From: a bacterium
GTDB lineage: Bacteria; Bacteroidota; Ignavibacteria; UBA10030
Assembly: GCA_043803945.1 (NCBI GenBank)
Contig: JAZDJN010000042.1
Span: 42,821 to 106,820, forward strand
Reading direction: 5' to 3'
Length of the DNA stretch: 64,000 bases
The notes beneath the pieces are model-generated. The model was not told where the DNA came from. It did no database searches and saw nothing but the letters and a program-made list of their open reading frames with translations. A program made the position numbers and the translations under genes. Every line of letters starts with the position of its first letter. Position 1 is the first letter of the stretch. This document shows positions 1 to 64,000 of this stretch, one piece after another.

Positions 1-5
1 CACAG

Positions 6-1118
6 GTGATGGCTGCAACGCCTAGTATTGTTTATGTCTTCGATTTGATCGAAGGAAAAATTGTCTACGCCAATAAATCCATCGCCGAGCTTCTGGGGTA
101 CTCTCTCGAAGAACTTATGGCTGGTCGCGGATCCATGTGGATTCAAGTGATCCATCCCGATGATAAACAAAGTGCTGAAGCTGTTGAAAAGCAATGGGAA
201 ATTGCCACAGATGAAGATCTCTTCAGTATGGAATATCGGGTCCGTACCAAGGATGGTGATTGGCGCTGGATTCTCGGCCGGGAGAAAGTATTGAAGCGCA
301 CAGGTGAAGGCCGCGTGCACCAAATAATAGGCCTGGCAACGGATTTTACTGATCGGAGAAAAGCTGAGGAGGAAATCCGGCGATTGAATACAGAACTCGA
401 ACAGCGTGTTCGCGATCGAACGGTCCAACTGGAATCTACCAATAAGGAATTGGAAGCCTTCAGCTATTCGGTCTCCCATGACCTTCGCGCTCCGCTCCGG
501 CATGTATCGGGTTTTGTCGACCTCCTCCGGGATCATACCAAAGACACCCTGGATGCACAGAGCACCAGATTCATCAATACCATCGCAAAATCTGCGGTGC
601 AGATGGGAACACTGATTGATGACCTCCTGGCATTCTCGCGCATTGGGCGTGCAGAGCTCCGGACGGCGCGTATCGCAACAGCGCTTATTGTTGAAGACGT
701 ATTGAAGGAGCTTGAGCATGAGACGCGGGATCGCTCAATTCTCTGGACTGTCGGCCAATTGCCTGAAGTCCGGGCTGATCATACATTGATCAAACTTGTG
801 TTTTCGAATCTCATTTCAAATGCACTGAAATTCACACGGAAGATAGAAGAGGCCCATATAGAGATCGGATGCCTCACCACCGAAGAACAGTCACAGGAAT
901 ACATCTTCTTCGTACGAGACAACGGTGCGGGTTTCGAAATGAAATATGTCGATAAGTTATTTGGCGTTTTTCAACGGCTTCATACAGTGGAAGAATTCGA
1001 AGGAACGGGAATTGGACTGGCAAATGTCCGTCGGATTGTTCATCGGCATGGTGGGAAATCCTGGGCTGAGGGAATCCTCGATGGCGGTGCGACATTTTTC
1101 TTTTCGATTCCCCGATAA
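6..1118 (+). CDS. PAS/PAC sensor histidine kinase (Cph1/bacteriophytochrome-type kinase core); N-terminus probably outside the window
   Basis: PAS_3/PAC (IHPDD...EYRVRTKDGDWRWI), H-box FSYSVSHDLRAPLRH, N-box NLISNALKF, G-boxes DNGAGF and EGTGIGL. Confidence 0.9.
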   Translation: MMAATPSIVYVFDLIEGKIVYANKSIAELLGYSLEELMAGRGSMWIQVIHPDDKQSAEAVEKQWEIATDEDLFSMEYRVRTKDGDWRWILGREKVLKRTGEGRVHQIIGLATDFTDRRKAEEEIRRLNTELEQRVRDRTVQLESTNKELEAFSYSVSHDLRAPLRHVSGFVDLLRDHTKDTLDAQSTRFINTIAKSAVQMGTLIDDLLAFSRIGRAELRTARIATALIVEDVLKELEHETRDRSILWTVGQLPEVRADHTLIKLVFSNLISNALKFTRKIEEAHIEIGCLTTEEQSQEYIFFVRDNGAGFEMKYVDKLFGVFQRLHTVEEFEGTGIGLANVRRIVHRHGGKSWAEGILDGGATFFFSIPR

Positions 1119-1176
1119 CTAATCACCAAGGATTTGTAGAACCGGCAATGCATAGTAGGGAAGTGATGAGTGAGAA

Positions 1177-2937
1177 ATGAATGAGTGGCTAAAACAAATT
1201 CTGATTCCGCCCAGCATCGAACGACCGGACGAAATTCGGCGAGCGAAAGGAATCTATCTTGTCACGTCTGCCTTGGGAATCGGGCTCATCGTTATATTCC
1301 TTCATCATTTGATCGTCAATCCCAATTGGAATGCGCTCTGGCCTCTCTTGGTGGAGCTCTTCGTTGTTCTCTTCAGTATAAGTTTTGTACGCAGAGGATC
1401 CTATGATCTTTCCCTTGGTATCCTTGTGTACAGCTTGCTCCTGGTTGCCAGTGCACTGATTTATTTCGGCGGTACCGGTATTCACGATATGGCAATACTG
1501 ATTTTTCCGGCAACGATTGTCGCGGCAAGTCTTTTATTGAATAGAAAATTCATCATCGTTTTTTCTATAATCTCCGTCCTGCTGGCCGGAATCCTCGTGA
1601 TGGCAGAGATCAATGGATGGATACCCCTCAAATTAACAATAAAGACCTCCATCCAGGATCTCATTGATGTTGTCATTATTATCACCCTGACAGCCGTTGC
1701 TGTTATTATTCTCACAGACGATTTACGGAAGAATCTCACTGCAGCCCGCCTGAAAGAAGAAGAACTGTCACTGCTTAATGCAGAACTTGAATGGAAAGCC
1801 GGGCTCTTGCGAGAAAGCGAGGCGCGCTATCGATACGTCATTGAGAGTGCATCCGATCCGATTCTCCTGGTTGGTATTAATGGCCGATATGAATATACAA
1901 ACGAGGCAGCGCTCAAGCTCTTTGGATATTCGCAGAGTGTTTTCCTCACAATGCAGTATCTCGACATGGTCCCCGCCATTCACAAGCGCCGGGCGCAGTA
2001 TCACTTTATCCGTCAATATTGTAAGAAGGAATCCACCGCCTACTTCGAATGCCCGTTCAGGGGCCAATCGGGGAAGATACTCTGGCTCGGCATCAGGACA
2101 TCGCTGGTGTGGCAGGGCGATACGATTATAGGATTCCATGTGATTGCACGTGATATCAACGATCGAAGGAGGATCGAGGAGGAACTTCGAAGCTTGAATC
2201 TTGAATTGGAGGACCGGGTGCGTGAACGAACTGCTCAGCTCGAGGCAGCAACCAAAGAGCTTGAAACAATCAGTTATACCGTCTCGCATGACATGCGGGC
2301 CCCTTTGCGGCACATTGTCGCCTATGTTGAACTTGTGCAGGATCAGGCCAGGCTGGCCCTCGATGATGTCAGTGCACGATATTTGACGACGATCGGTTTT
2401 TCTGCAAAGTGGATGGGGATGCTCGTCGATGCATTGTTGGGATTCTTGCGAATCACCAGTGCCGAAATGAAGAAGACCAATTTGAATGTGAATGAACTCA
2501 TCGGGGAAATTCAGAACGAACTTCAGCCCGAATTCGTTGGCCGTAAACTTGAGTGGCATATTGGAATGATCCCTCCAGTGATGGCAGACCGTTCGCTGTT
2601 TAAGCTTGTCCTGTTCAATCTCATATCGAATGCACTTAAGTTTTCACGGAAAAGGGAACACGCAAGGATTGAAATTGGATATCAGGAACAAGAGGGTGAT
2701 TCGGATGTAAAAGTTATTTATATCCGGGATAATGGTATTGGTTTTGATATGAAGTATGCGGAAAAGATTTTTGGCATCTTCCAGCGATTGCACAGCCAGG
2801 GTGATTATGAAGGGACCGGAATCGGTTTAGCCAAGTCACGGCGCATTATGCAGCGTCATAATGGCAGCATCTGGGCTAAAGGATCGCTGGAGGAAGGTGC
2901 GACGTTCTTTCTCGCTCTTCCGATAGAGGAGAGTTAA
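1177..2937 (+). CDS. Membrane-bound PAS sensor histidine kinase
   Basis: About 6 hydrophobic N-terminal helices, PAS, H-box SYTVSHDMRAPLRH, NLISNALKF, DNGIGF, EGTGIGL. Confidence 0.9.
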   Translation: MNEWLKQILIPPSIERPDEIRRAKGIYLVTSALGIGLIVIFLHHLIVNPNWNALWPLLVELFVVLFSISFVRRGSYDLSLGILVYSLLLVASALIYFGGTGIHDMAILIFPATIVAASLLLNRKFIIVFSIISVLLAGILVMAEINGWIPLKLTIKTSIQDLIDVVIIITLTAVAVIILTDDLRKNLTAARLKEEELSLLNAELEWKAGLLRESEARYRYVIESASDPILLVGINGRYEYTNEAALKLFGYSQSVFLTMQYLDMVPAIHKRRAQYHFIRQYCKKESTAYFECPFRGQSGKILWLGIRTSLVWQGDTIIGFHVIARDINDRRRIEEELRSLNLELEDRVRERTAQLEAATKELETISYTVSHDMRAPLRHIVAYVELVQDQARLALDDVSARYLTTIGFSAKWMGMLVDALLGFLRITSAEMKKTNLNVNELIGEIQNELQPEFVGRKLEWHIGMIPPVMADRSLFKLVLFNLISNALKFSRKREHARIEIGYQEQEGDSDVKVIYIRDNGIGFDMKYAEKIFGIFQRLHSQGDYEGTGIGLAKSRRIMQRHNGSIWAKGSLEEGATFFLALPIEES

Positions 2938-2997
2938 GAAGACAGCAGTTGAAGTGAGTGATCGCCTGGATTGAGTACTTGATGAGGGAACCAAAGT

Positions 2998-5853
2998 ATG
3001 AGTGCGGGTGGAGGAGTAACTGAGTCGGTGAAGCGGAAAATCGTGTTTCAGAACATAGCGGACAAGCTGCTGGGGTCACCCCGGCTCAGAGAATATGAGA
3101 CAACTGATGTGAAATCAAGATTACTCGCCGTCATCCTCCTGATCATGATTCTGGGTTTTGGTATCTATGATGTCAGAGGGTATCTCACCCAAGAAAATTA
3201 TCAGGCCCCTTGGTATGGCTATCTCTTTCTCCTGACAGCATTTGTTATCAACCGATTCTGGTCAAATAGAGTTGCAGCTCTCCTGACCATGTTGATGTTC
3301 CCCAGTGTATTATTTTTCGGCCTCGTCACCCTTCCACAAACGATCACACTCTATTCGCTCCACTATCTGCTCGTCAGCATAATACTGGGAAGTATCCTGC
3401 TGCGGTGGAGAGAATTGCTCCTCTATATGATACTAATTCTGGCTGGGATCGGCCTCTTACCGTCTCTCTTCCCGGCAGTTATACCGGATGTGAATGCCAT
3501 TGTTGAACTCCTGGTGTTCAATGCCATGGGGGGATTATTGGTGCTTCTCAAGATGCACCTCCGTGATCGTGGAGAGCAGCGGCGTCAGGAACAGATTACG
3601 GAAAGCGAGAAACGCTTCCATACGATTTTTGATTCGGTGAATGATGCCATCGTTGTCCATCATCCGCAGAGTGGTGCAATACTCGAAGTGAATCAGAAAA
3701 TGTGTGAAATGTATGGGTTAACGCATGAAGAGGCTCTCAAGAGCAGCGTTGGAGACATTAGTTCGGGGGAATCTCCTTATACCCAGGACGATGCAATACA
3801 GTCTTTGCAGCGGGCAATGAAGGGCGAACCGCAAGTGTTCGAATGGCATGCAAAAGGTAAGAGCGGCCGTCTTTTTTGGGTTGAAGTGAATATGCAAAAA
3901 GCAGTGATTGATCATGAAGATCGAATTCTTGTCACTGTCCGGGATACCTCAGATCGGAAACAGATTCAAGAACAGTTGCGGATCCTCTCACAGGCAGTAG
4001 AACAAAGTCAGGTTTCGGTTGTTATCACCGATCAGAGGGGAGATGTTGAATATGTGAATTCAAAATTTTGCCAGATCACAGGATACTCGAGGGAAGAAGT
4101 AAAAGGGCAGAATCCGCGAGTTCTGAAATCGGGACATACTCCCGATATGGAATATAAACGACTATGGGAGACACTTAGTGCCGGTAATGTTTGGCGCGGC
4201 GAGTTTCACAACAAGAAGAAAAACGGTGAACTGTTTTGGGAGTCTGCCTCAATTTCGCCCGTGAAAGACTATGCAGGGAGAATAACACACTACCTTGCGG
4301 TGAAAGAGGATATTACTGAGAAAAAGAAGATAGAAGAGGCGCTGGCACAGGAGCGATATTTCGTAGAAGCACTTATGAATAATTTGCCCGATCTCATCTA
4401 TTTCAAAGATCATGAAAGCAGGTTTGTGGCAGTCAGCCGGTCCTTTATGCGCCTGCTTGGTCTCTCCAATCCGTCGCACATCATCGGCAGAACTGATTTC
4501 GATATTTTTGCACAAGAACATGCGCGGCCGGCGTTTGAGGATGAGCAACAAATCATGGCCACCGGCATCCCGATCATAAGCAAGGAGGAGAAAGAGGTTT
4601 GGACCGATGGAAAAGTCACATGGGCACTCACAACGAAAATGCCCTGGCGATCGCCCGACGGAAAAATTATCGGTACGTTTGGCATCTCTCGTGATATTAC
4701 CCTGCGGAAGAAGTATGAGGAGGCAAATCAAGAGAGCGAAGAACGGCTCAAAATTACTTTTGAACAGGCCGCTGTTGGCATTGCTCATGTGGAGACGACT
4801 GGTAAATTCATGCGCGTGAACCAGAGATTTTGCGATATCCTCGGCTATACGAAAGACGAGTTGCTCAACCTCTCATTTCAGGCAATCACACATCCGGAAC
4901 ATCTTGCAGTCGATATTCACGATGCCCGCGAACTATTCGAGGGTAAAATCGAGAACTATACCAAGGAGAAGCGGTATCTCCGAAAAGATGGAACGCCCGT
5001 GTGGACGAACCTTACCGTTGCTCTTGTGAGAGATACTCAGGGCAAACCGAAATACTCGATCAGTGTCATCGAGGATATCTCGGCCCGTAAGCAGGTGGAA
5101 GAACAGATCCGGAAGTTGAATGAAGAACTCGAAGAGCGGGTCGAAGAACGTACCGCCGAGCTTCAGGCAGCAAACAAAGAATTGGAATCATTCAGCTACT
5201 CCGTTTCCCACGACCTTCGCGCACCTCTTCGTCATATCTCGGGGTACGTTGAGCTCTTGAAGGAGCGGATCATCTCGTCACTGGATGAACAAAGCCTTCG
5301 CTATCTTGCAACAGTCGAACAAGCCGCTATCCGGTTGGGAACACTGATCGACCAGTTGCTGATGTTTTCGCGTGTGGGTCGGGCAGAGATCCGAAAAATG
5401 AGTGTGGATATTGGGGAAATGGTAAATGAGATTCGGCTGGAACTCGCTGAAGAGCATAAGGATAGGACGGTAAGCTGGACTATCAACCCTGTTCCTGCTG
5501 TCGAGGCCGATCCGATGCTCATACGACAGGTCCTCACAAATCTCCTCTCAAATGCCTTGAAATTCACTCAAAAGAGTGATTACGCAAGAATCGAATTTGG
5601 TTGTTCTGAAGGAGACATTGATTCGAACGAAATCATATTCTTTGTAAAAGATAATGGTGCCGGTTTTGATATGAAATATGTCGGGAAACTCTTTGGAGTC
5701 TTTCAGCGATTGCACGCACCTGACGAGTTTGAAGGAACAGGAATCGGATTGGCAAATGTCAGGAGAATTATCCAGAAACATGGCGGCCGAACCTGGGCTG
5801 AGGGTGTTGTGGATGGGGGAGCAATTTTCTATTTTACATTAAGCAAATCATAA
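2998..5853 (+). CDS. Membrane-bound multi-PAS (4 PAS) sensor histidine kinase
   Basis: N-terminal TM region, four PAS/PAC units each ending in DIT/DTS/DIS motifs, H-box FSYSVSHDLRAPLRH, HATPase boxes. Confidence 0.9.
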   Translation: MSAGGGVTESVKRKIVFQNIADKLLGSPRLREYETTDVKSRLLAVILLIMILGFGIYDVRGYLTQENYQAPWYGYLFLLTAFVINRFWSNRVAALLTMLMFPSVLFFGLVTLPQTITLYSLHYLLVSIILGSILLRWRELLLYMILILAGIGLLPSLFPAVIPDVNAIVELLVFNAMGGLLVLLKMHLRDRGEQRRQEQITESEKRFHTIFDSVNDAIVVHHPQSGAILEVNQKMCEMYGLTHEEALKSSVGDISSGESPYTQDDAIQSLQRAMKGEPQVFEWHAKGKSGRLFWVEVNMQKAVIDHEDRILVTVRDTSDRKQIQEQLRILSQAVEQSQVSVVITDQRGDVEYVNSKFCQITGYSREEVKGQNPRVLKSGHTPDMEYKRLWETLSAGNVWRGEFHNKKKNGELFWESASISPVKDYAGRITHYLAVKEDITEKKKIEEALAQERYFVEALMNNLPDLIYFKDHESRFVAVSRSFMRLLGLSNPSHIIGRTDFDIFAQEHARPAFEDEQQIMATGIPIISKEEKEVWTDGKVTWALTTKMPWRSPDGKIIGTFGISRDITLRKKYEEANQESEERLKITFEQAAVGIAHVETTGKFMRVNQRFCDILGYTKDELLNLSFQAITHPEHLAVDIHDARELFEGKIENYTKEKRYLRKDGTPVWTNLTVALVRDTQGKPKYSISVIEDISARKQVEEQIRKLNEELEERVEERTAELQAANKELESFSYSVSHDLRAPLRHISGYVELLKERIISSLDEQSLRYLATVEQAAIRLGTLIDQLLMFSRVGRAEIRKMSVDIGEMVNEIRLELAEEHKDRTVSWTINPVPAVEADPMLIRQVLTNLLSNALKFTQKSDYARIEFGCSEGDIDSNEIIFFVKDNGAGFDMKYVGKLFGVFQRLHAPDEFEGTGIGLANVRRIIQKHGGRTWAEGVVDGGAIFYFTLSKS

Positions 5854-5868
5854 ATAGGAGCCTCTTCG

Positions 5869-6330
5869 ATGACGACTTTAAAAACGATTTTACTTGCGGA
5901 AGACGATCCACGGGATCAAGAGCTGACGCTTGCTGTGTTGGGTCAGCAGAATCTTGTGAATGAAGTGGCGGTCGCCAATGATGGAGAGGAGGCTCTTGAT
6001 TATCTTTATCGGCGGGGAAAATTCTCAGCTCGTCAGGAGGGGAATCCGGCAGTTGTCGTGCTTGATCTGAAAATGCCTAAAGTCGATGGACTTGAGGTCC
6101 TGAAACAAATTCGGTCCGATCCTCAGTTGAAAACGTTACCGGTCGTCATCCTGAGCTCCTCGCGGGAGGAAGGTGATTTACGGAATACCTATGATCTGGG
6201 AGTCAATGCGTACGTTGTCAAACCGGTCGACTTTCGAGAGTTCTCCAATAAAGTGAAACAGCTTGGGTTGTTCTGGGCGACAACCAATGAACCGCCTCCG
6301 GCATCGACCAAATCTCGCTCTAGAGTTTAA
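5869..6330 (+). CDS. Single-domain response regulator (Rcp1-like)
   Basis: ILLAEDD, LDLKMPKVDG phosphoacceptor, YDLGVNAYVVKP and FW motif typical of Rcp1/CpxR-like partners of Cph1-type kinases; GGAG RBS. Confidence 0.9.
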   Translation: MTTLKTILLAEDDPRDQELTLAVLGQQNLVNEVAVANDGEEALDYLYRRGKFSARQEGNPAVVVLDLKMPKVDGLEVLKQIRSDPQLKTLPVVILSSSREEGDLRNTYDLGVNAYVVKPVDFREFSNKVKQLGLFWATTNEPPPASTKSRSRV

Positions 6331-6346
6331 CCTCCACATGGTGGCT

Positions 6347-8170
6347 ATGAATACGCCTCTGCGTATACTTTCCCTTGAAGATGATGAAGATGATTATGAA
6401 CTGATCTGTGCCACTCTACTGAAGGAAGGCATCGACTGTGAAATTGTTCGTGTTAGTAATCGTCAGGATTTTCTAGCGGCGGTTTGGAGCAAGTCGTTTG
6501 AAATTATTCTAGCAGACCATTCTTTACCCGGCTTCGATGGGATTGCAGCGTTGGATATTGCGCGCGAACATTGTCCCGATGTTCCGTTCATCTTTGTCTC
6601 CGGTGTTCTGGGAGAAGAACTCGCCATCGAAACTCTCCGAAGTGGTGCCACAGATTATGTTTTAAAAACACGACTCTCCCGCTTGGGTTTTGCGGTAAAA
6701 CGGGCTCTTCGGGAAACTGAAGACCGGGTAGAACGAAAAATTGCTGAGGATGCCTATCGTGCAGTGGTTGAAAACTCGATCCAGGGATTGGTCATTTTTC
6801 AGGAAGGTCGGATAGTCTTCGCCAATCCGGCGATGGAAACGATCAGCGGTTGCCGCCTGGAAGAGTTATTCTCCTTCACCCCCCGTCAGGTATGGGAAAG
6901 AATTCATCCCGAGGATCGGCGCCTGATCAGGCAGAAGATGAATGGCAAATGGCAGGATGCCCCACTAGAACCTGGCTTTGGGGTACGTTTTTTCCGTAAA
7001 GATAAAACCATTTGCTGGCTCTCAATTTTTGCCAGCACCATCGAATATCGCGGCCAGCCAGCCCTTCAGTCGGCATGCGTCGATATCACAGAACGTAAGC
7101 TGGCAGAAGAAGCTCTCCGGGAGAGTGAGGAGCGCTATCGATTACTGGTTGAGAATTCGACAGATCTCGTTGCAGAGTTGAGTCCGGCGGGTAAATTCCT
7201 GTACGTGAGTCCGAATTATCGTTCAATTCTTGGGTATGAACAAACGGCGTTGATTCAGACCGATGTACTCGCAAATGTCTATGGGCGTGAACAATCCTTC
7301 GTACGATCGTCGTTCTATCAAGAAAAGGTTCCGGTTATTGGACCGTACCGATATCGGCACGCTGACGGCTCGTGGCATTGGCTGGAATCTTCAAGCCAAC
7401 GCTATAATACTTCCTCAGGAGAGGAGCGGATAGTCATGGTTTCTCGTGACGTGACTCAGAAAAAAATAGCCGATGAAGAATTGGTAGAGTCACGAAAACA
7501 GCTTCAACGTTTTTCGGAACACCTTGAGAATACGCTCGATGAAGAGAGGAAACGAATTTCCCGTGAGATCCATGACGAGCTTGGCCAGCTCTTAACCATC
7601 TTGAAGTTTGATATTAGTTGGCTTAAATTGAACCTGTCTGAAAAGAATCCTGTTCTGGCTGAAAAAATCGATTCCATGTTGGAGGCAGTGGGACAGGCAC
7701 TGGGTTCGGTCAAGCGAATTTCAAAGGAGATCCGGCCGCCGCAACTGGAGGTGCTCGGTTTATGCGGGGCGATTCAGTGGGACCTCAGCCAATTTTCTGC
7801 GAAGGTGGGAATTCGCTCGACGATCCGCATCAGCCCTTCGGAATTTACACTCGATAAAGATCGGAATATGGTCGTCTATCGGGTCTTCCATGAAGCATTG
7901 ACAAATGTGATTCGTCATGCACAAGCGTCGTCAATTAATGTTGAACTCGATCGAAAGTCGGACTCGGTTGTTCTCAGAGTGCAAGATGACGGTCGGGGTA
8001 TTTCTAAAAAAGAATTGCAAGGAACGATTTCCCTTGGCCTGGTTGGGATGCGTGAGCGAATTCGACCGTGGAACGGAACGCTGACCATCGCTGGGAAACG
8101 AGGAAAAGGAACACTCGTTGTTATGCAAATACCCGTTGATGAAATCAACAAGGAAGGAACTCCACCATGA
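6347..8170 (+). CDS. REC-PAS-PAS-HisKA_3 (NarX/UhpB-type) histidine kinase
   Basis: N-terminal receiver (LEDD...ADHSLP), two PAS, ERKRISREIHDELGQ H-box, EALTNVIRHA, DDGRG, GLVGMRER. Start moved from 6263 to ATG 6338/6347. Confidence 0.88.
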   Translation: MNTPLRILSLEDDEDDYELICATLLKEGIDCEIVRVSNRQDFLAAVWSKSFEIILADHSLPGFDGIAALDIAREHCPDVPFIFVSGVLGEELAIETLRSGATDYVLKTRLSRLGFAVKRALRETEDRVERKIAEDAYRAVVENSIQGLVIFQEGRIVFANPAMETISGCRLEELFSFTPRQVWERIHPEDRRLIRQKMNGKWQDAPLEPGFGVRFFRKDKTICWLSIFASTIEYRGQPALQSACVDITERKLAEEALRESEERYRLLVENSTDLVAELSPAGKFLYVSPNYRSILGYEQTALIQTDVLANVYGREQSFVRSSFYQEKVPVIGPYRYRHADGSWHWLESSSQRYNTSSGEERIVMVSRDVTQKKIADEELVESRKQLQRFSEHLENTLDEERKRISREIHDELGQLLTILKFDISWLKLNLSEKNPVLAEKIDSMLEAVGQALGSVKRISKEIRPPQLEVLGLCGAIQWDLSQFSAKVGIRSTIRISPSEFTLDKDRNMVVYRVFHEALTNVIRHAQASSINVELDRKSDSVVLRVQDDGRGISKKELQGTISLGLVGMRERIRPWNGTLTIAGKRGKGTLVVMQIPVDEINKEGTPP

Positions 8171-8799
8171 TTCGTGTCCTGATCGCCGATGATCACCCGG
8201 TTGTACGCAAAGGCTTGAAAACCATTCTGAAAGACGCGACGGACATCAAAATCGAGGGAGAAGCTGCCGATGGACTCGAAGTGATGGATAAGGTCCGCAC
8301 GGAAGATTATGATGTCATTGTTATGGATATTACAATGCCAAGACTCGATGGCATTGAAACCATCGCACGCATCAAGGCAGAACGTCCAGAGGTCGCAATA
8401 CTCGTACTCAGCATGAATCCTGAAGAGGTATTTGGGATGAGGGCGTTGAAACTTGGTGCCTCGGGCTATCTTTCCAAAGACAGTGCCCCTGAGCAACTCA
8501 TCGGCGCGATTCGCCGAGTTGCCTCTGGCCGGGTCTTCATTTCCCCCGAACTAGCTGAATCTGTGGCGATGAGTGTGAGCAAAGGCTCGCCGAAACTGCC
8601 TCATGAATTGCTTTCGGATCGCGAATACCAAATTATGCTCATGCTGGCAAAGGGAAAAGCGCTCAAAGAAATTGCTTCAGAGTTGTCCTTGAGCGTAAAA
8701 ACGGTAAGCACGCATCGGTCGCATATTCTAGCAAAGCTGAATATGGTAAATAACGCCCAAATCGTTACGTACGTCCTGCAAAACAGGCTCATCTCATGA
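8167..8799 (+). CDS. NarL/UvrY(GacA)-family DNA-binding response regulator
   Basis: IADDHPVVRKG, MDITMP, LuxR HTH LSDREYQIMLMLAKG...LSLSVKTVSTHR; ATGA overlap with the kinase. Confidence 0.92.
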   Translation: MIRVLIADDHPVVRKGLKTILKDATDIKIEGEAADGLEVMDKVRTEDYDVIVMDITMPRLDGIETIARIKAERPEVAILVLSMNPEEVFGMRALKLGASGYLSKDSAPEQLIGAIRRVASGRVFISPELAESVAMSVSKGSPKLPHELLSDREYQIMLMLAKGKALKEIASELSLSVKTVSTHRSHILAKLNMVNNAQIVTYVLQNRLIS

Positions 8800-8836
8800 A
8801 GGTGTAGGAGACTACCAGAGGGTGATGCTAAGAGGC

Positions 8837-8854
8837 TATAGGAATATTCTTATA
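8837..8854. promoter_or_regulatory. 18-bp palindromic operator TATAGG-N6-CTTATA (GacA/UvrY-box-like)
   Basis: CTATAGGAATATTCTTATAG is a near-perfect palindrome with the same geometry as TGTAAG-N6-CTTACA; it recurs at 8977 and 18410. Confidence 0.55.
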
Positions 8855-8976
8855 GTCAAATCATCATTTCCCCTCTTGATCTCTCCAAAATACCCGCGAG
8901 AGCTTGATTCTATCCCATTCCTCCCATGTAAATACTTCGTGCTGCCTGCCCATCTATGCTACCTTGCCTGAGGTGG

Positions 8977-9017
8977 AATAGGAAAGTTCTGATACAAAAT
9001 TCAAGCGTCTACCGATT
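8977..9017 (+). promoter_or_regulatory. Operator copy AATAGG-N6-CTGATA plus downstream TCAAG..CCGATT element upstream of the MCP operon
   Basis: Matches 18410-18450 with identical spacing (CCGATT at +35 to +40 from the box start). Confidence 0.55.
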
Positions 9018-9130
9018 TTATTCAGATTTGTAAAACACGAAATTGCATACGAAAAATCTCAGGATTTCTCATCCAGCAAGCGAGCATTAGTAGCTCACAG
9101 AACAATTGGGAAAACAGGTGGATCGCTGCT

Positions 9131-10924
9131 ATGGACCATAAGAACATTCTATTTCGTTGGTTCTACAACATGAAAATTAAGACAAAGTTAATCGTGAGCA
9201 TCACCATCGGATCGATCTTCGGAGGTGCCATTGGGGCAATCGGCTTATTCTTTATTTCGCACCTGCGATCGGACCTGGAGACACTCAATCAGCAACAACT
9301 GCAACGGATGACTCAACTCTATCAGGTTACGATTAGCATTCAGGAATATCGGACGGAGATGGGACAGTTGATCTATGCGAAGACTCCTGAGGACCGAATC
9401 CAGGTTGAGGAACATGTAAAAAATCGAGCAGTTCAATTCAGTAAAGTACTGAAGAGCATTGAAGAGGCCACAAACTCAGAAAAGGAGAGAGGCCTCATCG
9501 CCAGTATCAAAGCGCAAGGTGATCAGATGAGACAGCACTTCCAGAGTCTTGTTGATCTTCCTCAGGCGAATCGGGTAAAAGGAATGAATTCGATAATGAC
9601 CGGTCCGATGGATGCAACATCCATCGCGATAAATCAATCACTCGATCAATTACTCGAGATGTATCGCCTCTCACTAAAAACTGTAACGGCGGAAAGTACG
9701 AACGCTGCACAAAGAGCTGAATTGATTCTTACGCTTGTTCTATCCTTAGCTGTCTTATCGGGACTGATCTGGGCCTTCATCCTGGCAGGTATGGTTACAA
9801 AGCCCATCCACCGTCTTGTGAAGCAAATTGAAGAGGCTGACCTGAATCTCAATTTAAATTCACGCCGCAACGATGAAATAGGTCGGCTTATGCGTGCATT
9901 CGATGGATTCGTTCGGAAAATTCGAGTAACGATTACTGGTGTGGCAGAGATCACCGATGCTGTCACAAATATCTCTGCAGAACTCTCGGCCAGTACGATC
10001 TCGATGGCTTCGGGAGCTGAAGAACAAAGTACCCAGGCTACGGATGTCTCAGCATCGGTTGAGCAAATGAGTAAGACCATCCTCGAGAATTCGCGCAACG
10101 CCAATGTTACCGTAGAGACAGCAACGACCGCCAAGAAAGCAGCAGAGGAAGGCGGGCTTGTTGTTGAAGAAAGTATTATCGCAATGAAACGGATTGCGGT
10201 GGTTGTAAAGCAGTCGGCGGAAACGGTTCGGGCGTTAGGGAAATCAAGCGATCAGATCGGAGCGATTGTCTCTGTTATTGATGACATTGCGGATCAAACA
10301 AACCTGCTGGCATTGAATGCCGCTATTGAAGCTGCCCGTGCCGGTGAACAGGGGCGTGGCTTCGCCGTCGTTGCAGATGAAGTGCGGAAACTTGCCGAGC
10401 GTACGACAAAGGCAACAAAAGAGATAGCAGAGATGATCAGGAAGATCCAAAAGGATACATCTGAGGCGGTTCATTCGATGGAACAAGGAACGAAAGAAGT
10501 GGATCAAGGAATCAAACTTGTCGATGCGGCCGGTACCTCGTTGCGCACCATTATGGATGTATCGCACCAGGTGACGGAAATGGTGGTGCATATCGCTTCT
10601 GCAAGTGAAGAACAAGCTCACGCCAGCGAATCGATTGCCAAGAGTGTTGAACAAATCAGTGTGGTAACACAGGAGAGTGCCGGCGGGATACAGCAAATTT
10701 CGCGTGCAACAGAAGATTTGGATAAACTAATTGAGTCGCTGAGACAGTTAATGAGTAATTTTAAAATTACTTCAGCACCGGAAAGCCTTGAATCGGCACA
10801 TTCCGAAATTCCAGTCGCAGCACGGAACCGCTACAGCGGTGATACAATGGATCGCAAGAGCAGTGGATCCTGGCGACCGAGCCAAAAACAGGCAGAGCAA
10901 CATCCTGTCCAACATCACGTTTAG
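9131..10924 (+). CDS. Methyl-accepting chemotaxis protein (TM-4HB-TM-HAMP-MA)
   Basis: Two TMs flanking a four-helix sensor, HAMP (RNDEIGRL), hairpin [38 protein letters not shown]. Confidence 0.95.
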
Positions 10925-10947
10925 GAGAATTGTAAGGAGATTCCAAT

Positions 10948-12729
10948 ATGAATTGGCTATCAAGATTCAGGCTCCGTTCACAAATCCTTGCTGTGTTTGC
11001 TATTCTTGCCATCGTGGTGGGTGTGTTCGGTTATGTGTCGATGAAAGATAATCAGGAAGTCGCAAACTCGGCTGCGGTAATGTACAATCACAACGTCAAG
11101 TCGCTTGAGAAGTTGAACCAGGTGCTTGTCGTGCTTCAACGGATAAACAATGGCTACAATATGATGACCTTCTCGCGGACAGCGGAAGAGGTAAGGCAGT
11201 TTGCAGAATCAGTAAAAGCTCAGAATATCGAACTCACAAGATTAATGACAGAACTTCTCGGACATTCTGAAGGGGGGCAGAAGCAGGCGCTGTCATCGTT
11301 GTCGGAGTCCGCAGGGTTATATACCCAGGTTTGTGAACGTATTGAGCCGCTGATGATCGCAAAAAATGTGAAGGAAGCTCGTACCGTCGTCATCGAGGAG
11401 GTCAATCTCGCTCGGTCCGGACTCGAAAGCAATATTATGGCTGTGGGAAAGCTCTTCTCTGAAGAGTCGAGAGTGAACGCAGAACAAGGCCAGGGGAAAT
11501 TGGCACAACTTCAACTCACCACGGTTGCGGGTGCTCTCCTGGTGGTCTCCATCCTCATTATCTTCGGGCTGCTTATCAGTCGGTCCATTACAAAACCGAT
11601 TCGTTCACTTGTCCATACTATTGACGCGGCCAATCTCCATACGGCCTTTAACTCCTCGAGGCACGATGAGATTGGAGATTTGATGCGTTCATTCGACAAA
11701 TTTGTCGGAACGATAAAGGAAACACTCTTGAAAGTTGTTGAAGCAACAGCCTCTGTAGCAAGTGCCTCTTCTGAAATATCGGCGAGTACAGAACAGATGG
11801 CCGCCGGTGCACAGCAACAGAGTACACAAGCAAGCAATGTGGCAACCGGTGTCGAAGAGATGACAAAAACAATTTTTGAGAATTCACGCAACGCCGGCAG
11901 TACTGCCGAGACCGCCCGGTCGGCGCGTGAGGCGGCAGAACAGGGCGGTAGGGTGGTTACCGAATCAATGGGCGGGATGATGAGAATTGCCGAAACGGTG
12001 AAGCAGTCTGCCGAGACTGTCAAGGCACTGGGAAGCTCAAGTCATCAGATTGGTGAAATCATCCTTGTGATTGATGACATTGCTGATCAAACAAATCTCT
12101 TGGCACTCAATGCGGCGATCGAGGCGGCGCGGGCAGGTGAACAAGGGCGCGGATTTGCGGTCGTTGCGGATGAGGTCCGAAAGTTAGCTGAACGAACTAC
12201 GAAGGCAACAAAAGAAATTGCTGAGACGATTAAGAAAATTCAATTAGACACAAAAGAGGCGGTGAATTCTATGGAGCAGGGTACCCTGGAGGTTGATAAG
12301 GGCATTAAAATGGCTGAAGATGCAGCAAATTCCCTGAATGAAATAGTGAATATTTCACAAACAGTGATGGAGAAGGTAGCACATATTGCTGTGGCCAGCG
12401 AGCAGCAAGCCGGAGCAAGTGAGGAGATTTCCCGCAATGTCGAAGCCATCAGTCGTGTCACCGCGGAAACCGCAAATGGCATTCAACAAATTGCGCGATC
12501 AGCTGAGGATTTGAACAGACTCACCGGCTCGCTGGAGAAATTAATAAGCAGGTTCTCCATCGAACAGGCACAACCTTCAGCAGCAAAAGGAACAGGAGGC
12601 TTACCTCTGGGCAGACCCCGCTTCAATGCTGTTAAAAGGGAACCGTTGTTCGCTGTCAGAGAGAATAGTAAGATTGTGCATCATCATGAACCTGGAGTTC
12701 TTAAACAGACCCTGAAAGGGAAGGAGTAA
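10948..12729 (+). CDS. Methyl-accepting chemotaxis protein
   Basis: Same architecture and conserved signalling hairpin; AAGGAG RBS. Confidence 0.95.
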
Positions 12730-12734
12730 GACGT

Positions 12735-13229
12735 ATGACCGACCGAAGAGATTCATCGGTAAAATCTCAGACGCATGATGTTTTACAGCTTGTCAGCTTT
12801 ATGATCGGCAAGGAAGAATTTGGCGTCGATATTCTTAAAGTACAAGAGATTAATCGGATGGTAGAAATTACGCGAGTGCCAAACGCTCCTGCATTTGTTA
12901 GCGGCGTTATTAACCTCCGCGGTAAAGTCATCCCGATTGTCGACCTTCGGAAGCGATTCGGGACAGGCAAGGAAGAGAACGATAAGGACACCCGGATCAT
13001 CGTTGTTGAGTTAACCGGGAAGGTGATCGGCTTCATCGTCGATGCCGTGAATGAAGTGCTCAGGATCCCCAAGAGCGTTACTGAACCGCCGCCGCCGATT
13101 GTTGCAGGAATTGGATCCGAATACATCCATGCAGTGGCAAAGCTGGAAGATCGGTTGCTCATCCTCATCGATCTTGAGAAGATTTTGCATGCCACGGAAA
13201 AGGATGCTCTTGTTGAGGTTGCTGCATAG
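12735..13229 (+). CDS. cheW: Chemotaxis coupling protein CheW
   Basis: FGVDILKVQEI, TRVPNAP..VSGVINLRGKVIPIVDL, GFIVDAVNEV. Confidence 0.95.
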   Translation: MTDRRDSSVKSQTHDVLQLVSFMIGKEEFGVDILKVQEINRMVEITRVPNAPAFVSGVINLRGKVIPIVDLRKRFGTGKEENDKDTRIIVVELTGKVIGFIVDAVNEVLRIPKSVTEPPPPIVAGIGSEYIHAVAKLEDRLLILIDLEKILHATEKDALVEVAA

Positions 13230-13292
13230 CGTCATGGCTGGAACCTGGAGGCAACGCCTAAAAAAGTATAAGAATTCTAAGAGGAGTCTACT

Positions 13293-15065
13293 ATGAAATG
13301 GTTTTATAATCTCAAAATTCGGACAAAATTGCTGCTGAGCTCACTCTTTATGGTTGTTATCGCGGGATCGATTGGTATCGTGGGATTCTTGAATACAACA
13401 ACATTAAGCAAAGCGACTAATAATATCTATTCCAATGAAATCCAGCACTCGACAAGGCTTCAGGGCTTGAGTACGGCATTTCAGCGGATGCACAGTGATT
13501 TTATACTCGTTGTTCTGGGGAGAACAGAGGAAGAGAAAATGGTCTATGCCCAGAAAGCAGAGATGCGGAATGGTGAAATGTGGCGGTTTGCCTCGGAGAT
13601 TGAGCAGGATCTGGAGACTCCTGAGGAAAAGCAGGCGTTCAAGAAATTCAGGGATGCAATTGATGTACTGAGCGTTCAGCGTGAAAATGTTGTGGATCTC
13701 GTCACATCGAATAAAATTAAGGAAGCCAAAGAGTTGCTGTATGGCGGTGTGGAACAAACGCGACAGTCTATGCATGAAGCATTGATGAAATTAGTCGATA
13801 TCAACCTGGAAGCATCGCGAAGCGCAGCAGAACGGGCCGTTGCCAATGCGGGGTATGCTAAACTGCTCATCACTATCGTTCTGGCAACAGGGATTATCGT
13901 GGCAATTTTTCTTGGATTCTTTATCGCGCGTACGGTCAGCAGTCCGGTGAATATGGTTGTCAGGAGTATCAGAAATGCCGATCTCAACACGTCATTCCAA
14001 TCCCAGCGGAAGGATGAAGTGGGTGATCTCATGAGGGCGTTCGATGATTTTGTGCTGGCAATAAAAAATACTCTCATCAAAGTGATGGAGGCTGCTACTG
14101 CAGTCGCAAGTGCATCTGCTGAAATTTCTGCCAGTACAGAACAGATGGCCGCAGGTGCTCAGGAACAGAGCACACAAGCAACAGATGTCTCCTCGGGTGT
14201 TGAACAGATGACCAAAACGATTTACGACAACGCGAAAAATGCGGCAAGCACAACCGATACGGCCAACGAGGCAAAACAAGCTGCTAAGCAGGGCGGCAAG
14301 GTGGTAAAGGAAAGCATCGATGCCATGCGTCGTATCGCCCATGTCGTAAAAGAGTCCGCAGAGACAGTCCGTGCTCTTGGAAAATCGAGCAACCAAATTG
14401 GGGAAATCGTCTCCGTGATTGATGATATCGCCGATCAAACCAATTTGCTCGCTCTGAACGCCGCCATTGAAGCAGCCCGGGCTGGTGATCAGGGACGTGG
14501 TTTTGCCGTTGTCGCTGATGAAGTACGTCGATTGGCCGAACGTACGACGAAGGCAACAAAAGAAATCGCCGAGATGATCAGAAAGATTCAGCGGGATACC
14601 TCGGAAGCCGTTCATTCGATGGAAAAAGGGACGAAGGAAGTTGACCAGGGAATCAAACTTGCAGATGCTGCGGGCAATTCCTTGAGATCAATCGTGGAGA
14701 TCTCTCAGGTTGTTACGGATAAGGTTGCTCAGATCGCTGCTGCGAGCGAACAGCAGGCAGGTGCGAGTGAAGAAATCTCGAGGAACGTCGAAGCGATCAG
14801 TGCGGTCACACAAGAAACAGCAAGCGGGATACAGCAGATTGCCAGGACTGCCGATGATATGAATAAGCTCACGGAAGCACTCCAGCAATTGATCCAAAAT
14901 TTCAAGATTCATTCCGCAGAAGATAGTGCAAAAGTATCCCCGGGAGTAACCTCCTTCAACCAGGAAGACAATGCTCAAGGCTATTCGGGGAAATCGTTTC
15001 TGAAAGGGATTTTTGATCAGTTGAAAGGGAAAATTTCAAAACACGTTGAACGTGAGCCTGCCTGA
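13293..15065 (+). CDS. Methyl-accepting chemotaxis protein
   Basis: [13 protein letters not shown] 4HB_MCP-type start, TM, HAMP, signalling hairpin; AGGAG RBS. Confidence 0.95.
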
Positions 15066-15118
15066 TACCGGAAGGCTTTCGTTTCACTATCACCTCATTA
15101 ATAATTGTGGTTAGTCCT

Positions 15119-15493
15119 ATGAAAAAAATGTATTTCGTACTACTGTTGCTGGCAGTTCTGAGCGCAACAGTGGTGGCACAACAGGCCGGAGACGATGAAA
15201 ATACCCCACCGCCGGAGTATGTTCCTTACGATAAAGCCCCGGAGCCTGTCAAAATGGTACAGCCGAAATACCCATCCATTGCAATTCAGAAAAAAGTTCA
15301 GGGAACGGTCTGGGTTTCCATGTGGGTCACGAAGAGCGGCGTCGTGAAAAAAGTCGATATTGCCAAGACCGATAGCCCCTTTCTCAATCAGGCAGCAATA
15401 GACGCGGCGATGCAATGGACGTTTACACCGGCAACGATCAGGAATTTACCGGTTGCCGTGTGGGTGAAATTGCCGTTTAAATTCAGATTGTGA
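15119..15493 (+). CDS. Signal-peptide-bearing stand-alone TonB C-terminal domain protein
   Basis: MKKMYF-hydrophobic-AQQ signal, PKYP...QGTV.V...V.K.G.V, AAIDAAMQWTFTPA...PVAVWVKLPFKFRL. Confidence 0.85.
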   Translation: MKKMYFVLLLLAVLSATVVAQQAGDDENTPPPEYVPYDKAPEPVKMVQPKYPSIAIQKKVQGTVWVSMWVTKSGVVKKVDIAKTDSPFLNQAAIDAAMQWTFTPATIRNLPVAVWVKLPFKFRL

Positions 15494-15575
15494 TCGGAGT
15501 AACACAATACTTCAGAATCTGGGTCAGGTATCCAGGAGTATTGATCTCACGCTATGAAGAGAAAGTTCTAGACGT

Positions 15576-17009
15576 ATGACGAGCTCAATGAGGGAACTCA
15601 TTACAATTCTGCTGACGCACGAAGATATTGACACGCGGAGGAATGCAGCAGAAGAACTTGCCGAGTCGAAGGAAATGCCGGCAATAACCGCCCTTACGAC
15701 GGTACTCGAAGATAACAGTACCGGTGTGCGCGATGCAGCAGCCCGATCGCTGCTTTCCATCGGCGGCCCAACGGTTGCCCGGGCGATTGCTAATTATATT
15801 GCGAATGAGAATATCACCACTCGCAATCTCGCCGCAAAACTGCTTATGCAACTGGGTGCAGCATCGATTCCCGCACTCCTCCCGTTTGTGCAGGATCCCA
15901 ACAAGGATACGCGGAAATTTGCCGTTGATATTCTTGGAGAGATTCGGAACAGCGGCTGTGTGTATTACCTGTTGCCATTATTGCAGGATGACGATTCAAA
16001 TGTCATCTGCTCGACACTTGAGGCACTGGGGAATATCAAGAGCGTCCAGGCGATTCCCGCAATCTGTGAAGCGTTTGAGGCGCATCCCTTCGCACGGACA
16101 GCTGCTGCAGAAGCGTTAGGAAAAATTGCCAATCCGAATGCGAAAGAGTTTTTGTTGACAAAGTTGAAAGGCGGCCTTGAAGAGCGGCTCTATGAACCGA
16201 TTGAGCTTTTTGCAATCCTTGAGGCGATTGGAAACGTCGGTGATCAGAAAGTAGTCAACTATCTGTTGGAGCATGCCAGGGATGTAGAAGGGAAGTTGCG
16301 AAATATGCTTCTGCATGCCGCGGTACAAATTATCGAGCAGCAGGAAACAGCGTTTCATTTCCCGGCTGCACTCCGTTCTGGCTTCCTGAGCGCACTGCAG
16401 GATGATGATGAGAATATCCGTATTAGTGCTGTCAAGGGGCTGTCGCAATTTGAAGAGCAAGATGTTACCCGGGCATTACTGAGCGTGCTGGGAATTTCTG
16501 AAGAGCTAGATTTTCTCCTCTTCTCTGAGCTTCTTGGCCGAGACGATGTCTTCCGTATGGCGGTTGATGCCCTCGAGGAAGCGAGAATCCGTTGTAAGAA
16601 AGAATTGATCCTTCTCATTGGCAAATTGGCGTTTGAAGCCATTCGCCGCTATAAATATTTCAAGAGTTACCAGATTGATGGATCATTGGTGCAGCGTGCC
16701 TTTGAGCTGATTATGAATGAATGGCGGCTGGCTGACCAGGAAGTTCGCTCCATCATTCTCGATACACTATTCCGCCTGAATGGCGATCAGGCAGTGGAAC
16801 GAATGAATCAGATCGTCTCTGACCCGGATCCCTGGATTCGCGTGCATGTCATCGAGCTGCTATCCGATGTCAAGGATCAGCGCGCAGCGATCTTTATTGC
16901 ACAATTTCTCAATGATGATGATGAAATGGTTCGGGAGGCGGCAATCTCAAATTTGCAGGCGCGCGGTATTGCAATCGATATCCCTCAATGGGGCGAACCC
17001 GAGTATTAA
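15576..17009 (+). CDS. HEAT/PBS-lyase repeat protein
   Basis: Repeated D.D..(V/T)R..A...LG units through 477 aa; stop overlaps the cheR start. Confidence 0.88.
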   Translation: MTSSMRELITILLTHEDIDTRRNAAEELAESKEMPAITALTTVLEDNSTGVRDAAARSLLSIGGPTVARAIANYIANENITTRNLAAKLLMQLGAASIPALLPFVQDPNKDTRKFAVDILGEIRNSGCVYYLLPLLQDDDSNVICSTLEALGNIKSVQAIPAICEAFEAHPFARTAAAEALGKIANPNAKEFLLTKLKGGLEERLYEPIELFAILEAIGNVGDQKVVNYLLEHARDVEGKLRNMLLHAAVQIIEQQETAFHFPAALRSGFLSALQDDDENIRISAVKGLSQFEEQDVTRALLSVLGISEELDFLLFSELLGRDDVFRMAVDALEEARIRCKKELILLIGKLAFEAIRRYKYFKSYQIDGSLVQRAFELIMNEWRLADQEVRSIILDTLFRLNGDQAVERMNQIVSDPDPWIRVHVIELLSDVKDQRAAIFIAQFLNDDDEMVREAAISNLQARGIAIDIPQWGEPEY

Positions 17010-17926
17010 TTCCAAGACTTCCTGGCAGTGGAGAGCAAACGACAGTGCTACAACCAATACCTTCTGTGACACCTTCTCGGTTATCGACAGGGCCTCTCCT
17101 GGACGACTTGACCTTCTATGCTCTGCGCGAATTTATCTATGAGCGTACCGGAATATTTTTCCCGGATAAGAAAAAATATCTGATTGAAGGAAGGCTTGGA
17201 AAACGATTACAGATACTCAAACTCGAAAGCTTCGAGGATTACATCCAATTACTGAAATATGGACGTAAGAAGGATGAAGAATTTGATTATCTCTGCGAAG
17301 CGATCACCATTAACGAGACATTCTTCTTCCGGAATGAGCCCCAATTTGATGCGATTGAACAGACTGTTATCCCGGAGTTGGTACGTGCAAAGCAGGCCCA
17401 GCTCTCCCCCAAAATCCGCATCTGGAGTGCAGGTTGTTCCTCAGGCGAGGAGCCATACACGCTGGCAATGATATTTCTAGAATGTCTGAAACCCAAATAT
17501 CCCTCCCTGAGTCTGGAAATCGTTGGGACTGATATAAACGGTTCGGTTCTTCAGATAGCACGACGGGCGATCTATAGTGAATATTCCATTCGTAACATGC
17601 CACAGGCATTTCTTGAGAAATATTTTTCTGTTGAAAATGGCCGGTACGTGCTTCGCCCTGACTTGAAGCAGATGGTGAGCTTTCGTTATCTCAACCTCTA
17701 TGATCGTACCCAGATGAAAACGATGCGCAATTTCGATATCATTCTCTGTCGGAATGTGCTCATCTATTTTGACTTAAAATCCAAAATTCAGGTTGTTTCA
17801 GATCTCTATGGCAGCCTGAACTATGGAGGAGCACTCTTCATCGGCTATTCTGAATTACTGCATGGAATCTCGACTGCCTTTAAGGTGAAGAGCCTCGTAA
17901 AGACAACAGCATATAAAAAGGAGTAA
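16988..17926 (+). CDS. cheR: Protein-glutamate O-methyltransferase CheR
   Basis: TINETFFFRN, IWSAGCSSGEEPYT, GTDIN, FDIILCRNVLIYF, FIGYSE. Confidence 0.95.
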   Translation: MGRTRVLIPRLPGSGEQTTVLQPIPSVTPSRLSTGPLLDDLTFYALREFIYERTGIFFPDKKKYLIEGRLGKRLQILKLESFEDYIQLLKYGRKKDEEFDYLCEAITINETFFFRNEPQFDAIEQTVIPELVRAKQAQLSPKIRIWSAGCSSGEEPYTLAMIFLECLKPKYPSLSLEIVGTDINGSVLQIARRAIYSEYSIRNMPQAFLEKYFSVENGRYVLRPDLKQMVSFRYLNLYDRTQMKTMRNFDIILCRNVLIYFDLKSKIQVVSDLYGSLNYGGALFIGYSELLHGISTAFKVKSLVKTTAYKKE

Positions 17927-17935
17927 TCAAATACT

Positions 17936-18301
17936 ATGGCTACAAGTATTCTTGTTGTGGATGACTCAGCAACTGTTCGCAAGTTTGTTGCAACGGCACT
18001 GAATCTGAAGGGGTACCAGGTAATCACAGCATCGGACGGGATGGAGGCCCTTGAAAAAATGCCTCTCCAGCGGATTGACCTGATCATCACTGATCTCAAT
18101 ATGCCCGATATGGACGGCTTTGAGTTTATTCGGACTGTCAAAGATACACCCGAATATTGTGAGATTCCCATCATCATTCTCTCCTCCGTTTCTGATATGG
18201 AATCGAAGGAAAAAGGATTAAAATTGGGCGCTTATTCGTATGTCGAAAAGCCCTTCAGTGCCGATAAAATTCAGGAAGAAGTTCGAAGGTTCCTGGTTTG
18301 A
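17936..18301 (+). CDS. cheY: CheY-like response regulator
   Basis: ILVVDDS, TDLNMPDMDG, KPF; single domain. Confidence 0.85.
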   Translation: MATSILVVDDSATVRKFVATALNLKGYQVITASDGMEALEKMPLQRIDLIITDLNMPDMDGFEFIRTVKDTPEYCEIPIIILSSVSDMESKEKGLKLGAYSYVEKPFSADKIQEEVRRFLV

Positions 18302-18409
18302 TATCAAGATATTCTATTTTTTCGTCTATTTTTTGAGCATTGTTAACCAGTCAGCCTGCCAGGGGGCATTGATTGGAGGTTCAAAAAAACCATCCACTCA
18401 CCTACTCCT

Positions 18410-18477
18410 TATAGGATATTTCTTAGAGAAGAATCAAAGCGTAGCCGATTTCTTACACACCAGGTATGTTCTATATT
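18410..18477 (+). promoter_or_regulatory. Operator copy TATAGG-N6-CTTAGA, TCAAAG..CCGATT element and -10-like TATATT upstream of cheY-cheZ-cheZ-cheA
   Basis: Third copy of the 8837/8977 motif; TATATT at 18472-18477. Confidence 0.55.
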
Positions 18478-18586
18478 AGTGCCAGATCCTAGAGCAGATA
18501 CTATGGCAGTCAAAAAAAACTTCAAGAGCATCAATATTAAATCGAATTTCATTCCACACTCAAATCACTAGTAGAGGGGCATCACG

Positions 18587-18979
18587 ATGCTAGCACTCAG
18601 ATTCCTTATCGTCGATGATTCAATCACCATCCGACGCATCATCATCAATGCTTTAAAAGCGATTGGCTATGCGAACACGCTCGAGGCCGCCAATGGCAAA
18701 GAAGCAATGCAAAAACTGGCCGAGAACGGAATAGATTTTATTATTACCGATTGGAACATGCCGGAGATGAATGGGTTGGAATTCACCAAAGCTGTCCGTG
18801 CAAGTAATGCAACGGCAGAGCTGCCGATTCTTATGATCACCACCCGTGGTACAGAAAGCGATGTCATCGAGGCATTGCAGGCTCGTGTGAACAGCTACAT
18901 TGTCAAACCGTTCACGCCTCAGGAGCTGAGAGAAAAAATCGATGAGATATTGAAATCCATGAAAACTCAGGCTGCATAA
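18587..18979 (+). CDS. cheY: Chemotaxis response regulator CheY
   Basis: LRFLIVDDSITIRRII, TDWNMPEMNG, LPILMIT, YIVKPFT; close to canonical CheY. Confidence 0.92.
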   Translation: MLALRFLIVDDSITIRRIIINALKAIGYANTLEAANGKEAMQKLAENGIDFIITDWNMPEMNGLEFTKAVRASNATAELPILMITTRGTESDVIEALQARVNSYIVKPFTPQELREKIDEILKSMKTQAA

Positions 18980-19081
18980 CAAACAGGTGGACGTGGTGAA
19001 AAAAACAATCGTAATAAGTGAACGACCAGATCTCAGCGGAAGTCAATGCTGCATGGTTCAACACGAAGGAGCGGGTACGCT

Positions 19082-19855
19082 ATGAATCCCCAACAGTTAG
19101 ACAATGTCCTTCAGAAGGTTTCGGAACTGAAAGTGTTCTTCGACTTTGGCGAGCGAACGCTGCCATTGTTGGAAGAAGTGGCAACATTCACGCAGGAGAT
19201 CGGCCCAGTCATAGAAGGAATCAAATCGCTGGTCGATGTCACATCGCAAAAATTGCCCAAAGCGGCGGAGCAATTAGGCCGAGTGAACCAATTTGCCGAA
19301 CGGGCCTCAAATGATATCCTCAATACAGTCGATAAAATGGTGGCTACAATTGAGGGAATGCAAACACCCGATCATAACCGCGTGGTTGGCGATCTGGTCG
19401 ATGATACGACTAAGAAAGTGAGTTCGATCGTAGATTCTCTGGCGAGGCGGTTTGGCAATGATGAAGACATCATCGAGCTCCTGAATGCATGGGATCTCCA
19501 TTCTCAGAGCTTGAGTGCGTTAAATACGCCAACGACGATGCAAATGAAATTGGAGAGCCTCCGTGAGGATTGCACCAATATCATGATGTCACTGCAGGTG
19601 CAGGATATCACCGGTCAGCAAATTGCTTCCGTGATCGGCTTAATGCAGGCGGTTGACGATGTCCTCCGCAAACTGCTGACGGAGGTTTCTGATATTATCC
19701 AATTCACTCAACCCGAGCAGCCGGTTGTCATTCTTCCCTCCACGGAATATGTTGGCATGGATGAACGGAAGAAGATGGTTGATTCTCTTCTTCGGAAGGC
19801 ACGAACGGGAGATCTTTCGATAGAGAACGGCGGCAGTTCAGAGAAGAATAGTTAA
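19082..19855 (+). CDS. cheZ: CheZ-like phosphatase
   Basis: Helical protein with LQVQDITGQQI (DxxxQ) motif; AAGGAG RBS before ATG 19082. Confidence 0.78.
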   Translation: MNPQQLDNVLQKVSELKVFFDFGERTLPLLEEVATFTQEIGPVIEGIKSLVDVTSQKLPKAAEQLGRVNQFAERASNDILNTVDKMVATIEGMQTPDHNRVVGDLVDDTTKKVSSIVDSLARRFGNDEDIIELLNAWDLHSQSLSALNTPTTMQMKLESLREDCTNIMMSLQVQDITGQQIASVIGLMQAVDDVLRKLLTEVSDIIQFTQPEQPVVILPSTEYVGMDERKKMVDSLLRKARTGDLSIENGGSSEKNS

Positions 19856-19913
19856 GTGCACGTGAACCTAGTTCTGATCATTGAATTCAACTACCAATAC
19901 TCGTAGGTATATC

Positions 19914-20552
19914 ATGGCTGAAAACAAAATTCCCGAGAAGATAATCGAAGCTGGTGCTGTTGAGAGTGTAGTGATTGCATTGCATAAGGTCATCGACCTT
20001 CTCGACCGCATTAAAACGACAATCGAAGAAAGTTCGAATAAGATTCCGAGGGCGGCAGTCCAGTTGCATACGGTTACCCAGGCGACCGAAATGGCGACAG
20101 TCGAAATTATGAATGTGTTGGATACGATGACACATAAGTTCACCTCCCTCGAGAGCGAACTCTCAACAGTGCGTGGAATGCTGGCTTCGGAGGATGGGAA
20201 TGTCATTATCGATTCTATTGAATCGACTCTCACGAAAGTCAAACAGGATATCACGAATATCATGATGGCGCTCCAGGTTCAGGATATTACCGCCCAGAAG
20301 ATTGCGGCAGCGAATCACCTCATCGAATCCGTCCGGAAGGAAATTATTCATGAACTAAACTACTTCGAGAGCTCCGAGAAGGATGCTATCGAAGAGGCAA
20401 TCGTGAGAAAACCCGCCGAAGACAGTGAGGATCAGGCCCACCATTTCGATAAGAATGCGTCCTTCAGAAAATCGGCAGAACATCAGGAACGGATCGATAA
20501 AGTGGTGCAGCAATGGCGCGAAAAACAATCTGATTCCGACTCAAAAGAATAA
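19914..20552 (+). CDS. cheZ: Second CheZ-like phosphatase
   Basis: TEMATVEIM and LQVQDITAQKI (DxxxQ) motifs. Confidence 0.78.
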   Translation: MAENKIPEKIIEAGAVESVVIALHKVIDLLDRIKTTIEESSNKIPRAAVQLHTVTQATEMATVEIMNVLDTMTHKFTSLESELSTVRGMLASEDGNVIIDSIESTLTKVKQDITNIMMALQVQDITAQKIAAANHLIESVRKEIIHELNYFESSEKDAIEEAIVRKPAEDSEDQAHHFDKNASFRKSAEHQERIDKVVQQWREKQSDSDSKE

Positions 20553-20591
20553 CGTCCGTTCCCTCACACGAGCAAAACTATTGGAACAAGC

Positions 20592-22394
20592 ATGAGCGAA
20601 GAGATGAAAGAACAGATCGAACCGACAGCGTCCCTGGGATTTGACAATGAGATGGCAGAGATCTTCGAAAGTTTCGTGATCGAGTCGAATGAGATCATCG
20701 AGCATCTGGGACGCGATCTTCTGGAGCTTGAAAAAACACCTGCCAACATCGAGCTCCTGCATAAGATCTTTCGGGGGATGCATACGCTGAAAGGAACATC
20801 CTCATTTCTGGGATTCAACCAGATGACTGAACTCGGTCATAGTTGTGAGGATTTACTGAATAAGCTCCGAAAAGGAGAGTTGGTTGCTACTGCGGCAATG
20901 ATCGATGTTATGTTTAAAGCCTATGATATGATCAAAGTGCTGCTCGAGAGAATTGAAAAAAAGAATATGCAGCCCGTCGACTTTTCTCACATCGTGCAGA
21001 AACTTCAGGCTGAGATTCAGGGTGCAAGCCAGGTGAAGGCACGTGAAAAAACATCCGACGGTTCAGCACAACAGGTGGAAGAAAACGCAGCAGAATCAGC
21101 GGTGGCGAGCTTTTCAAAATCAACGGATACGACAATCCGGGTCGATGTCAATCGGCTTGACGATCTGATGAACCTGGTTGGCGAATTGGTACTCGGCCGT
21201 AATCGGTTGTCTCAGGTCTCCCACAAGTTGAACGAGGAATACGAAGAGGTTCAAACTGTCAAGGAGCTGCAGGATACAAGTTCACAAATCGACTTTATTA
21301 CGACCGAGCTGCAGATGGCCGTGATGAAAACCCGGATGCTGCCGGTAGCCAAAGTATTTAATAAACTTCCCCGCCTGGTACGTGATCTTGCGAAGGAGAC
21401 CGGGAAAGAGATCGATCTCCAGATTTATGGGAGAGAAACCGAACTTGATAAATCCATCATTGAGGAGCTCAATGATCCTCTGCTGCACATTATCCGGAAC
21501 GCTGTCGATCATGGCATTGAGTTGCCGGATGAACGCATAAAAAACCGAAAACCACGGATTGGAACGATTGTCGTCAATGCCGAGCATGAAGGGAACCATA
21601 TTGTCATTTCCATTGAGGATGATGGTAAAGGAATGGATCCTGAAATCCTCAAGCAGAAAGGGATCGAGAAAGGGCTCATTACCCTGGAGCAGTCCAAGGA
21701 AATGTCGAAGAGAGAAATCCTTAATTTGATTTTTATTCCGGGATTTTCGACAGCACAAACCGTGACATCGGTGTCCGGGCGGGGTGTGGGAATGGATGTT
21801 GTCCGGTCCAATGTCGCAAAGTTAAAAGGCATGGTGGAAATTGACTCGGATCCCGGTAAAGGGTCCATTATCACAATCAAACTCCCGTTGACCCTTGCAA
21901 TTATTCAAGCACTTCTCGTGAGAGTCGGTACCGAAATATTTGCCATTCCACTCGGCTCGGTTCTTGAAGTAGTCCGCGTTGAGGCAAAAGAGACCCAGAC
22001 AATCAATGGCCACGGGGTCATTCGCATGAGGGATATGGTGCTTCCGCTCGCTAGTATGGCGGAGGTGCTCACCAAGAATGGTCAACAGAGCAAGCCGCGC
22101 TGGTTGTATATTGTAGTGATTGCATGGGCCGACCAGCGACTCGGTGTTGTCGTTGATTCATTGCTGGGGCAGCGCGAAGTTGTGATAAAATCTCTTGGCG
22201 ACTATTTAAGCAATACTCGCGGCATTGCAGGCTCGACTATCTTAGGTGATGGCAGAACGATTCTGATTATTGACGCCGGGCAATTTATTCAACTGTGTAT
22301 CGAAAAACACGCTAAATCGTCACCTCAGGCAAACCTCACGGCTGAGGAGGCCTGGAGTGAGAACAACGATCACCTGGAAGGAACCTCAAGGTAG
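20592..22394 (+). CDS. cheA: Chemotaxis histidine kinase CheA (no obvious P2 domain)
   Basis: HPt IFRGMHTLKG, TIRVDVNRLDDLMNLVGEL, HIIRNAVDHG, GFSTA...SGRGVGMDVV, P5 domain. Confidence 0.96.
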   Translation: MSEEMKEQIEPTASLGFDNEMAEIFESFVIESNEIIEHLGRDLLELEKTPANIELLHKIFRGMHTLKGTSSFLGFNQMTELGHSCEDLLNKLRKGELVATAAMIDVMFKAYDMIKVLLERIEKKNMQPVDFSHIVQKLQAEIQGASQVKAREKTSDGSAQQVEENAAESAVASFSKSTDTTIRVDVNRLDDLMNLVGELVLGRNRLSQVSHKLNEEYEEVQTVKELQDTSSQIDFITTELQMAVMKTRMLPVAKVFNKLPRLVRDLAKETGKEIDLQIYGRETELDKSIIEELNDPLLHIIRNAVDHGIELPDERIKNRKPRIGTIVVNAEHEGNHIVISIEDDGKGMDPEILKQKGIEKGLITLEQSKEMSKREILNLIFIPGFSTAQTVTSVSGRGVGMDVVRSNVAKLKGMVEIDSDPGKGSIITIKLPLTLAIIQALLVRVGTEIFAIPLGSVLEVVRVEAKETQTINGHGVIRMRDMVLPLASMAEVLTKNGQQSKPRWLYIVVIAWADQRLGVVVDSLLGQREVVIKSLGDYLSNTRGIAGSTILGDGRTILIIDAGQFIQLCIEKHAKSSPQANLTAEEAWSENNDHLEGTSR

Positions 22395-22405
22395 AGGACA
22401 TACCT

Positions 22406-22759
22406 ATGTCGATTCGATGGATTGAACATGACGGAAAAAAAATATTACGGTGCGATTACCGGGGATTGAATATTGAGCAGTCGATAGCAATGTTTGAGAA
22501 ATCGATGGCTGAGATGTCGCGCAGCGGTGATAACGTGTTAATGATCTCGAATTTTCAAGGTACAATGCTGAATTACAGGTTTGCTTCATGTGCGTATGAT
22601 CTTGCAAGACTGAATTTTCGACCTAAGGCGAAGAAAATTGCTCTCGTGGGAATTGAAGGATTACAGTATGTCATTCGTGAAGCATTTGGTGTGATGAGCG
22701 GCCGCAAACCTTCTCTCTTTGAAACGGAAAACGAAGCACTCACATGGTTAGTCAATTAA
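22406..22759 (+). CDS. STAS/SEC14 (SpoIIAA-like) small protein
   Basis: WIEHDGKKILRCDY...KIALVG...FETENEALTWL pattern. Confidence 0.65.
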   Translation: MSIRWIEHDGKKILRCDYRGLNIEQSIAMFEKSMAEMSRSGDNVLMISNFQGTMLNYRFASCAYDLARLNFRPKAKKIALVGIEGLQYVIREAFGVMSGRKPSLFETENEALTWLVN

Positions 22760-22790
22760 TTAAAAAACTGTATACCCGGGTAGATGATCT

Positions 22791-23909
22791 ATGAATGGAC
22801 CGATAAATGTAGTGGTGATTGATGATTCAGCGTTCATGAGGAAGTCTCTGACGCTGATGCTTGAATCCGATCCGCAGATCAGAGTAGTGGGTACGGCACG
22901 CGATGGCAGGGATGGTGTTGATAAAGTACGGAAGTTGAATCCTGACGTTGTGACCCTCGATGTGGAAATGCCGGGATTGGATGGGCTCGCGGCACTCAAG
23001 ATCATCATGAGAGAAATGCCAGTGCCGGTTCTTATGGTTAGTTCTCTTACGTCAGAAGGAGCAGAGGCGACGCTCGAAGCGTTAAATCTTGGAGCGGTCG
23101 ATTTTATTTCTAAAGATCTTTCTTATGTCTCAGTCGATATTCTGAAGATTAAAGAAGAACTCATTGCCAAAGTAAAAGAAATCGCGACCAGCCGTTATGC
23201 CCGTCTTCGGTATCAGGCACTTGGGTCAAGCCGCCACGCTGTGCGTGACACTGAAGAGATCAGTCAAAGCCGTGTTCGTATCCCGAGCATTTTGCAGGAG
23301 AATTTGGAAGCCGTTGTTCTTGGTGTTTCAACGGGAGGCCCGTTAGCACTCCTGCAGATCATTCCGAAGCTTCCGGCAGACTTTCCAATTGGGATCGCAA
23401 TCGTGCAGCACATGCCCCCGCACTTTACACGAACCCTTTCGGAGCGGTTAAATAGCCTGAGCAAAGTTGCGGTAAAGGAAGCGGAGCATGGAGAATTGAT
23501 GGAACCTGGTAAAGTGTTGATCGCTCCTGGTGGCAAGCACCTTCTCTTCTCTCGTGGTCATGGCGCAATGCAGGTCATCATTTCGGAAGAACCGCGAACA
23601 ACAATCTTTCGCCCCTCTGTCGATGTGATGATGCGATCGGCAGTTGAGGCAGCCCACGGTCCTTTGCTCGGTGTCATAATGACCGGCATGGGGAAAGACG
23701 GTTTGGATAGTCTCAGGCTTATTAAACGGAAGGGTGGTTACATTATCGCCCAGGACGAGGAATCGTGTGTGGTATATGGCATGCCAAGAGCAGCGGTGGA
23801 GGATGGTATTGCGGATACTGTTGTTCCTTTAATGGAAATTCCGGATGCACTTATTCGACTGGCCAATATACGCACCGCTCCTGTATCGAGCAAAGTCATT
23901 GCAGGATGA
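22791..23909 (+). CDS. cheB: Chemotaxis methylesterase CheB (REC + esterase)
   Basis: DDSAFMR, LDVEMP, GVSTGGP, VQHMP, RPSVD, MTGMGKDG, SCVVYGMP. Confidence 0.96.
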   Translation: MNGPINVVVIDDSAFMRKSLTLMLESDPQIRVVGTARDGRDGVDKVRKLNPDVVTLDVEMPGLDGLAALKIIMREMPVPVLMVSSLTSEGAEATLEALNLGAVDFISKDLSYVSVDILKIKEELIAKVKEIATSRYARLRYQALGSSRHAVRDTEEISQSRVRIPSILQENLEAVVLGVSTGGPLALLQIIPKLPADFPIGIAIVQHMPPHFTRTLSERLNSLSKVAVKEAEHGELMEPGKVLIAPGGKHLLFSRGHGAMQVIISEEPRTTIFRPSVDVMMRSAVEAAHGPLLGVIMTGMGKDGLDSLRLIKRKGGYIIAQDEESCVVYGMPRAAVEDGIADTVVPLMEIPDALIRLANIRTAPVSSKVIAG

Positions 23910-23969
23910 GGCAGTAATCGAATACAAAATTCTATTCATAATGGAAATTCAGTAAGAAGAACCAAAACC

Positions 23970-26789
23970 ATGGAAAAACAATTGCAGGTGTTGATACTCG
24001 AGGATATTCCGATTGACGCGGAACTCACCGAACATGAACTGAAATCGGCAAAAATCGATTGCATCGTACAACGGGTCGCTACCAAAAGCAAGTTCATGAA
24101 AGAACTGGAGGAGTCTACCCCTGATGTGATCCTGGCGGATTTCACTCTGCCCCAGTTCTCCGGATTGGAAGCATTGCGCATTGTCAGGGAAATGAAACTC
24201 GACATTCCCTTTATTCTGGTAACCGGAACACAGAGGGAAGAAGTCGCGGTCGAATGTATGAAGGAGGGTGCCGACGATTATATCCTTAAAACTAGTCTGA
24301 AACGGCTTCCCGCTGCAGTTCTCAATGCCCTTAAGAAAAAAGAGGCCGAACGCGCATCACGCCGCCTAGAAACAGAACTCCAGAAATCCATCAATTATGC
24401 AATCAGCATTTTCGACAGTATTACCGATGCCTTTTTTGCCGTCGATAACGATTGGATACTGATGTATCTCAATCCCCGCTCTGATACGTTTCTCTCAAAG
24501 GTGCACAAACAGCGCGAAGATCTGTGGGGAAAGAACTGGTGGGATGAATTTCCCATTTCGTTCGAATCCGAAGCGGCAAAACAATTGTTCCATGCAATGA
24601 ACGAACGAACCGCTGTCGAATTTGAGGAATATTATCCATCGCTCGAGTCATGGCTCCACATCCGGGCTTATCCGGCTGATCCCGGTCTTTCCATCTATGC
24701 ACAGGATGTTACCGAACGGAAACTTGTGGAAAAAGTTCAACAAGCAGTCTATAAAATCTCCGAGGCAGCCAGCAATGAAAAGAGTATTGATGCCCTCTTT
24801 AAACGTATTCATGAGATCATCTGTGAGTTGATGCAAGCCAAGAATTTTTACATCGCACTCTATGATAAGGAGCGTGACCTCATTCGGTTTCCGTACTGGG
24901 TGGATGAGAAAGATACTGCACCGGGACCGCGGAAACCCGAGCGTGGAATGACAGAATATGTCTTGCGCAATGGTGTTCCCTTGCTTGCCACCCAGGAGGG
25001 TTTGAAGGATCTCGAAATCGAGATGGGAGTCTCTCCACGTGGTACCCCAAGTGTCGATTGGCTTGGCGTACCGTTGAAAACGGTTGACGGTGTTATCGGA
25101 GTGTTGGCTGTCCAGAGCTATACGGATGGAGTCCGCTATAGCGATGTCGATAAAAATATCCTTGTCTATGTCTCAGAACAGGTTGCGATGGCAACGGAAC
25201 GAAAACGGTCGGAAGAGAAAATCATTCAACAGGCCAATCTGCTCGATATCGCGCAGGATGCGATTATGGTTCTCGACATGGCGCAGAATATTCTCTACTG
25301 GAATAAAAGTGCAGAACGGATTTATGGATGGCTGGCTGAAGAAGTGGTAGGAGAAAATGCCAATCGGCTTCTCCAGAAAGACCAGGAATCTCTTAATGCA
25401 GTCATAGCCCGCGTTCGGGAGAAAAAGAATTGGTTTGGCGAACTAAAACAGGTCACAAAGGACCATCGGGAGTTGATCGTCGAAAACCGGTGGAGTCTTG
25501 TACACGGGCAGGATGGGAAATCAGAATCTATTCTGGTGATTGCTACCGATATTTCCGAGAAAAAGCGGCTCGAACAGCAATTCCTCCGCGCACAACGGCT
25601 TGAGAGTATTGGCACCTTAGCCAGCGGGCTTGCGCATGATCTGAACAATGTGCTGGCACCGATCATTATGGCGATTCCGTTTTTAAAGGAGAAGTTGACG
25701 GAGAAATCGGACCTCGATATCCTGGCGACACTTCAATCCTCTGCGAAACGCGGAGAAGGTATAGTCAAGCAGGTGCTCTCCTTTGTCCGTGGTGTGGAAG
25801 GTGATCGTGCCATACTTCAGACGAAACACCTGGTGGTGGAACTCGGCAGTTTTCTGAAAGAAACGCTTTCTCCTTCGATCAGAATTCAAACGAAGCATAA
25901 CAAGGATCTCTGGCCGGTTCTCGGTGATGCCACCCAGTTGTATCAGGTGCTCATGAATCTCGCTGTAAATGCAAGAGATGCAATGCCCGAAGGTGGCACG
26001 CTGAAAGTTGAAGCCCAGAACCTGCCCCTGGATCAGGATGCAGCCAGCCTGTATATCGATGCCCATCCGGGCCGTTATATCCAGTTAACCGTTTCCGATT
26101 CCGGTGCCGGTATTCCGGCTGATATTATGAATCGAATCTTCGATCCATTCTTTACTACAAAGGATCCGGGGAAAGGCACCGGGCTTGGACTGTTCACCGT
26201 GCTGACGATCGTAAAAAGCCATGGTGGTTTTGTTGATGTACAGAGCAATCCCGGTTCCGGTACACAATTTAAGATCTATATTCCTGCCTGTGAATCGGCA
26301 GAATTGAGTCAACTGGAGGAAGGCATTGATATCCCTTCCGGCGAAGGTCAACTCGTCCTGGTTGTCGATGATGAGGTTTCTATCAGCGACCTCATTGAAA
26401 TGACATTGAAGAGCCGGAATTACCGGGTTCTGACGGCAAAGGATGGAACCGAGGCTCTGGCGCTCTACATGCAGCACCGGGGTGAAATTGATGTCGTGCT
26501 GATGGATCTATTGATGCCCTACATGGACGGTTCATCAACGGTCCGGGCAATGCAAAAAATTGATCCGTCCGTGAAGATCATCGCTATGAGTGGACTTTTG
26601 ATTGATCGGCAGAGATCGTCTGATGCACTCATCAGTGACTCTATTCCGTTTATGCAAAAGCCGTTCAGCATGGAGAAACTCCTGAAAACCGTTCATGAGG
26701 TAATTCATCTTAACAATGGCTCGAACGGTTCGGACCATCCATTACACCAGGATGATGCCTTGAAATCACTGGTCGGAAAATCGAATTGA
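23970..26789 (+). CDS. Hybrid kinase REC-PAS-GAF-PAS-HisKA-HATPase-REC
   Basis: AHDLNNVL H-box, NLAVNARDAMP, DPFFTTK..GKGTGLGL, terminal receivers, GAF (NFYIALYD...WLGVPL). Confidence 0.92.
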   Translation: MEKQLQVLILEDIPIDAELTEHELKSAKIDCIVQRVATKSKFMKELEESTPDVILADFTLPQFSGLEALRIVREMKLDIPFILVTGTQREEVAVECMKEGADDYILKTSLKRLPAAVLNALKKKEAERASRRLETELQKSINYAISIFDSITDAFFAVDNDWILMYLNPRSDTFLSKVHKQREDLWGKNWWDEFPISFESEAAKQLFHAMNERTAVEFEEYYPSLESWLHIRAYPADPGLSIYAQDVTERKLVEKVQQAVYKISEAASNEKSIDALFKRIHEIICELMQAKNFYIALYDKERDLIRFPYWVDEKDTAPGPRKPERGMTEYVLRNGVPLLATQEGLKDLEIEMGVSPRGTPSVDWLGVPLKTVDGVIGVLAVQSYTDGVRYSDVDKNILVYVSEQVAMATERKRSEEKIIQQANLLDIAQDAIMVLDMAQNILYWNKSAERIYGWLAEEVVGENANRLLQKDQESLNAVIARVREKKNWFGELKQVTKDHRELIVENRWSLVHGQDGKSESILVIATDISEKKRLEQQFLRAQRLESIGTLASGLAHDLNNVLAPIIMAIPFLKEKLTEKSDLDILATLQSSAKRGEGIVKQVLSFVRGVEGDRAILQTKHLVVELGSFLKETLSPSIRIQTKHNKDLWPVLGDATQLYQVLMNLAVNARDAMPEGGTLKVEAQNLPLDQDAASLYIDAHPGRYIQLTVSDSGAGIPADIMNRIFDPFFTTKDPGKGTGLGLFTVLTIVKSHGGFVDVQSNPGSGTQFKIYIPACESAELSQLEEGIDIPSGEGQLVLVVDDEVSISDLIEMTLKSRNYRVLTAKDGTEALALYMQHRGEIDVVLMDLLMPYMDGSSTVRAMQKIDPSVKIIAMSGLLIDRQRSSDALISDSIPFMQKPFSMEKLLKTVHEVIHLNNGSNGSDHPLHQDDALKSLVGKSN

Positions 26790-26812
26790 ATGTTAGGGTA
26801 AGAGGCACTGCC

Positions 26813-28408
26813 ATGGCAACGCAAACAATGTGGGATCGAAAACGTATCGGAGTCGTTCGCGACGTTACCATGTCCAATGTGACCGTTGTATTGGATTCAA
26901 CCCTCACGAATCTCACTCTCCAGTTAAATGGAAAAGCATATCCGATTGGTCAAATTGGAACCTACGTACTCGTTCCTGTTGGCAAACAACTTCTGTTAGG
27001 GATGATTGCTGAATTCAGAAACAAAGGTATCCACAAGAATGGTACGATGGCACCCCATTATGAAATGGTGGTGAACCTTATCGGAACGGTCAGAGCCGGT
27101 ATGTTTGAACGGGGTGTCTCATCGTTCCCGACCGCCGATTCACCGGTGTACTTGTTGGAAGATAAGGACCTCAGCGTTGCATTTTCTGTATTCCAACGAT
27201 TTGGTTTTTCCATCGGCAGGCTTTCACTCTTTGAACATGAACGGGCTTTTCTCGATCCGAACCGGTTCTTCGGAAAACACCTTGCAGTCGTTGGAGCAAG
27301 CGGAGCCGGAAAGTCATGCACTGTCTCGTCAATCCTGCAAAAGGTCATCGGGTATCCCGACACCAAGGTGATTATTCTCGACATTCATAACGAGTATCGA
27401 ACTGCCTTTCCGGAAGAGAGTCAGTATCTCAACCTTTCAGAGCTCGAATTGCCTTTCTGGCTGATGAATTTCCAGGAGATGCTCGAGATGTTTATCGATA
27501 CGGCAGATGAGAATTCCGCAACCCAAATTACGATACTGAAAGACCTTGTGTTCCAGGCAAAGCGTGATCAGAACCCGGAATTAAAGAATGTATTGACCAT
27601 CGATACACCGGTCTATTACAATCTCGCTGAAGTTCGCACCAAGATCGAATATCTTGATACCGAAAAGGGCGGCCCATTCTACGGAAAATTCGCCCGCTTC
27701 CTGGTTCAACTCGATACAAAGTTGAACGATCCGCGGTACGATTTTATGTTTAAGCCACGCCTCTATATCCACTCGACAACGATCGAGGAACTCTTGATCC
27801 GGATGTTCAGCCTGGATGGCACATCGAAGATCACCATCATGGATATGAGTGGTGTACCGTTCGATATCGTCAACACGATTGTCTCCCTGGTCGCACGTCT
27901 GGCTTTTGATTTCAATTTCTGGAATATCAACAGGCGCGAATCTCCGATCTTGCTGGTCTTCGAGGAAGCACATAATTATCTCTCGGCAACCGGAGAAGGA
28001 ACGCGTGCTGCACGCCGGACGATAGAGCGGATAGCAAAAGAGGGGCGCAAATATGGTGTCAGTTGTATGATTGTCAGCCAGCGTCCTTCGGAAATCTCCG
28101 AGACAATTCTCTCCCAATGCAACAATTTTGTGGTGATGAGGCTGACCAACCCGGTGGATCAGAACTATGTGCGCCGGCTTGTGGCCGATACGTTTCCGGG
28201 ATTGGAAAACCTGTTGCCTTCGCTTCGCCAGGGTGAGGCGCTGGTTGTGGGCGATGCGGTCCCGATGCCGCTCCGCGTGCTGATTGATCCGCCGAAACCG
28301 GAACCTGCGAGTGCGGATATAAAATTTTTCGATAAATGGAAACTGAGCTGTACAGCAATCGATGTGAGCGAGGTTGTCCGGCGATGGTGGCATCAAGATC
28401 GTAATTAA
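26813..28408 (+). CDS. HerA/DUF87-family P-loop ATPase
   Basis: N-terminal HAS-barrel-like region, KHLAVVGASGAGKS Walker A, ILDIHNEY, LLVFEEAHNY Walker B, IAKEGRKYG, SQRPSE. Confidence 0.88.
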   Translation: MATQTMWDRKRIGVVRDVTMSNVTVVLDSTLTNLTLQLNGKAYPIGQIGTYVLVPVGKQLLLGMIAEFRNKGIHKNGTMAPHYEMVVNLIGTVRAGMFERGVSSFPTADSPVYLLEDKDLSVAFSVFQRFGFSIGRLSLFEHERAFLDPNRFFGKHLAVVGASGAGKSCTVSSILQKVIGYPDTKVIILDIHNEYRTAFPEESQYLNLSELELPFWLMNFQEMLEMFIDTADENSATQITILKDLVFQAKRDQNPELKNVLTIDTPVYYNLAEVRTKIEYLDTEKGGPFYGKFARFLVQLDTKLNDPRYDFMFKPRLYIHSTTIEELLIRMFSLDGTSKITIMDMSGVPFDIVNTIVSLVARLAFDFNFWNINRRESPILLVFEEAHNYLSATGEGTRAARRTIERIAKEGRKYGVSCMIVSQRPSEISETILSQCNNFVVMRLTNPVDQNYVRRLVADTFPGLENLLPSLRQGEALVVGDAVPMPLRVLIDPPKPEPASADIKFFDKWKLSCTAIDVSEVVRRWWHQDRN

Positions 28409-28470
28409 TAAACGAATCTGAGTGGTTCAGTACAGATTACCCGAAATTCTCTGGATCTGAAAGATCACGA

Positions 28471-29742
28471 ATGTCGAACCAAATGTCAGCAGAAGAACTG
28501 CGAAAACAGGCCAACGAGATTCTCAAGGGCGTTGACCAGTTGATTAAGGCAGGAAATCTCGATGATGCGCTGGCCCAGATTGGGAAGGCCAAAGCCATCG
28601 ATCCGAACAATGCCTATATCTACGCGTTCGAAGAGCGGATCGGATTTCTCCGGGCTGAGGAACAGAGAAAGAAAGGCGCTGACGCAGCACGAAAGCGAAT
28701 GGAAGAAGAGGCGTGGAAACGCCTTGAGGAGCAGCGGCGTCGGATTGAAGAAGAACGCAAGCGAAAAGAGGAAGAGGTAAAAAGAAGGGTAGAGGAGGAG
28801 CGGAAACGAAAAGCTGAGGAATCACGCCGTATTGAAGAGGAGCAGAAGAAACGGGTTCACGTAGAACCGGTTGTCGTGAAAGCGGTCGATGAGAGACAGA
28901 AAATTGAGGAAGATACTAAACGCAAGTTTGAAGAAGATTTCAAGCGAGCCGAGGAAGAAAATAGAAAGAAAGCGGTCCAGGCAGAGGCCGCTGCCAAAAA
29001 GAGCCATGCTGCAGCAAACGATCCGCATCAGATCTATAAGAGTGTCCTTCTCCTTGCCTGGGCAGATGGTGGCCTGTCGAAGGAAGAGGAAACCCAACTG
29101 AAGGGTTTGAAACTCTCCCTCTCAATCTCCGATGACGAGGACAAGAAACTTCAACACAATGCACAGCTTGAATCGTACGCTCAGGCATTTAAACTGGCGT
29201 GGTCGGCGGGCATGAACGCCAAAGAACGGGGTTCCGTCATCCAGGAACTCAGAAAGAAATTCTTCATTACTGCTGCCGATCAATCCAAGATTGAATCGAA
29301 ACTGCTTGCAGAAATCGCACCCGATCAACAGCAACAGCAACAACTGATCCTCGTTGTCGAAGATGAAGATGCAATTCTTAAGCTGATCGTTCAGGTTCTA
29401 GAGAATTCAGGGTATACGGTCCAGGCATTCTCAACATCCGACGACGCCTATCAAACCTTGCGTGAATCCAACGGCAGCCATCCACCCGATCTGATTCTCT
29501 CCGACGTGAACCTCGAAACCTCGTCGATGGGAGGATTCTCGTTCTATGAAAAAGTCAGGCAGCTCGACTCACTTCTTCATGTTCCCTTTATCTTCCTCAG
29601 CGGATTAACGGATGAAGGAATGATTCGTTATGGAAAAGGATTAGGTGCCGATGATTATCTCACGAAGCCCTTTTCGAATGACCTGCTGTTGGATACCATC
29701 AAAGGAAAACTGAAACGGTTTCATAAATTCCGCAAAGTCTAA
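28471..29742 (+). CDS. TPR-like + E/R/K-rich helix + tandem TerB-like repeats + C-terminal receiver domain protein
   Basis: A..IDPNN TPR-like hairpin, EEERKRK-rich stretch, AWADGGLSKEE and AWSAGMNAKER repeats, VEDED...SDVNL...KPF receiver. Confidence 0.75.
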   Translation: MSNQMSAEELRKQANEILKGVDQLIKAGNLDDALAQIGKAKAIDPNNAYIYAFEERIGFLRAEEQRKKGADAARKRMEEEAWKRLEEQRRRIEEERKRKEEEVKRRVEEERKRKAEESRRIEEEQKKRVHVEPVVVKAVDERQKIEEDTKRKFEEDFKRAEEENRKKAVQAEAAAKKSHAAANDPHQIYKSVLLLAWADGGLSKEEETQLKGLKLSLSISDDEDKKLQHNAQLESYAQAFKLAWSAGMNAKERGSVIQELRKKFFITAADQSKIESKLLAEIAPDQQQQQQLILVVEDEDAILKLIVQVLENSGYTVQAFSTSDDAYQTLRESNGSHPPDLILSDVNLETSSMGGFSFYEKVRQLDSLLHVPFIFLSGLTDEGMIRYGKGLGADDYLTKPFSNDLLLDTIKGKLKRFHKFRKV

Positions 29743-30062
29743 CACAGGAGGATTCTCTTCCATTCATCATCGTTTTGGTCTGGTGGTGGAGAATCTTCCT
29801 CTTTCCTTCCAATGCCGTTCTAATTTCATAGGTGAACATTCTTGCTGATCAGGTGAAGTGCGCTGAAGATCCGAGCATCACCGCGGTTACTCTGTAGCAT
29901 TCGAGGCTGGTTCCAGAGTACTGGAAACAGAATGAAATTAGAGGGAATGGAACATGATGTTGGAGCAGGAGATGCTGGGCGAGATATTTACTGAACTCTT
30001 GATTCTCGATCAATACGCATATACATTCAGGCAGTGTAGTTTATCTGAAAGGACTGAGTTCA

Positions 30063-31460
30063 ATGAAATTTTCAATGTACCTTGCACTGCCTCTTCTCCT
30101 GATTTTCTTGTGCTCTTCCTGCTCGAGGAAGAATACCCAACGACAATTCACGGGGGCAGATGGAGAGATGAAACTCATAACGCTCGATCCCGGACATTTT
30201 CATGCGGGACTCATTCAGAAGGTGATGTATCCGCAGGTGTCTCCGGTCGTGTCTGTGTACGCACCCGTAGGCAAGGATGTGTTGGAACACTTGAAACGGA
30301 TCGAGGCCTTCAATACACGAACAGAGAATCCTACACACTGGGAAGAAAAGGTCTATACCGGCCCTGACTTCTTCGAAAAAATGCTGTCAGAGAAATCTGG
30401 GAACATTGTTGTGCTTTCCGGGAAGAATAGTAAGAAGGCGGAGTACATTAAGAGAGCGGTTGAAGCGGGCTTGAATGTGTTTGCCGACAAACCAATGTGC
30501 ATCGACTCGAAGGGATTTGAGATGCTCAAGGAGGCCTTTGCTGCAGCGGAACAGAAGGGAGTCCTTCTTTATGATATGATGACCGAACGTAGCGAGATTA
30601 CCACAATACTGCAAAAAGAGTTTATGCAATTTCCCGAAGTATTCGGCGACTTAGTACAGGGAACCGAGGAGGATCCGGCTGTAATCAAGGAGAGTGTTCA
30701 CCATTTCTATAAGAATGTGGCGGGGAAGCCGCTCATCCGGCCGGAATGGTTCTTTGATGTCCAGCAGCAGGGTGAGGGCATCGTGGATGTCACCACACAC
30801 CTGGTCGATCTTGTCCAATGGGAATGTTTTCCCGAGCAGCCGTTACGGCACCAGTCTGAGATCAAAGTGCTGCGCGCCAAGCGCTGGGCAACATCGTTAA
30901 CGCTCGATGAATTTAGCAGAATCACAGGTGCGAAGACATTTCCAAAATATTTGCTGAAGGATGAACAAGGCAAGAATCTCGAGATGTATAGTAACGGCGA
31001 AATTCACTATACAATAAGGGGAGTTCATACGAAGATTTCCGTTACCTGGAATTTTCAGGCCCCTGAAGGGGGAGGAGATACACATTTCTCTGTTATTCGC
31101 GGTTCAAAGTCGAATATCATCATCCAACAGGGTGAACAGGAACGATATCGTCCAGAGCTTTATATTGAGGCTTCAACGCCCGAAAAGCGGGAAGATGTTG
31201 GAGTGAGCATCGCACGAACCATCACACAACTGCAGCCCCGTTATCCGGATTTAGCCCTGGAAAAAGAGGGGAATCGATGGCATGTGATTATTTCGGATAA
31301 GTATCGGGTGGGGCACGAAGGACATTTTGGAGAGGTCACGGAGCGATACTTACGCTATTTGCGTGAAGGGCAATTGCCACCATGGGAAGTGCCGAACATG
31401 ATTGCAAAATACTATACGATCATCACAGCATATGAGATGGCTCATCGCGAGAATCGATAA
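30063..31460 (+). CDS. Gfo/Idh/MocA-like oxidoreductase lipoprotein (oxidoreductase C-terminal domain family)
   Basis: Lipobox-like LCSSC, LDPGHFHA, ADKPM, DMMTER, GEGIVDVTTHLVD; upstream TTGATT-N17-TACATT. Confidence 0.75.
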   Translation: MKFSMYLALPLLLIFLCSSCSRKNTQRQFTGADGEMKLITLDPGHFHAGLIQKVMYPQVSPVVSVYAPVGKDVLEHLKRIEAFNTRTENPTHWEEKVYTGPDFFEKMLSEKSGNIVVLSGKNSKKAEYIKRAVEAGLNVFADKPMCIDSKGFEMLKEAFAAAEQKGVLLYDMMTERSEITTILQKEFMQFPEVFGDLVQGTEEDPAVIKESVHHFYKNVAGKPLIRPEWFFDVQQQGEGIVDVTTHLVDLVQWECFPEQPLRHQSEIKVLRAKRWATSLTLDEFSRITGAKTFPKYLLKDEQGKNLEMYSNGEIHYTIRGVHTKISVTWNFQAPEGGGDTHFSVIRGSKSNIIIQQGEQERYRPELYIEASTPEKREDVGVSIARTITQLQPRYPDLALEKEGNRWHVIISDKYRVGHEGHFGEVTERYLRYLREGQLPPWEVPNMIAKYYTIITAYEMAHRENR

Positions 31461-31658
31461 AAAAAACAAGTACCGTATCGTCTGCAATACTTATGAAAAC
31501 AATGGCGAGAGACGATTTCTAATTGTGGGAAAATCCTTCATCCTCCAGTCTCCAGCAATTGGTGTCTTTTGCATTGCATACGACTTATTACTTTAGTAGC
31601 TTCGACCCTAAAATTTCTGATCTGAAACGATCTGTAACGAACGATGGGTATTCAATTG

Positions 31659-33872
31659 ATGAAGCGACTCTTCTTCCTTGCCATCCTGCCCTGTGTACTC
31701 TTTGCCCAGGGGGTGGATATTCGAGGCGTAATCTCCGATTCAACGACAAAAGAAAAAATTCCATTTGCAAATATTTATATTCTTGGAACCAGCAAAGGAG
31801 CTAATGCAAATGTCGATGGATTCTATCTGATTGCCAAAGTACCGGTTGGGACCTATGAAATTGCGGCAAGCGCAATCGGGTATGGACGAAAAGTAGTGAA
31901 GGTCACTGTCAGCGGCAACGCTCCTATTGTTCTGAATTTTCTCCTTCCATCACGGGCAGTGGAATCGGAAGAAGTCCTTATTTCGGGCTCAAGAAAATTC
32001 GACCGGGCTGAGATGCGTGTCAGTACCCATGTGATCGAGAAAGAAGATGTGCGGCAGGTGCCTATGCCGGTCCAACCGGATATCTTTCGATCATTGAAGA
32101 TGCTTCCTGGGATCGTCTCAACCAGCGATGTTAACTCCCAATTTCATGTACGCGGCGGAGCGGGGAATCAAAATTTAATCCTGTTCAATGGGATTAAAAT
32201 CTATAATCCTTTCCATGCATTTGGTATCTTCAGCCTTTTTGATCCCGACATTATCCGCAGTACCGAGGTATTTACCGGAGGATTTCCACCCGGGTATGGG
32301 AATCGGCTCTCGTCTGTCATTTCCATGTCAACCAAAGATGGTCGCCGTGACGGAATCGGCGGAAAAGCAAGCGTGAACTTTATTTCGGGAAAACTCATGG
32401 TCGAAGGGCCGCTCCCAAAAGATGCATCTTTTGTCGTCAATGGACGCCAGTCTCTTTTCTCAAGCACCTTCAAACGGTTTCTTGATAAGGATGTACCTCT
32501 TTCCTTCTATGATTTTTTCATCAAAGGTTCTATGCCGCTCGGCGGAGAGGCGTACTTCCGTACTCATGCATTGCTGACCTCCGATGAACTCAATTCACCG
32601 AATATTGAAATGCCATCATACCGTTGGCGCAATAAAGCGTTTGGGATATCACTTTCAGGGTTGTTTATGGACCGCTCCTATTTTTTTACCGAGGTGCAGT
32701 TGGATGAGTACTACGCTGAGAGCAGGCCGAATCACTCTCAGGGAACACCGGCTTCCACAAAGGTGAAGGATGGGTGGGTACGAGCTGAAGCAACATACTA
32801 TACCGATACTCAGGATCAATTATTTGCCGGCTTTGAAACATCCATGATGAACTTCGAGAATGAATTCACCAACAGCTATGGTGTCAAACGCACCCTCGAT
32901 GATAACTTGTTTCAAATGAATGCATGGATGCGCTTGCAGAAAACGATGAAAAACAAACAAATTGATTTTGGATTCCATGTAGATATCCCGAGACTATTCA
33001 AATCGATTCTGGGCAGCGGGTTTTCCATCTACGATATCCAACCTCGCATGAATTTGAACTACACAATTGCATCGTGGCTCCGATGGAAAGCGACTTACGG
33101 ATTCTTCACACAAAAAATCGTAACCATCGCAAATGAGGATGATGTCATTTCTCTCTTCGAATCTTGGATGCCAATACCGGGGGATCTTAAGATCGAGCAG
33201 TCGCAGCATGTTGTTATTGGCATGGAAGCATCACCAACGCCATGGATCGTCACCACGCTGGAGGGTTACTATAAAGACTTTGGTTCATTGGTGAGTTACA
33301 ATAGAGAAAAGGTTGATGCGAATGATCCGGATTATATTAATGCCACAGGGAATGCGTATGGGGTGGAGGCACTGCTCCGGTATGGCGATCGGATGATCGA
33401 CCTTTACCTGACCTATTCTTTGGCCTTTACCACCATCGATGCAAATGGATTTGTCTATCCACCGCGCTACGATCGAAGGCATAACATCAACGCTATGATC
33501 GTTCTTCATCCCATACCGCGGCTCGACGTTTCATTCCGCTGGGAGTTTGGCAGCGGGCTTCCTTTCACACAATCGTTCGGCTATTATGACCGTTTCTCGT
33601 TGCCAAGGATTAACGAAGGAAGTATCCTCAATGAAACAGGCAAGCCATATCTTGTGTTGGGAGAAAAGAATGCCGCCCGGATGCCTGCATTCCACAGGCT
33701 CGATATCAGCGGAAACTATAGATTCTCCATCAACGCCATCCAGGTGAATCTGGGAGGAAGTATCATTAATGTCTACGACCGGAAGAATGTTTTTTACTTT
33801 GACAGGAAATCAGGAAAACAGATCAATATGCTCTCCTTCTTCCCGTCACTAATGATAGAGATGGAGTTTTAA
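31659..33872 (+). CDS. TonB-dependent receptor with carboxypeptidase-like N-terminal domain
   Basis: Signal peptide, IRGVISDSTTKEKIPFANI, plug (VRGG..QN...YNPFH..G..S.F), YDRRH, RLDI, C-terminal F. Confidence 0.9.
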   Translation: MKRLFFLAILPCVLFAQGVDIRGVISDSTTKEKIPFANIYILGTSKGANANVDGFYLIAKVPVGTYEIAASAIGYGRKVVKVTVSGNAPIVLNFLLPSRAVESEEVLISGSRKFDRAEMRVSTHVIEKEDVRQVPMPVQPDIFRSLKMLPGIVSTSDVNSQFHVRGGAGNQNLILFNGIKIYNPFHAFGIFSLFDPDIIRSTEVFTGGFPPGYGNRLSSVISMSTKDGRRDGIGGKASVNFISGKLMVEGPLPKDASFVVNGRQSLFSSTFKRFLDKDVPLSFYDFFIKGSMPLGGEAYFRTHALLTSDELNSPNIEMPSYRWRNKAFGISLSGLFMDRSYFFTEVQLDEYYAESRPNHSQGTPASTKVKDGWVRAEATYYTDTQDQLFAGFETSMMNFENEFTNSYGVKRTLDDNLFQMNAWMRLQKTMKNKQIDFGFHVDIPRLFKSILGSGFSIYDIQPRMNLNYTIASWLRWKATYGFFTQKIVTIANEDDVISLFESWMPIPGDLKIEQSQHVVIGMEASPTPWIVTTLEGYYKDFGSLVSYNREKVDANDPDYINATGNAYGVEALLRYGDRMIDLYLTYSLAFTTIDANGFVYPPRYDRRHNINAMIVLHPIPRLDVSFRWEFGSGLPFTQSFGYYDRFSLPRINEGSILNETGKPYLVLGEKNAARMPAFHRLDISGNYRFSINAIQVNLGGSIINVYDRKNVFYFDRKSGKQINMLSFFPSLMIEMEF

Positions 33873-33981
33873 TAATGCATCGACATAAGCCTATCGCGTC
33901 GAAGGAGAGAATAGTTCCATGAGCATGAGTCCAGGAAATTCTATGAAAGAGTGTTTCATTGCAGATGAGGGGAGCAAGTGA

Positions 33982-34932
33982 ATGAAGAAACCAGTTATTG
34001 CCATTATTGCCCTATTATGCTTCTTTAGCGGCTGCAAGGAGACATTTTCACCCAGTGCGCCCTTTGAAAAGCGTTTGGTGATCTACAGCCTGATGAATAC
34101 CAATCAGAGCCGTCAATTCGTCCGAGTAGCCACCTCCTATGATGCTGCGAATTATGATCCCTACATGCAACTGTCCGATCCGCAGGTTGTCAATGCAGCG
34201 GTCGAACTGAGTGATGGAAAGGTAAAAGTATTACTGCATGACACGCTTGTTACGCGGGACGATACTTCGCGTTATCATGATAAGATTCATGCTTATGTCG
34301 CAGATGACTTTAAACCACTTCAGGGGAAGACGTATTCTCTCACAATTACAGCACCGGAACAGGGGAAGGTTGTAGCTTCAGTGGCAATTCCTGAAAGGGG
34401 ATATCTTACGATTACAAGCTATGGACCGTTGATCTCCCTCCTTTCAACGAGTACTGTGATCCAAGGAAGTGCCCGGCTTGCAGGCGGTGCCTATGGTTAT
34501 GTGGTAAGGATGTTCATCGACTATGAAGTTAAAGAAAGCAATGGCACATGGCTCCAGTATCGTGCGGAGATGCCAAGTGTTTATGATTCTACTGATGGAG
34601 ATAATAAGAAATGGTATCCGCAATACAAGAGAAATCTTAATCGAGTCTATCCATCGTCAACTATACTCTTTGGATTTGCGAAGGAACCGTACGTTGGACT
34701 TGTTACTCGGGTGCTAGACAAGTACAGCAGACAAGACATTCGAAACACGACGGCCTGGTTCTATCTCTATCAGATCGATAAAAACCTGTATAACTATTAC
34801 AGTATCGCCAATAACTTTCAAGATGAATATTCGATCAGGGTCGATATGCCTGATTATACAAGCATTAAGGGTGCGTACGGAGTCTTTGGGGGTGTATCCG
34901 TCGATTCCCTTTCAATCTTGCTGCGATGGTAG
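33982..34932 (+). CDS. DUF4249-like lipoprotein (TonB receptor partner)
   Basis: Lipobox FSGC; C-terminal YTSIKGAYGVFG motif; directly downstream of the receptor. Confidence 0.75.
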   Translation: MKKPVIAIIALLCFFSGCKETFSPSAPFEKRLVIYSLMNTNQSRQFVRVATSYDAANYDPYMQLSDPQVVNAAVELSDGKVKVLLHDTLVTRDDTSRYHDKIHAYVADDFKPLQGKTYSLTITAPEQGKVVASVAIPERGYLTITSYGPLISLLSTSTVIQGSARLAGGAYGYVVRMFIDYEVKESNGTWLQYRAEMPSVYDSTDGDNKKWYPQYKRNLNRVYPSSTILFGFAKEPYVGLVTRVLDKYSRQDIRNTTAWFYLYQIDKNLYNYYSIANNFQDEYSIRVDMPDYTSIKGAYGVFGGVSVDSLSILLRW

Positions 34933-35293
34933 AGCTTTTAACAATGCGTTGGGATTTGGCATCTCCCAATCCGGACGTTATCTCCGGCATTTTCTTTACG
35001 ATGGATTCAATGCCGATCTGAAGGGCCGGATTGTTTTCGATGGCCTGGATGCTCATGTTGGTGGATTTTCTTGGTTCCATATCCCCTTTTCACGGTTACA
35101 ATCGGAGCGTGTGAAAAACCATGATCCCAGACCCTCTCTCGAGGAGCGATATAAAAACGAAGAGCATTACCTCCAGCTTATCGACCGCTCAATCAACGAT
35201 CTGGTAAAAAGAAGATTTCTGCTTCAAGACGATGCTCCGGCACTTCGGGATCGGGCCCGACAATATTGGAAGTTCACGACGACAGTCCAATAG
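34933..35293 (+). pseudogene. Relic of an alpha/beta-hydrolase-domain protein, lacking its start and internally deleted
   Basis: GISQSGRYLRHFLYDGFNAD..GRIVFDG core joined directly to the C-terminal IPF...DPRPSLEERY...LVKRRFLL motif. Confidence 0.6.
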
Positions 35294-35354
35294 CAGGGCG
35301 GTCGTTCTCCGTACTCTTCTCCGTAACAATTACCGGAGTTCAAGACATCCTTGC

Positions 35355-36269
35355 TTAATAGAAGAGTGAATCGTCGGAGTCGATATTCTTCCTTTGATAT
35401 CCTCGTTTTGCCTTTTGTCCTGATTTCAGTATTCCAGATAATCCTTCCCAATCATCGTTCTCCAGGCATTTTTGGATCCGCCTGGATATTTTTTCGTACC
35501 TCTCGAATGCCATCTGAATATTTTTTTTATTCGCTTGGAGAATTCCTATCATCATTTCTGGTGATGATGCCGCCAGGCGTGTACCGCTTTCAAAGCCGGT
35601 TCCGATGAAGGGCAAATGGTCTTTCGTTACTTTCTTCCAGCAGGCAGAAACCAGAGTGGTGGCCAGAAGATAGGGGAGATGACTTGTGTAAGCCAGAGTG
35701 CGGTCATGTTCCTGAGGGTCAACCTCAATGGGTATTGCATTGATCTTTTTGATTATGGTTTTAATAAGTTCCAGATCCCTTTTCGATCGGTTGGTGTGAT
35801 TCATAAGGCTGAGGAAAAAATATCGATGGCTGAAGAGCTGGGCGTTCCACCCATGGTGCCCGATATGTTCGGTTCCCGCCATTGGGTGGCCGCCGATAAA
35901 TCGTGTTCTTCGATGATGCCGGTGGATCCAGGAAAGAATATCAACCTTCGTGCTTCCCAGATCCATGACAAGAGGAGAACTCCGGCTCTGGCGCAACTGC
36001 TCAATGTAGTGGTGCATGTGATGAACAGGGGTGGCGAGAATGATGAGATCGGTTTCTGGCGGGCGTTCATCGAACGGTACGACACGTATTCCCAGACGCC
36101 GTTGTGCGTGGCGGTTCACTCGTGAATCAACATCCCATCCCGAATACGTTTGAAAAATCTTATTCTTCTGCGAAGCGAGAATGAACGATCCGCCTATTTG
36201 TCCCAGGCCAACCACAAAGAGATGTTTTGGGAGTCTCGACTCTGAAAGATTGTTTCGCGTTGTGCTCAC
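35355..36269 (-). CDS. tyrA: Prephenate dehydrogenase
   Basis: VGLGQIGGS, DLGSTK, GGHPMAG, EHDRTLAYTSHLP, TRLAASSP. Confidence 0.92.
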   Translation of the reverse strand: MSTTRNNLSESRLPKHLFVVGLGQIGGSFILASQKNKIFQTYSGWDVDSRVNRHAQRRLGIRVVPFDERPPETDLIILATPVHHMHHYIEQLRQSRSSPLVMDLGSTKVDILSWIHRHHRRTRFIGGHPMAGTEHIGHHGWNAQLFSHRYFFLSLMNHTNRSKRDLELIKTIIKKINAIPIEVDPQEHDRTLAYTSHLPYLLATTLVSACWKKVTKDHLPFIGTGFESGTRLAASSPEMMIGILQANKKNIQMAFERYEKISRRIQKCLENDDWEGLSGILKSGQKAKRGYQRKNIDSDDSLFY

Positions 36270-37291
36270 TGCTTCAGGCCTTTGTGTTGTGAGTGCATCT
36301 GCTTAAGTTTTTGCATCATGGATGTAAACATTGGAAAATCCAGACTCTGAGGACCGTCAGACTTTGCCCTCTCAGGTTCTTTGTGTACTTCCACCATCAC
36401 GCCATGGGCTCCGACAGCTAATCCAGCGCAGGCGAGTGAAGGAACAAGGCTTCGATTTCCCGTCGCATGGCTCGGATCGATAATGATCGGAAGGTGCGAA
36501 AGTTGCCGAATTAACGGAACGGCTGAGATATCGAGTGTATACCGGGTTGCTGTCTCAAACGTCCTGATTCCGCGTTCACAGAGAATGACATTATAATTTC
36601 CTCCCTTAAGTATATACTCAGCTGCTAACAAAAATTCTTCAATGGTCGCCATTGGTCCTCGTTTTAAGAGTACGGGTTTGTCGATTGTACTGACTTCATT
36701 AAGGAGGGCGAAGTTCTGCATGTTTCTGGCGCCGATCTGAACGATATCGGCATAGCGTGCCACGACCTCCACATCCTGTGGAGAGAGGACCTCAGTCACA
36801 ACGGGCAGCCCGGTCTGTCGGCCTGCTTCGGAAAGGTACTCAAGCGCTTCAACTCCCAACCCCTGGAAGCTATAGGGTGACGTCCGTGGTTTGAATGCGC
36901 CGCCACGGAGGATGTGAGCTCCCTGGTCCTTTACGAAGTGAGCTGTTTCAAGAATCTGGTCGCGTGATTCTACCGAGCAAGGGCCGGCAATAACCGTGTA
37001 CGTATCCGCACAGATGGTATGTGTCCCGAGGGCAATGGTGGTATCGTCATATTTAATATCTCTTGAAGCAAGCTTGAAGGGCTTCGTGATGGTGATGACA
37101 TTTTCTACGCCGGCAAAGACTGAGAGATGTGAACGGAGAGCAGATCGTTGATCGCCGATTTCTCCAATCAGCCCAATGATGGCATTGCTTTCACCCTGTG
37201 AGAGGTGAGGGCGAAAACCGTTTTCTTCGATAAAGGCAATGACATTTTGAATTTCGTGAGGTTGCGAACCTCGTTTCATAATGACAACCAT
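36266..37291 (-). CDS. aroF: DAHP synthase type I-beta with N-terminal ferredoxin-like regulatory domain
   Basis: [45 protein letters not shown]; start set at MVVIMK behind an AGAAGGAG RBS. Confidence 0.93.
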
Positions 37292-37295
37292 AGCA

Positions 37296-37673
37296 TTAAC
37301 TCCTTCTGACTGATTGGTGTTGAACCAGATCAGGCCGTAATTGTTTGGCCTTTCCGATGTATTGATGGCGTATTTGATCCGGCCTCTTGTCGATGTGTGC
37401 AAAAACCAACATCCGCAGAAGTTTCCGCGGCGCATCGACCACATCCATCTCCTGTGAACAAAGAAATGGAATAAACCGATACTCAGCTTTTCTGCTGATG
37501 CCAGCCGGAAATGCGGCATTGAGGTCGGTCGTTGCAGTAATAAAAATTGCACAGAGGTCATCCGGTTTAAGCCGGTTCGCCCTCAAGAGTGCCTGAAGTA
37601 ATCGATCGGAAGAATGCAGTATCGACTCCTTCGAATTTTCCTTCACGTAAATAGCTCCGCGTATTCCTCTCAT
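37296..37673 (-). CDS. aroH: Chorismate mutase, AroH class
   Basis: MRGIRGA, T.DLNAAFPA, QEMDV, H.YIG.AKQLRPDL; GAAAGGAG RBS. Confidence 0.93.
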   Translation of the reverse strand: MRGIRGAIYVKENSKESILHSSDRLLQALLRANRLKPDDLCAIFITATTDLNAAFPAGISRKAEYRFIPFLCSQEMDVVDAPRKLLRMLVFAHIDKRPDQIRHQYIGKAKQLRPDLVQHQSVRRS

Positions 37674-37691
37674 AGTGACTCCTTTCTGGTT

Positions 37692-37732
37692 AAAAACAAA
37701 GAAGCCCTTCCTGGTGTTTCCAAGAAGGGCTT
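37692..37732 (-). terminator. Intrinsic terminator (attenuator) in the aroH leader
   Basis: AAGCCCUUCUUGG-AAACA-CCAGGAAGGGCUU, a 13-bp stem with one G-U pair, followed by CUUUGUUUUU, just upstream of the aroH RBS. Confidence 0.88.
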
Positions 37733-37755
37733 TTGATTAGAGATGAATTGTAGTG

Positions 37756-37848
37756 TTATGCCATTCTCTTGCCACCAGGGTGTAATGGTGAGGTCGCGTA
37801 ATAATAATACGCGTATCGGACTACGTTATACTTGGTTGCCTTTGTCAT
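37756..37848 (-). CDS. Tyrosine-rich leader peptide (30 aa) of the aroH-aroF-tyrA operon
   Basis: ATG ACA AAG GCA ACC AAG TAT AAC GTA GTC CGA TAC GCG TAT TAT TAT TAC ... TAA = MTKATKYNVVRYAYYYYATSPLHPGGKRMA; 6 Tyr; below the ORF-track size cutoff. Confidence 0.82.
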   Translation of the reverse strand: MTKATKYNVVRYAYYYYATSPLHPGGKRMA

Positions 37849-37888
37849 TGTCGTTTCGAATGAGTAATCTGTTTCACATCTCATCTAC

Positions 37889-37917
37889 ACAGTAAAATAT
37901 TTTCAACCAAAATTCAA
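37889..37917 (-). promoter_or_regulatory. Sigma70-like promoter for the leader-aroH-aroF-tyrA unit
   Basis: TTGAAT-N17-TACTGT with AT-rich upstream tract. Confidence 0.55.
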
Positions 37918-38473
37918 GTAAAAAAACCAAAAGGGTAATTATTCTGATTAGTTTGATGGCCACTACAGCAGCCAACCTTGCCTTTGATAATAATCCATAA
38001 TACTTTCTCCTAGAACAACACTCTTCGACGAATGGCGGACATTCCTTTGGGATTTGTTAAGGGTTTGTTTCAGTGTGGAAGTGGCGCCAAATTCTATTAC
38101 TTCTTTAGTATCCTGCGCAGCGGGGATATTCATTAGCGCCGATGGTAAAGTGTCCATGACTATAGAAAAAACGATGAGCCAGCTTCTCGGCCACCCACCA
38201 GGCAACCGATCACCGGCTCATCAAGAAGGAGGAGAGGACACTGGCGTGCCCCTCACTAGAAAAAACGGGTGTTTGCGGCAAAAGTTGTCCTATGCTTAAA
38301 TATTTCTTCACTCAGGCGTTCCATAACTGAGACGGTTATTATGCATGAATTGGCTGGATTTCTTGTTGCGGCAATTCCCGATTGGCAAACTTGCCTTTCA
38401 TCTGAATCTCTCTTAGTTTCTGCCGGGTATTGGAGCCTAATGATCGTGGCGAATTTGCCAATTGAGGTCAACG

Positions 38474-38719
38474 ATGAGTATTGAAGAGCATGGTATGCTA
38501 GAGACAATTCTGAAAGAAAAGGGATTTATGAAAGATTTATTCGATGCGATCCCCTTTCCAATATTCATCGTCGATTCGGATGTGAATATTCTCTATTGGA
38601 ATTTTGCCGCCAACGGGATGCTGGGTGAAGAGCAGGTTCTCAAAGTCGATGTTGGATTTACCCATGGGATTTGCCCGGATTGTGTTTCCAAGTTGTCGCC
38701 AGCGAGTGCGAAAAATTAA
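38474..38719 (+). pseudogene. Internally deleted PAS-domain protein relic
   Basis: PAS start (LFDAIPFPIFIVDSD..ILYWN.AA) fused directly to a C-terminal FTHGICPDC motif; the intervening PAS/PAC and the first CxxC are absent. Confidence 0.55.
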
Positions 38720-38903
38720 TCGGTAGATATTGCTGACACAGTTCTCTGACTCTCAGTCTCTCATAATATTCCATGTCATAGAGTGACATACTCACAACTT
38801 CTCTTAAGACATCAATGAAATCCTTTTAAGCACTGGTTCTGATTCCCTGCGGTATTCGGAATAAGAGAGAACCGGATTAATCCACAACGCACTCAGGGAT
38901 TCC

Positions 38904-39611
38904 ATGACAAAGGCGATTGCTATTGTAACAGGAGGCTCCTCCGGGCTTGGATTGGAAATCGCACGACTACTTCTCCAAAAAGATCTTCATGTCTGCATTG
39001 TTGGCCGTTCATCGAAGAAATTGGCGACAGCACGACAGACACTTGCGCATCATGCCGGAAGAGGTACGTTGATCTCATTTCAGGGGAACGCTGCCCATGA
39101 AGAAGATGTGGCCTCTATGTTTTCCATGCTTACTGAGCAAGGATATCAGGTTACCCATGTCGTTAATTGTGCCGGACAGGGATTTTTCGGTGAACCAGAC
39201 CAAACAGACCAATACATCATCAATGAAGTCTTTGACTCAAATCTGATTAGCCTGATGCTTGTCTCGACTTATGCCCTTCGTGTAATGAAAGAGCAGGGTG
39301 GTGTTATTCTCAATGTGATGTCAACATCGGCTCTTGTTGGAAGAGGGAAAGAGACGGTATATTGTGCGGCGAAGTGGGGTGCTCGAGGGTACACCGAATC
39401 CTTGAAACTTGCTCTCCAGGGATCGAACATTAGTGTCATTTCGGTCTTTCCCGGCGGAATGAAAACGCCATTTTGGGAGAATCATCCTGAGCGGGCAAAT
39501 GACGTTGCCGCCTTTATGGATCCCGCAGAGGTTGCAGAGCGGATCATTGATGCCGCGTTCAATATCAAGACTGGGATAATCAGCGATCTGGTGATACAAC
39601 GAAAACGGTAA
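38904..39611 (+). CDS. Short-chain dehydrogenase/reductase
   Basis: TGGSSGLG, NCAG, YCAAK catalytic motif, PGGMKT. Confidence 0.9.
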   Translation: MTKAIAIVTGGSSGLGLEIARLLLQKDLHVCIVGRSSKKLATARQTLAHHAGRGTLISFQGNAAHEEDVASMFSMLTEQGYQVTHVVNCAGQGFFGEPDQTDQYIINEVFDSNLISLMLVSTYALRVMKEQGGVILNVMSTSALVGRGKETVYCAAKWGARGYTESLKLALQGSNISVISVFPGGMKTPFWENHPERANDVAAFMDPAEVAERIIDAAFNIKTGIISDLVIQRKR

Positions 39612-39640
39612 TTCCTAATTAGCCCTGGAGGAGCAGTCCC

Positions 39641-41593
39641 ATGAAACGATTGTCGCTTTTGCTCGGCGTTCTGTTTTTTTCCACTCCACTGCTTGCGCAG
39701 TCGATGCTTGAGAATATCCTTTCACCCTCTCATCTCCCCTTTTTGAAGCAATCGAAGTTGGTACAGATTTCAAGCCACGACAGAACACATGGCAATAGCG
39801 ATTTTATTGCGGTACGGAACGGAGGCACGTCAACATTGGCTGATGTGTCAGGACCTGGTGTCGTTGTGAGAATATGGGTAACGATTGCCTCAAATGATCC
39901 TTACTTTCTTCGCAGGATTCTCTTGCGCATGACATGGGATGGAGAGCCCTCTCCTTCAGTGGAAGTGCCGATCGGCGATTTCTTTGGTACTGGATTCCAG
40001 TATAAGCAGTACGTCACTCCCTATCTCGGCATGTCGAGCGGGGGGTATTATTGCTTTTTCCCAATGCCATTTCACAAATCCGCACACATCGAGGTTGTGA
40101 ATCAAACGGGACGCGATATACAATCATTGTACTACCACATAGATTATCATCAGCTCGAGCAGGACTTTGGGCAGGATGTAGGTTTATTCCACACCGCCTG
40201 GCGTCGGGATGTCCGGACTGACAAGAAGGAGAATTACACGATTCTCGAAGCTGAAGGAGAGGGCCACCTCGTCGGGGTGAATCTCAACATGCAAAACCAT
40301 ACCCAGGGACTTGAATTTCTCGAGGGTGATGAAATGGTCTATGTGGATGGAGAATCATATCCATCGGTCTATGGGACGGGAACTGAAGACTACTTTACCA
40401 GTGGATGGTATTTTAATAAGGGTGAATATGCATCTCCATACCATGGTTTGGTACTCAAAGATGACTCGCTTTCACGCATTGCAGCGTACCGATTTCACAT
40501 TCTCGATGCCATTCCATTTAAACGCTCGATTCGATTTACCATCGAACATGGCCATGGCAATACTGTCGTAGCGGATTATAGCAGCACTGCATACTGGTAT
40601 CAGAAAGAACCTCACAAACGATTTTCACCTATGCTTCGGCCTGAACTCCGCATCCCTCTGCGTTCGGTGCTCCCTCAACATCCGCTGGAAGCGGAGTCGC
40701 TGCGGGTGGAGAGCAGCACCATCAGCGCTGATGTGGAAGAGATGCAACGCTTTGGAGCAGACTGGAGTGGGATGCGTCAGTTAACGATTTCCGGTAAAAC
40801 AATCGGTGATTCATTCATCCTCAATCTTCCAGTCGATGAACAGAGGAATTCTATCTCGATCTACAGTACCCATGGTCCCGAGTATGGAAATTACGAGATA
40901 AGGTATGGCGAAAAGAAAGTGGGAGAACTTCGCTCATTCAGCAGTGAAGTGAAGCCTGGAGGTATCACGGTGATACCGGATATTATCACAACGACGAAGA
41001 CCATTCCACTTCGTTTTATCCTGACCGGCAAGGATCCAAAATCCTCCGGGTATGCCTTGGGCCTTGATGCATTCGTCATCGAACCGGTGAAGAGCTATAT
41101 TCCAGCCTGGTATCTCATCGGGCCGTTCTCCAATCCACGGGATTCATCGATGACTCGCTTGGGACTTGATATTCAGTACCCGCCGGAAAAAGAGATCAGG
41201 ATTGCTCAACGATATCGAGGGGTGAATGAACAGATCGTCGGGTGGAAGCTGGAGAAAACTCCGAAGAGTGGGAGGATGGATCTTTATATGTTTAATCCCT
41301 ATGAATCTGTTGTGGTCTATGCGCTCACGTATGTCTACTCTCCCGTAGATCAATCCGTCCCTTTATTGCTCGGGAGTGACGATGGGGCGAAGGTGTTTCT
41401 CAATGGTACCGAAATATTTCGTCTTCTTGAAATTCGTGTAGCTCAGCCCGATCAGAATCGCATTCTGATGAAATTAAACAAGGGATGGAATACGTTGCTC
41501 TTGAAAGTTGAGAATAACTACGGCGGTTATAATTTCTATGCACGGATTCCAAACAACAATTATGGGATTCGCATTAATCCTTTGAGACAATGA
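39641..41593 (+). CDS. Secreted DUF2961/GH172-family glycoside hydrolase with extra C-terminal domains
   Basis: Signal peptide, SSHDRT.GN.D, GPGV..RIW, PIGDFFG, EGDEM..VDG, GTGTEDYF, IEHG, AYWYQ; C-terminal GSDDG.KV.LNG domain. Confidence 0.82.
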   Translation: MKRLSLLLGVLFFSTPLLAQSMLENILSPSHLPFLKQSKLVQISSHDRTHGNSDFIAVRNGGTSTLADVSGPGVVVRIWVTIASNDPYFLRRILLRMTWDGEPSPSVEVPIGDFFGTGFQYKQYVTPYLGMSSGGYYCFFPMPFHKSAHIEVVNQTGRDIQSLYYHIDYHQLEQDFGQDVGLFHTAWRRDVRTDKKENYTILEAEGEGHLVGVNLNMQNHTQGLEFLEGDEMVYVDGESYPSVYGTGTEDYFTSGWYFNKGEYASPYHGLVLKDDSLSRIAAYRFHILDAIPFKRSIRFTIEHGHGNTVVADYSSTAYWYQKEPHKRFSPMLRPELRIPLRSVLPQHPLEAESLRVESSTISADVEEMQRFGADWSGMRQLTISGKTIGDSFILNLPVDEQRNSISIYSTHGPEYGNYEIRYGEKKVGELRSFSSEVKPGGITVIPDIITTTKTIPLRFILTGKDPKSSGYALGLDAFVIEPVKSYIPAWYLIGPFSNPRDSSMTRLGLDIQYPPEKEIRIAQRYRGVNEQIVGWKLEKTPKSGRMDLYMFNPYESVVVYALTYVYSPVDQSVPLLLGSDDGAKVFLNGTEIFRLLEIRVAQPDQNRILMKLNKGWNTLLLKVENNYGGYNFYARIPNNNYGIRINPLRQ

Positions 41594-41625
41594 CTCTTTC
41601 CCAAAGCAGGTAGAAAGGATTTCCA

Positions 41626-42780
41626 ATGGGGCAAGTTCGATTCTCTGTTTTCGTTCTTTTCGTGCTTCTTCTCAATTCCGGCAGCTACCAACGCCTTCAG
41701 GCACAAACGGGAAAGACTGTTCCCCCAAGAAGCGTGTCATTTCAGGAACTCAGGCTTACTGAAGCAGCGGCATCGAACTTTGCCAATCTCACTTTGAAAT
41801 GCATCCTTAGAGAGTACCCAAACAAGCTCGATCATGTCATGAACACAGAGATGGAGGTTCAGAGTCCGAGTACTCTTCATCCGGTTTTTTATGGCTGCTT
41901 CGACTGGCACTCCTCCGTTCATGGACACTGGATGCTTGTTCGAATACTCCGGATGTTTCCGAATCTCCCTGAAGCACTAAAAATCCGATATGCTCTCAAT
42001 CAGAATTTAACCGCCACTCATATTGCCGTGGAAGTGAAGTACCTCGAGCAAGCCAACCGAAAATCGTTTGAACGGACGTACGGTTGGGCCTGGTTAGTAA
42101 AATTAGCAGAGGAATTAAGCACATGGAATGCTCCCGATGGCAAGCGGTGGTCGGAAATTCTGGCTCCTCTGACTACTGCGATCATCAATCGGTATTTAGA
42201 TTTCTTACCGAGACAGACATATCCAATTCGTACGGGGGTTCATCCGAACACTGCATTCGGAATCGCCTTCGCCCTTGATTATGCACGAACTGCAGGGAAT
42301 ACAGTGCTGGAAAAAATGCTTGTCGAGAGAAGTCTGGAATATTATGCCAAGGATAAGAATGCGCCGATTCAGTGGGAACCGGGAGGAGAGGATTTCTTTT
42401 CCCCAAGTCTGATGGAAGCGGATCTGATGAGACGGGTGATGAAGAGTTCAGAATTTGCTGGTTGGTTCTCTAACTTTATCCCAGCGCTGCGGCATTCAGC
42501 ATCGTTTCCTTTGCTCACCCCAGCCATCGTGAGTGATCGAACTGATCCAAAAATTGTCCATCTGGATGGACTCAATCTAAGCCGGGCCTGGTGTATGATT
42601 GGTATTGCCTCTTCGCTGCCTCAGTCTGATCCTGCGCGCAAAAAGTTGCTTGACGCTGCATTAAAACACTCAGTGAGTACGTTACCGCACATCACGAGCG
42701 GGAATTACGAGGGTGAGCATTGGCTCGGTTCGTTTGCTGTCTATCTGCTGTCGCAGGTGCACCGTTTGAAAGACAGATAA
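41626..42780 (+). CDS. DUF2891-family secreted protein
   Basis: EYPNK, HP.FYGCFDWHSSVHGHW, SFERTYGWAW, HLDGLNLSRAW, YEGEHWL. Confidence 0.85.
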   Translation: MGQVRFSVFVLFVLLLNSGSYQRLQAQTGKTVPPRSVSFQELRLTEAAASNFANLTLKCILREYPNKLDHVMNTEMEVQSPSTLHPVFYGCFDWHSSVHGHWMLVRILRMFPNLPEALKIRYALNQNLTATHIAVEVKYLEQANRKSFERTYGWAWLVKLAEELSTWNAPDGKRWSEILAPLTTAIINRYLDFLPRQTYPIRTGVHPNTAFGIAFALDYARTAGNTVLEKMLVERSLEYYAKDKNAPIQWEPGGEDFFSPSLMEADLMRRVMKSSEFAGWFSNFIPALRHSASFPLLTPAIVSDRTDPKIVHLDGLNLSRAWCMIGIASSLPQSDPARKKLLDAALKHSVSTLPHITSGNYEGEHWLGSFAVYLLSQVHRLKDR

Positions 42781-42888
42781 CGTGGGGGGACATTCCACTC
42801 TCTGATACGTCTGAATTATGGAAAGAGCGCACTCCATACACCAATACCCTGATGCTCCATTGAGTTAACAATAGATGAAAGACAGGAT

Positions 42889-44202
42889 ATGCAGGAATCA
42901 AAACTTCGTTCCTCTGTGATGCTGCGGATGATTATTGTCATCGTCCTGACCATCATCCTACTTATCCCCACACTGTTTGTACAATTACTGGTCTCTGAAC
43001 GGGAAAAACGGCGGGATGGAGCTGTAAAGGAGGTGAGTCAGAAGTGGGGAGGGGTGCAACGCATTACCGGTCCGGTTCTTTCCCTTCCTGTGGTTCATAC
43101 AGTGAAGGATGAGAACGGCAAAGAGTATTCGTCGCTTCGGTATTATCATATCCTGCCCGATTCGATCTCGCTCTCCGGTGATCTCCAGCCGACGGTTCGC
43201 TACCGGGGGATCTACGAAGCGGTGCTCTACAATACCGTTCTTTCGGGACGCGGTTCATTCTCCCTGACGTCGAATCCATTTCTACAGGAGTCTGAGAAAA
43301 AGATTGTCTGGAAGGATGCTGTGGTGACAATCGGTGTGAGTGATTTGAAAGGGATCAGGGAAGAGATTGCATTCCGATGGAATAGCACCACACTGAGTGC
43401 AGAACCGGGCAGTGGTGCATGTGAGGCGATAAAATCCGGGGTTACCTTCAAGCCGAACTTGAGTGGTGTTGAGGTACCATACCTGTTTGATTTTACTCTT
43501 GCCCTTAATGGCAGTTCAGAGCTTCAGATTACTTCTGTAGGGAAGCAAACAGAGGTCGCCCTCGTTTCGAGCTGGCGGTCACCAAGTTTTAATGGAGCAT
43601 TTCTTCCGGTAACAAGAGAGATCAGCGACAATGGATTTCAGGCTCGATGGAAGGTCTTGCATCTGAATCGTAATTATCCTCAACACTGGATGGGGGAGCA
43701 ACTCAACCTCGACAGCGGAGTATTTGGGGTGCAGCTGTTACTCGTGGCAGACGAATATCAAAAAACGATGCGCACGATCAAGTATGCCGTGCTCTTTATT
43801 GCTCTGACATTCCTTTCATTCTTTTTAACTGAAATTCTAGCCGGGCAGGTGTTCCATCCCATTCACTACTCGCTCATCGGTTTAGCTTTAGTGTTGTTTT
43901 ATATCGTTCTCCTCTCATTGTCCGAACATATGAGGTTCCAATATGCCTATCCAGTTTCCACCATAGTAATCGTCGGATTAATCAGTGCCTATACAAAAGC
44001 GATTTCCCGCAATGGGAAAGTCGCCGTGGGCATCGGTGGATTTCTGGCAGTGCTGTACACGTTTCTCTATGTTGTGCTTCAACTGGAAGATTATGCACTT
44101 CTGATCGGAAGCGGCGGTCTGTTGCTGATCCTCGCGTTGGTCATGTATTTGACACGAGCAGTTGATTGGTTTTCAATTGGACAATCGAAAGAGACGCGCT
44201 GA
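42889..44202 (+). CDS. creD: Inner membrane protein CreD
   Basis: ERE.RR..AV.EV..KWG..Q.ITGP, RYRGIY, PSFNGAFLP, KYAVLFI, HPIHY, LLSLSEH, LEDYALLIGS. Confidence 0.9.
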   Translation: MQESKLRSSVMLRMIIVIVLTIILLIPTLFVQLLVSEREKRRDGAVKEVSQKWGGVQRITGPVLSLPVVHTVKDENGKEYSSLRYYHILPDSISLSGDLQPTVRYRGIYEAVLYNTVLSGRGSFSLTSNPFLQESEKKIVWKDAVVTIGVSDLKGIREEIAFRWNSTTLSAEPGSGACEAIKSGVTFKPNLSGVEVPYLFDFTLALNGSSELQITSVGKQTEVALVSSWRSPSFNGAFLPVTREISDNGFQARWKVLHLNRNYPQHWMGEQLNLDSGVFGVQLLLVADEYQKTMRTIKYAVLFIALTFLSFFLTEILAGQVFHPIHYSLIGLALVLFYIVLLSLSEHMRFQYAYPVSTIVIVGLISAYTKAISRNGKVAVGIGGFLAVLYTFLYVVLQLEDYALLIGSGGLLLILALVMYLTRAVDWFSIGQSKETR

Positions 44203-44265
44203 GAGAGATTTCCCGACAGGTCTCCTGCTCTTTCGATGCTCCTGTGTCGATTATCACTACCACAA

Positions 44266-44724
44266 CTAATTGCCGACTTCACGAATCACGAGGAGGGAGA
44301 TTTGATCGAGCATTGTCTTCAACTTTGGGCTGAGTTCCATGGTTAGCTGGTCGATGATCGCCGGAACGATTCCGAGGATAATAATCTCGGGTACAGGTGT
44401 CTCCAATTTCAATGCATCGAGTAATTCACGCAAACCCCCAAAATGTGCAGAACGTGGTGAATGCCAGCGTAGTTCAAGCTCTTCAGGTGTAGCCCGAATG
44501 ATGCTTCCAGGTTCTTCATCGGCCATCATTGCGTCGACGATAATGATCTTATCTCTATTTCGACAGAAGTCGAGAAGTTCAAAGCCTCCAGTGCCGCCAT
44601 CAAGTACCTCGACTGTTGGTGGTAAGGGCATACTCTGCAATTGCCGGGCAACGTGGATACCAATGCCTTCATCACCGAGTAGCAAATTACCCACACCAAG
44701 TATGAGCGTTCTTGTTAGTGGCAT
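44266..44724 (-). CDS. [NiFe]-hydrogenase maturation endopeptidase (HyaD/HybD family)
   Basis: ILGVGNLLLGDEGIG, DGGT, IIVDA, SAH. Confidence 0.92.
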   Translation of the reverse strand: MPLTRTLILGVGNLLLGDEGIGIHVARQLQSMPLPPTVEVLDGGTGGFELLDFCRNRDKIIIVDAMMADEEPGSIIRATPEELELRWHSPRSAHFGGLRELLDALKLETPVPEIIILGIVPAIIDQLTMELSPKLKTMLDQISLLVIREVGN

Positions 44725-44744
44725 TGTGAGAACTGATACAAAGG

Positions 44745-44768
44745 AGCCCCGACTCGAAAGCCGGGGCT
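44745..44768 (-). terminator. GC-rich hairpin with UUCG loop between the hydrogenase large subunit and the protease
   Basis: AGCCCCGGCU-UUCG-AGUCGGGGCU followed by a weak CCUUUGUAU tail. Confidence 0.6.
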
Positions 44769-44777
44769 TGGGTGAAT

Positions 44778-46277
44778 TTATAGGATTTGAAACTTCTTTA
44801 CAGACTTACCGGGTTCGATGAGATGCACAGCACATGCAATACACGGATCGAACGAGCGGACAATGCGTGCAATTGCGAACGGATTCTCTGTATCTTCAAT
44901 TGTTGCTCCAATTATTGCCAGTTCCATAGGACCCGGTTGACCCTTATCGTCTTGCGGTGAAGCGTTCCATGTTGTTGGCACGACAGCCTGATAGCGTGCG
45001 ATCTTTCCGTTCTTGATGCTGATCCAGTGTCCGAGAGCTCCACGAGCTGCACACCAAAGACCCATGCCCTCTGCTGTTTCAGGAATCTTGTGATCGGTGC
45101 ATACGGGTTCTTCGAGTTTTACCGACATGATCATTGTTTCCAATTCATCAGCGACGATTTTACACTCCAACGCACGGCAAAGATGTCTCCCCAGAACGGA
45201 GTATAAAGCGTCGTGGCCTACCTGCAGTTGCGAGAGGGCTTCATCGACGAGCTTGACGATTTTAGGATTCGATTTGCTGCGATATGCCATTGCGATGCGG
45301 GCCAGGGGTCCAACCTCATAAGCATTGTTTTCGTAGCGCGGAGCCTTTAACCAACTGTAACCGTTTGATTTCTTCGGATTTGGAAGACTCTCACCTTTGC
45401 TCGGATGCAGATGGCTTGGCGAGTCATACCATGACGATTTCACATCTTCAGTAATTTTTTTTGGATCGACCGATTCGATGTTTCCATCGACCAATCTTCC
45501 CATTGGGAAAAGACGCTTCCTCTTAGTGACATTGGGCTCATCGTCGAGGTCGAACAATCCGAATGAGAGGAGTCGCTTACATCCAGTACCTATCTGGAAA
45601 TAATCCCTGTAGATTTGGCTAACCGTCAAAACATCCGGGAGGTAAACCTTGTCGATAAATTCACGCAATTCTTGCAAACGCCACAATGAAGTAGTGATAT
45701 TATCGATGCGTGGACGGATGGAAACGCCGCCGGGAACAATTGAAGCCATATGAGGCATCTTTCCCGACCAGATCGCACACAGTTCATGCGCTTTAAGCCG
45801 CATCTGGTAACCCTGGATGTAATGGTTTACAAGTGTGTCATGCACGGTCGATGGAACGCGATAGTCTGCCTCGTAGCGCGGGATAAACGGCGGAACATCG
45901 GGGCCGCGGAAGAAATCGAGCGATGCGAGGTGATAGAAATGCAGGATGTGTGACTGGATATAGTTAGCGCCTTGCATAATGTTTCTTATGATTCGAGCAT
46001 TCGGCGGAGGCATGATGCCGAAAGCATTCTCCAACGCCTGCGAGGATGCGATGGCGTGCGGCGTAGGGCATACGCCGCAAAAACGCTGCGTGATCTGTAT
46101 TGCATCCAAGGGATTTCGATCGATGAGGATTTGTTCAAAACCGCGATACAATGTGCCGCCGACCTTTGCTTCGACGATTTTTCGATTGTCTACGATCGCT
46201 TCAACTTTGAGATGTCCCTCGATGCGCGTCATCGGATCGATAGTAATTTTTGTTCTGACGGTATCCATAGTTCTCAT
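44778..46277 (-). CDS. [NiFe]-hydrogenase large subunit, group 1 (1a-like)
   Basis: DPMTRIEGH, L1 QRFCGVCPTPH, HILHFYHL, L2 RSFDPCIACAVH plus cleavable C-terminal tail. Confidence 0.93.
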   Translation of the reverse strand: MRTMDTVRTKITIDPMTRIEGHLKVEAIVDNRKIVEAKVGGTLYRGFEQILIDRNPLDAIQITQRFCGVCPTPHAIASSQALENAFGIMPPPNARIIRNIMQGANYIQSHILHFYHLASLDFFRGPDVPPFIPRYEADYRVPSTVHDTLVNHYIQGYQMRLKAHELCAIWSGKMPHMASIVPGGVSIRPRIDNITTSLWRLQELREFIDKVYLPDVLTVSQIYRDYFQIGTGCKRLLSFGLFDLDDEPNVTKRKRLFPMGRLVDGNIESVDPKKITEDVKSSWYDSPSHLHPSKGESLPNPKKSNGYSWLKAPRYENNAYEVGPLARIAMAYRSKSNPKIVKLVDEALSQLQVGHDALYSVLGRHLCRALECKIVADELETMIMSVKLEEPVCTDHKIPETAEGMGLWCAARGALGHWISIKNGKIARYQAVVPTTWNASPQDDKGQPGPMELAIIGATIEDTENPFAIARIVRSFDPCIACAVHLIEPGKSVKKFQIL

Positions 46278-47227
46278 CTCCTTTGATAAATGGGTGAATG
46301 TGCATCGGGGAATCCCTTTTCAGTGCATCCAATGCATGGTCCACCGGCTCCAATGCACCAGTTGACACCGCCGTTCCACAACCGTATAGGGCAGTCGGCG
46401 TATGTGAATGGACCTTTGCAACCGAGTTCGAGCAAACATCCTTCATCGCCAAACTTCGTTGCGAAGATACCATCGTCCAGGTAATCGCGATTAATGCAGC
46501 GATTGTGGACTGAGCGGCCGAAAAAGAGCTTTAACCGGCCGTGCTCGTCAATCTCTTTCGGCTTCGGCATACCGTAGAGTAAAATCTTGGAGACCGTTCC
46601 GATAAACCAATCCGGATGACACGGACACCCTGGAATATTGATGACCGGAGTGGAAATATTCAACATCTTATAAGCATCACTTGTGCCAATGCAACCGGAT
46701 GGATTGGGTTCTCCCATTGGTAATCCGCCATAGGCAGCGCAAGTCCCCACAGTGAGGGTCGCCATCGCATCCCTGCCTAACAAATCAATCCAATTCAGCA
46801 TCGTGATCGGTTTATTCTCGTTCTCGCCAACCCAACCATACATTCCCTCCTGCTTTGTGGGGATTGCACCTTCTACGACGAGCACATACTTTCCTTTGTA
46901 CTTCGTCGAGACTTCGCGGGCAGTATTGATGGAGAGTGATCCGGTAGCAGCCATCAATGTCCCGTGATACATGAGTTTTAATTGATGACCCGGAAGTACT
47001 TGTTCCAGGATCACATTTTTAATGCTTGGGTGGATAGTATTGATGACCGAAACTGAGCACCCGCTGCATGTTGAGGCTTGCAGCCAAATGATGGGATATT
47101 CTTTCACCGCCTCTTGCAACGCCTCGGCTAATTTTGGAAAGAATCCATCCACCATACTCATAGCCGCTGGTGCAGCGATTGCCCAACGGACAAAATCTCT
47201 GCGGGTAAATTTGTGGTTGACGGCCAT
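46274..47227 (-). CDS. [NiFe]-hydrogenase small subunit with Tat signal
   Basis: TRRDF twin-arginine, CSGCS, GTCAAYGG, PGCP, H..C..., GCLLELGCKGP, CP, CIGC; no C-terminal TM. Confidence 0.93.
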   Translation of the reverse strand: MAVNHKFTRRDFVRWAIAAPAAMSMVDGFFPKLAEALQEAVKEYPIIWLQASTCSGCSVSVINTIHPSIKNVILEQVLPGHQLKLMYHGTLMAATGSLSINTAREVSTKYKGKYVLVVEGAIPTKQEGMYGWVGENENKPITMLNWIDLLGRDAMATLTVGTCAAYGGLPMGEPNPSGCIGTSDAYKMLNISTPVINIPGCPCHPDWFIGTVSKILLYGMPKPKEIDEHGRLKLFFGRSVHNRCINRDYLDDGIFATKFGDEGCLLELGCKGPFTYADCPIRLWNGGVNWCIGAGGPCIGCTEKGFPDAHSPIYQRR

Positions 47228-47415
47228 ATGATATTCCTTTCTTGTTGAAGTGACCGATAAACGATCTTAACGAGATAGACACCATAGGGTCTGCTGTGAT
47301 CCTACAGTGAAGATGATTCAATTATAATGAATGGGTGGTTTAGAGAGTCTGACACTGTTTTACTCGTCTCGTTGTAGGTTTTTTGTGTGGGATCGTTAGG
47401 TTTAGATTTCGGATA

Positions 47416-47847
47416 TTATGGTGTAGTCGATCTCTTTTCTGGAGCCGGATGATTGAGGTTAAAAAGTTGCATAGCGAGATTGGTCGGATTAATACCGAGT
47501 CGACTACAAGCAACTTCGATGGATAAGGAGAGGATATGAACAGCGGTTTCTCTTCCCGTTTCGGTAAGAACAACTTGTTCTCTTCGTCGATCATTTGGAT
47601 GGAGTGATCGACACACAAATCCCTTCTCTTCCAACAGCCTTAATGCTCTAGATGTCCGTGTCGGCGGTCCTTCCAGCTCGGTATTTAACTCTTTTACACA
47701 TGTAGGATGTTTGATGTGGAGAATACTGAGGCAATGAATTTCATCGATTGTCAAACCTGTTGAGGTAGCAAGATGCTTGTCGATATCCCGGCATCGTGAG
47801 GTAAGCCGGAGAAGATCTGCACCGATGATGGGATTGAAGAGATCCAT
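47416..47847 (-). CDS. MarR-family transcriptional regulator
   Basis: GLT.DE..CL, SRALRLLEEKGFV.R...DRR...V.LTETG. Confidence 0.85.
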   Translation of the reverse strand: MDLFNPIIGADLLRLTSRCRDIDKHLATSTGLTIDEIHCLSILHIKHPTCVKELNTELEGPPTRTSRALRLLEEKGFVCRSLHPNDRRREQVVLTETGRETAVHILSLSIEVACSRLGINPTNLAMQLFNLNHPAPEKRSTTP

Positions 47848-47857
47848 AGCATTTCAA

Positions 47858-47901
47858 ATAATAGTTTCATTCTACAATAATTATACCAATGAAACTATTA
47901 T
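47858..47901. promoter_or_regulatory. 14-bp perfect inverted repeat flanking an extended -10 (probable MarR auto-operator)
   Basis: ATAATAGTTTCATT-N16-AATGAAACTATTAT; minus-strand TG-G-TATAAT lies at the junction and in the spacer. Confidence 0.6.
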
Positions 47902-48066
47902 CAAAATTGATATAAATTTGGCCAATATCACTTTTGGCAATGATGCTTATTTCAACTGATGTTGAGTATATCAACGGATAGGTTGGAGATTACATAGAGT
48001 CCATCAGGTGAGCTCGCTCGTGAGAGGGAGAGCAAGGTGGTAACGGGGAATACTACAATATGGAGT

Positions 48067-49479
48067 TTATGCTGTGCTTCTTCCTGAGGTAAGATATTCG
48101 TGGATGGATTTTGCAGCCTTTCGTCCAGCACCCATTGCGAGAATGACAGTCGCTGCGCCGGTAACGACATCTCCCCCTGCCCAGATACGATCACGTGATG
48201 TCTGACCCGTGGTTTCGCTCGCTTCGACGTTGCCCTTCTTTCCGATTTTCAACCCGGGTGTTGTTGCGCCGATTAGCGGATTGGGACTATTGCCGATTGC
48301 ACATACAACAGCATCGACATCGAAAACAGTTTCGGACCCTTCGATCGGGATAGGCTTTCGCCGTCCGGAGGCATCGGGTTCACCCAGTGCCATTCTCTGA
48401 CAGATGACCCGTTTGACCCAGCCGTTCTCATCACCTTCGTAACGCAAAGGGAGTGTAAGAAATTCGAAAATGACACCTTCTTCTTCGGCATTTTCGACTT
48501 CCTCAAGGCGTGCGGGAAGCTCCTCACGTGAACGTCGGTAAATGATCCGCGTCTCAGCGCCGAGGCGGAGTGCGCTGCGTGCACAATCCATTGCAACATT
48601 GCCGCCTCCGACCACAGCAACTTTCTTCTGTGCTTTGATCGGTGTGTGATATTGTGGAAAAAGATAGCCCTTCATAAGGTTTAAACGGGTGAGATACTCG
48701 TTTGCGGAATACACTCCATTCAGGTTCTCACCCGGTATTTCCATGAACCATGGCAGTCCGGCGCCCGAACCCACAAAGACTGCGTCGTACTCCTCCAGTA
48801 TACTATCGATGGTTCGAGTTTTGCCGACGACAAAGTCGGTAATTAATTCGACACCGAGCATATTCAGATATTCAACTTCGCGTTGTACGATAGCTTTTGG
48901 CAATCGGAACTCAGGTATGCCATACGTAAGTACTCCACCCATACGATGGAGAGCTTCGAAGATTGTTACGCTGTGACCCTGCTTGATGAGATCGCCGGCA
49001 ACAGTTAATCCGGCTGGACCACCGCCGACGACGGCCACTTTTTTTCCGGTTGGAAGAGGATTCTCCGGCAATGTAAGTTTTCCCTGTGCCGCTTCCCAGT
49101 CTGCTAAAAATCTTTCGAGTCTTCCGATTGCAAGCTCACTCCCTTTTTTCTTGAGAGCGCATGCGCTTTCACACTGTTCTTCCTGCGGGCACACGCGGCC
49201 ACAGATTGCCGGAAGGCAATTCTTCTGTTTTAGAATCCGGACGCCCTCGGAGAATTTTCCATCTGCAATACACTGAATAAATGCCGGAATATCGATTTCC
49301 ACCGGACATTCACCAATGCAACGCGCATCCTTGCATTGAATGCAGCGTTTCGCTTCCTCGATGGCAGTTGTCTCAGAATACCCGAGTGCAACTTCATAAA
49401 AATTGTGGCATCGAACCTCAGGAGGCTGCTTTGGCATTAATCGGCGATACAGGTCGAGCTTCTTCTTTTCGGCTGCCAT
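48067..49479 (-). CDS. nfnB: NfnB/NfnL (SudA, GltD-like) flavo-iron-sulfur subunit
   Basis: EAKRCIQC...C...CP, ICGRVCPQEEQCE..C, GGGPAGL, YGIPEFRLP, GGGNVAMD, YRR, GGDVVTGAATVI.AM; coupled to nfnA. Confidence 0.88.
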   Translation of the reverse strand: MAAEKKKLDLYRRLMPKQPPEVRCHNFYEVALGYSETTAIEEAKRCIQCKDARCIGECPVEIDIPAFIQCIADGKFSEGVRILKQKNCLPAICGRVCPQEEQCESACALKKKGSELAIGRLERFLADWEAAQGKLTLPENPLPTGKKVAVVGGGPAGLTVAGDLIKQGHSVTIFEALHRMGGVLTYGIPEFRLPKAIVQREVEYLNMLGVELITDFVVGKTRTIDSILEEYDAVFVGSGAGLPWFMEIPGENLNGVYSANEYLTRLNLMKGYLFPQYHTPIKAQKKVAVVGGGNVAMDCARSALRLGAETRIIYRRSREELPARLEEVENAEEEGVIFEFLTLPLRYEGDENGWVKRVICQRMALGEPDASGRRKPIPIEGSETVFDVDAVVCAIGNSPNPLIGATTPGLKIGKKGNVEASETTGQTSRDRIWAGGDVVTGAATVILAMGAGRKAAKSIHEYLTSGRSTA

Positions 49480-50333
49480 CAGGAAGGCTCCTCAACTTTT
49501 TTTGAATGTTCCTCGCAGCGGCTGGTGCGGAGTGGAACAATCTCCTCTTCCATATACGTCTTTCGCCGCTGAAGCATTTCGGGCCAGTTGACCTGGTGGC
49601 CGTCGAAGTCAGGTCCGTGCACACACGCAAAACGTGTTGTTCCCCCAACTGACACACGGCACACACCACACATTCCGGTCCCATCGATCATAATCGGATT
49701 CAAGCTCACGACGGTCGATATGCCGAGCGCCAGAGTCGCGTCGGCGCCGCGTTTCATGACAAATGTACATCCATTAATCAGTACGCGATGCACTGGCTCG
49801 TTGAGTCCTTTGATGATTTCGGGTAATCTGCCGACGTGTCCTTTGAGCCCCTTGGTACCGTCGCGCGTTATGTGAAATACTTTGCTGGCAAGCAAGCGAA
49901 AGCGTTCTTCCCAATAGAAGAGATACGAACTGCGCGCTTCAAGAACGACAATGACTTGATTTCCCTGTTCCTTTAATGCACGCACGATCGGATAAATGCT
50001 TCCGATGCCATAACAGCCACCCATGCAGAGAACAGTGCCGTAGTGCTCGATTTCCGCGGCGTTCCCCAATGGTCCTACAACCGTCGGAATAGTTCCGCCT
50101 TCCTCCAGCTTTGAAAGGCGGTTCGTTGTACTGCCGATATTCATGAAGACGATTGTCAGCGTGCCATGGTCGCGATCCCAATCGGAGATGGAGAGTGGAA
50201 TGCGTTCCCCCTCCTCTTCGGCGCGAAGAATGACAAATTGTCCCGGCTTAACGTCCTTGACCACGGCGGGCGCTTCAATCGTAAGCACGTGCATATTTGG
50301 TACAATCATTCTGCTGGCGATGACTCTATACAT
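49479..50333 (-). CDS. nfnA: NfnA/NfnS (SudB, PyrK-like) subunit
   Basis: PGQFVILR..E.GERIPLSI.D, GPLG, LNPIMIDGTGMCGVCRV...FACVHGPDF. Confidence 0.88.
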   Translation of the reverse strand: MYRVIASRMIVPNMHVLTIEAPAVVKDVKPGQFVILRAEEEGERIPLSISDWDRDHGTLTIVFMNIGSTTNRLSKLEEGGTIPTVVGPLGNAAEIEHYGTVLCMGGCYGIGSIYPIVRALKEQGNQVIVVLEARSSYLFYWEERFRLLASKVFHITRDGTKGLKGHVGRLPEIIKGLNEPVHRVLINGCTFVMKRGADATLALGISTVVSLNPIMIDGTGMCGVCRVSVGGTTRFACVHGPDFDGHQVNWPEMLQRRKTYMEEEIVPLRTSRCEEHSKKVEEPS

Positions 50334-52833
50334 TGGCTTTCCTTATGCTGACATGCTGTGGATTTGGTTGGATCGCAGCGCAATCGCGGAGTGAGGCGTG
50401 CAACGTACCGCGTGGTTGATCACGCATAATTTTTACAAACCAGGTTCGTTCGGTGCCGTTAGACGTGACGATAATTGGATCTCCCTGATTGACGCTGATC
50501 TCTTTCGCATCCTCTGGATTAATCTCGGCCATTCCTTCAGTCAGGAGCATCTTCGAACCTTCCACCCAGGCTGAGAGCGGATAGCCGCGATGAGAATGTT
50601 CCACAACTGATATCGAGAATAGGTAGTTGTGATCATCTGCAAGAAGCTTTGATTTTCTCGGACTGTTAGAAGCAAGAATCTGTCCAGAACCAGGAAGCGG
50701 GTGGGCAATCCGAATCTCCTTTTCTGAGTCCTTATACATCCCAATGTTCAATGACATTTCTTCTCTGATTTCCTCGGCAGTGTTGAACTCGAAGCCGTTT
50801 ACACCCATTTTTTTTGCGAGCCTGCAAAGAATTTCCCAATCAGGCAGGGCGTTACCGGGTGGGCTTGTCGCTTTCCTCACGTATTGTATTCGGCCTTCGC
50901 CGTTTATGAACGTGCCGTCAACTTCCGTCGAACCTGCAGAGGGCAGAATAATATCGGGAGTACAATATGGTTCAGGGGGAAAGATGTTTTGGAAAAGAAG
51001 GAAATCAGCAGGAACCTGTTCGTTCGGCGGGAGATCGCCGATGAGGTATAATACCTTCATACGTTTACCGGTCCAAAGCGACCAGGCATTCCATCCGGTT
51101 TCCTTTTGTGGTAATGATGTATTCCAGGAGTTTTCAAGGCAACGCCGGGCGTGTTCGTCTGAAACAGCATTATTGCCAGGGAGAAGTTCGGGATATGCTC
51201 CTGCAATCAGTGAGCCGTACAAATTATTCTGTGCAGGGAGCGGCAAAATGCCTGCCTGAACAAGGTGAGAAAGATTCTCGATCGAATTCAAGATGTCGGC
51301 GCAATCGTCGTACTGGAGAAATTCAGAGCCGATCAGCAGCACTGTCCTGGAGGATTTTTTCAATAAACCGGCCGCCGACTCAATCTGGTTCACCAATACC
51401 GAATTTAATTTTTCAAGATTCGTAGAATCACCTGTTTGCAGTAATTCTACAAGCGTGTGAATGACGATTGATTCCCCGCCGGGATCTGGCTGAATCCAGG
51501 GATTTGCAATAAGACTGAAATTATGATGTCGGGAGTTGATCGATATGATACGGGCTCCACGCTTCACTGCTTTTCGCAAAGCGACACCGACCACAGACCT
51601 TCCGTACCGGGTATCCAATCCGATTGAACAAATAACTGATGCATCGTATACATCAGACAGGGTAACACTTTTTCGCATCAATGAGAGATAGGCGTTGAAG
51701 CCCTGACCGTAAAATATCCGAGCTGATGTATCAATATTATGAGTATGCATGACAGTGCGGGCGAATTTCTGTGCCACATAGAGGTCCTCAGTCGTACAAT
51801 TTGGAGATACCAGCATTGCAAAATCATCCGGCGGACATTCTTTCAGCTGTTCCGCAGCACGATCAAGTGCATGATTCCACGATACCTCAGTCCTTGAGAC
51901 CCCGAATTTTTCATAAGGACTTTTCAACCGCTGATAACTGTTAACAAGTTCGGTGTTGCAGAATCTGCCCTTTACACAGAGTTGACCATTGTTCACGATA
52001 GGATCGTTGAATGGAAGACTCCCGATTAACCGGTTGCCTTTTACAAGCAGCTCAACCTGGCATCCGACACCACAGAAAGAACAGGTCGAAACAACATGCC
52101 GGTCGGGTTGTCCTTCCCACGCGCGGGTCTTTTCACGAAGGGATCCGGTAGGACAGACAGCGACGCATGCACCGCAGAATTCACAACCTGCTTCAAGGTG
52201 TGTACGGTGAAATGCAGGCCCGACAATAGTATTGCGACCGCGATTTTTATACGCGAGCACGTTTGCTACGCGAATTTCCTGACACATGCGCACACAGCGG
52301 CCGCAGAGAATGCAAAGGTTATAATCCCGATCGTAAAATGGATCTTCAGTTTCAACCCTAAGATTGCGATACGAGATCGGATAATTGATTTCCGTAACAT
52401 TGAGAGAGGCGGCAACGGCTTGCAGTTCACACACGCCATCTTTTGGACAGTACCTGCATCCAGTTGTAACACCAGCTTTTCGCACAGTCGACATATACAA
52501 TCGGCACTCGACTTTCTCATCGCACACGAGACAGCTCGATGTATGCTCGCTCAGGAACAACTGCAGGATGTCCATACGCATCTCCTGCAATTGTGCGGTA
52601 TGAGTTCTAATAATCATACCCTCATCAATGGGTGTTGTGCATGCCGTTGGAAAATTGCGCACGCCTTCGACTTCGACAATACACATCCGGCACCCGCCGT
52701 GAGGTGAAAGATCCTGGTGATAACATAATGTCGGAATATAGATGTCGTTTTGCCTCGCGACATCGAGAATGGTTGTGCCCCGCTGGACTGAATATGTTTT
52801 ATTGTCGATCGTAACTGTGATATGCTGGCTCAC
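50326..52833 (-). CDS. HydA/BfuA-like subunit: NuoG-type FeS N-terminus plus Fdh-like body lacking the Mo/W ligand
   Basis: PTLC..CRMC..TAC [2Fe-2S], HxxxCxxC cluster, CILCGRC and CEFCGAC, CSFCGVGC...LCVKG; HNIDTSARIFY where Fdh has NxDxCARxC/UH. Confidence 0.85.
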   Translation of the reverse strand: MSQHITVTIDNKTYSVQRGTTILDVARQNDIYIPTLCYHQDLSPHGGCRMCIVEVEGVRNFPTACTTPIDEGMIIRTHTAQLQEMRMDILQLFLSEHTSSCLVCDEKVECRLYMSTVRKAGVTTGCRYCPKDGVCELQAVAASLNVTEINYPISYRNLRVETEDPFYDRDYNLCILCGRCVRMCQEIRVANVLAYKNRGRNTIVGPAFHRTHLEAGCEFCGACVAVCPTGSLREKTRAWEGQPDRHVVSTCSFCGVGCQVELLVKGNRLIGSLPFNDPIVNNGQLCVKGRFCNTELVNSYQRLKSPYEKFGVSRTEVSWNHALDRAAEQLKECPPDDFAMLVSPNCTTEDLYVAQKFARTVMHTHNIDTSARIFYGQGFNAYLSLMRKSVTLSDVYDASVICSIGLDTRYGRSVVGVALRKAVKRGARIISINSRHHNFSLIANPWIQPDPGGESIVIHTLVELLQTGDSTNLEKLNSVLVNQIESAAGLLKKSSRTVLLIGSEFLQYDDCADILNSIENLSHLVQAGILPLPAQNNLYGSLIAGAYPELLPGNNAVSDEHARRCLENSWNTSLPQKETGWNAWSLWTGKRMKVLYLIGDLPPNEQVPADFLLFQNIFPPEPYCTPDIILPSAGSTEVDGTFINGEGRIQYVRKATSPPGNALPDWEILCRLAKKMGVNGFEFNTAEEIREEMSLNIGMYKDSEKEIRIAHPLPGSGQILASNSPRKSKLLADDHNYLFSISVVEHSHRGYPLSAWVEGSKMLLTEGMAEINPEDAKEISVNQGDPIIVTSNGTERTWFVKIMRDQPRGTLHASLRDCAAIQPNPQHVSIRKANV

Positions 52834-54728
52834 GACGCCCTCCGTTTTGAGGTGCAGAGAACTGCGTTAGCGGCCAGGGTGTGGTAGCGGCAAATTTCAT
52901 AGCACGCCTTACATTTGATACAGCGATCCTGGTCGATCGTGTGTGTTTCTGCTCGTGCGCCTGTAATGGCATTTGTCGGGCAAACCGGTACGCATTGCTG
53001 GCATCCGTTGCACGTTACCGGATTGATGGAGTATTCAACAAGTTCTTTGCAGTATGCCGCCGTGCAGAATTTTTCCTTTGTGTGCTGTAAATATTCTGTA
53101 CGAAAATGTTTCAACGTGGTTAACACGGGATTGGGGGCAGTTTGGCCGAGCCCGCATAACGAAGCGCGCTTGACGGTTTCTGCCAGGTGCTGCAGTCGTG
53201 AAATGTCTTCTGATTGTCCACGACCTGCAGCAATGTCTTCAAGCAGTCGCACCATATGCCAGGTACCGACGCGGCACGGTGAACATTTCCCGCACGATTC
53301 CGCTTGAGTAAAATGGAGGAAGTATAACGCAAGATCCACGGCACATGTCTCTTCATCAACGACAATCATTCCACCCGACCCCATGATCGAGCCTGCATTC
53401 GCCATCGTTTCGTATTCCACGGAAAGGTCGAGATATTCTTCAGACAGGCACCCACCCGAGGGTCCACCTGTTTGCACGGCTTTGAACTTTTTCCAGGACC
53501 CGCCGCCGATATCGAAGATGATATCACGTAATTTAATTCCAAGCGGTACTTCGATCAATCCCGGGCGGCGCACTTTGCCGGTGAGGGAAAATGTTTTTGT
53601 ACCGAAATTTCCTTCAACGCCAAATTGTCTGTACCATGTTGCGCCATTTCGCAGGATATTGGGCAGCGTACCGAGAGTTTCAACATTGTTGATGATCGTC
53701 GGTTTTCCGTTTAATCCGGCAATTGCTGGAAATGGAGGACGTGATCTTGGCATTCCTCTCCGGCCTTCAACCGATGCGATAAGAGCAGTTTCCTCGCCGC
53801 AAACAAAAGCGCCACCTCCTTCTTTAATCGTAATATCGAAATTGAACCTGGAGTTCATTATTGTATTTCCGAGGAGCCCGTATTCATGCATCTGTTTCAT
53901 CGCGATGCGTAAGCGTGCGATGGCAAGATGATAATCGGAACTGATATAGACGTACCCGTGCGATGCGCCAATGGAATATCCTGCAATCAATAATCCTTCT
54001 AAAACGCTATGGGGATCACCTTCGATAAGCGATCGATTCATAAATGCACCCGGATCACCTTCTGAACAATTGCAGATCACATATTTTTGCTCTCCCGGGG
54101 CATTGTTACACACCTGCCATTTTTTGAATGTCGGAAATCCAGCTCCGCCCCGGCCGCGTAATCCCGCTTCCCGCACGATATCAATGATCTCTTTCGATTT
54201 GAGAGCAAGCGCCTTCGCAAGTCCGGTATAGCCATCATTGGCAATGTAGTGGTCGATGTTTTCAGGATCGATAAATCCACAGTTACGAAGTACCAGACGT
54301 ACCTGATGCTTCATCATGGGCATATCGAAGAATCGTGGTATTCCAGCGGTCATTGGATCACCATTTGTCCCGAAATGACCGATGGGATATGCAGAAGCAA
54401 CAGTGCCCTTGAGTAACAGTGATTCGATAATATTCTTTGCCATAGCTGTTGTGACGTTCGCAAAACTGATCCGTGGTCGTCCTGGAAGGGTGATATCCAT
54501 CAACGGTTCCAGATAACATGGACCGATGCATCCAACCTGTATAACGTTTGCCTGCAGAGCATATTGCTTTAGCGCCGCTTCGACGGCTGTGACAACTTCG
54601 AATGCACCGGCTGCTGCACCACATGTTGCAGTACCGATATGAATAATCGGTACACTGCTTGTTTGAAGCTCAGTCCAGACACGACGGGCATGTTCCTGTT
54701 GTGTGATAAAGTTATTCACGGGTTTCAA
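52830..54728 (-). CDS. HydB/BfuB (NuoF-like) FMN/NAD(P)H subunit with N-terminal [2Fe-2S] and C-terminal 2x[4Fe-4S]
   Basis: TCG.AAGA...GCIGPC, GLRGRGGAGFPT, EGDPGAFM, GAFVCGEETAL, ESCGKC.PCR, SLCGLG, two CxxCxxCxxxC. Confidence 0.92.
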   Translation of the reverse strand: MKPVNNFITQQEHARRVWTELQTSSVPIIHIGTATCGAAAGAFEVVTAVEAALKQYALQANVIQVGCIGPCYLEPLMDITLPGRPRISFANVTTAMAKNIIESLLLKGTVASAYPIGHFGTNGDPMTAGIPRFFDMPMMKHQVRLVLRNCGFIDPENIDHYIANDGYTGLAKALALKSKEIIDIVREAGLRGRGGAGFPTFKKWQVCNNAPGEQKYVICNCSEGDPGAFMNRSLIEGDPHSVLEGLLIAGYSIGASHGYVYISSDYHLAIARLRIAMKQMHEYGLLGNTIMNSRFNFDITIKEGGGAFVCGEETALIASVEGRRGMPRSRPPFPAIAGLNGKPTIINNVETLGTLPNILRNGATWYRQFGVEGNFGTKTFSLTGKVRRPGLIEVPLGIKLRDIIFDIGGGSWKKFKAVQTGGPSGGCLSEEYLDLSVEYETMANAGSIMGSGGMIVVDEETCAVDLALYFLHFTQAESCGKCSPCRVGTWHMVRLLEDIAAGRGQSEDISRLQHLAETVKRASLCGLGQTAPNPVLTTLKHFRTEYLQHTKEKFCTAAYCKELVEYSINPVTCNGCQQCVPVCPTNAITGARAETHTIDQDRCIKCKACYEICRYHTLAANAVLCTSKRRAS

Positions 54729-55203
54729 GGATCTCCTTCAATCCGGTGACCATGGTGCGGGCGTAGAGAATTTTATTGACCTGTACAACCGGTGCAAGAG
54801 CACAGCAGCCGAGGCAGTTAACGCGCTGAAAATCAAATCGTTTATCCCTGGTCGTCTGTCCGATTCTGATTCCCAGATGCCAGCCAGCCATATCGCCGAG
54901 ATGTTTGCCGCCGTGTACGTGGCACGCGGTACCCATACAAACCTTAATTGATTTGGCACCAGGTTCATCGAAGCGAAACTTGGCAAAGAATGATGCAACT
55001 CCGAAAATGTAATTCTCAGATAGTTTCAGGAACTGTGAAATTCGTTGGATCGATTCTTCGGACAGGTATCCAAAATGCTCCTGCAGGCGGACGAGGATGG
55101 AGATCAGTTCTCCCTCCGAGCCATGGAACTCACGGAAGATTTCTGCATACACATCGTCAGTCATGGAGGGTGTAACCGTTGCTGAATTACTGGATGATGT
55201 CAT
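54712..55203 (-). CDS. HydC/BfuC (NuoE-like) [2Fe-2S] subunit
   Basis: LQEHFGYL, GVASF, VCMGTACH, NCLGCCALAP; start could be 55164. Confidence 0.9.
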   Translation of the reverse strand: MTSSSNSATVTPSMTDDVYAEIFREFHGSEGELISILVRLQEHFGYLSEESIQRISQFLKLSENYIFGVASFFAKFRFDEPGAKSIKVCMGTACHVHGGKHLGDMAGWHLGIRIGQTTRDKRFDFQRVNCLGCCALAPVVQVNKILYARTMVTGLKEILETRE

Positions 55204-56478
55204 TTAAGGTTTCTCATTAGTGGAAGACGATAAAAAATGGTAGCAATCGATGAGTGTAACACTTCCGCGGACAAAATCCTCAGCGAACGCAAGGCATGTT
55301 GGTGATCCGCAGCATCCGCAGTCGATTTGTGGGAGTTTCTGAAACACGCGTTCACGTTCTTTCATTCGTTTAATCGATGTTTCGAGGTCGGTATCGAAAT
55401 ATCGGGTAGGACGGGGAAGGATCGGAAACTCCATTGAAAAATGTCCCTCTTTCAATTGTCGCTCGACCTCGATATCGTTCGTTGGAATGTGTTTTTCATA
55501 CTTCTCGTCCTGGCGAATACTGTTTGCACGCGCAAGGTATGGATTCTCGACGTTATACGGTCCACCGACGCATCCAAGCATATGCGCTGTTACCTCGATA
55601 AAGGAAATGTTACGCAACCGGGAGTTTTCAATGTCGTCGAGGATTTTGACGACGTTTTCAAGTCCAGAGACGTTCAGCCAATTCTCTTTGTTAGCGAAGC
55701 GTGTCAGGCTTCCCGTTGTTACCCACTCGGAATTGAAGGCAAAATCATCCGGCACCATTCGCTCGTCGAATTCCTTGTTGATCACAGGTACGAGATGTAC
55801 GAGAATTGAATAGACATCTTTCACCGAAACGACGCCATCGAACCAGGATTTATTTTTTTCTGCCGGCTGTTTGACCGATACAACTTTTGCAGGGCATGTT
55901 GCCATATAAAACAGACCGATCTCTTCAGCAGGGATATTCAGTTTTTGAGGAAATCCTTTCCGTATTTCGCGTGCAGTAATCTCCCGTGGCACCTCCAATG
56001 GTACAATCAATTCCACCAGGTCGGGGTATTTCACCTGGATGAGACGTACGATGCAGGGACAGTACGATGATATCAATGGAAGCCGGCCTTTATAATCGCG
56101 AAGGTAGAGTTCAAGTGCGCGGGAGAGAGCTATCGACGATATCGTAACATCCACAACCTCATCAAATCCTATCCGCTTAAGTGCCATGTGAATTACATAA
56201 GGATGAATGCGCGGTTCGAACTGCGCATAGAGGACTGGCGAGGGAACCATCACTTTGTATTGAAAGCGGGAAATGCCATTTAAAATATCGCTTGTAGCAA
56301 CAACGGCGCCCTCGGGACACGCCTCGATGCAGTTACCGCAATCGACGCAGAGCTCATCGGAGATAATCGCTTTTCCATTCCGTACTCGAATGGCCTGTGT
56401 GGGACATCGGCGCATGCATGAGCGATGACCTTTGCACTTGGATGTGTCCACATGATGTGCATGGAAATACTGAGCCAA
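55204..56478 (-). CDS. [FeFe]-hydrogenase-like (group C/D, sensory-type) Fe-S protein with degenerate H-cluster motifs
   Basis: N-terminal ferredoxin motifs, P1 ISSYCP, P2 TCPAK, P3 EVTAHMLGCVGG, C-terminal LPQIDCGCCGSPTC; TTG start with AAGGAGG RBS. Confidence 0.82.
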   Translation of the reverse strand: MAQYFHAHHVDTSKCKGHRSCMRRCPTQAIRVRNGKAIISDELCVDCGNCIEACPEGAVVATSDILNGISRFQYKVMVPSPVLYAQFEPRIHPYVIHMALKRIGFDEVVDVTISSIALSRALELYLRDYKGRLPLISSYCPCIVRLIQVKYPDLVELIVPLEVPREITAREIRKGFPQKLNIPAEEIGLFYMATCPAKVVSVKQPAEKNKSWFDGVVSVKDVYSILVHLVPVINKEFDERMVPDDFAFNSEWVTTGSLTRFANKENWLNVSGLENVVKILDDIENSRLRNISFIEVTAHMLGCVGGPYNVENPYLARANSIRQDEKYEKHIPTNDIEVERQLKEGHFSMEFPILPRPTRYFDTDLETSIKRMKERERVFQKLPQIDCGCCGSPTCLAFAEDFVRGSVTLIDCYHFLSSSTNEKP

Positions 56479-56506
56479 GAGACCCTCCTTGATGAGGAGA
56501 ATATTC

Positions 56507-57316
56507 CTACTGGTTCCGTACTATAATGAATTTCATCTGTACGACTGTGCCTTTGCCAACCTCGCTTTGAATACTTAATTCGTCTGAATTCTTCTTAATG
56601 TTCGGCAAGCCCATTCCCGATCCGAAGCCCATCGCACGCTGTTCTTCTGTCGCTGTTGTGTAGCCTTCTTGCATGGCTTCCTCAATATTGGGGATGCCTT
56701 TTCCTTCATCATCGATGACAATGTCAATGGATTTTGGTGTTACTGCAAGCAAAACCTTTGCACGTCGAGCGTGCATAATGACATTCATTTCTCCCTCGTA
56801 TGTCGAAATGGCAACTCTGCGTACAATCGCCGGATCGACGCCAATTTTTTTCAGGATGGATTTAACGTCGGTGGAAACCATGCCGGCTTTTGCGAACTCG
56901 CTTCCCTCAATTGAAAATTGTGTATTCAGGAGAATCGCTTCGCTTGCTGTACTCCCCGATTGTGGTGTGGTCTTCGGTGTGATTCCATGCTGAAGGGCTT
57001 CAATCCGAATACAGGCATCGTACATATCCAGGTTTGTTTTCATCAGCACGATCATATGGTCTCTGGCGAAACGTTCTGCGCCATCTTTTGAATTCTTTCC
57101 CCGTATGAGAACAACCGCTTTAAACTCTGCCATATGCGCCGAAATCACAGATTGCTGGGTGGCAAGACCTGTGAGCAAAATGGAATTCGGTTTTCCGAAT
57201 GCCAGCACATCACTCATCAGATCCGATGCATAGATATGCTCAATGTCCGAATTCAACAGATCCTCTCGTGCCAATACAGTAGCATTCAAAGCGGTTTTAA
57301 TTTCTTGAATGGTCAC
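56507..57316 (-). CDS. DRTGG domain fused to RsbT/anti-sigma-type Ser/Thr kinase
   Basis: ASDLMSDVL..., then EGEMNVIMHA, DEGKGI, GYTTA, GFGSGMGLPNIK. Confidence 0.85.
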   Translation of the reverse strand: MTIQEIKTALNATVLAREDLLNSDIEHIYASDLMSDVLAFGKPNSILLTGLATQQSVISAHMAEFKAVVLIRGKNSKDGAERFARDHMIVLMKTNLDMYDACIRIEALQHGITPKTTPQSGSTASEAILLNTQFSIEGSEFAKAGMVSTDVKSILKKIGVDPAIVRRVAISTYEGEMNVIMHARRAKVLLAVTPKSIDIVIDDEGKGIPNIEEAMQEGYTTATEEQRAMGFGSGMGLPNIKKNSDELSIQSEVGKGTVVQMKFIIVRNQ

Positions 57317-57423
57317 GCATCAATTCCGATTATGCAAAATGAATAAAGGACAACACCGACAGTATCCTCCACGCGGTACCACCATCACAGAGATATCCCC
57401 CTGTAGGCGCATTGTCCGTTGTG

Positions 57424-57759
57424 CTATCGAGTTGCCAGCCCCAGATTGTATAACTTTCCGACAAGATCGAAGGTCATCAAATTACTTGTTAGAAGTGCAA
57501 TGTGATGCCTTGTGGCAAGTTCGATTGTTTCGAGAGGGACAATTTTTCCATTCGAAACAATAACCGCCGACACATCGACAAGATTTGCAGCGGGAATGAT
57601 ATTCTTATGTGTTTGAACCGTGATCCAGAGATTGCCCGATTTGGCTCCAGCCATTACATCGCTTAACATATCGGAGATAAAAACTCCGGTGATCTCCCGA
57701 TGCTCAAATTGGCTGAGTGCCTGCAAATCGAGATTTTCAATCAACTCTTTTGTTGTCAT
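57424..57759 (-). CDS. Stand-alone DRTGG/HPr-kinase-N-like domain protein
   Basis: SDMLSDVMA, WITVQTH.N, typical of hydrogenase-operon regulators. Confidence 0.82.
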   Translation of the reverse strand: MTTKELIENLDLQALSQFEHREITGVFISDMLSDVMAGAKSGNLWITVQTHKNIIPAANLVDVSAVIVSNGKIVPLETIELATRHHIALLTSNLMTFDLVGKLYNLGLATR

Positions 57760-57794
57760 AGGTAGGTTCCGTCGTCATTGGATTCGCATTTGGA

Positions 57795-58337
57795 TTATAA
57801 GAGTTGTTTCCTTTCTGCCGGTGCTTCAAGCGACAGCATACCAACGTCATGGATAAATTCACCGCGGCACAGGGAAATCGTTTCTATCAAATGAAATGGA
57901 AGGATTTGTATTGTCGACCGTGAGGTATCTCTTCGCTGATTGAAATAGTCGGATAAGATTTGAAGACGGTTTTCGGAAATGGGTTTTAATAATGTTTCAG
58001 GGATATAGCCGAATGCCACAAGAATCCAAATTCGTTGTGCCTCAAGTTGCTTGCGGATTTTCTCGACCTTGCATTCCTCCATGCACGATGTGCAATAGAG
58101 CAAGCCGAGAAGATCATCGAATCGCTCTATGTGTTCGCAGGCACTGCATTGAAGATCGAATCGTGCCGTCTGCGCATTCTCAACGATACCCCAAAGGCAT
58201 TCGCCTTCACGGTATTCATCCCATGTATCCTGGAGGGAAAAATATGTCCGTATGTTTTGACAATGGGTACACTTTTCAAAAACTGTGAAACCGAACTGAA
58301 CATTGAACATCTGCCAGGTATGTTGACAGTCTGCCAT
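57795..58337 (-). CDS. Cys-rich hypothetical protein (putative metal binding)
   Basis: CQH, CTHC, CSAC, CTSCMEEC motifs; first gene behind the promoter; start set at MADCQH. Confidence 0.65.
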   Translation of the reverse strand: MADCQHTWQMFNVQFGFTVFEKCTHCQNIRTYFSLQDTWDEYREGECLWGIVENAQTARFDLQCSACEHIERFDDLLGLLYCTSCMEECKVEKIRKQLEAQRIWILVAFGYIPETLLKPISENRLQILSDYFNQRRDTSRSTIQILPFHLIETISLCRGEFIHDVGMLSLEAPAERKQLL

Positions 58338-58408
58338 ATGTGCCCATTCGATAGGGTGGGTGGTCAGTACAATGTGCATTGTTATTGCACACCGAAACAT
58401 AACGAAAC

Positions 58409-58437
58409 ACTGTAAGTCATTAAGTTCAAAAAGTCAA
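58409..58437 (-). promoter_or_regulatory. Sigma70-like promoter of the redox operon
   Basis: TTGACT-N17-TACAGT. Confidence 0.6.
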
Positions 58438-58457
58438 GAGTCGAACGCTGGAAAAGG

Positions 58458-59804
58458 TCAGGATCCGTTACTCATGATCTCCTGAGATACTTTTTTTCGA
58501 TCAATCCTGTTGACGATCCACTGATAGATGAGCAAAGCAATTCCAGAGGCTAGTCCGATTGCAGCGAAGTAGTACCAAATATAGTGTGCATGCGCATAGG
58601 CCGTCGCTTTCTGTCCTATCGTCAGTGTTGCCGGATCAGGACAATAAGCCGTGAGCAGATATCCTGACAATCCGAATCCGAGTATGTAAGAAAAAAAGGT
58701 GTGGATCTGACTGAATCCAAGATACAATCCTTCCTGGCCCTTGGGTGCCTGATAGGAAAAGAATTCAAAATAGCGCGGCGAGATAAAGCACTCTGCGAGG
58801 CCCTGAAAGACAATTCCGATTATCATCATCACCGTAACAGGGTGGAACGTTAAGAGGCCGCCAACAGCTACCGTGTCGCCGGTAAACGATCGAAGGATGC
58901 CATCCGACGCCATGCAAAGTGCTGAAAATGGCATAATGAACATTCCGATGGTCATCGACGTAATTGCTTTCCGCTTTCGGAGCAGGTGAGTTATGATCAT
59001 GACACACGTGACGACCACAAATGGATTGACATTGGCGATCCATTCTGGAGAAGCAGTCTCACCGACAAGTCGTAACACATATTTGGGCATCGTGGCGTAC
59101 ATCTGCCCCTGGATCATCCAGAATCCAGCAATGATCAAAATCAGGCTGAGCAAGCGGAAATTACTTAAGACGCGAATAAAGCTATCCCACACCTCACGGA
59201 TGGTCTTTTTTTCTCCTTCTGTGTGTGTTGCTTTATAGAAGAAGAACACTACGATGAGAGCGATACATGTCAGGGTTGCCGAATAAAAATTAATGGATTC
59301 GAGTCCCCACCAGAGGCGCATTGGAAATGCAAAAGTCTTTCCAAGAAACGATCCGACATTGACCATCCCGTAAAAGATGGAATAGCCGCGGGCGCGGGAC
59401 TCTTCCGACGTGCTTTTAGCAACGGTTCCGGTAATGATGGATTTGATAAACGATCCGCCAAACATAAGAAGAACAAGGGCTGGAATGACGGTTTGCCGAT
59501 AGGGGAGAAATCCTAATGTGAAGTAGCCGACGGAGAGCAGAGAGAATGCGAGAATGATTGCTTTTCTGAAGCCAATCTTATCGGCGTAAGCACCCGTGAA
59601 TGCGGGCAGGAAGTACATTCCGGCTGAAAATCCGCCGCTGATCCAACCCGCCCAGATGTCGTTGAAACCGACAACTTTTGTCAGATAGAGGGTGATGGAA
59701 ATAAATACGGCATAGTATGCCGAGCGTTCAAAGAGTTCGACAATGTTTGCTGTCCAAAAGACTCTTGGAAAATTCCAGTTTGCCTTACCTGTTTCAGCGC
59801 TCAT
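58458..59804 (-). CDS. MFS transporter (POT/peptide-transporter-like)
   Basis: ELFERSAYY motif, GAYADKIGFR, about 12 TMs; GGAG RBS before MSAETG. Confidence 0.85.
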   Translation of the reverse strand: MSAETGKANWNFPRVFWTANIVELFERSAYYAVFISITLYLTKVVGFNDIWAGWISGGFSAGMYFLPAFTGAYADKIGFRKAIILAFSLLSVGYFTLGFLPYRQTVIPALVLLMFGGSFIKSIITGTVAKSTSEESRARGYSIFYGMVNVGSFLGKTFAFPMRLWWGLESINFYSATLTCIALIVVFFFYKATHTEGEKKTIREVWDSFIRVLSNFRLLSLILIIAGFWMIQGQMYATMPKYVLRLVGETASPEWIANVNPFVVVTCVMIITHLLRKRKAITSMTIGMFIMPFSALCMASDGILRSFTGDTVAVGGLLTFHPVTVMMIIGIVFQGLAECFISPRYFEFFSYQAPKGQEGLYLGFSQIHTFFSYILGFGLSGYLLTAYCPDPATLTIGQKATAYAHAHYIWYYFAAIGLASGIALLIYQWIVNRIDRKKVSQEIMSNGS

Positions 59805-60123
59805 CTGATGCTCCAAAGAAATTGGGAAAAAACGCGGCAGGAAGATAACCATCCAACTGTTCAAATGCTAAGGGTTTTATCTGTTAGGCAGTGTTGATAC
59901 TTCAAATCTCAAATTATTAATACCAAAACCCAAACTATCTCTCCATCACTCATTCTCCCTCTCACCCACTCTCCCTCGTTCTCTTGTATATTCATACTCT
60001 CATACTCCCATTCCTCACAAACCTCCTTGCCTTTCTCCAAAATCTCCAATAGCTTCCAACATCATGGTCAACCAATAGAGGGTTCAGAACAAGAGCCCGC
60101 CATCATCACACGGCAACAAACCG

Positions 60124-61641
60124 ATGCCCATTAAAACAGGATTCGATAACGAACAGTACCTTTCCGAACAAACTTCCGCCATAATTAATCGTGTCAGCAG
60201 ATTCGATAATAAACTCTATCTGGAGTTTGGCGGGAAACTGATCTATGATTACCACGCTTCCCGTGTGCTGCCCGGTTTCGATTCGAATGTAAAAATCCGA
60301 TTACTGCAAAAGCTCGCCGATAAATCGGAGGTTGTATTATGTATTTTTGCCGGCGATATTGAGCGCAAGAAAGTTAGAGCGGATTTTGGGATTACCTATG
60401 ACTCCGATGCCTTGAAGCTCATCGATGATCTTCGCGAATGGGGTATTCAGGTGACAGCGGTGGTGATTACCCGGTTTGACGCTCAACCGTCGGCGACGAT
60501 GTTTAAAAATAAATTGGAGCGCCGGGGAATTCGGGTCTACACACATCGTTTCACCAAAGGATATCCGATCGATCTTGATACGATTGTCAGCGATGAAGGG
60601 TATGGAGCGAACGAATTTATTGAAACGACAAAACCCATTGTGGTAGTGACCGGCCCAGGCCCGAATAGCGGAAAGCTGGCAACATGTCTTGCGCAGCTCT
60701 ATCATGAATACCGGCGCGGCGTGCATGCCGGGTATGCGAAATTTGAAACATTCCCTATCTGGAACCTTCCGTTGAAACATCCCATCAATATTGCCTATGA
60801 AGCTGCGACCGCGGATATCCGCGATTACAATGTCATTGATCCGTTCCACCTTGAGGCATACAACGAGAAGTCCGTTAACTATAATCGCGACGTCGATGCC
60901 TTCCCGCTCCTTCGCCGTATCATCGAAAAGATCACTCGCGCCTCTTCGTTCTACAAATCGCCCACAGATATGGGAGTCAATCGGGCAGGTTACGGAATTA
61001 TCGACGATGCCGCAGTGCGCGAAGCTGCGGTACAGGAAATCATCAGACGCTATTTCCGATCCGCTTACGAATATGCGATGGGATTTGTCGATAAGGAAAC
61101 GGTTGAGCGGGTGAAACTTCTTCTGGAGGAACTGGAGACAAAGCCAGAAAATAGAAGCGTTGTTTCACCGGCACGCCTCGCGGCTGCTGATGGAGAGAAG
61201 AGTGGAAAGGGAAGTGAAGGGATCTATTGCGGTGCTGCAATCGAACTTTCAGACGGCTCGATCATCACCGGAAAGAACTCACCATTGATGCATGCCTCCT
61301 CAGCATTGATCCTTAATGCTGTGAAACATCTCGCAAATTTTCCGGACGCTGTGCATCTCCTCGCGCCCAATATTACCGAATCGATCAGCCATTTTAAAAA
61401 AGATGTGCTCAAGGGAAAAGTATTAAGCCTTGATCTTGAAGAAACACTTATTGCACTGAGTATTAGTGCCACAGTCAATCCTGCTGCTCAGCTTGCAGTA
61501 GAAAAATTGAAAGAGCTGCGCGGCTGCGAAATGCACCTGACGCATATCCCGACGCCCGGTGACGAAGCCGGGCTGCGGAAGTTAGGAGTCAACCTGACGT
61601 GTGATCCGGACTTCGCGACAAAACGTCTCTTCGTCAGTTAG
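60124..61641 (+). CDS. DUF1846 (UPF0371) family P-loop protein
   Basis: [49 protein letters not shown]. Confidence 0.9.
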
Positions 61642-61653
61642 TGAGGATTCCAA

Positions 61654-62913
61654 ATGACCAGTAAAGCAAGAGTAATAGCAGCATTATCTCATAAGGAGCC
61701 AGACCGCATTCCTATCGATTTTGGCGGAACCGGTGTTACCGGTATGCACGTTGCCTGCGTGACAGCACTCCGCGAATACTATGGCCTGGAGAAAAGAGTG
61801 GTTAAAGTGCATGAACCGTATCAGATGCTCGGATTGATCGAACAGGATCTACAAGAAGCACTGGATATCGATGTCGAAGGCGTCTATGGGCCCGATACGA
61901 TGTTTGGATTTCCGAATGAGAACTGGAAACCGTGGCGGCTCGACAATGGTTTGGAAGTCCTCGTCTCCGAAAATTTCCGAACGACCAAGGATGAGCAGGG
62001 TAACACACTAATCTATCCGAAGGGTGACCTCTCCGCTCCTCCTTCAGGCAGAATGCCGAAGTGGGGTTTTTTCTTTGATTCCATCATTCGCCAGGAACCG
62101 ATCGATGAAAGCCGGTTGGATCCTGCCGACAATACAGAAGAGTTCGAACCGGTTACTGAGAAATTGCTCGAACACTTCGAACAGGCTGCACGGCAAGCTG
62201 CTCAAACAGGCAGGGGAGTGATAGGCTCATTTGGAGGGACATCGTTTGGGGATATCGCATTCGTTCCCGCGCCATTTCTGAAGCATCCGAAAGGGATACG
62301 TGATATAGAAGAGTGGTACGTCACCACGCTGACTCGTCAGGACTATGTCCATGCAATTTTCGAGAAACAGTGTGAGATGGCGCTTGCAAATCTTGAGAAG
62401 ATACATCAGCGGGTTGGTGAAATTGTGGATGCAGTCTTTATTTGTGGAACGGACTTTGGCACACAAAGCTCAACCTTCTGTTCTGTGGATACCTTTGAAT
62501 CACTTTACATGCCGTACTACAAACGAGTCAACGATTGGATTCATTCAAAGACCACATGGAAGACCTTCAAACACTCGTGCGGTGCTGTCGAGACACTCAT
62601 TCCTTCGTTCATTGATTCAGGGTTTGATATCCTCAATCCAGTCCAATGCTCGGCTGATGGCATGGATCCGCATCATTTGAAAAACACCTTCGGCCGTGAT
62701 ATCGTCTTTTGGGGCGGCGGGATCGATACACAAAAGACGTTGATGTTCAGTACTGCTGAAAGTGTTCGCGAGGAAGTGCTCGCACGCTGCGAGATTTTTG
62801 GAAAAGGCGGAGGCTTTATTTTTAATTCTGTTCACAACATTCAGGCAAATGTCCCTCTCAAGAATATTGTGGCGATGTTTGATGCCGTCAAAGAATTTAA
62901 CGGCAGGAAATGA
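61654..62913 (+). CDS. Uroporphyrinogen decarboxylase / MtaA-CmuA-like family protein
   Basis: PDRIPIDFG, DFGTQ, KHSCG, LNPVQ, FWGGGIDTQ, HNIQ. Confidence 0.82.
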   Translation: MTSKARVIAALSHKEPDRIPIDFGGTGVTGMHVACVTALREYYGLEKRVVKVHEPYQMLGLIEQDLQEALDIDVEGVYGPDTMFGFPNENWKPWRLDNGLEVLVSENFRTTKDEQGNTLIYPKGDLSAPPSGRMPKWGFFFDSIIRQEPIDESRLDPADNTEEFEPVTEKLLEHFEQAARQAAQTGRGVIGSFGGTSFGDIAFVPAPFLKHPKGIRDIEEWYVTTLTRQDYVHAIFEKQCEMALANLEKIHQRVGEIVDAVFICGTDFGTQSSTFCSVDTFESLYMPYYKRVNDWIHSKTTWKTFKHSCGAVETLIPSFIDSGFDILNPVQCSADGMDPHHLKNTFGRDIVFWGGGIDTQKTLMFSTAESVREEVLARCEIFGKGGGFIFNSVHNIQANVPLKNIVAMFDAVKEFNGRK

Positions 62914-63803
62914 GAATGCGCTACCGGATGCTAGGCCGAACAGAACTTCAGGTTTCGGAATTGGGACTCGGTGCACTGGAGATCGGCCGCGACTGGCCTT
63001 ACTGGCGTCAGGCCGAAGCAGAATTTCAAAGACCCGATGAGACCGTTGCTGTCAGGCTTATCCATCGGGCAATCGATCTTGGTGTGAACTTTATCGATAC
63101 GGCTCCTGCGTATTTTAAGAGTGAGGAACTGCTCGGTCTAGCACTTGAAGGGAAGCGGCATCAGGTGTTTCTTGCAACGAAATGCGGTGAGTGGTTCGAT
63201 GGGCACAGTTCGAATTACAATTACTCGTATGACGAGACCTTCAGGTTTATGGAGAATAGTCTGCGTCTCCTGAAAACTGACTATGTCGATTTACTTCAGA
63301 TCCACAGCGGCAGCCTCGAGGTTGTACAACGCGGTGAGACAATGACGGCAATGAAAATTCTCAGGGAGCAGGGAAAAGCACGCTTCCTCGGCATCTCTGT
63401 CGATCATGAAGATGCCGCACTTGCAGCGATCCATTCGGGGGAGTACGATTGTATTCAACTCAGCTATAACCTTCTCAATCGAGTGATGGAACATCAAGTG
63501 CTTTCTCTGGCGAAGGAACGGAACATCGGCATTATAGTAAAAGATGCACTTCACCAGGGAAAATTAACACACAAGCACCTGCAGATTCAGGATGAAGATT
63601 TGAAGCGGCGAATTGCAGAGTATGATCAAAAGGCGCGATCTCTGTCTATAGGTCTGCCCGAGTATGCCCTGCGGTTTGTTCTTGCGAACCCGATTGCGTC
63701 ATCCATTATCGCCGGAACAAAGAGCATAGAACATTTGGAGGCGAATGTCCGTTGTACGGAACAGGAAGAGTTAACCATGAAAATCGATGTCATGGAGAAA
63801 TAA
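62910..63803 (+). CDS. Aldo/keto reductase
   Basis: LGRTELQVSELGLG, DTAPAY, ATK, SLRLLKTDYVDLLQIH, GIS, YNLL. Confidence 0.9.
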   Translation: MRMRYRMLGRTELQVSELGLGALEIGRDWPYWRQAEAEFQRPDETVAVRLIHRAIDLGVNFIDTAPAYFKSEELLGLALEGKRHQVFLATKCGEWFDGHSSNYNYSYDETFRFMENSLRLLKTDYVDLLQIHSGSLEVVQRGETMTAMKILREQGKARFLGISVDHEDAALAAIHSGEYDCIQLSYNLLNRVMEHQVLSLAKERNIGIIVKDALHQGKLTHKHLQIQDEDLKRRIAEYDQKARSLSIGLPEYALRFVLANPIASSIIAGTKSIEHLEANVRCTEQEELTMKIDVMEK

Positions 63804-63860
63804 TCCTGTAAGTTCAACGCTTTCTGAGTAGATGGTTATTATCACACCTCCCCATCGAGG

Positions 63861-64000
63861 CTACTCATTACCCACAATTCGTGAGAAGGGTGAAGGGAGT
63901 TGTACAAGACATTTATTTTCAATATGTTATTGAGACAAGTATATGATAACATCTTGAAAGGAACAATGTCATGGAGCGATGGATAACTGAAGAGATCAAG
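63861..64000 (+). mobile_element. Probable left end of an IS4-family (IS50/Tn5-like) insertion sequence, cut by the window edge
   Basis: CTACTCATTACCCACAATT resembles Tn5-type ends; RBS GAAAGGAA, then ATG 63971 MERWITEEIK resembling the W..EE start of Tn5-like transposases. Confidence 0.45.

Follow-up and report, generated by a model that had tools for sequence, protein, structure and literature searches.

A tyrosine operon and the leader in front of it

The minus strand of the window (by which we mean the whole 64,000-nucleotide stretch of DNA analysed here) carries genes for an AroH-type chorismate mutase, a type I-beta DAHP synthase with an N-terminal ferredoxin-like domain and a prephenate dehydrogenase (PDH), in that order (Table 1). 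The genes are tightly packed: the true start of the DAHP synthase gene is the ATG at 37291, behind a GAAGGAG motif and 4 nt past the aroH stop, and the start of tyrA overlaps the DAHP synthase stop (GTGA). Profile matches agree with the preliminary description of the locus, according to which the operon comprises these three enzymes and contains no prephenate dehydratase. We consider tyrA to be the last gene of the operon because the next genes lie on the other strand; a search downstream of tyrA found no terminator-like site.

Table 1. Features of the operon and its leader, with positions in the window
Feature	Positions	Strand	Basis
Putative sigma-70-type promoter: TTGAAT (37917-37912), 17-nt spacer, TACTGT (37894-37889)	37917-37889	minus	read from sequence
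Leader ORF, 30 codons plus stop, MTKATKYNVVRYAYYYYATSPLHPGGKRMA; ATG 37848 to TAA 37758-37756	37848-37756	minus	read from sequence
Sixth Tyr codon of the leader ORF	37830-37828	minus	read from sequence
Regulatory codon cluster Tyr-Ala-Tyr-Tyr-Tyr-Tyr (TAC GCG TAT TAT TAT TAC)	37815-37798	minus	read from sequence
Small hairpin CGCGUA...UACGCG, Tyr codons in loop	37813-37795	minus	pairing search and MFE folds
"Protector" hairpin, CACCA (37790-37786) with UGGUG (37777-37773)	37790-37773	minus	folding, -6.0 kcal/mol
Antiterminator 5' strand: CCUGGUG (37779-37773), GAGAA (37768-37764), GGC (37762-37760)	37779-37760	minus	folding
Antiterminator 3' strand: GCC (37730-37728), UUCUU (37726-37722), CACCAGG (37716-37710)	37730-37710	minus	folding
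Intrinsic terminator: 13-bp stem 37732-37720 / 37714-37702, AAACA loop, U-rich tail 37701-37692 (CUUUGUUUUU)	37732-37692	minus	folding
aroH, AroH-type chorismate mutase, 125 aa; Shine-Dalgarno AAAGGAG 37685-37679, ATG 37673	37685-37296	minus	CM_1, E 5.5e-36
Type I-beta DAHP synthase with N-terminal ferredoxin-like (FXD) domain	37291-36266	minus	DAHP_synth_1 8.5e-86; FXD 1.7e-17
tyrA, prephenate dehydrogenase, GTG start	36269-35355	minus	PDH_N 1.1e-20 / PDH_C 2.9e-19

A leader of about 190 nt precedes aroH. The promoter hexamers proposed for it, with their 17-nt spacer, are present, but the site is weak: it lies in AT-rich surroundings, matches the consensus at 7 of 12 positions and fails the rule of our promoter scan, which did not list it. 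The promoters found at the equivalent place in the relatives described below are much better (TTGACA-N17-TAxxxT). The 30-residue ORF with its YYYY run was confirmed by translation of the minus strand and contains six Tyr codons and neither Phe nor Trp, five of the Tyr codons forming the regulatory cluster (Y5 F0 W0) and the other lying upstream of it. A further ATG at 37884, in frame with the leader ORF, would give a 42-residue version with one additional Tyr and one Phe. Leaderless initiation of this longer version is possible, since its ATG lies only 4 nt past the -10 hexamer. Neither start has a Shine-Dalgarno sequence, whereas strong ones precede the aroH and DAHP synthase genes. In this organism a Shine-Dalgarno sequence is found at the first start of 15 of 37 long ORFs, against a background of 11%.

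Apart from the YYYY of the leader ORF, no frame of the six across the 64 kb contains a run of at least four Tyr codons (naive expectation 0.046). The repeat is preceded by a start codon in the Tyr frame alone; the remaining frames read Leu-Leu-Leu (LLL) or Ile-Ile-Ile (III), and these readings of the TAT repeat were rejected for lack of a start. TAT is the common Tyr codon of the window (350 occurrences against 168 of TAC) and there is therefore no rare-codon bias in the leader. TATTATTATTA is a simple repeat, and slippage could make such a sequence. The Tyr codons of the cluster lie in the loop of a small hairpin, which may act as a pause site or may be melted by the translating ribosome; similar hairpins enclosing aromatic codons are also found in the leaders of relatives.

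These features bear on whether the ORF is translated at all. If it were not, the transcript would be a non-coding leader or small RNA ending in a terminator that is constitutive or otherwise regulated (protein-, Rho- or NTP-dependent), with a run of Tyr codons that is only an incidental TAT repeat. Both ATGs without a Shine-Dalgarno sequence, the weak promoter match and the low complexity of the repeat fit this explanation, as does the fact that conservation in close relatives was not seen, the relatives at hand being at most 55% (AroH) or, among the matches listed, 57% (DAHP synthase) identical. Against it, the only run of at least four Tyr codons in the 64 kb falls precisely in the gap separating a promoter-like site from a terminator, in front of a tyrosine operon and in the only frame that has a start codon. 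Moreover, the antiterminator 5' strand falls within the final seven codons of that same frame, and the same arrangement recurs at 20 analogous loci, mostly likewise without a Shine-Dalgarno sequence. We regard an untranslated ORF as quite unlikely and presume that the leader is translated.

Competing leader structures and ribosome position

The 206-nt leader folds with a z-score of -3.65, only 1 of 200 shuffles being as stable. The strong intrinsic terminator reported just before aroH is borne out by folding, with 13 pairs, a 5-nt loop and a computed stem energy of about -22 kcal/mol (-21.7 to -22.1). Its competitor is also present. CCUGGUG in the leader is perfectly complementary to CACCAGG at 37716-37710, and CAAGAG (37771-37766) can pair with UUCUUG (37726-37721), one of the pairs being G-U, as originally noted apart from the G-U pair; the register drawn from these pairings has an energy of -13.4 kcal/mol, whereas the best register, CCUGGUG:CACCAGG with GAGAA:UUCUU and GGC:GCC, reaches -19.8 kcal/mol in nascent RNA from 37785 to 37710. 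The nascent RNA has an MFE of -21.0 kcal/mol; when its upstream strand is dinucleotide-shuffled 1000 times, the value is -13.6 +/- 2.2 kcal/mol (p = 0.004). Combined over seven leaders, this excess gives a Fisher value of 1.6e-5, and an independent duplex test gives a Fisher value of 1.1e-5. The 3' strand of the antiterminator is made up of the terminator 5' arm, the loop and five nucleotides at the start of the terminator 3' arm. The duplex test used only the 5' arm and loop, and for the window by itself it yields p = 0.19; the relevant pairing extends into the beginning of the 3' arm.

We modelled folding with a 30-nt ribosome footprint placed nowhere, at Tyr12, at Tyr14, at Tyr17 or at the stop codon. 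In nascent RNA the probability of the antiterminator is 0.99 in the absence of a ribosome and equally with the ribosome stalled at any of the three Tyr codons. It falls to 0.19 with the ribosome at the stop codon, the sole tested position that lowers it. In the model, therefore, what decides the outcome is that a ribosome arriving at the stop covers the antiterminator 5' strand, and not, as had been proposed, that a stalled one unmasks the antiterminator. At equilibrium the terminator dominates in every ribosome state (P = 0.97-0.98), so that the switch depends on an assumption about the kinetic order of folding.

The role originally given to the protector hairpin is not supported by this analysis. 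CACCA does lie 7 nt past the last Tyr codon, but its pairing with UGGUG has a probability of 0.00 in the nascent transcript and of 0.41-0.95 only after the terminator has formed. In the folding model the hairpin is weak and probably not decisive. In footprint-constrained folding a stall leaves the antiterminator free and arrival at the stop blocks it. A trpL-type protector (1:2) pairing that gives termination without translation was not seen in the folding model, in which the antiterminator forms instead, and the weak protector predicts read-through if the leader is wholly untranslated, unlike trpL. The 1:2 pairing is a feature of the trpL model that is not required in every attenuator.

The arrangement is probably a ribosome-mediated transcription attenuator that acts as a sensor of charged tRNA-Tyr and governs the three-gene operon for chorismate mutase, DAHP synthase and prephenate dehydrogenase. 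Transcription would begin near 37884 and a ribosome would translate the short leader ORF. With ample Tyr-tRNA the ribosome would reach the stop codon at 37758-37756, where its footprint would cover the antiterminator 5' strand (37779-37760); the 13-bp terminator stem (37732-37702) would then form and transcription would stop before aroH. With scarce Tyr-tRNA the ribosome would stall on the YAYYYY cluster (37815-37798), which lies some 20 nt 5' of the antiterminator strand. That strand would be free to pair with the terminator 5' arm, loop and first 3'-arm bases as they emerge (-19.8 kcal/mol), so that no terminator would form and the operon would be transcribed.

Aromatic leaders at other DAHP synthase loci

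The AroH relatives recovered (n = 28) are all at most 55% identical to the protein of the window, and the four nearest (P0002-P0005, 52-55%) come from metagenomic sources. The DAHP synthase query matched at least 601 stretches of genome contigs; the 80 loci among the matches listed show 50-57% identity and do not include the window's own species, and nearer relatives may exist. aroH lies directly upstream of the DAHP synthase gene in 12 of these 80 listed loci, and in six of the 12 it is preceded by a promoter, an aromatic mini-ORF and a terminator. In all, aromatic leaders are found just upstream of the operon in 20 of the 80 listed distant loci, which belong to Chloroflexota, Acidobacteriota and one Clostridia MAG. 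A relaxed scan placed 21 of its 50 matches within the 6.9% of the search space that lies in the target zone (binomial p = 1.5e-10). Three of the target-zone matches are likely to be false (L028 3683, which is another frame at the same site, and L057 4548 and L069 4787, both within aroH), and the relaxed scan passed over L006 and L063. A strict scan passed over L028 and the window's own leader, the latter because its U tract is interrupted.

The leaders of the relatives resemble that of the window in layout, with a promoter, a mini-ORF carrying a Tyr/Phe/Trp cluster and a terminator, after which comes the first gene with its Shine-Dalgarno sequence. The six that precede aroH are also similar in geometry, with 11-16 codons from cluster to stop and 46-60 nt from stop to U tract. 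The relatives' leaders often have no Shine-Dalgarno sequence or start 8-12 nt past the -10 hexamer. The Chloroflexota leaders, with 11-17 codons from cluster to stop, precede the same aroH, DAHP synthase and prephenate dehydrogenase gene order as in the window. When the window leader was aligned with six Chloroflexota leaders, however, mean column identity was 51%, the window terminator did not align and nothing beyond the codon cluster was alignable, and the comparative support is therefore one of analogy, not homology. With the elements of the device in place, the antiterminator exceeding its shuffles and 20 of 80 loci showing analogous arrangements, the device type originally assigned (a leader-peptide attenuator), its Tyr-codon signal and its Tyr-branch target are all sustained.

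The codon mix of the leaders tracks the enzymes of the operon: leaders are Tyr-rich with prephenate dehydrogenase and Phe-rich with the dehydratase, and contain Trp only with a lone DAHP synthase. The ratio Y/(Y+F) is 0.33-1.0 in seven PDH-only operons and 0.22-0.5 in four PDT-only operons (one-sided Mann-Whitney p = 0.015), and Trp is present in none of eight leaders of chorismate-mutase-first operons but in all nine leaders from loci at which no aromatic gene other than DAHP synthase was seen (Fisher p = 4e-5); both p values are inflated by relatedness. The chorismate-mutase-first operons are mostly from Chloroflexota and the DAHP-synthase-only operons mostly from Acidobacteriota. Relatives with the same operon usually have mixed Tyr/Phe clusters (e.g. 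L026 with Y4 F5 and L057 with Y5 F3), and across the three groups Tyr is mixed with Phe in every leader except L073 (YYWY). The purely Tyr leader of the window forms the extreme of the series.

Relation to known regulatory systems

The classical leader-peptide attenuators are trpL, pheL, hisL, thrL and leuL of E. coli. As in the window, these systems (summarised in PMC11802643) have a promoter-proximal mini-ORF with codons for the end product and an intrinsic terminator before the first gene, the antiterminator uses the terminator 5' arm, and the position of the ribosome selects the structure, as is proposed for the window. The terminator exceeds the antiterminator in stability in E. coli and in the window alike, which makes the choice a kinetic one. 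The window differs in that Tyr would be sensed, in that the stop lies 13 codons past the cluster rather than a few, and in its very weak 1:2 protector (-6 kcal/mol), lack of a Shine-Dalgarno sequence and lack of an Rfam leader match.

The closest precedent is the aroR leader that precedes the aroF operon of Corynebacterium glutamicum (Neshat et al. 2014), which is described in PMC11802643 and PMC4046766 as a ribosome-mediated attenuator of a DAHP synthase operon with the aromatic leader codons Phe-Tyr-Phe, responding to Phe limitation and unaffected by Tyr. Compared by these descriptions, it differs from the window leader, in which six Tyr codons are accompanied by neither Phe nor Trp, and the operon of the window also encodes a chorismate mutase and a prephenate dehydrogenase. 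In Acholeplasma, comparative genomics has predicted uORFC-13-1 upstream of aroF, likewise a uORF with an intrinsic terminator before a DAHP synthase gene; unlike the window leader, it is described as having an RBS and a U run that yields at least one Phe codon, acting as a sensor of Phe speed, and as confined to Acholeplasma and environmental sequences (PMC8632094). Literature searches found no description of a Tyr-run leader, PMC2965389 contains no mention of tyrosine, aroF, aroH or aromatic, and the account of aroR in PMC11802643 as unresponsive to Tyr accords with the earlier statement that no Tyr-codon leader has been experimentally characterised.

The behaviour of aroR, which is reported to respond to Phe and not to Tyr (PMC11802643), also raises the question of whether the leader of the window is translated and attenuates but is not specific for Tyr, sensing instead general translation speed, ribosome availability or aromatics broadly, with a Tyr run that merely slows the ribosome. 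The mixed Tyr/Phe clusters before the same operon in relatives (L026 and L057) point in this direction, and the folding model needs only a late arrival of the ribosome at the stop. In the window, however, both the cluster and the additional upstream codon are exclusively Tyr, and across 21 leaders the codon mix matches the branch enzymes, which makes amino-acid-specific sensing hard to avoid. We consider non-specific sensing unlikely and retain attenuation in response to tyrosine, by way of charged tRNA-Tyr, as the preferred reading.

The usual controls of tyrosine genes are the TyrR repressor (PMC11802643) and T-boxes, the latter classically in Firmicutes (PMC1262725). Tyr T-box leaders and TyrR share with the window their target, the genes of aromatic and tyrosine biosynthesis, and Tyr T-boxes likewise respond to the charging of tRNA-Tyr and work by way of a terminator/antiterminator pair. 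In the window it would be a ribosome translating the leader that does the sensing, in place of a DNA-binding protein or of direct contact between tRNA and RNA. Since a terminator/antiterminator pair is common to all such systems, a riboswitch, a T-box or an RNA-binding protein of TRAP or PyrR type might in principle set the choice, but this is very improbable: the leader is short, with no conserved aptamer-like fold in common with relatives, and a scan of the window at gathering score found no Rfam family, T-boxes and amino-acid operon leaders included. At E <= 10 nothing relevant and no T-box was found between 37300 and 38400, the sole matches near the leader being to an unrelated sRNA model (21.8 bits, cutoff 95) and to Bacteroidales-1 (E = 8). 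In 13 related loci Rfam gave a tRNA match only and no leader family, T-box or riboswitch. T-boxes, riboswitches and known leader families were rejected on these scans, which largely exclude the known families; none of the aromatic leaders of DAHP synthase operons, in the window or its relatives, is represented in Rfam 15.

Leader-peptide attenuation is a textbook mechanism, and what would be new here is tyrosine as the sensed amino acid. An all-Tyr leader before a compact tyrosine operon would fill a gap and provide a simple natural sensor of Tyr-tRNA. On balance we lean towards a broader view, in which the window holds the first purely Tyr-sensing leader-peptide attenuator and represents one end of an undescribed multi-phylum family (Chloroflexota, Acidobacteriota, some Clostridia and this FCB-like organism) whose codon mix is tuned to the branch enzymes, with Tyr for prephenate dehydrogenase, Phe for the dehydratase and all three residues for a lone DAHP synthase, and many of whose members are translated without a Shine-Dalgarno sequence or leaderless. 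If the codon mix does track the enzymes across 21 leaders from several phyla, attenuator specificity would have been retuned by codon changes alone, and the pattern would aid the annotation of operons from uncultured Acidobacteriota and Chloroflexota, as to both function and regulation. The other genes of the window, which include a SusC-like TonB receptor and a DUF4249 gene, are unlike those of Chloroflexota.

A tyrosine-rich leader upstream of aroH

The minus-strand operon encoding an AroH-type chorismate mutase (aroH), a DAHP synthase (DAHPS) and prephenate dehydrogenase (PDH, tyrA) is preceded by a leader that combines a Tyr-rich mini-ORF with an intrinsic terminator. The best explanation of this arrangement is probably a tyrosine-sensing leader-peptide attenuator, in which, according to our folding models, the antiterminator would be occluded by a ribosome at the leader stop codon. 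As noted in the preliminary description, the operon contains these three genes and no pheA, the gene for prephenate dehydratase (PDT). The aroH stop and DAHPS start are separated by 4 nt, and both genes are preceded by strong Shine-Dalgarno sequences. A 431-aa DAHPS ORF (36266-37561, minus strand) that overlaps aroH by 266 nt was rejected as a first-ATG artefact, the Pfam domains starting from residue 91. No terminator-like site was found past tyrA at 35100-35500; the next genes are convergent, on the other strand.

Re-reading of the minus strand returned a 30-aa leader peptide identical to that first described, while the ORF listing contains a 42-aa form (37884-37756). Over all 64 kb of the window and in all six frames, YYYY is the sole run of at least four Tyr codons, compared with 0.046 expected under independence, an expectation that flatters its uniqueness since the TAT repeat is low-complexity DNA. 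The alternative frames across this repeat encode Leu-Leu-Leu and Ile-Ile-Ile, both without a start codon. TAT is the common Tyr codon in the window (350 versus 168 for TAC), so no rare-codon effect is expected in the leader.

The promoter is the weakest element of the leader: the hexamers and 17-nt spacer proposed initially are present, but they match only 7 of 12 consensus positions and fail the promoter scan rule. The leader ORF also lacks a preceding Shine-Dalgarno sequence, a signal that the organism does employ. Among 37 long ORFs such sequences occur at the first start in 15 and at some early start in 30, against a background of 11%. With the alternative upstream ATG 4 nt past the putative -10 hexamer, it is conceivable that the 42-aa form is translated as a leaderless ORF. 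Most of the analogous leaders considered below likewise have no Shine-Dalgarno sequence and several, Acidobacteriota among them, begin 8-12 nt past the -10, so that its absence here weighs less. Leaderless regulatory mini-ORFs are reported in mycobacteria in one preprint (bioRxiv 10.1101/834739).

Leader and operon features in the window, and loci with analogous leaders
Feature	Position	Strand	Basis or remark
-35-like hexamer TTGAAT	37917-37912	minus	AT-rich stretch, 17-nt spacer to -10
-10-like hexamer TACTGT	37894-37889	minus	sequence reading
Alternative upstream ATG, in frame with ATG 37848	37884 (37884-37882)	minus	sequence reading
Leader ORF ATG, 30-aa form	37848	minus	sequence reading
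Tyr-Ala-Tyr-Tyr-Tyr-Tyr codon cluster	37815-37798	minus	sequence reading
Small hairpin, Tyr codons in loop	37813-37795	minus	inverted repeat
Leader stop codon TAA	37758-37756	minus	sequence reading
Antiterminator pairing 1	CCUGGUG 37779-37773 with CACCAGG 37716-37710	minus	folding
Antiterminator pairing 2	GAGAA 37768-37764 with UUCUU 37726-37722	minus	folding
Antiterminator pairing 3	GGC 37762-37760 with GCC 37730-37728	minus	folding
Terminator hairpin, 13 bp	37732-37720 / 37714-37702	minus	followed by CUUUGUUUUU; pattern scan, inverted repeat
aroH, AroH-type chorismate mutase	ATG 37673	minus	AAAGGAG upstream, past terminator
Type I-beta DAHPS with ferredoxin-like regulatory domain, 341 aa	start 37291 (36266-37291)	minus	GAAGGAG-ATG
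PDH (tyrA), last operon gene	GTG start overlapping DAHPS stop	minus	sequence reading
Leader-bearing loci	~100-1400 nt upstream of DAHPS match		L004, L006, L011, L013, L022, L026, L028, L033, L037, L038, L045, L054, L057, L060, L061, L063, L066, L070, L073, L079

Antiterminator folding and ribosome position

The terminator before aroH was recovered both by a pattern scan and as an inverted repeat and folds at -22.1 kcal/mol; the proposed CCUGGUG/CACCAGG complementarity is exact over 7 nt. Of 200 dinucleotide-shuffled versions, 199 fold less stably than the 206-nt leader (z = -3.65). When folding was simulated at successive transcript lengths, the antiterminator (-19.8 kcal/mol) became the most stable fold once the polymerase reached 37710, sequestering the terminator's entire 5' arm and loop together with the initial 5 nt of its 3' arm. 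The register proposed originally for these segments reaches only -13.4 kcal/mol compared with -19.8 for the best. Shuffling the upstream strand 1000 times gave -13.6 +/- 2.2 kcal/mol versus -21.0 for the nascent fold (p = 0.004); the complementarity is not a chance result of composition.

With the ribosome represented as a 30-nt footprint forced single-stranded, the folding model gives an antiterminator probability of 0.99 without a ribosome and also for ribosomes stalled at Tyr codon 12, 14 or 17, falling to 0.19 for a ribosome at the stop codon, where the footprint (~37773-37744) includes most of the antiterminator upstream strand. Once transcribed, the complete terminator is the equilibrium winner in every ribosome state (P = 0.97-0.98), so the outcome must be kinetic and set by the first structure formed; classical attenuators are likewise decided kinetically. 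The preliminary description had proposed a protector hairpin, CACCA (37790-37786):UGGUG (37777-37773), with CACCA masked by a stalled ribosome. This hairpin is weak (-6.0 kcal/mol) and has a probability of 0.00 in the nascent RNA, so in this model the choice would be made when a ribosome reaches the stop codon and occludes the antiterminator strand, and not through the protector. An untranslated leader is consequently predicted by the model to read through, in contrast to trpL.

Analogous leaders upstream of DAHPS genes

Among 28 AroH matches none exceeded 55% identity, and the nearest four were metagenomic. A genome scan with the DAHPS of the window as query returned at least 80 loci (50-57% identity) from many phyla, with the window's own species absent among the matches listed. 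aroH lies directly 5' of DAHPS in 12 of the 80 loci listed, and six of these, all from Chloroflexota, carry within the 250-nt stretch preceding aroH, in order, a promoter (good TTGACA-N17-TAxxxT), an aromatic mini-ORF, a terminator and a strong aroH Shine-Dalgarno sequence. Their codon clusters include YSYYYYF (L066), YFAYYYAY (L013) and YRYFYFYYF (L057). No comparable leader was found before aroH in L005, L018, L020, L021, L024 or L069. The Chloroflexota leaders share the geometry of the window (11-16 codons from cluster to stop, 46-60 nt from stop to U tract), and in five of the seven leaders, window included, the best partner of the terminator 5' arm finishes within about one codon of the leader stop. 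Antiterminator complementarity exceeds that of shuffles for the seven-leader set (Fisher p = 1.1e-5 and 1.6e-5 in two tests), although not for L026 and L057 taken singly (p = 0.13-0.29). Outside the codon cluster the window leader does not align with those of Chloroflexota, and the comparative support is by analogy.

A wider scan of both strands of the 80 loci looked for short frames that carry an aromatic cluster and precede a hairpin with a U tract. In relaxed form it gave 50 matches, 21 of which (19 loci) fall on the same strand within 1400 nt upstream of DAHPS, a zone representing 6.9% of the space scanned (binomial p = 1.5e-10). Three of the 21 are likely false: one in L028 is a second frame of the same site, and L057 4548 and L069 4787 are inside aroH. 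The L006 and L063 leaders were detected by a stricter scan only. After context reading, 20 of the 80 listed loci are counted as carrying such a leader, made up of a promoter, an aromatic-rich mini-ORF and a terminator; going by record titles they are ten Acidobacteriota, eight Chloroflexota, one Candidatus Aquilonibacter and one Clostridia. In 13 loci scanned against Rfam 15 only a tRNA matched, with no family for the analogous leaders. Two related Acidobacteriota loci show a hairpin where the leader ORF ends, CCGGUAUUGGAG...CUCCAAUCCGG in L037 (4880-4910) and CCGGUAUUGGGG...CCCCAAGCCGG in L038 (4881-4911). The A-to-G and U-to-C changes between them appear compensatory by eye and, if so, support a real structure at this position.

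Sensed amino acid and genomic neighbourhood

Operon content was assigned by Pfam on downstream genes, and Tyr, Phe and Trp residues were counted per cluster; L011, L045 and L063 are loci whose downstream genes fall outside this comparison or past the locus end. The Tyr share, Y/(Y+F), in operons with PDH and no PDT is 1.0 in the window, 0.83 (L013), 0.44 (L026), 0.33 (L033), 0.62 (L057), 0.83 (L066) and 1.0 (L073), versus 0.22 (L004), 0.29 (L006), 0.25 (L028) and 0.5 (L061) in those with PDT and no PDH. Trp codons occur in none of eight leaders of operons headed by chorismate mutase, the enzyme that channels chorismate irrevocably towards Phe and Tyr, and in all nine where DAHPS is the sole aromatic gene seen. 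Both contrasts (one-sided Mann-Whitney p = 0.015 and Fisher p = 4e-5, respectively) treat loci as independent and ignore kinship, chorismate-mutase-first operons being mostly Chloroflexota and DAHPS-only operons mostly Acidobacteriota. Even with this reservation, amino-acid-specific sensing would predict such a pattern, and the window is its extreme, combining a pure Tyr cluster with a minimal chorismate mutase-DAHPS-PDH operon.

The attenuation mechanism is textbook; neither tyrosine as the sensed amino acid nor a broader family in which the codon mix is tuned appears to have been described. The primary paper on the C. glutamicum aroR leader is reportedly Neshat 2014. This Phe-Tyr-Phe leader precedes the aroF operon (PMC11802643, PMC4046766) and, according to a 2025 review, responds to Phe limitation, Tyr availability being without effect (PMC11802643). 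Acholeplasma has a Phe-codon uORF motif upstream of aroF, according to a 2021 survey (PMC8632094), and for E. coli aroF a table citing Camakaris 1980 gives an "attenuator sensing tyr-tRNA" as a hypothesis (PMC2659441). A further paper reports no RNA elements upstream of Actinobacteria tyrosine operons and lists tyrosine as T-box-regulated in other species (PMC1262725). No description of a Tyr-run leader emerged from our full-text literature search; comparative attenuator studies in subscription journals might include such predictions.

The window's operon and leader resemble the Chloroflexota loci, in contrast to a neighbouring SusC-like CarboxypepD_reg/Plug TonB-dependent receptor followed by a DUF4249 protein (31644-34932), a combination characteristic of Gram-negative bacteria of the FCB group. 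The likeness may stem from horizontal transfer or from convergence. No ORF of at least 100 aa lies in the ~1 kb preceding the leader promoter (37920-38900), and the two small minus-strand ORFs of this stretch (37963-38205 and 38256-38507) had no Pfam match; it may represent decayed genes or non-coding DNA. The window also encodes chemotaxis genes and hydrogenases. With the receptor and its DUF4249 partner, these genes suggest an anaerobe that is Gram-negative and possibly of the FCB group, and not one of the Chloroflexota. Directly 3' of a hybrid histidine kinase gene, an ORF at 26786-28408 matches the NCBIfam "anti-phage-associated helicase HerA" (NF042944, E 1.3e-124) with 417 bits, the curated cutoff being 850.
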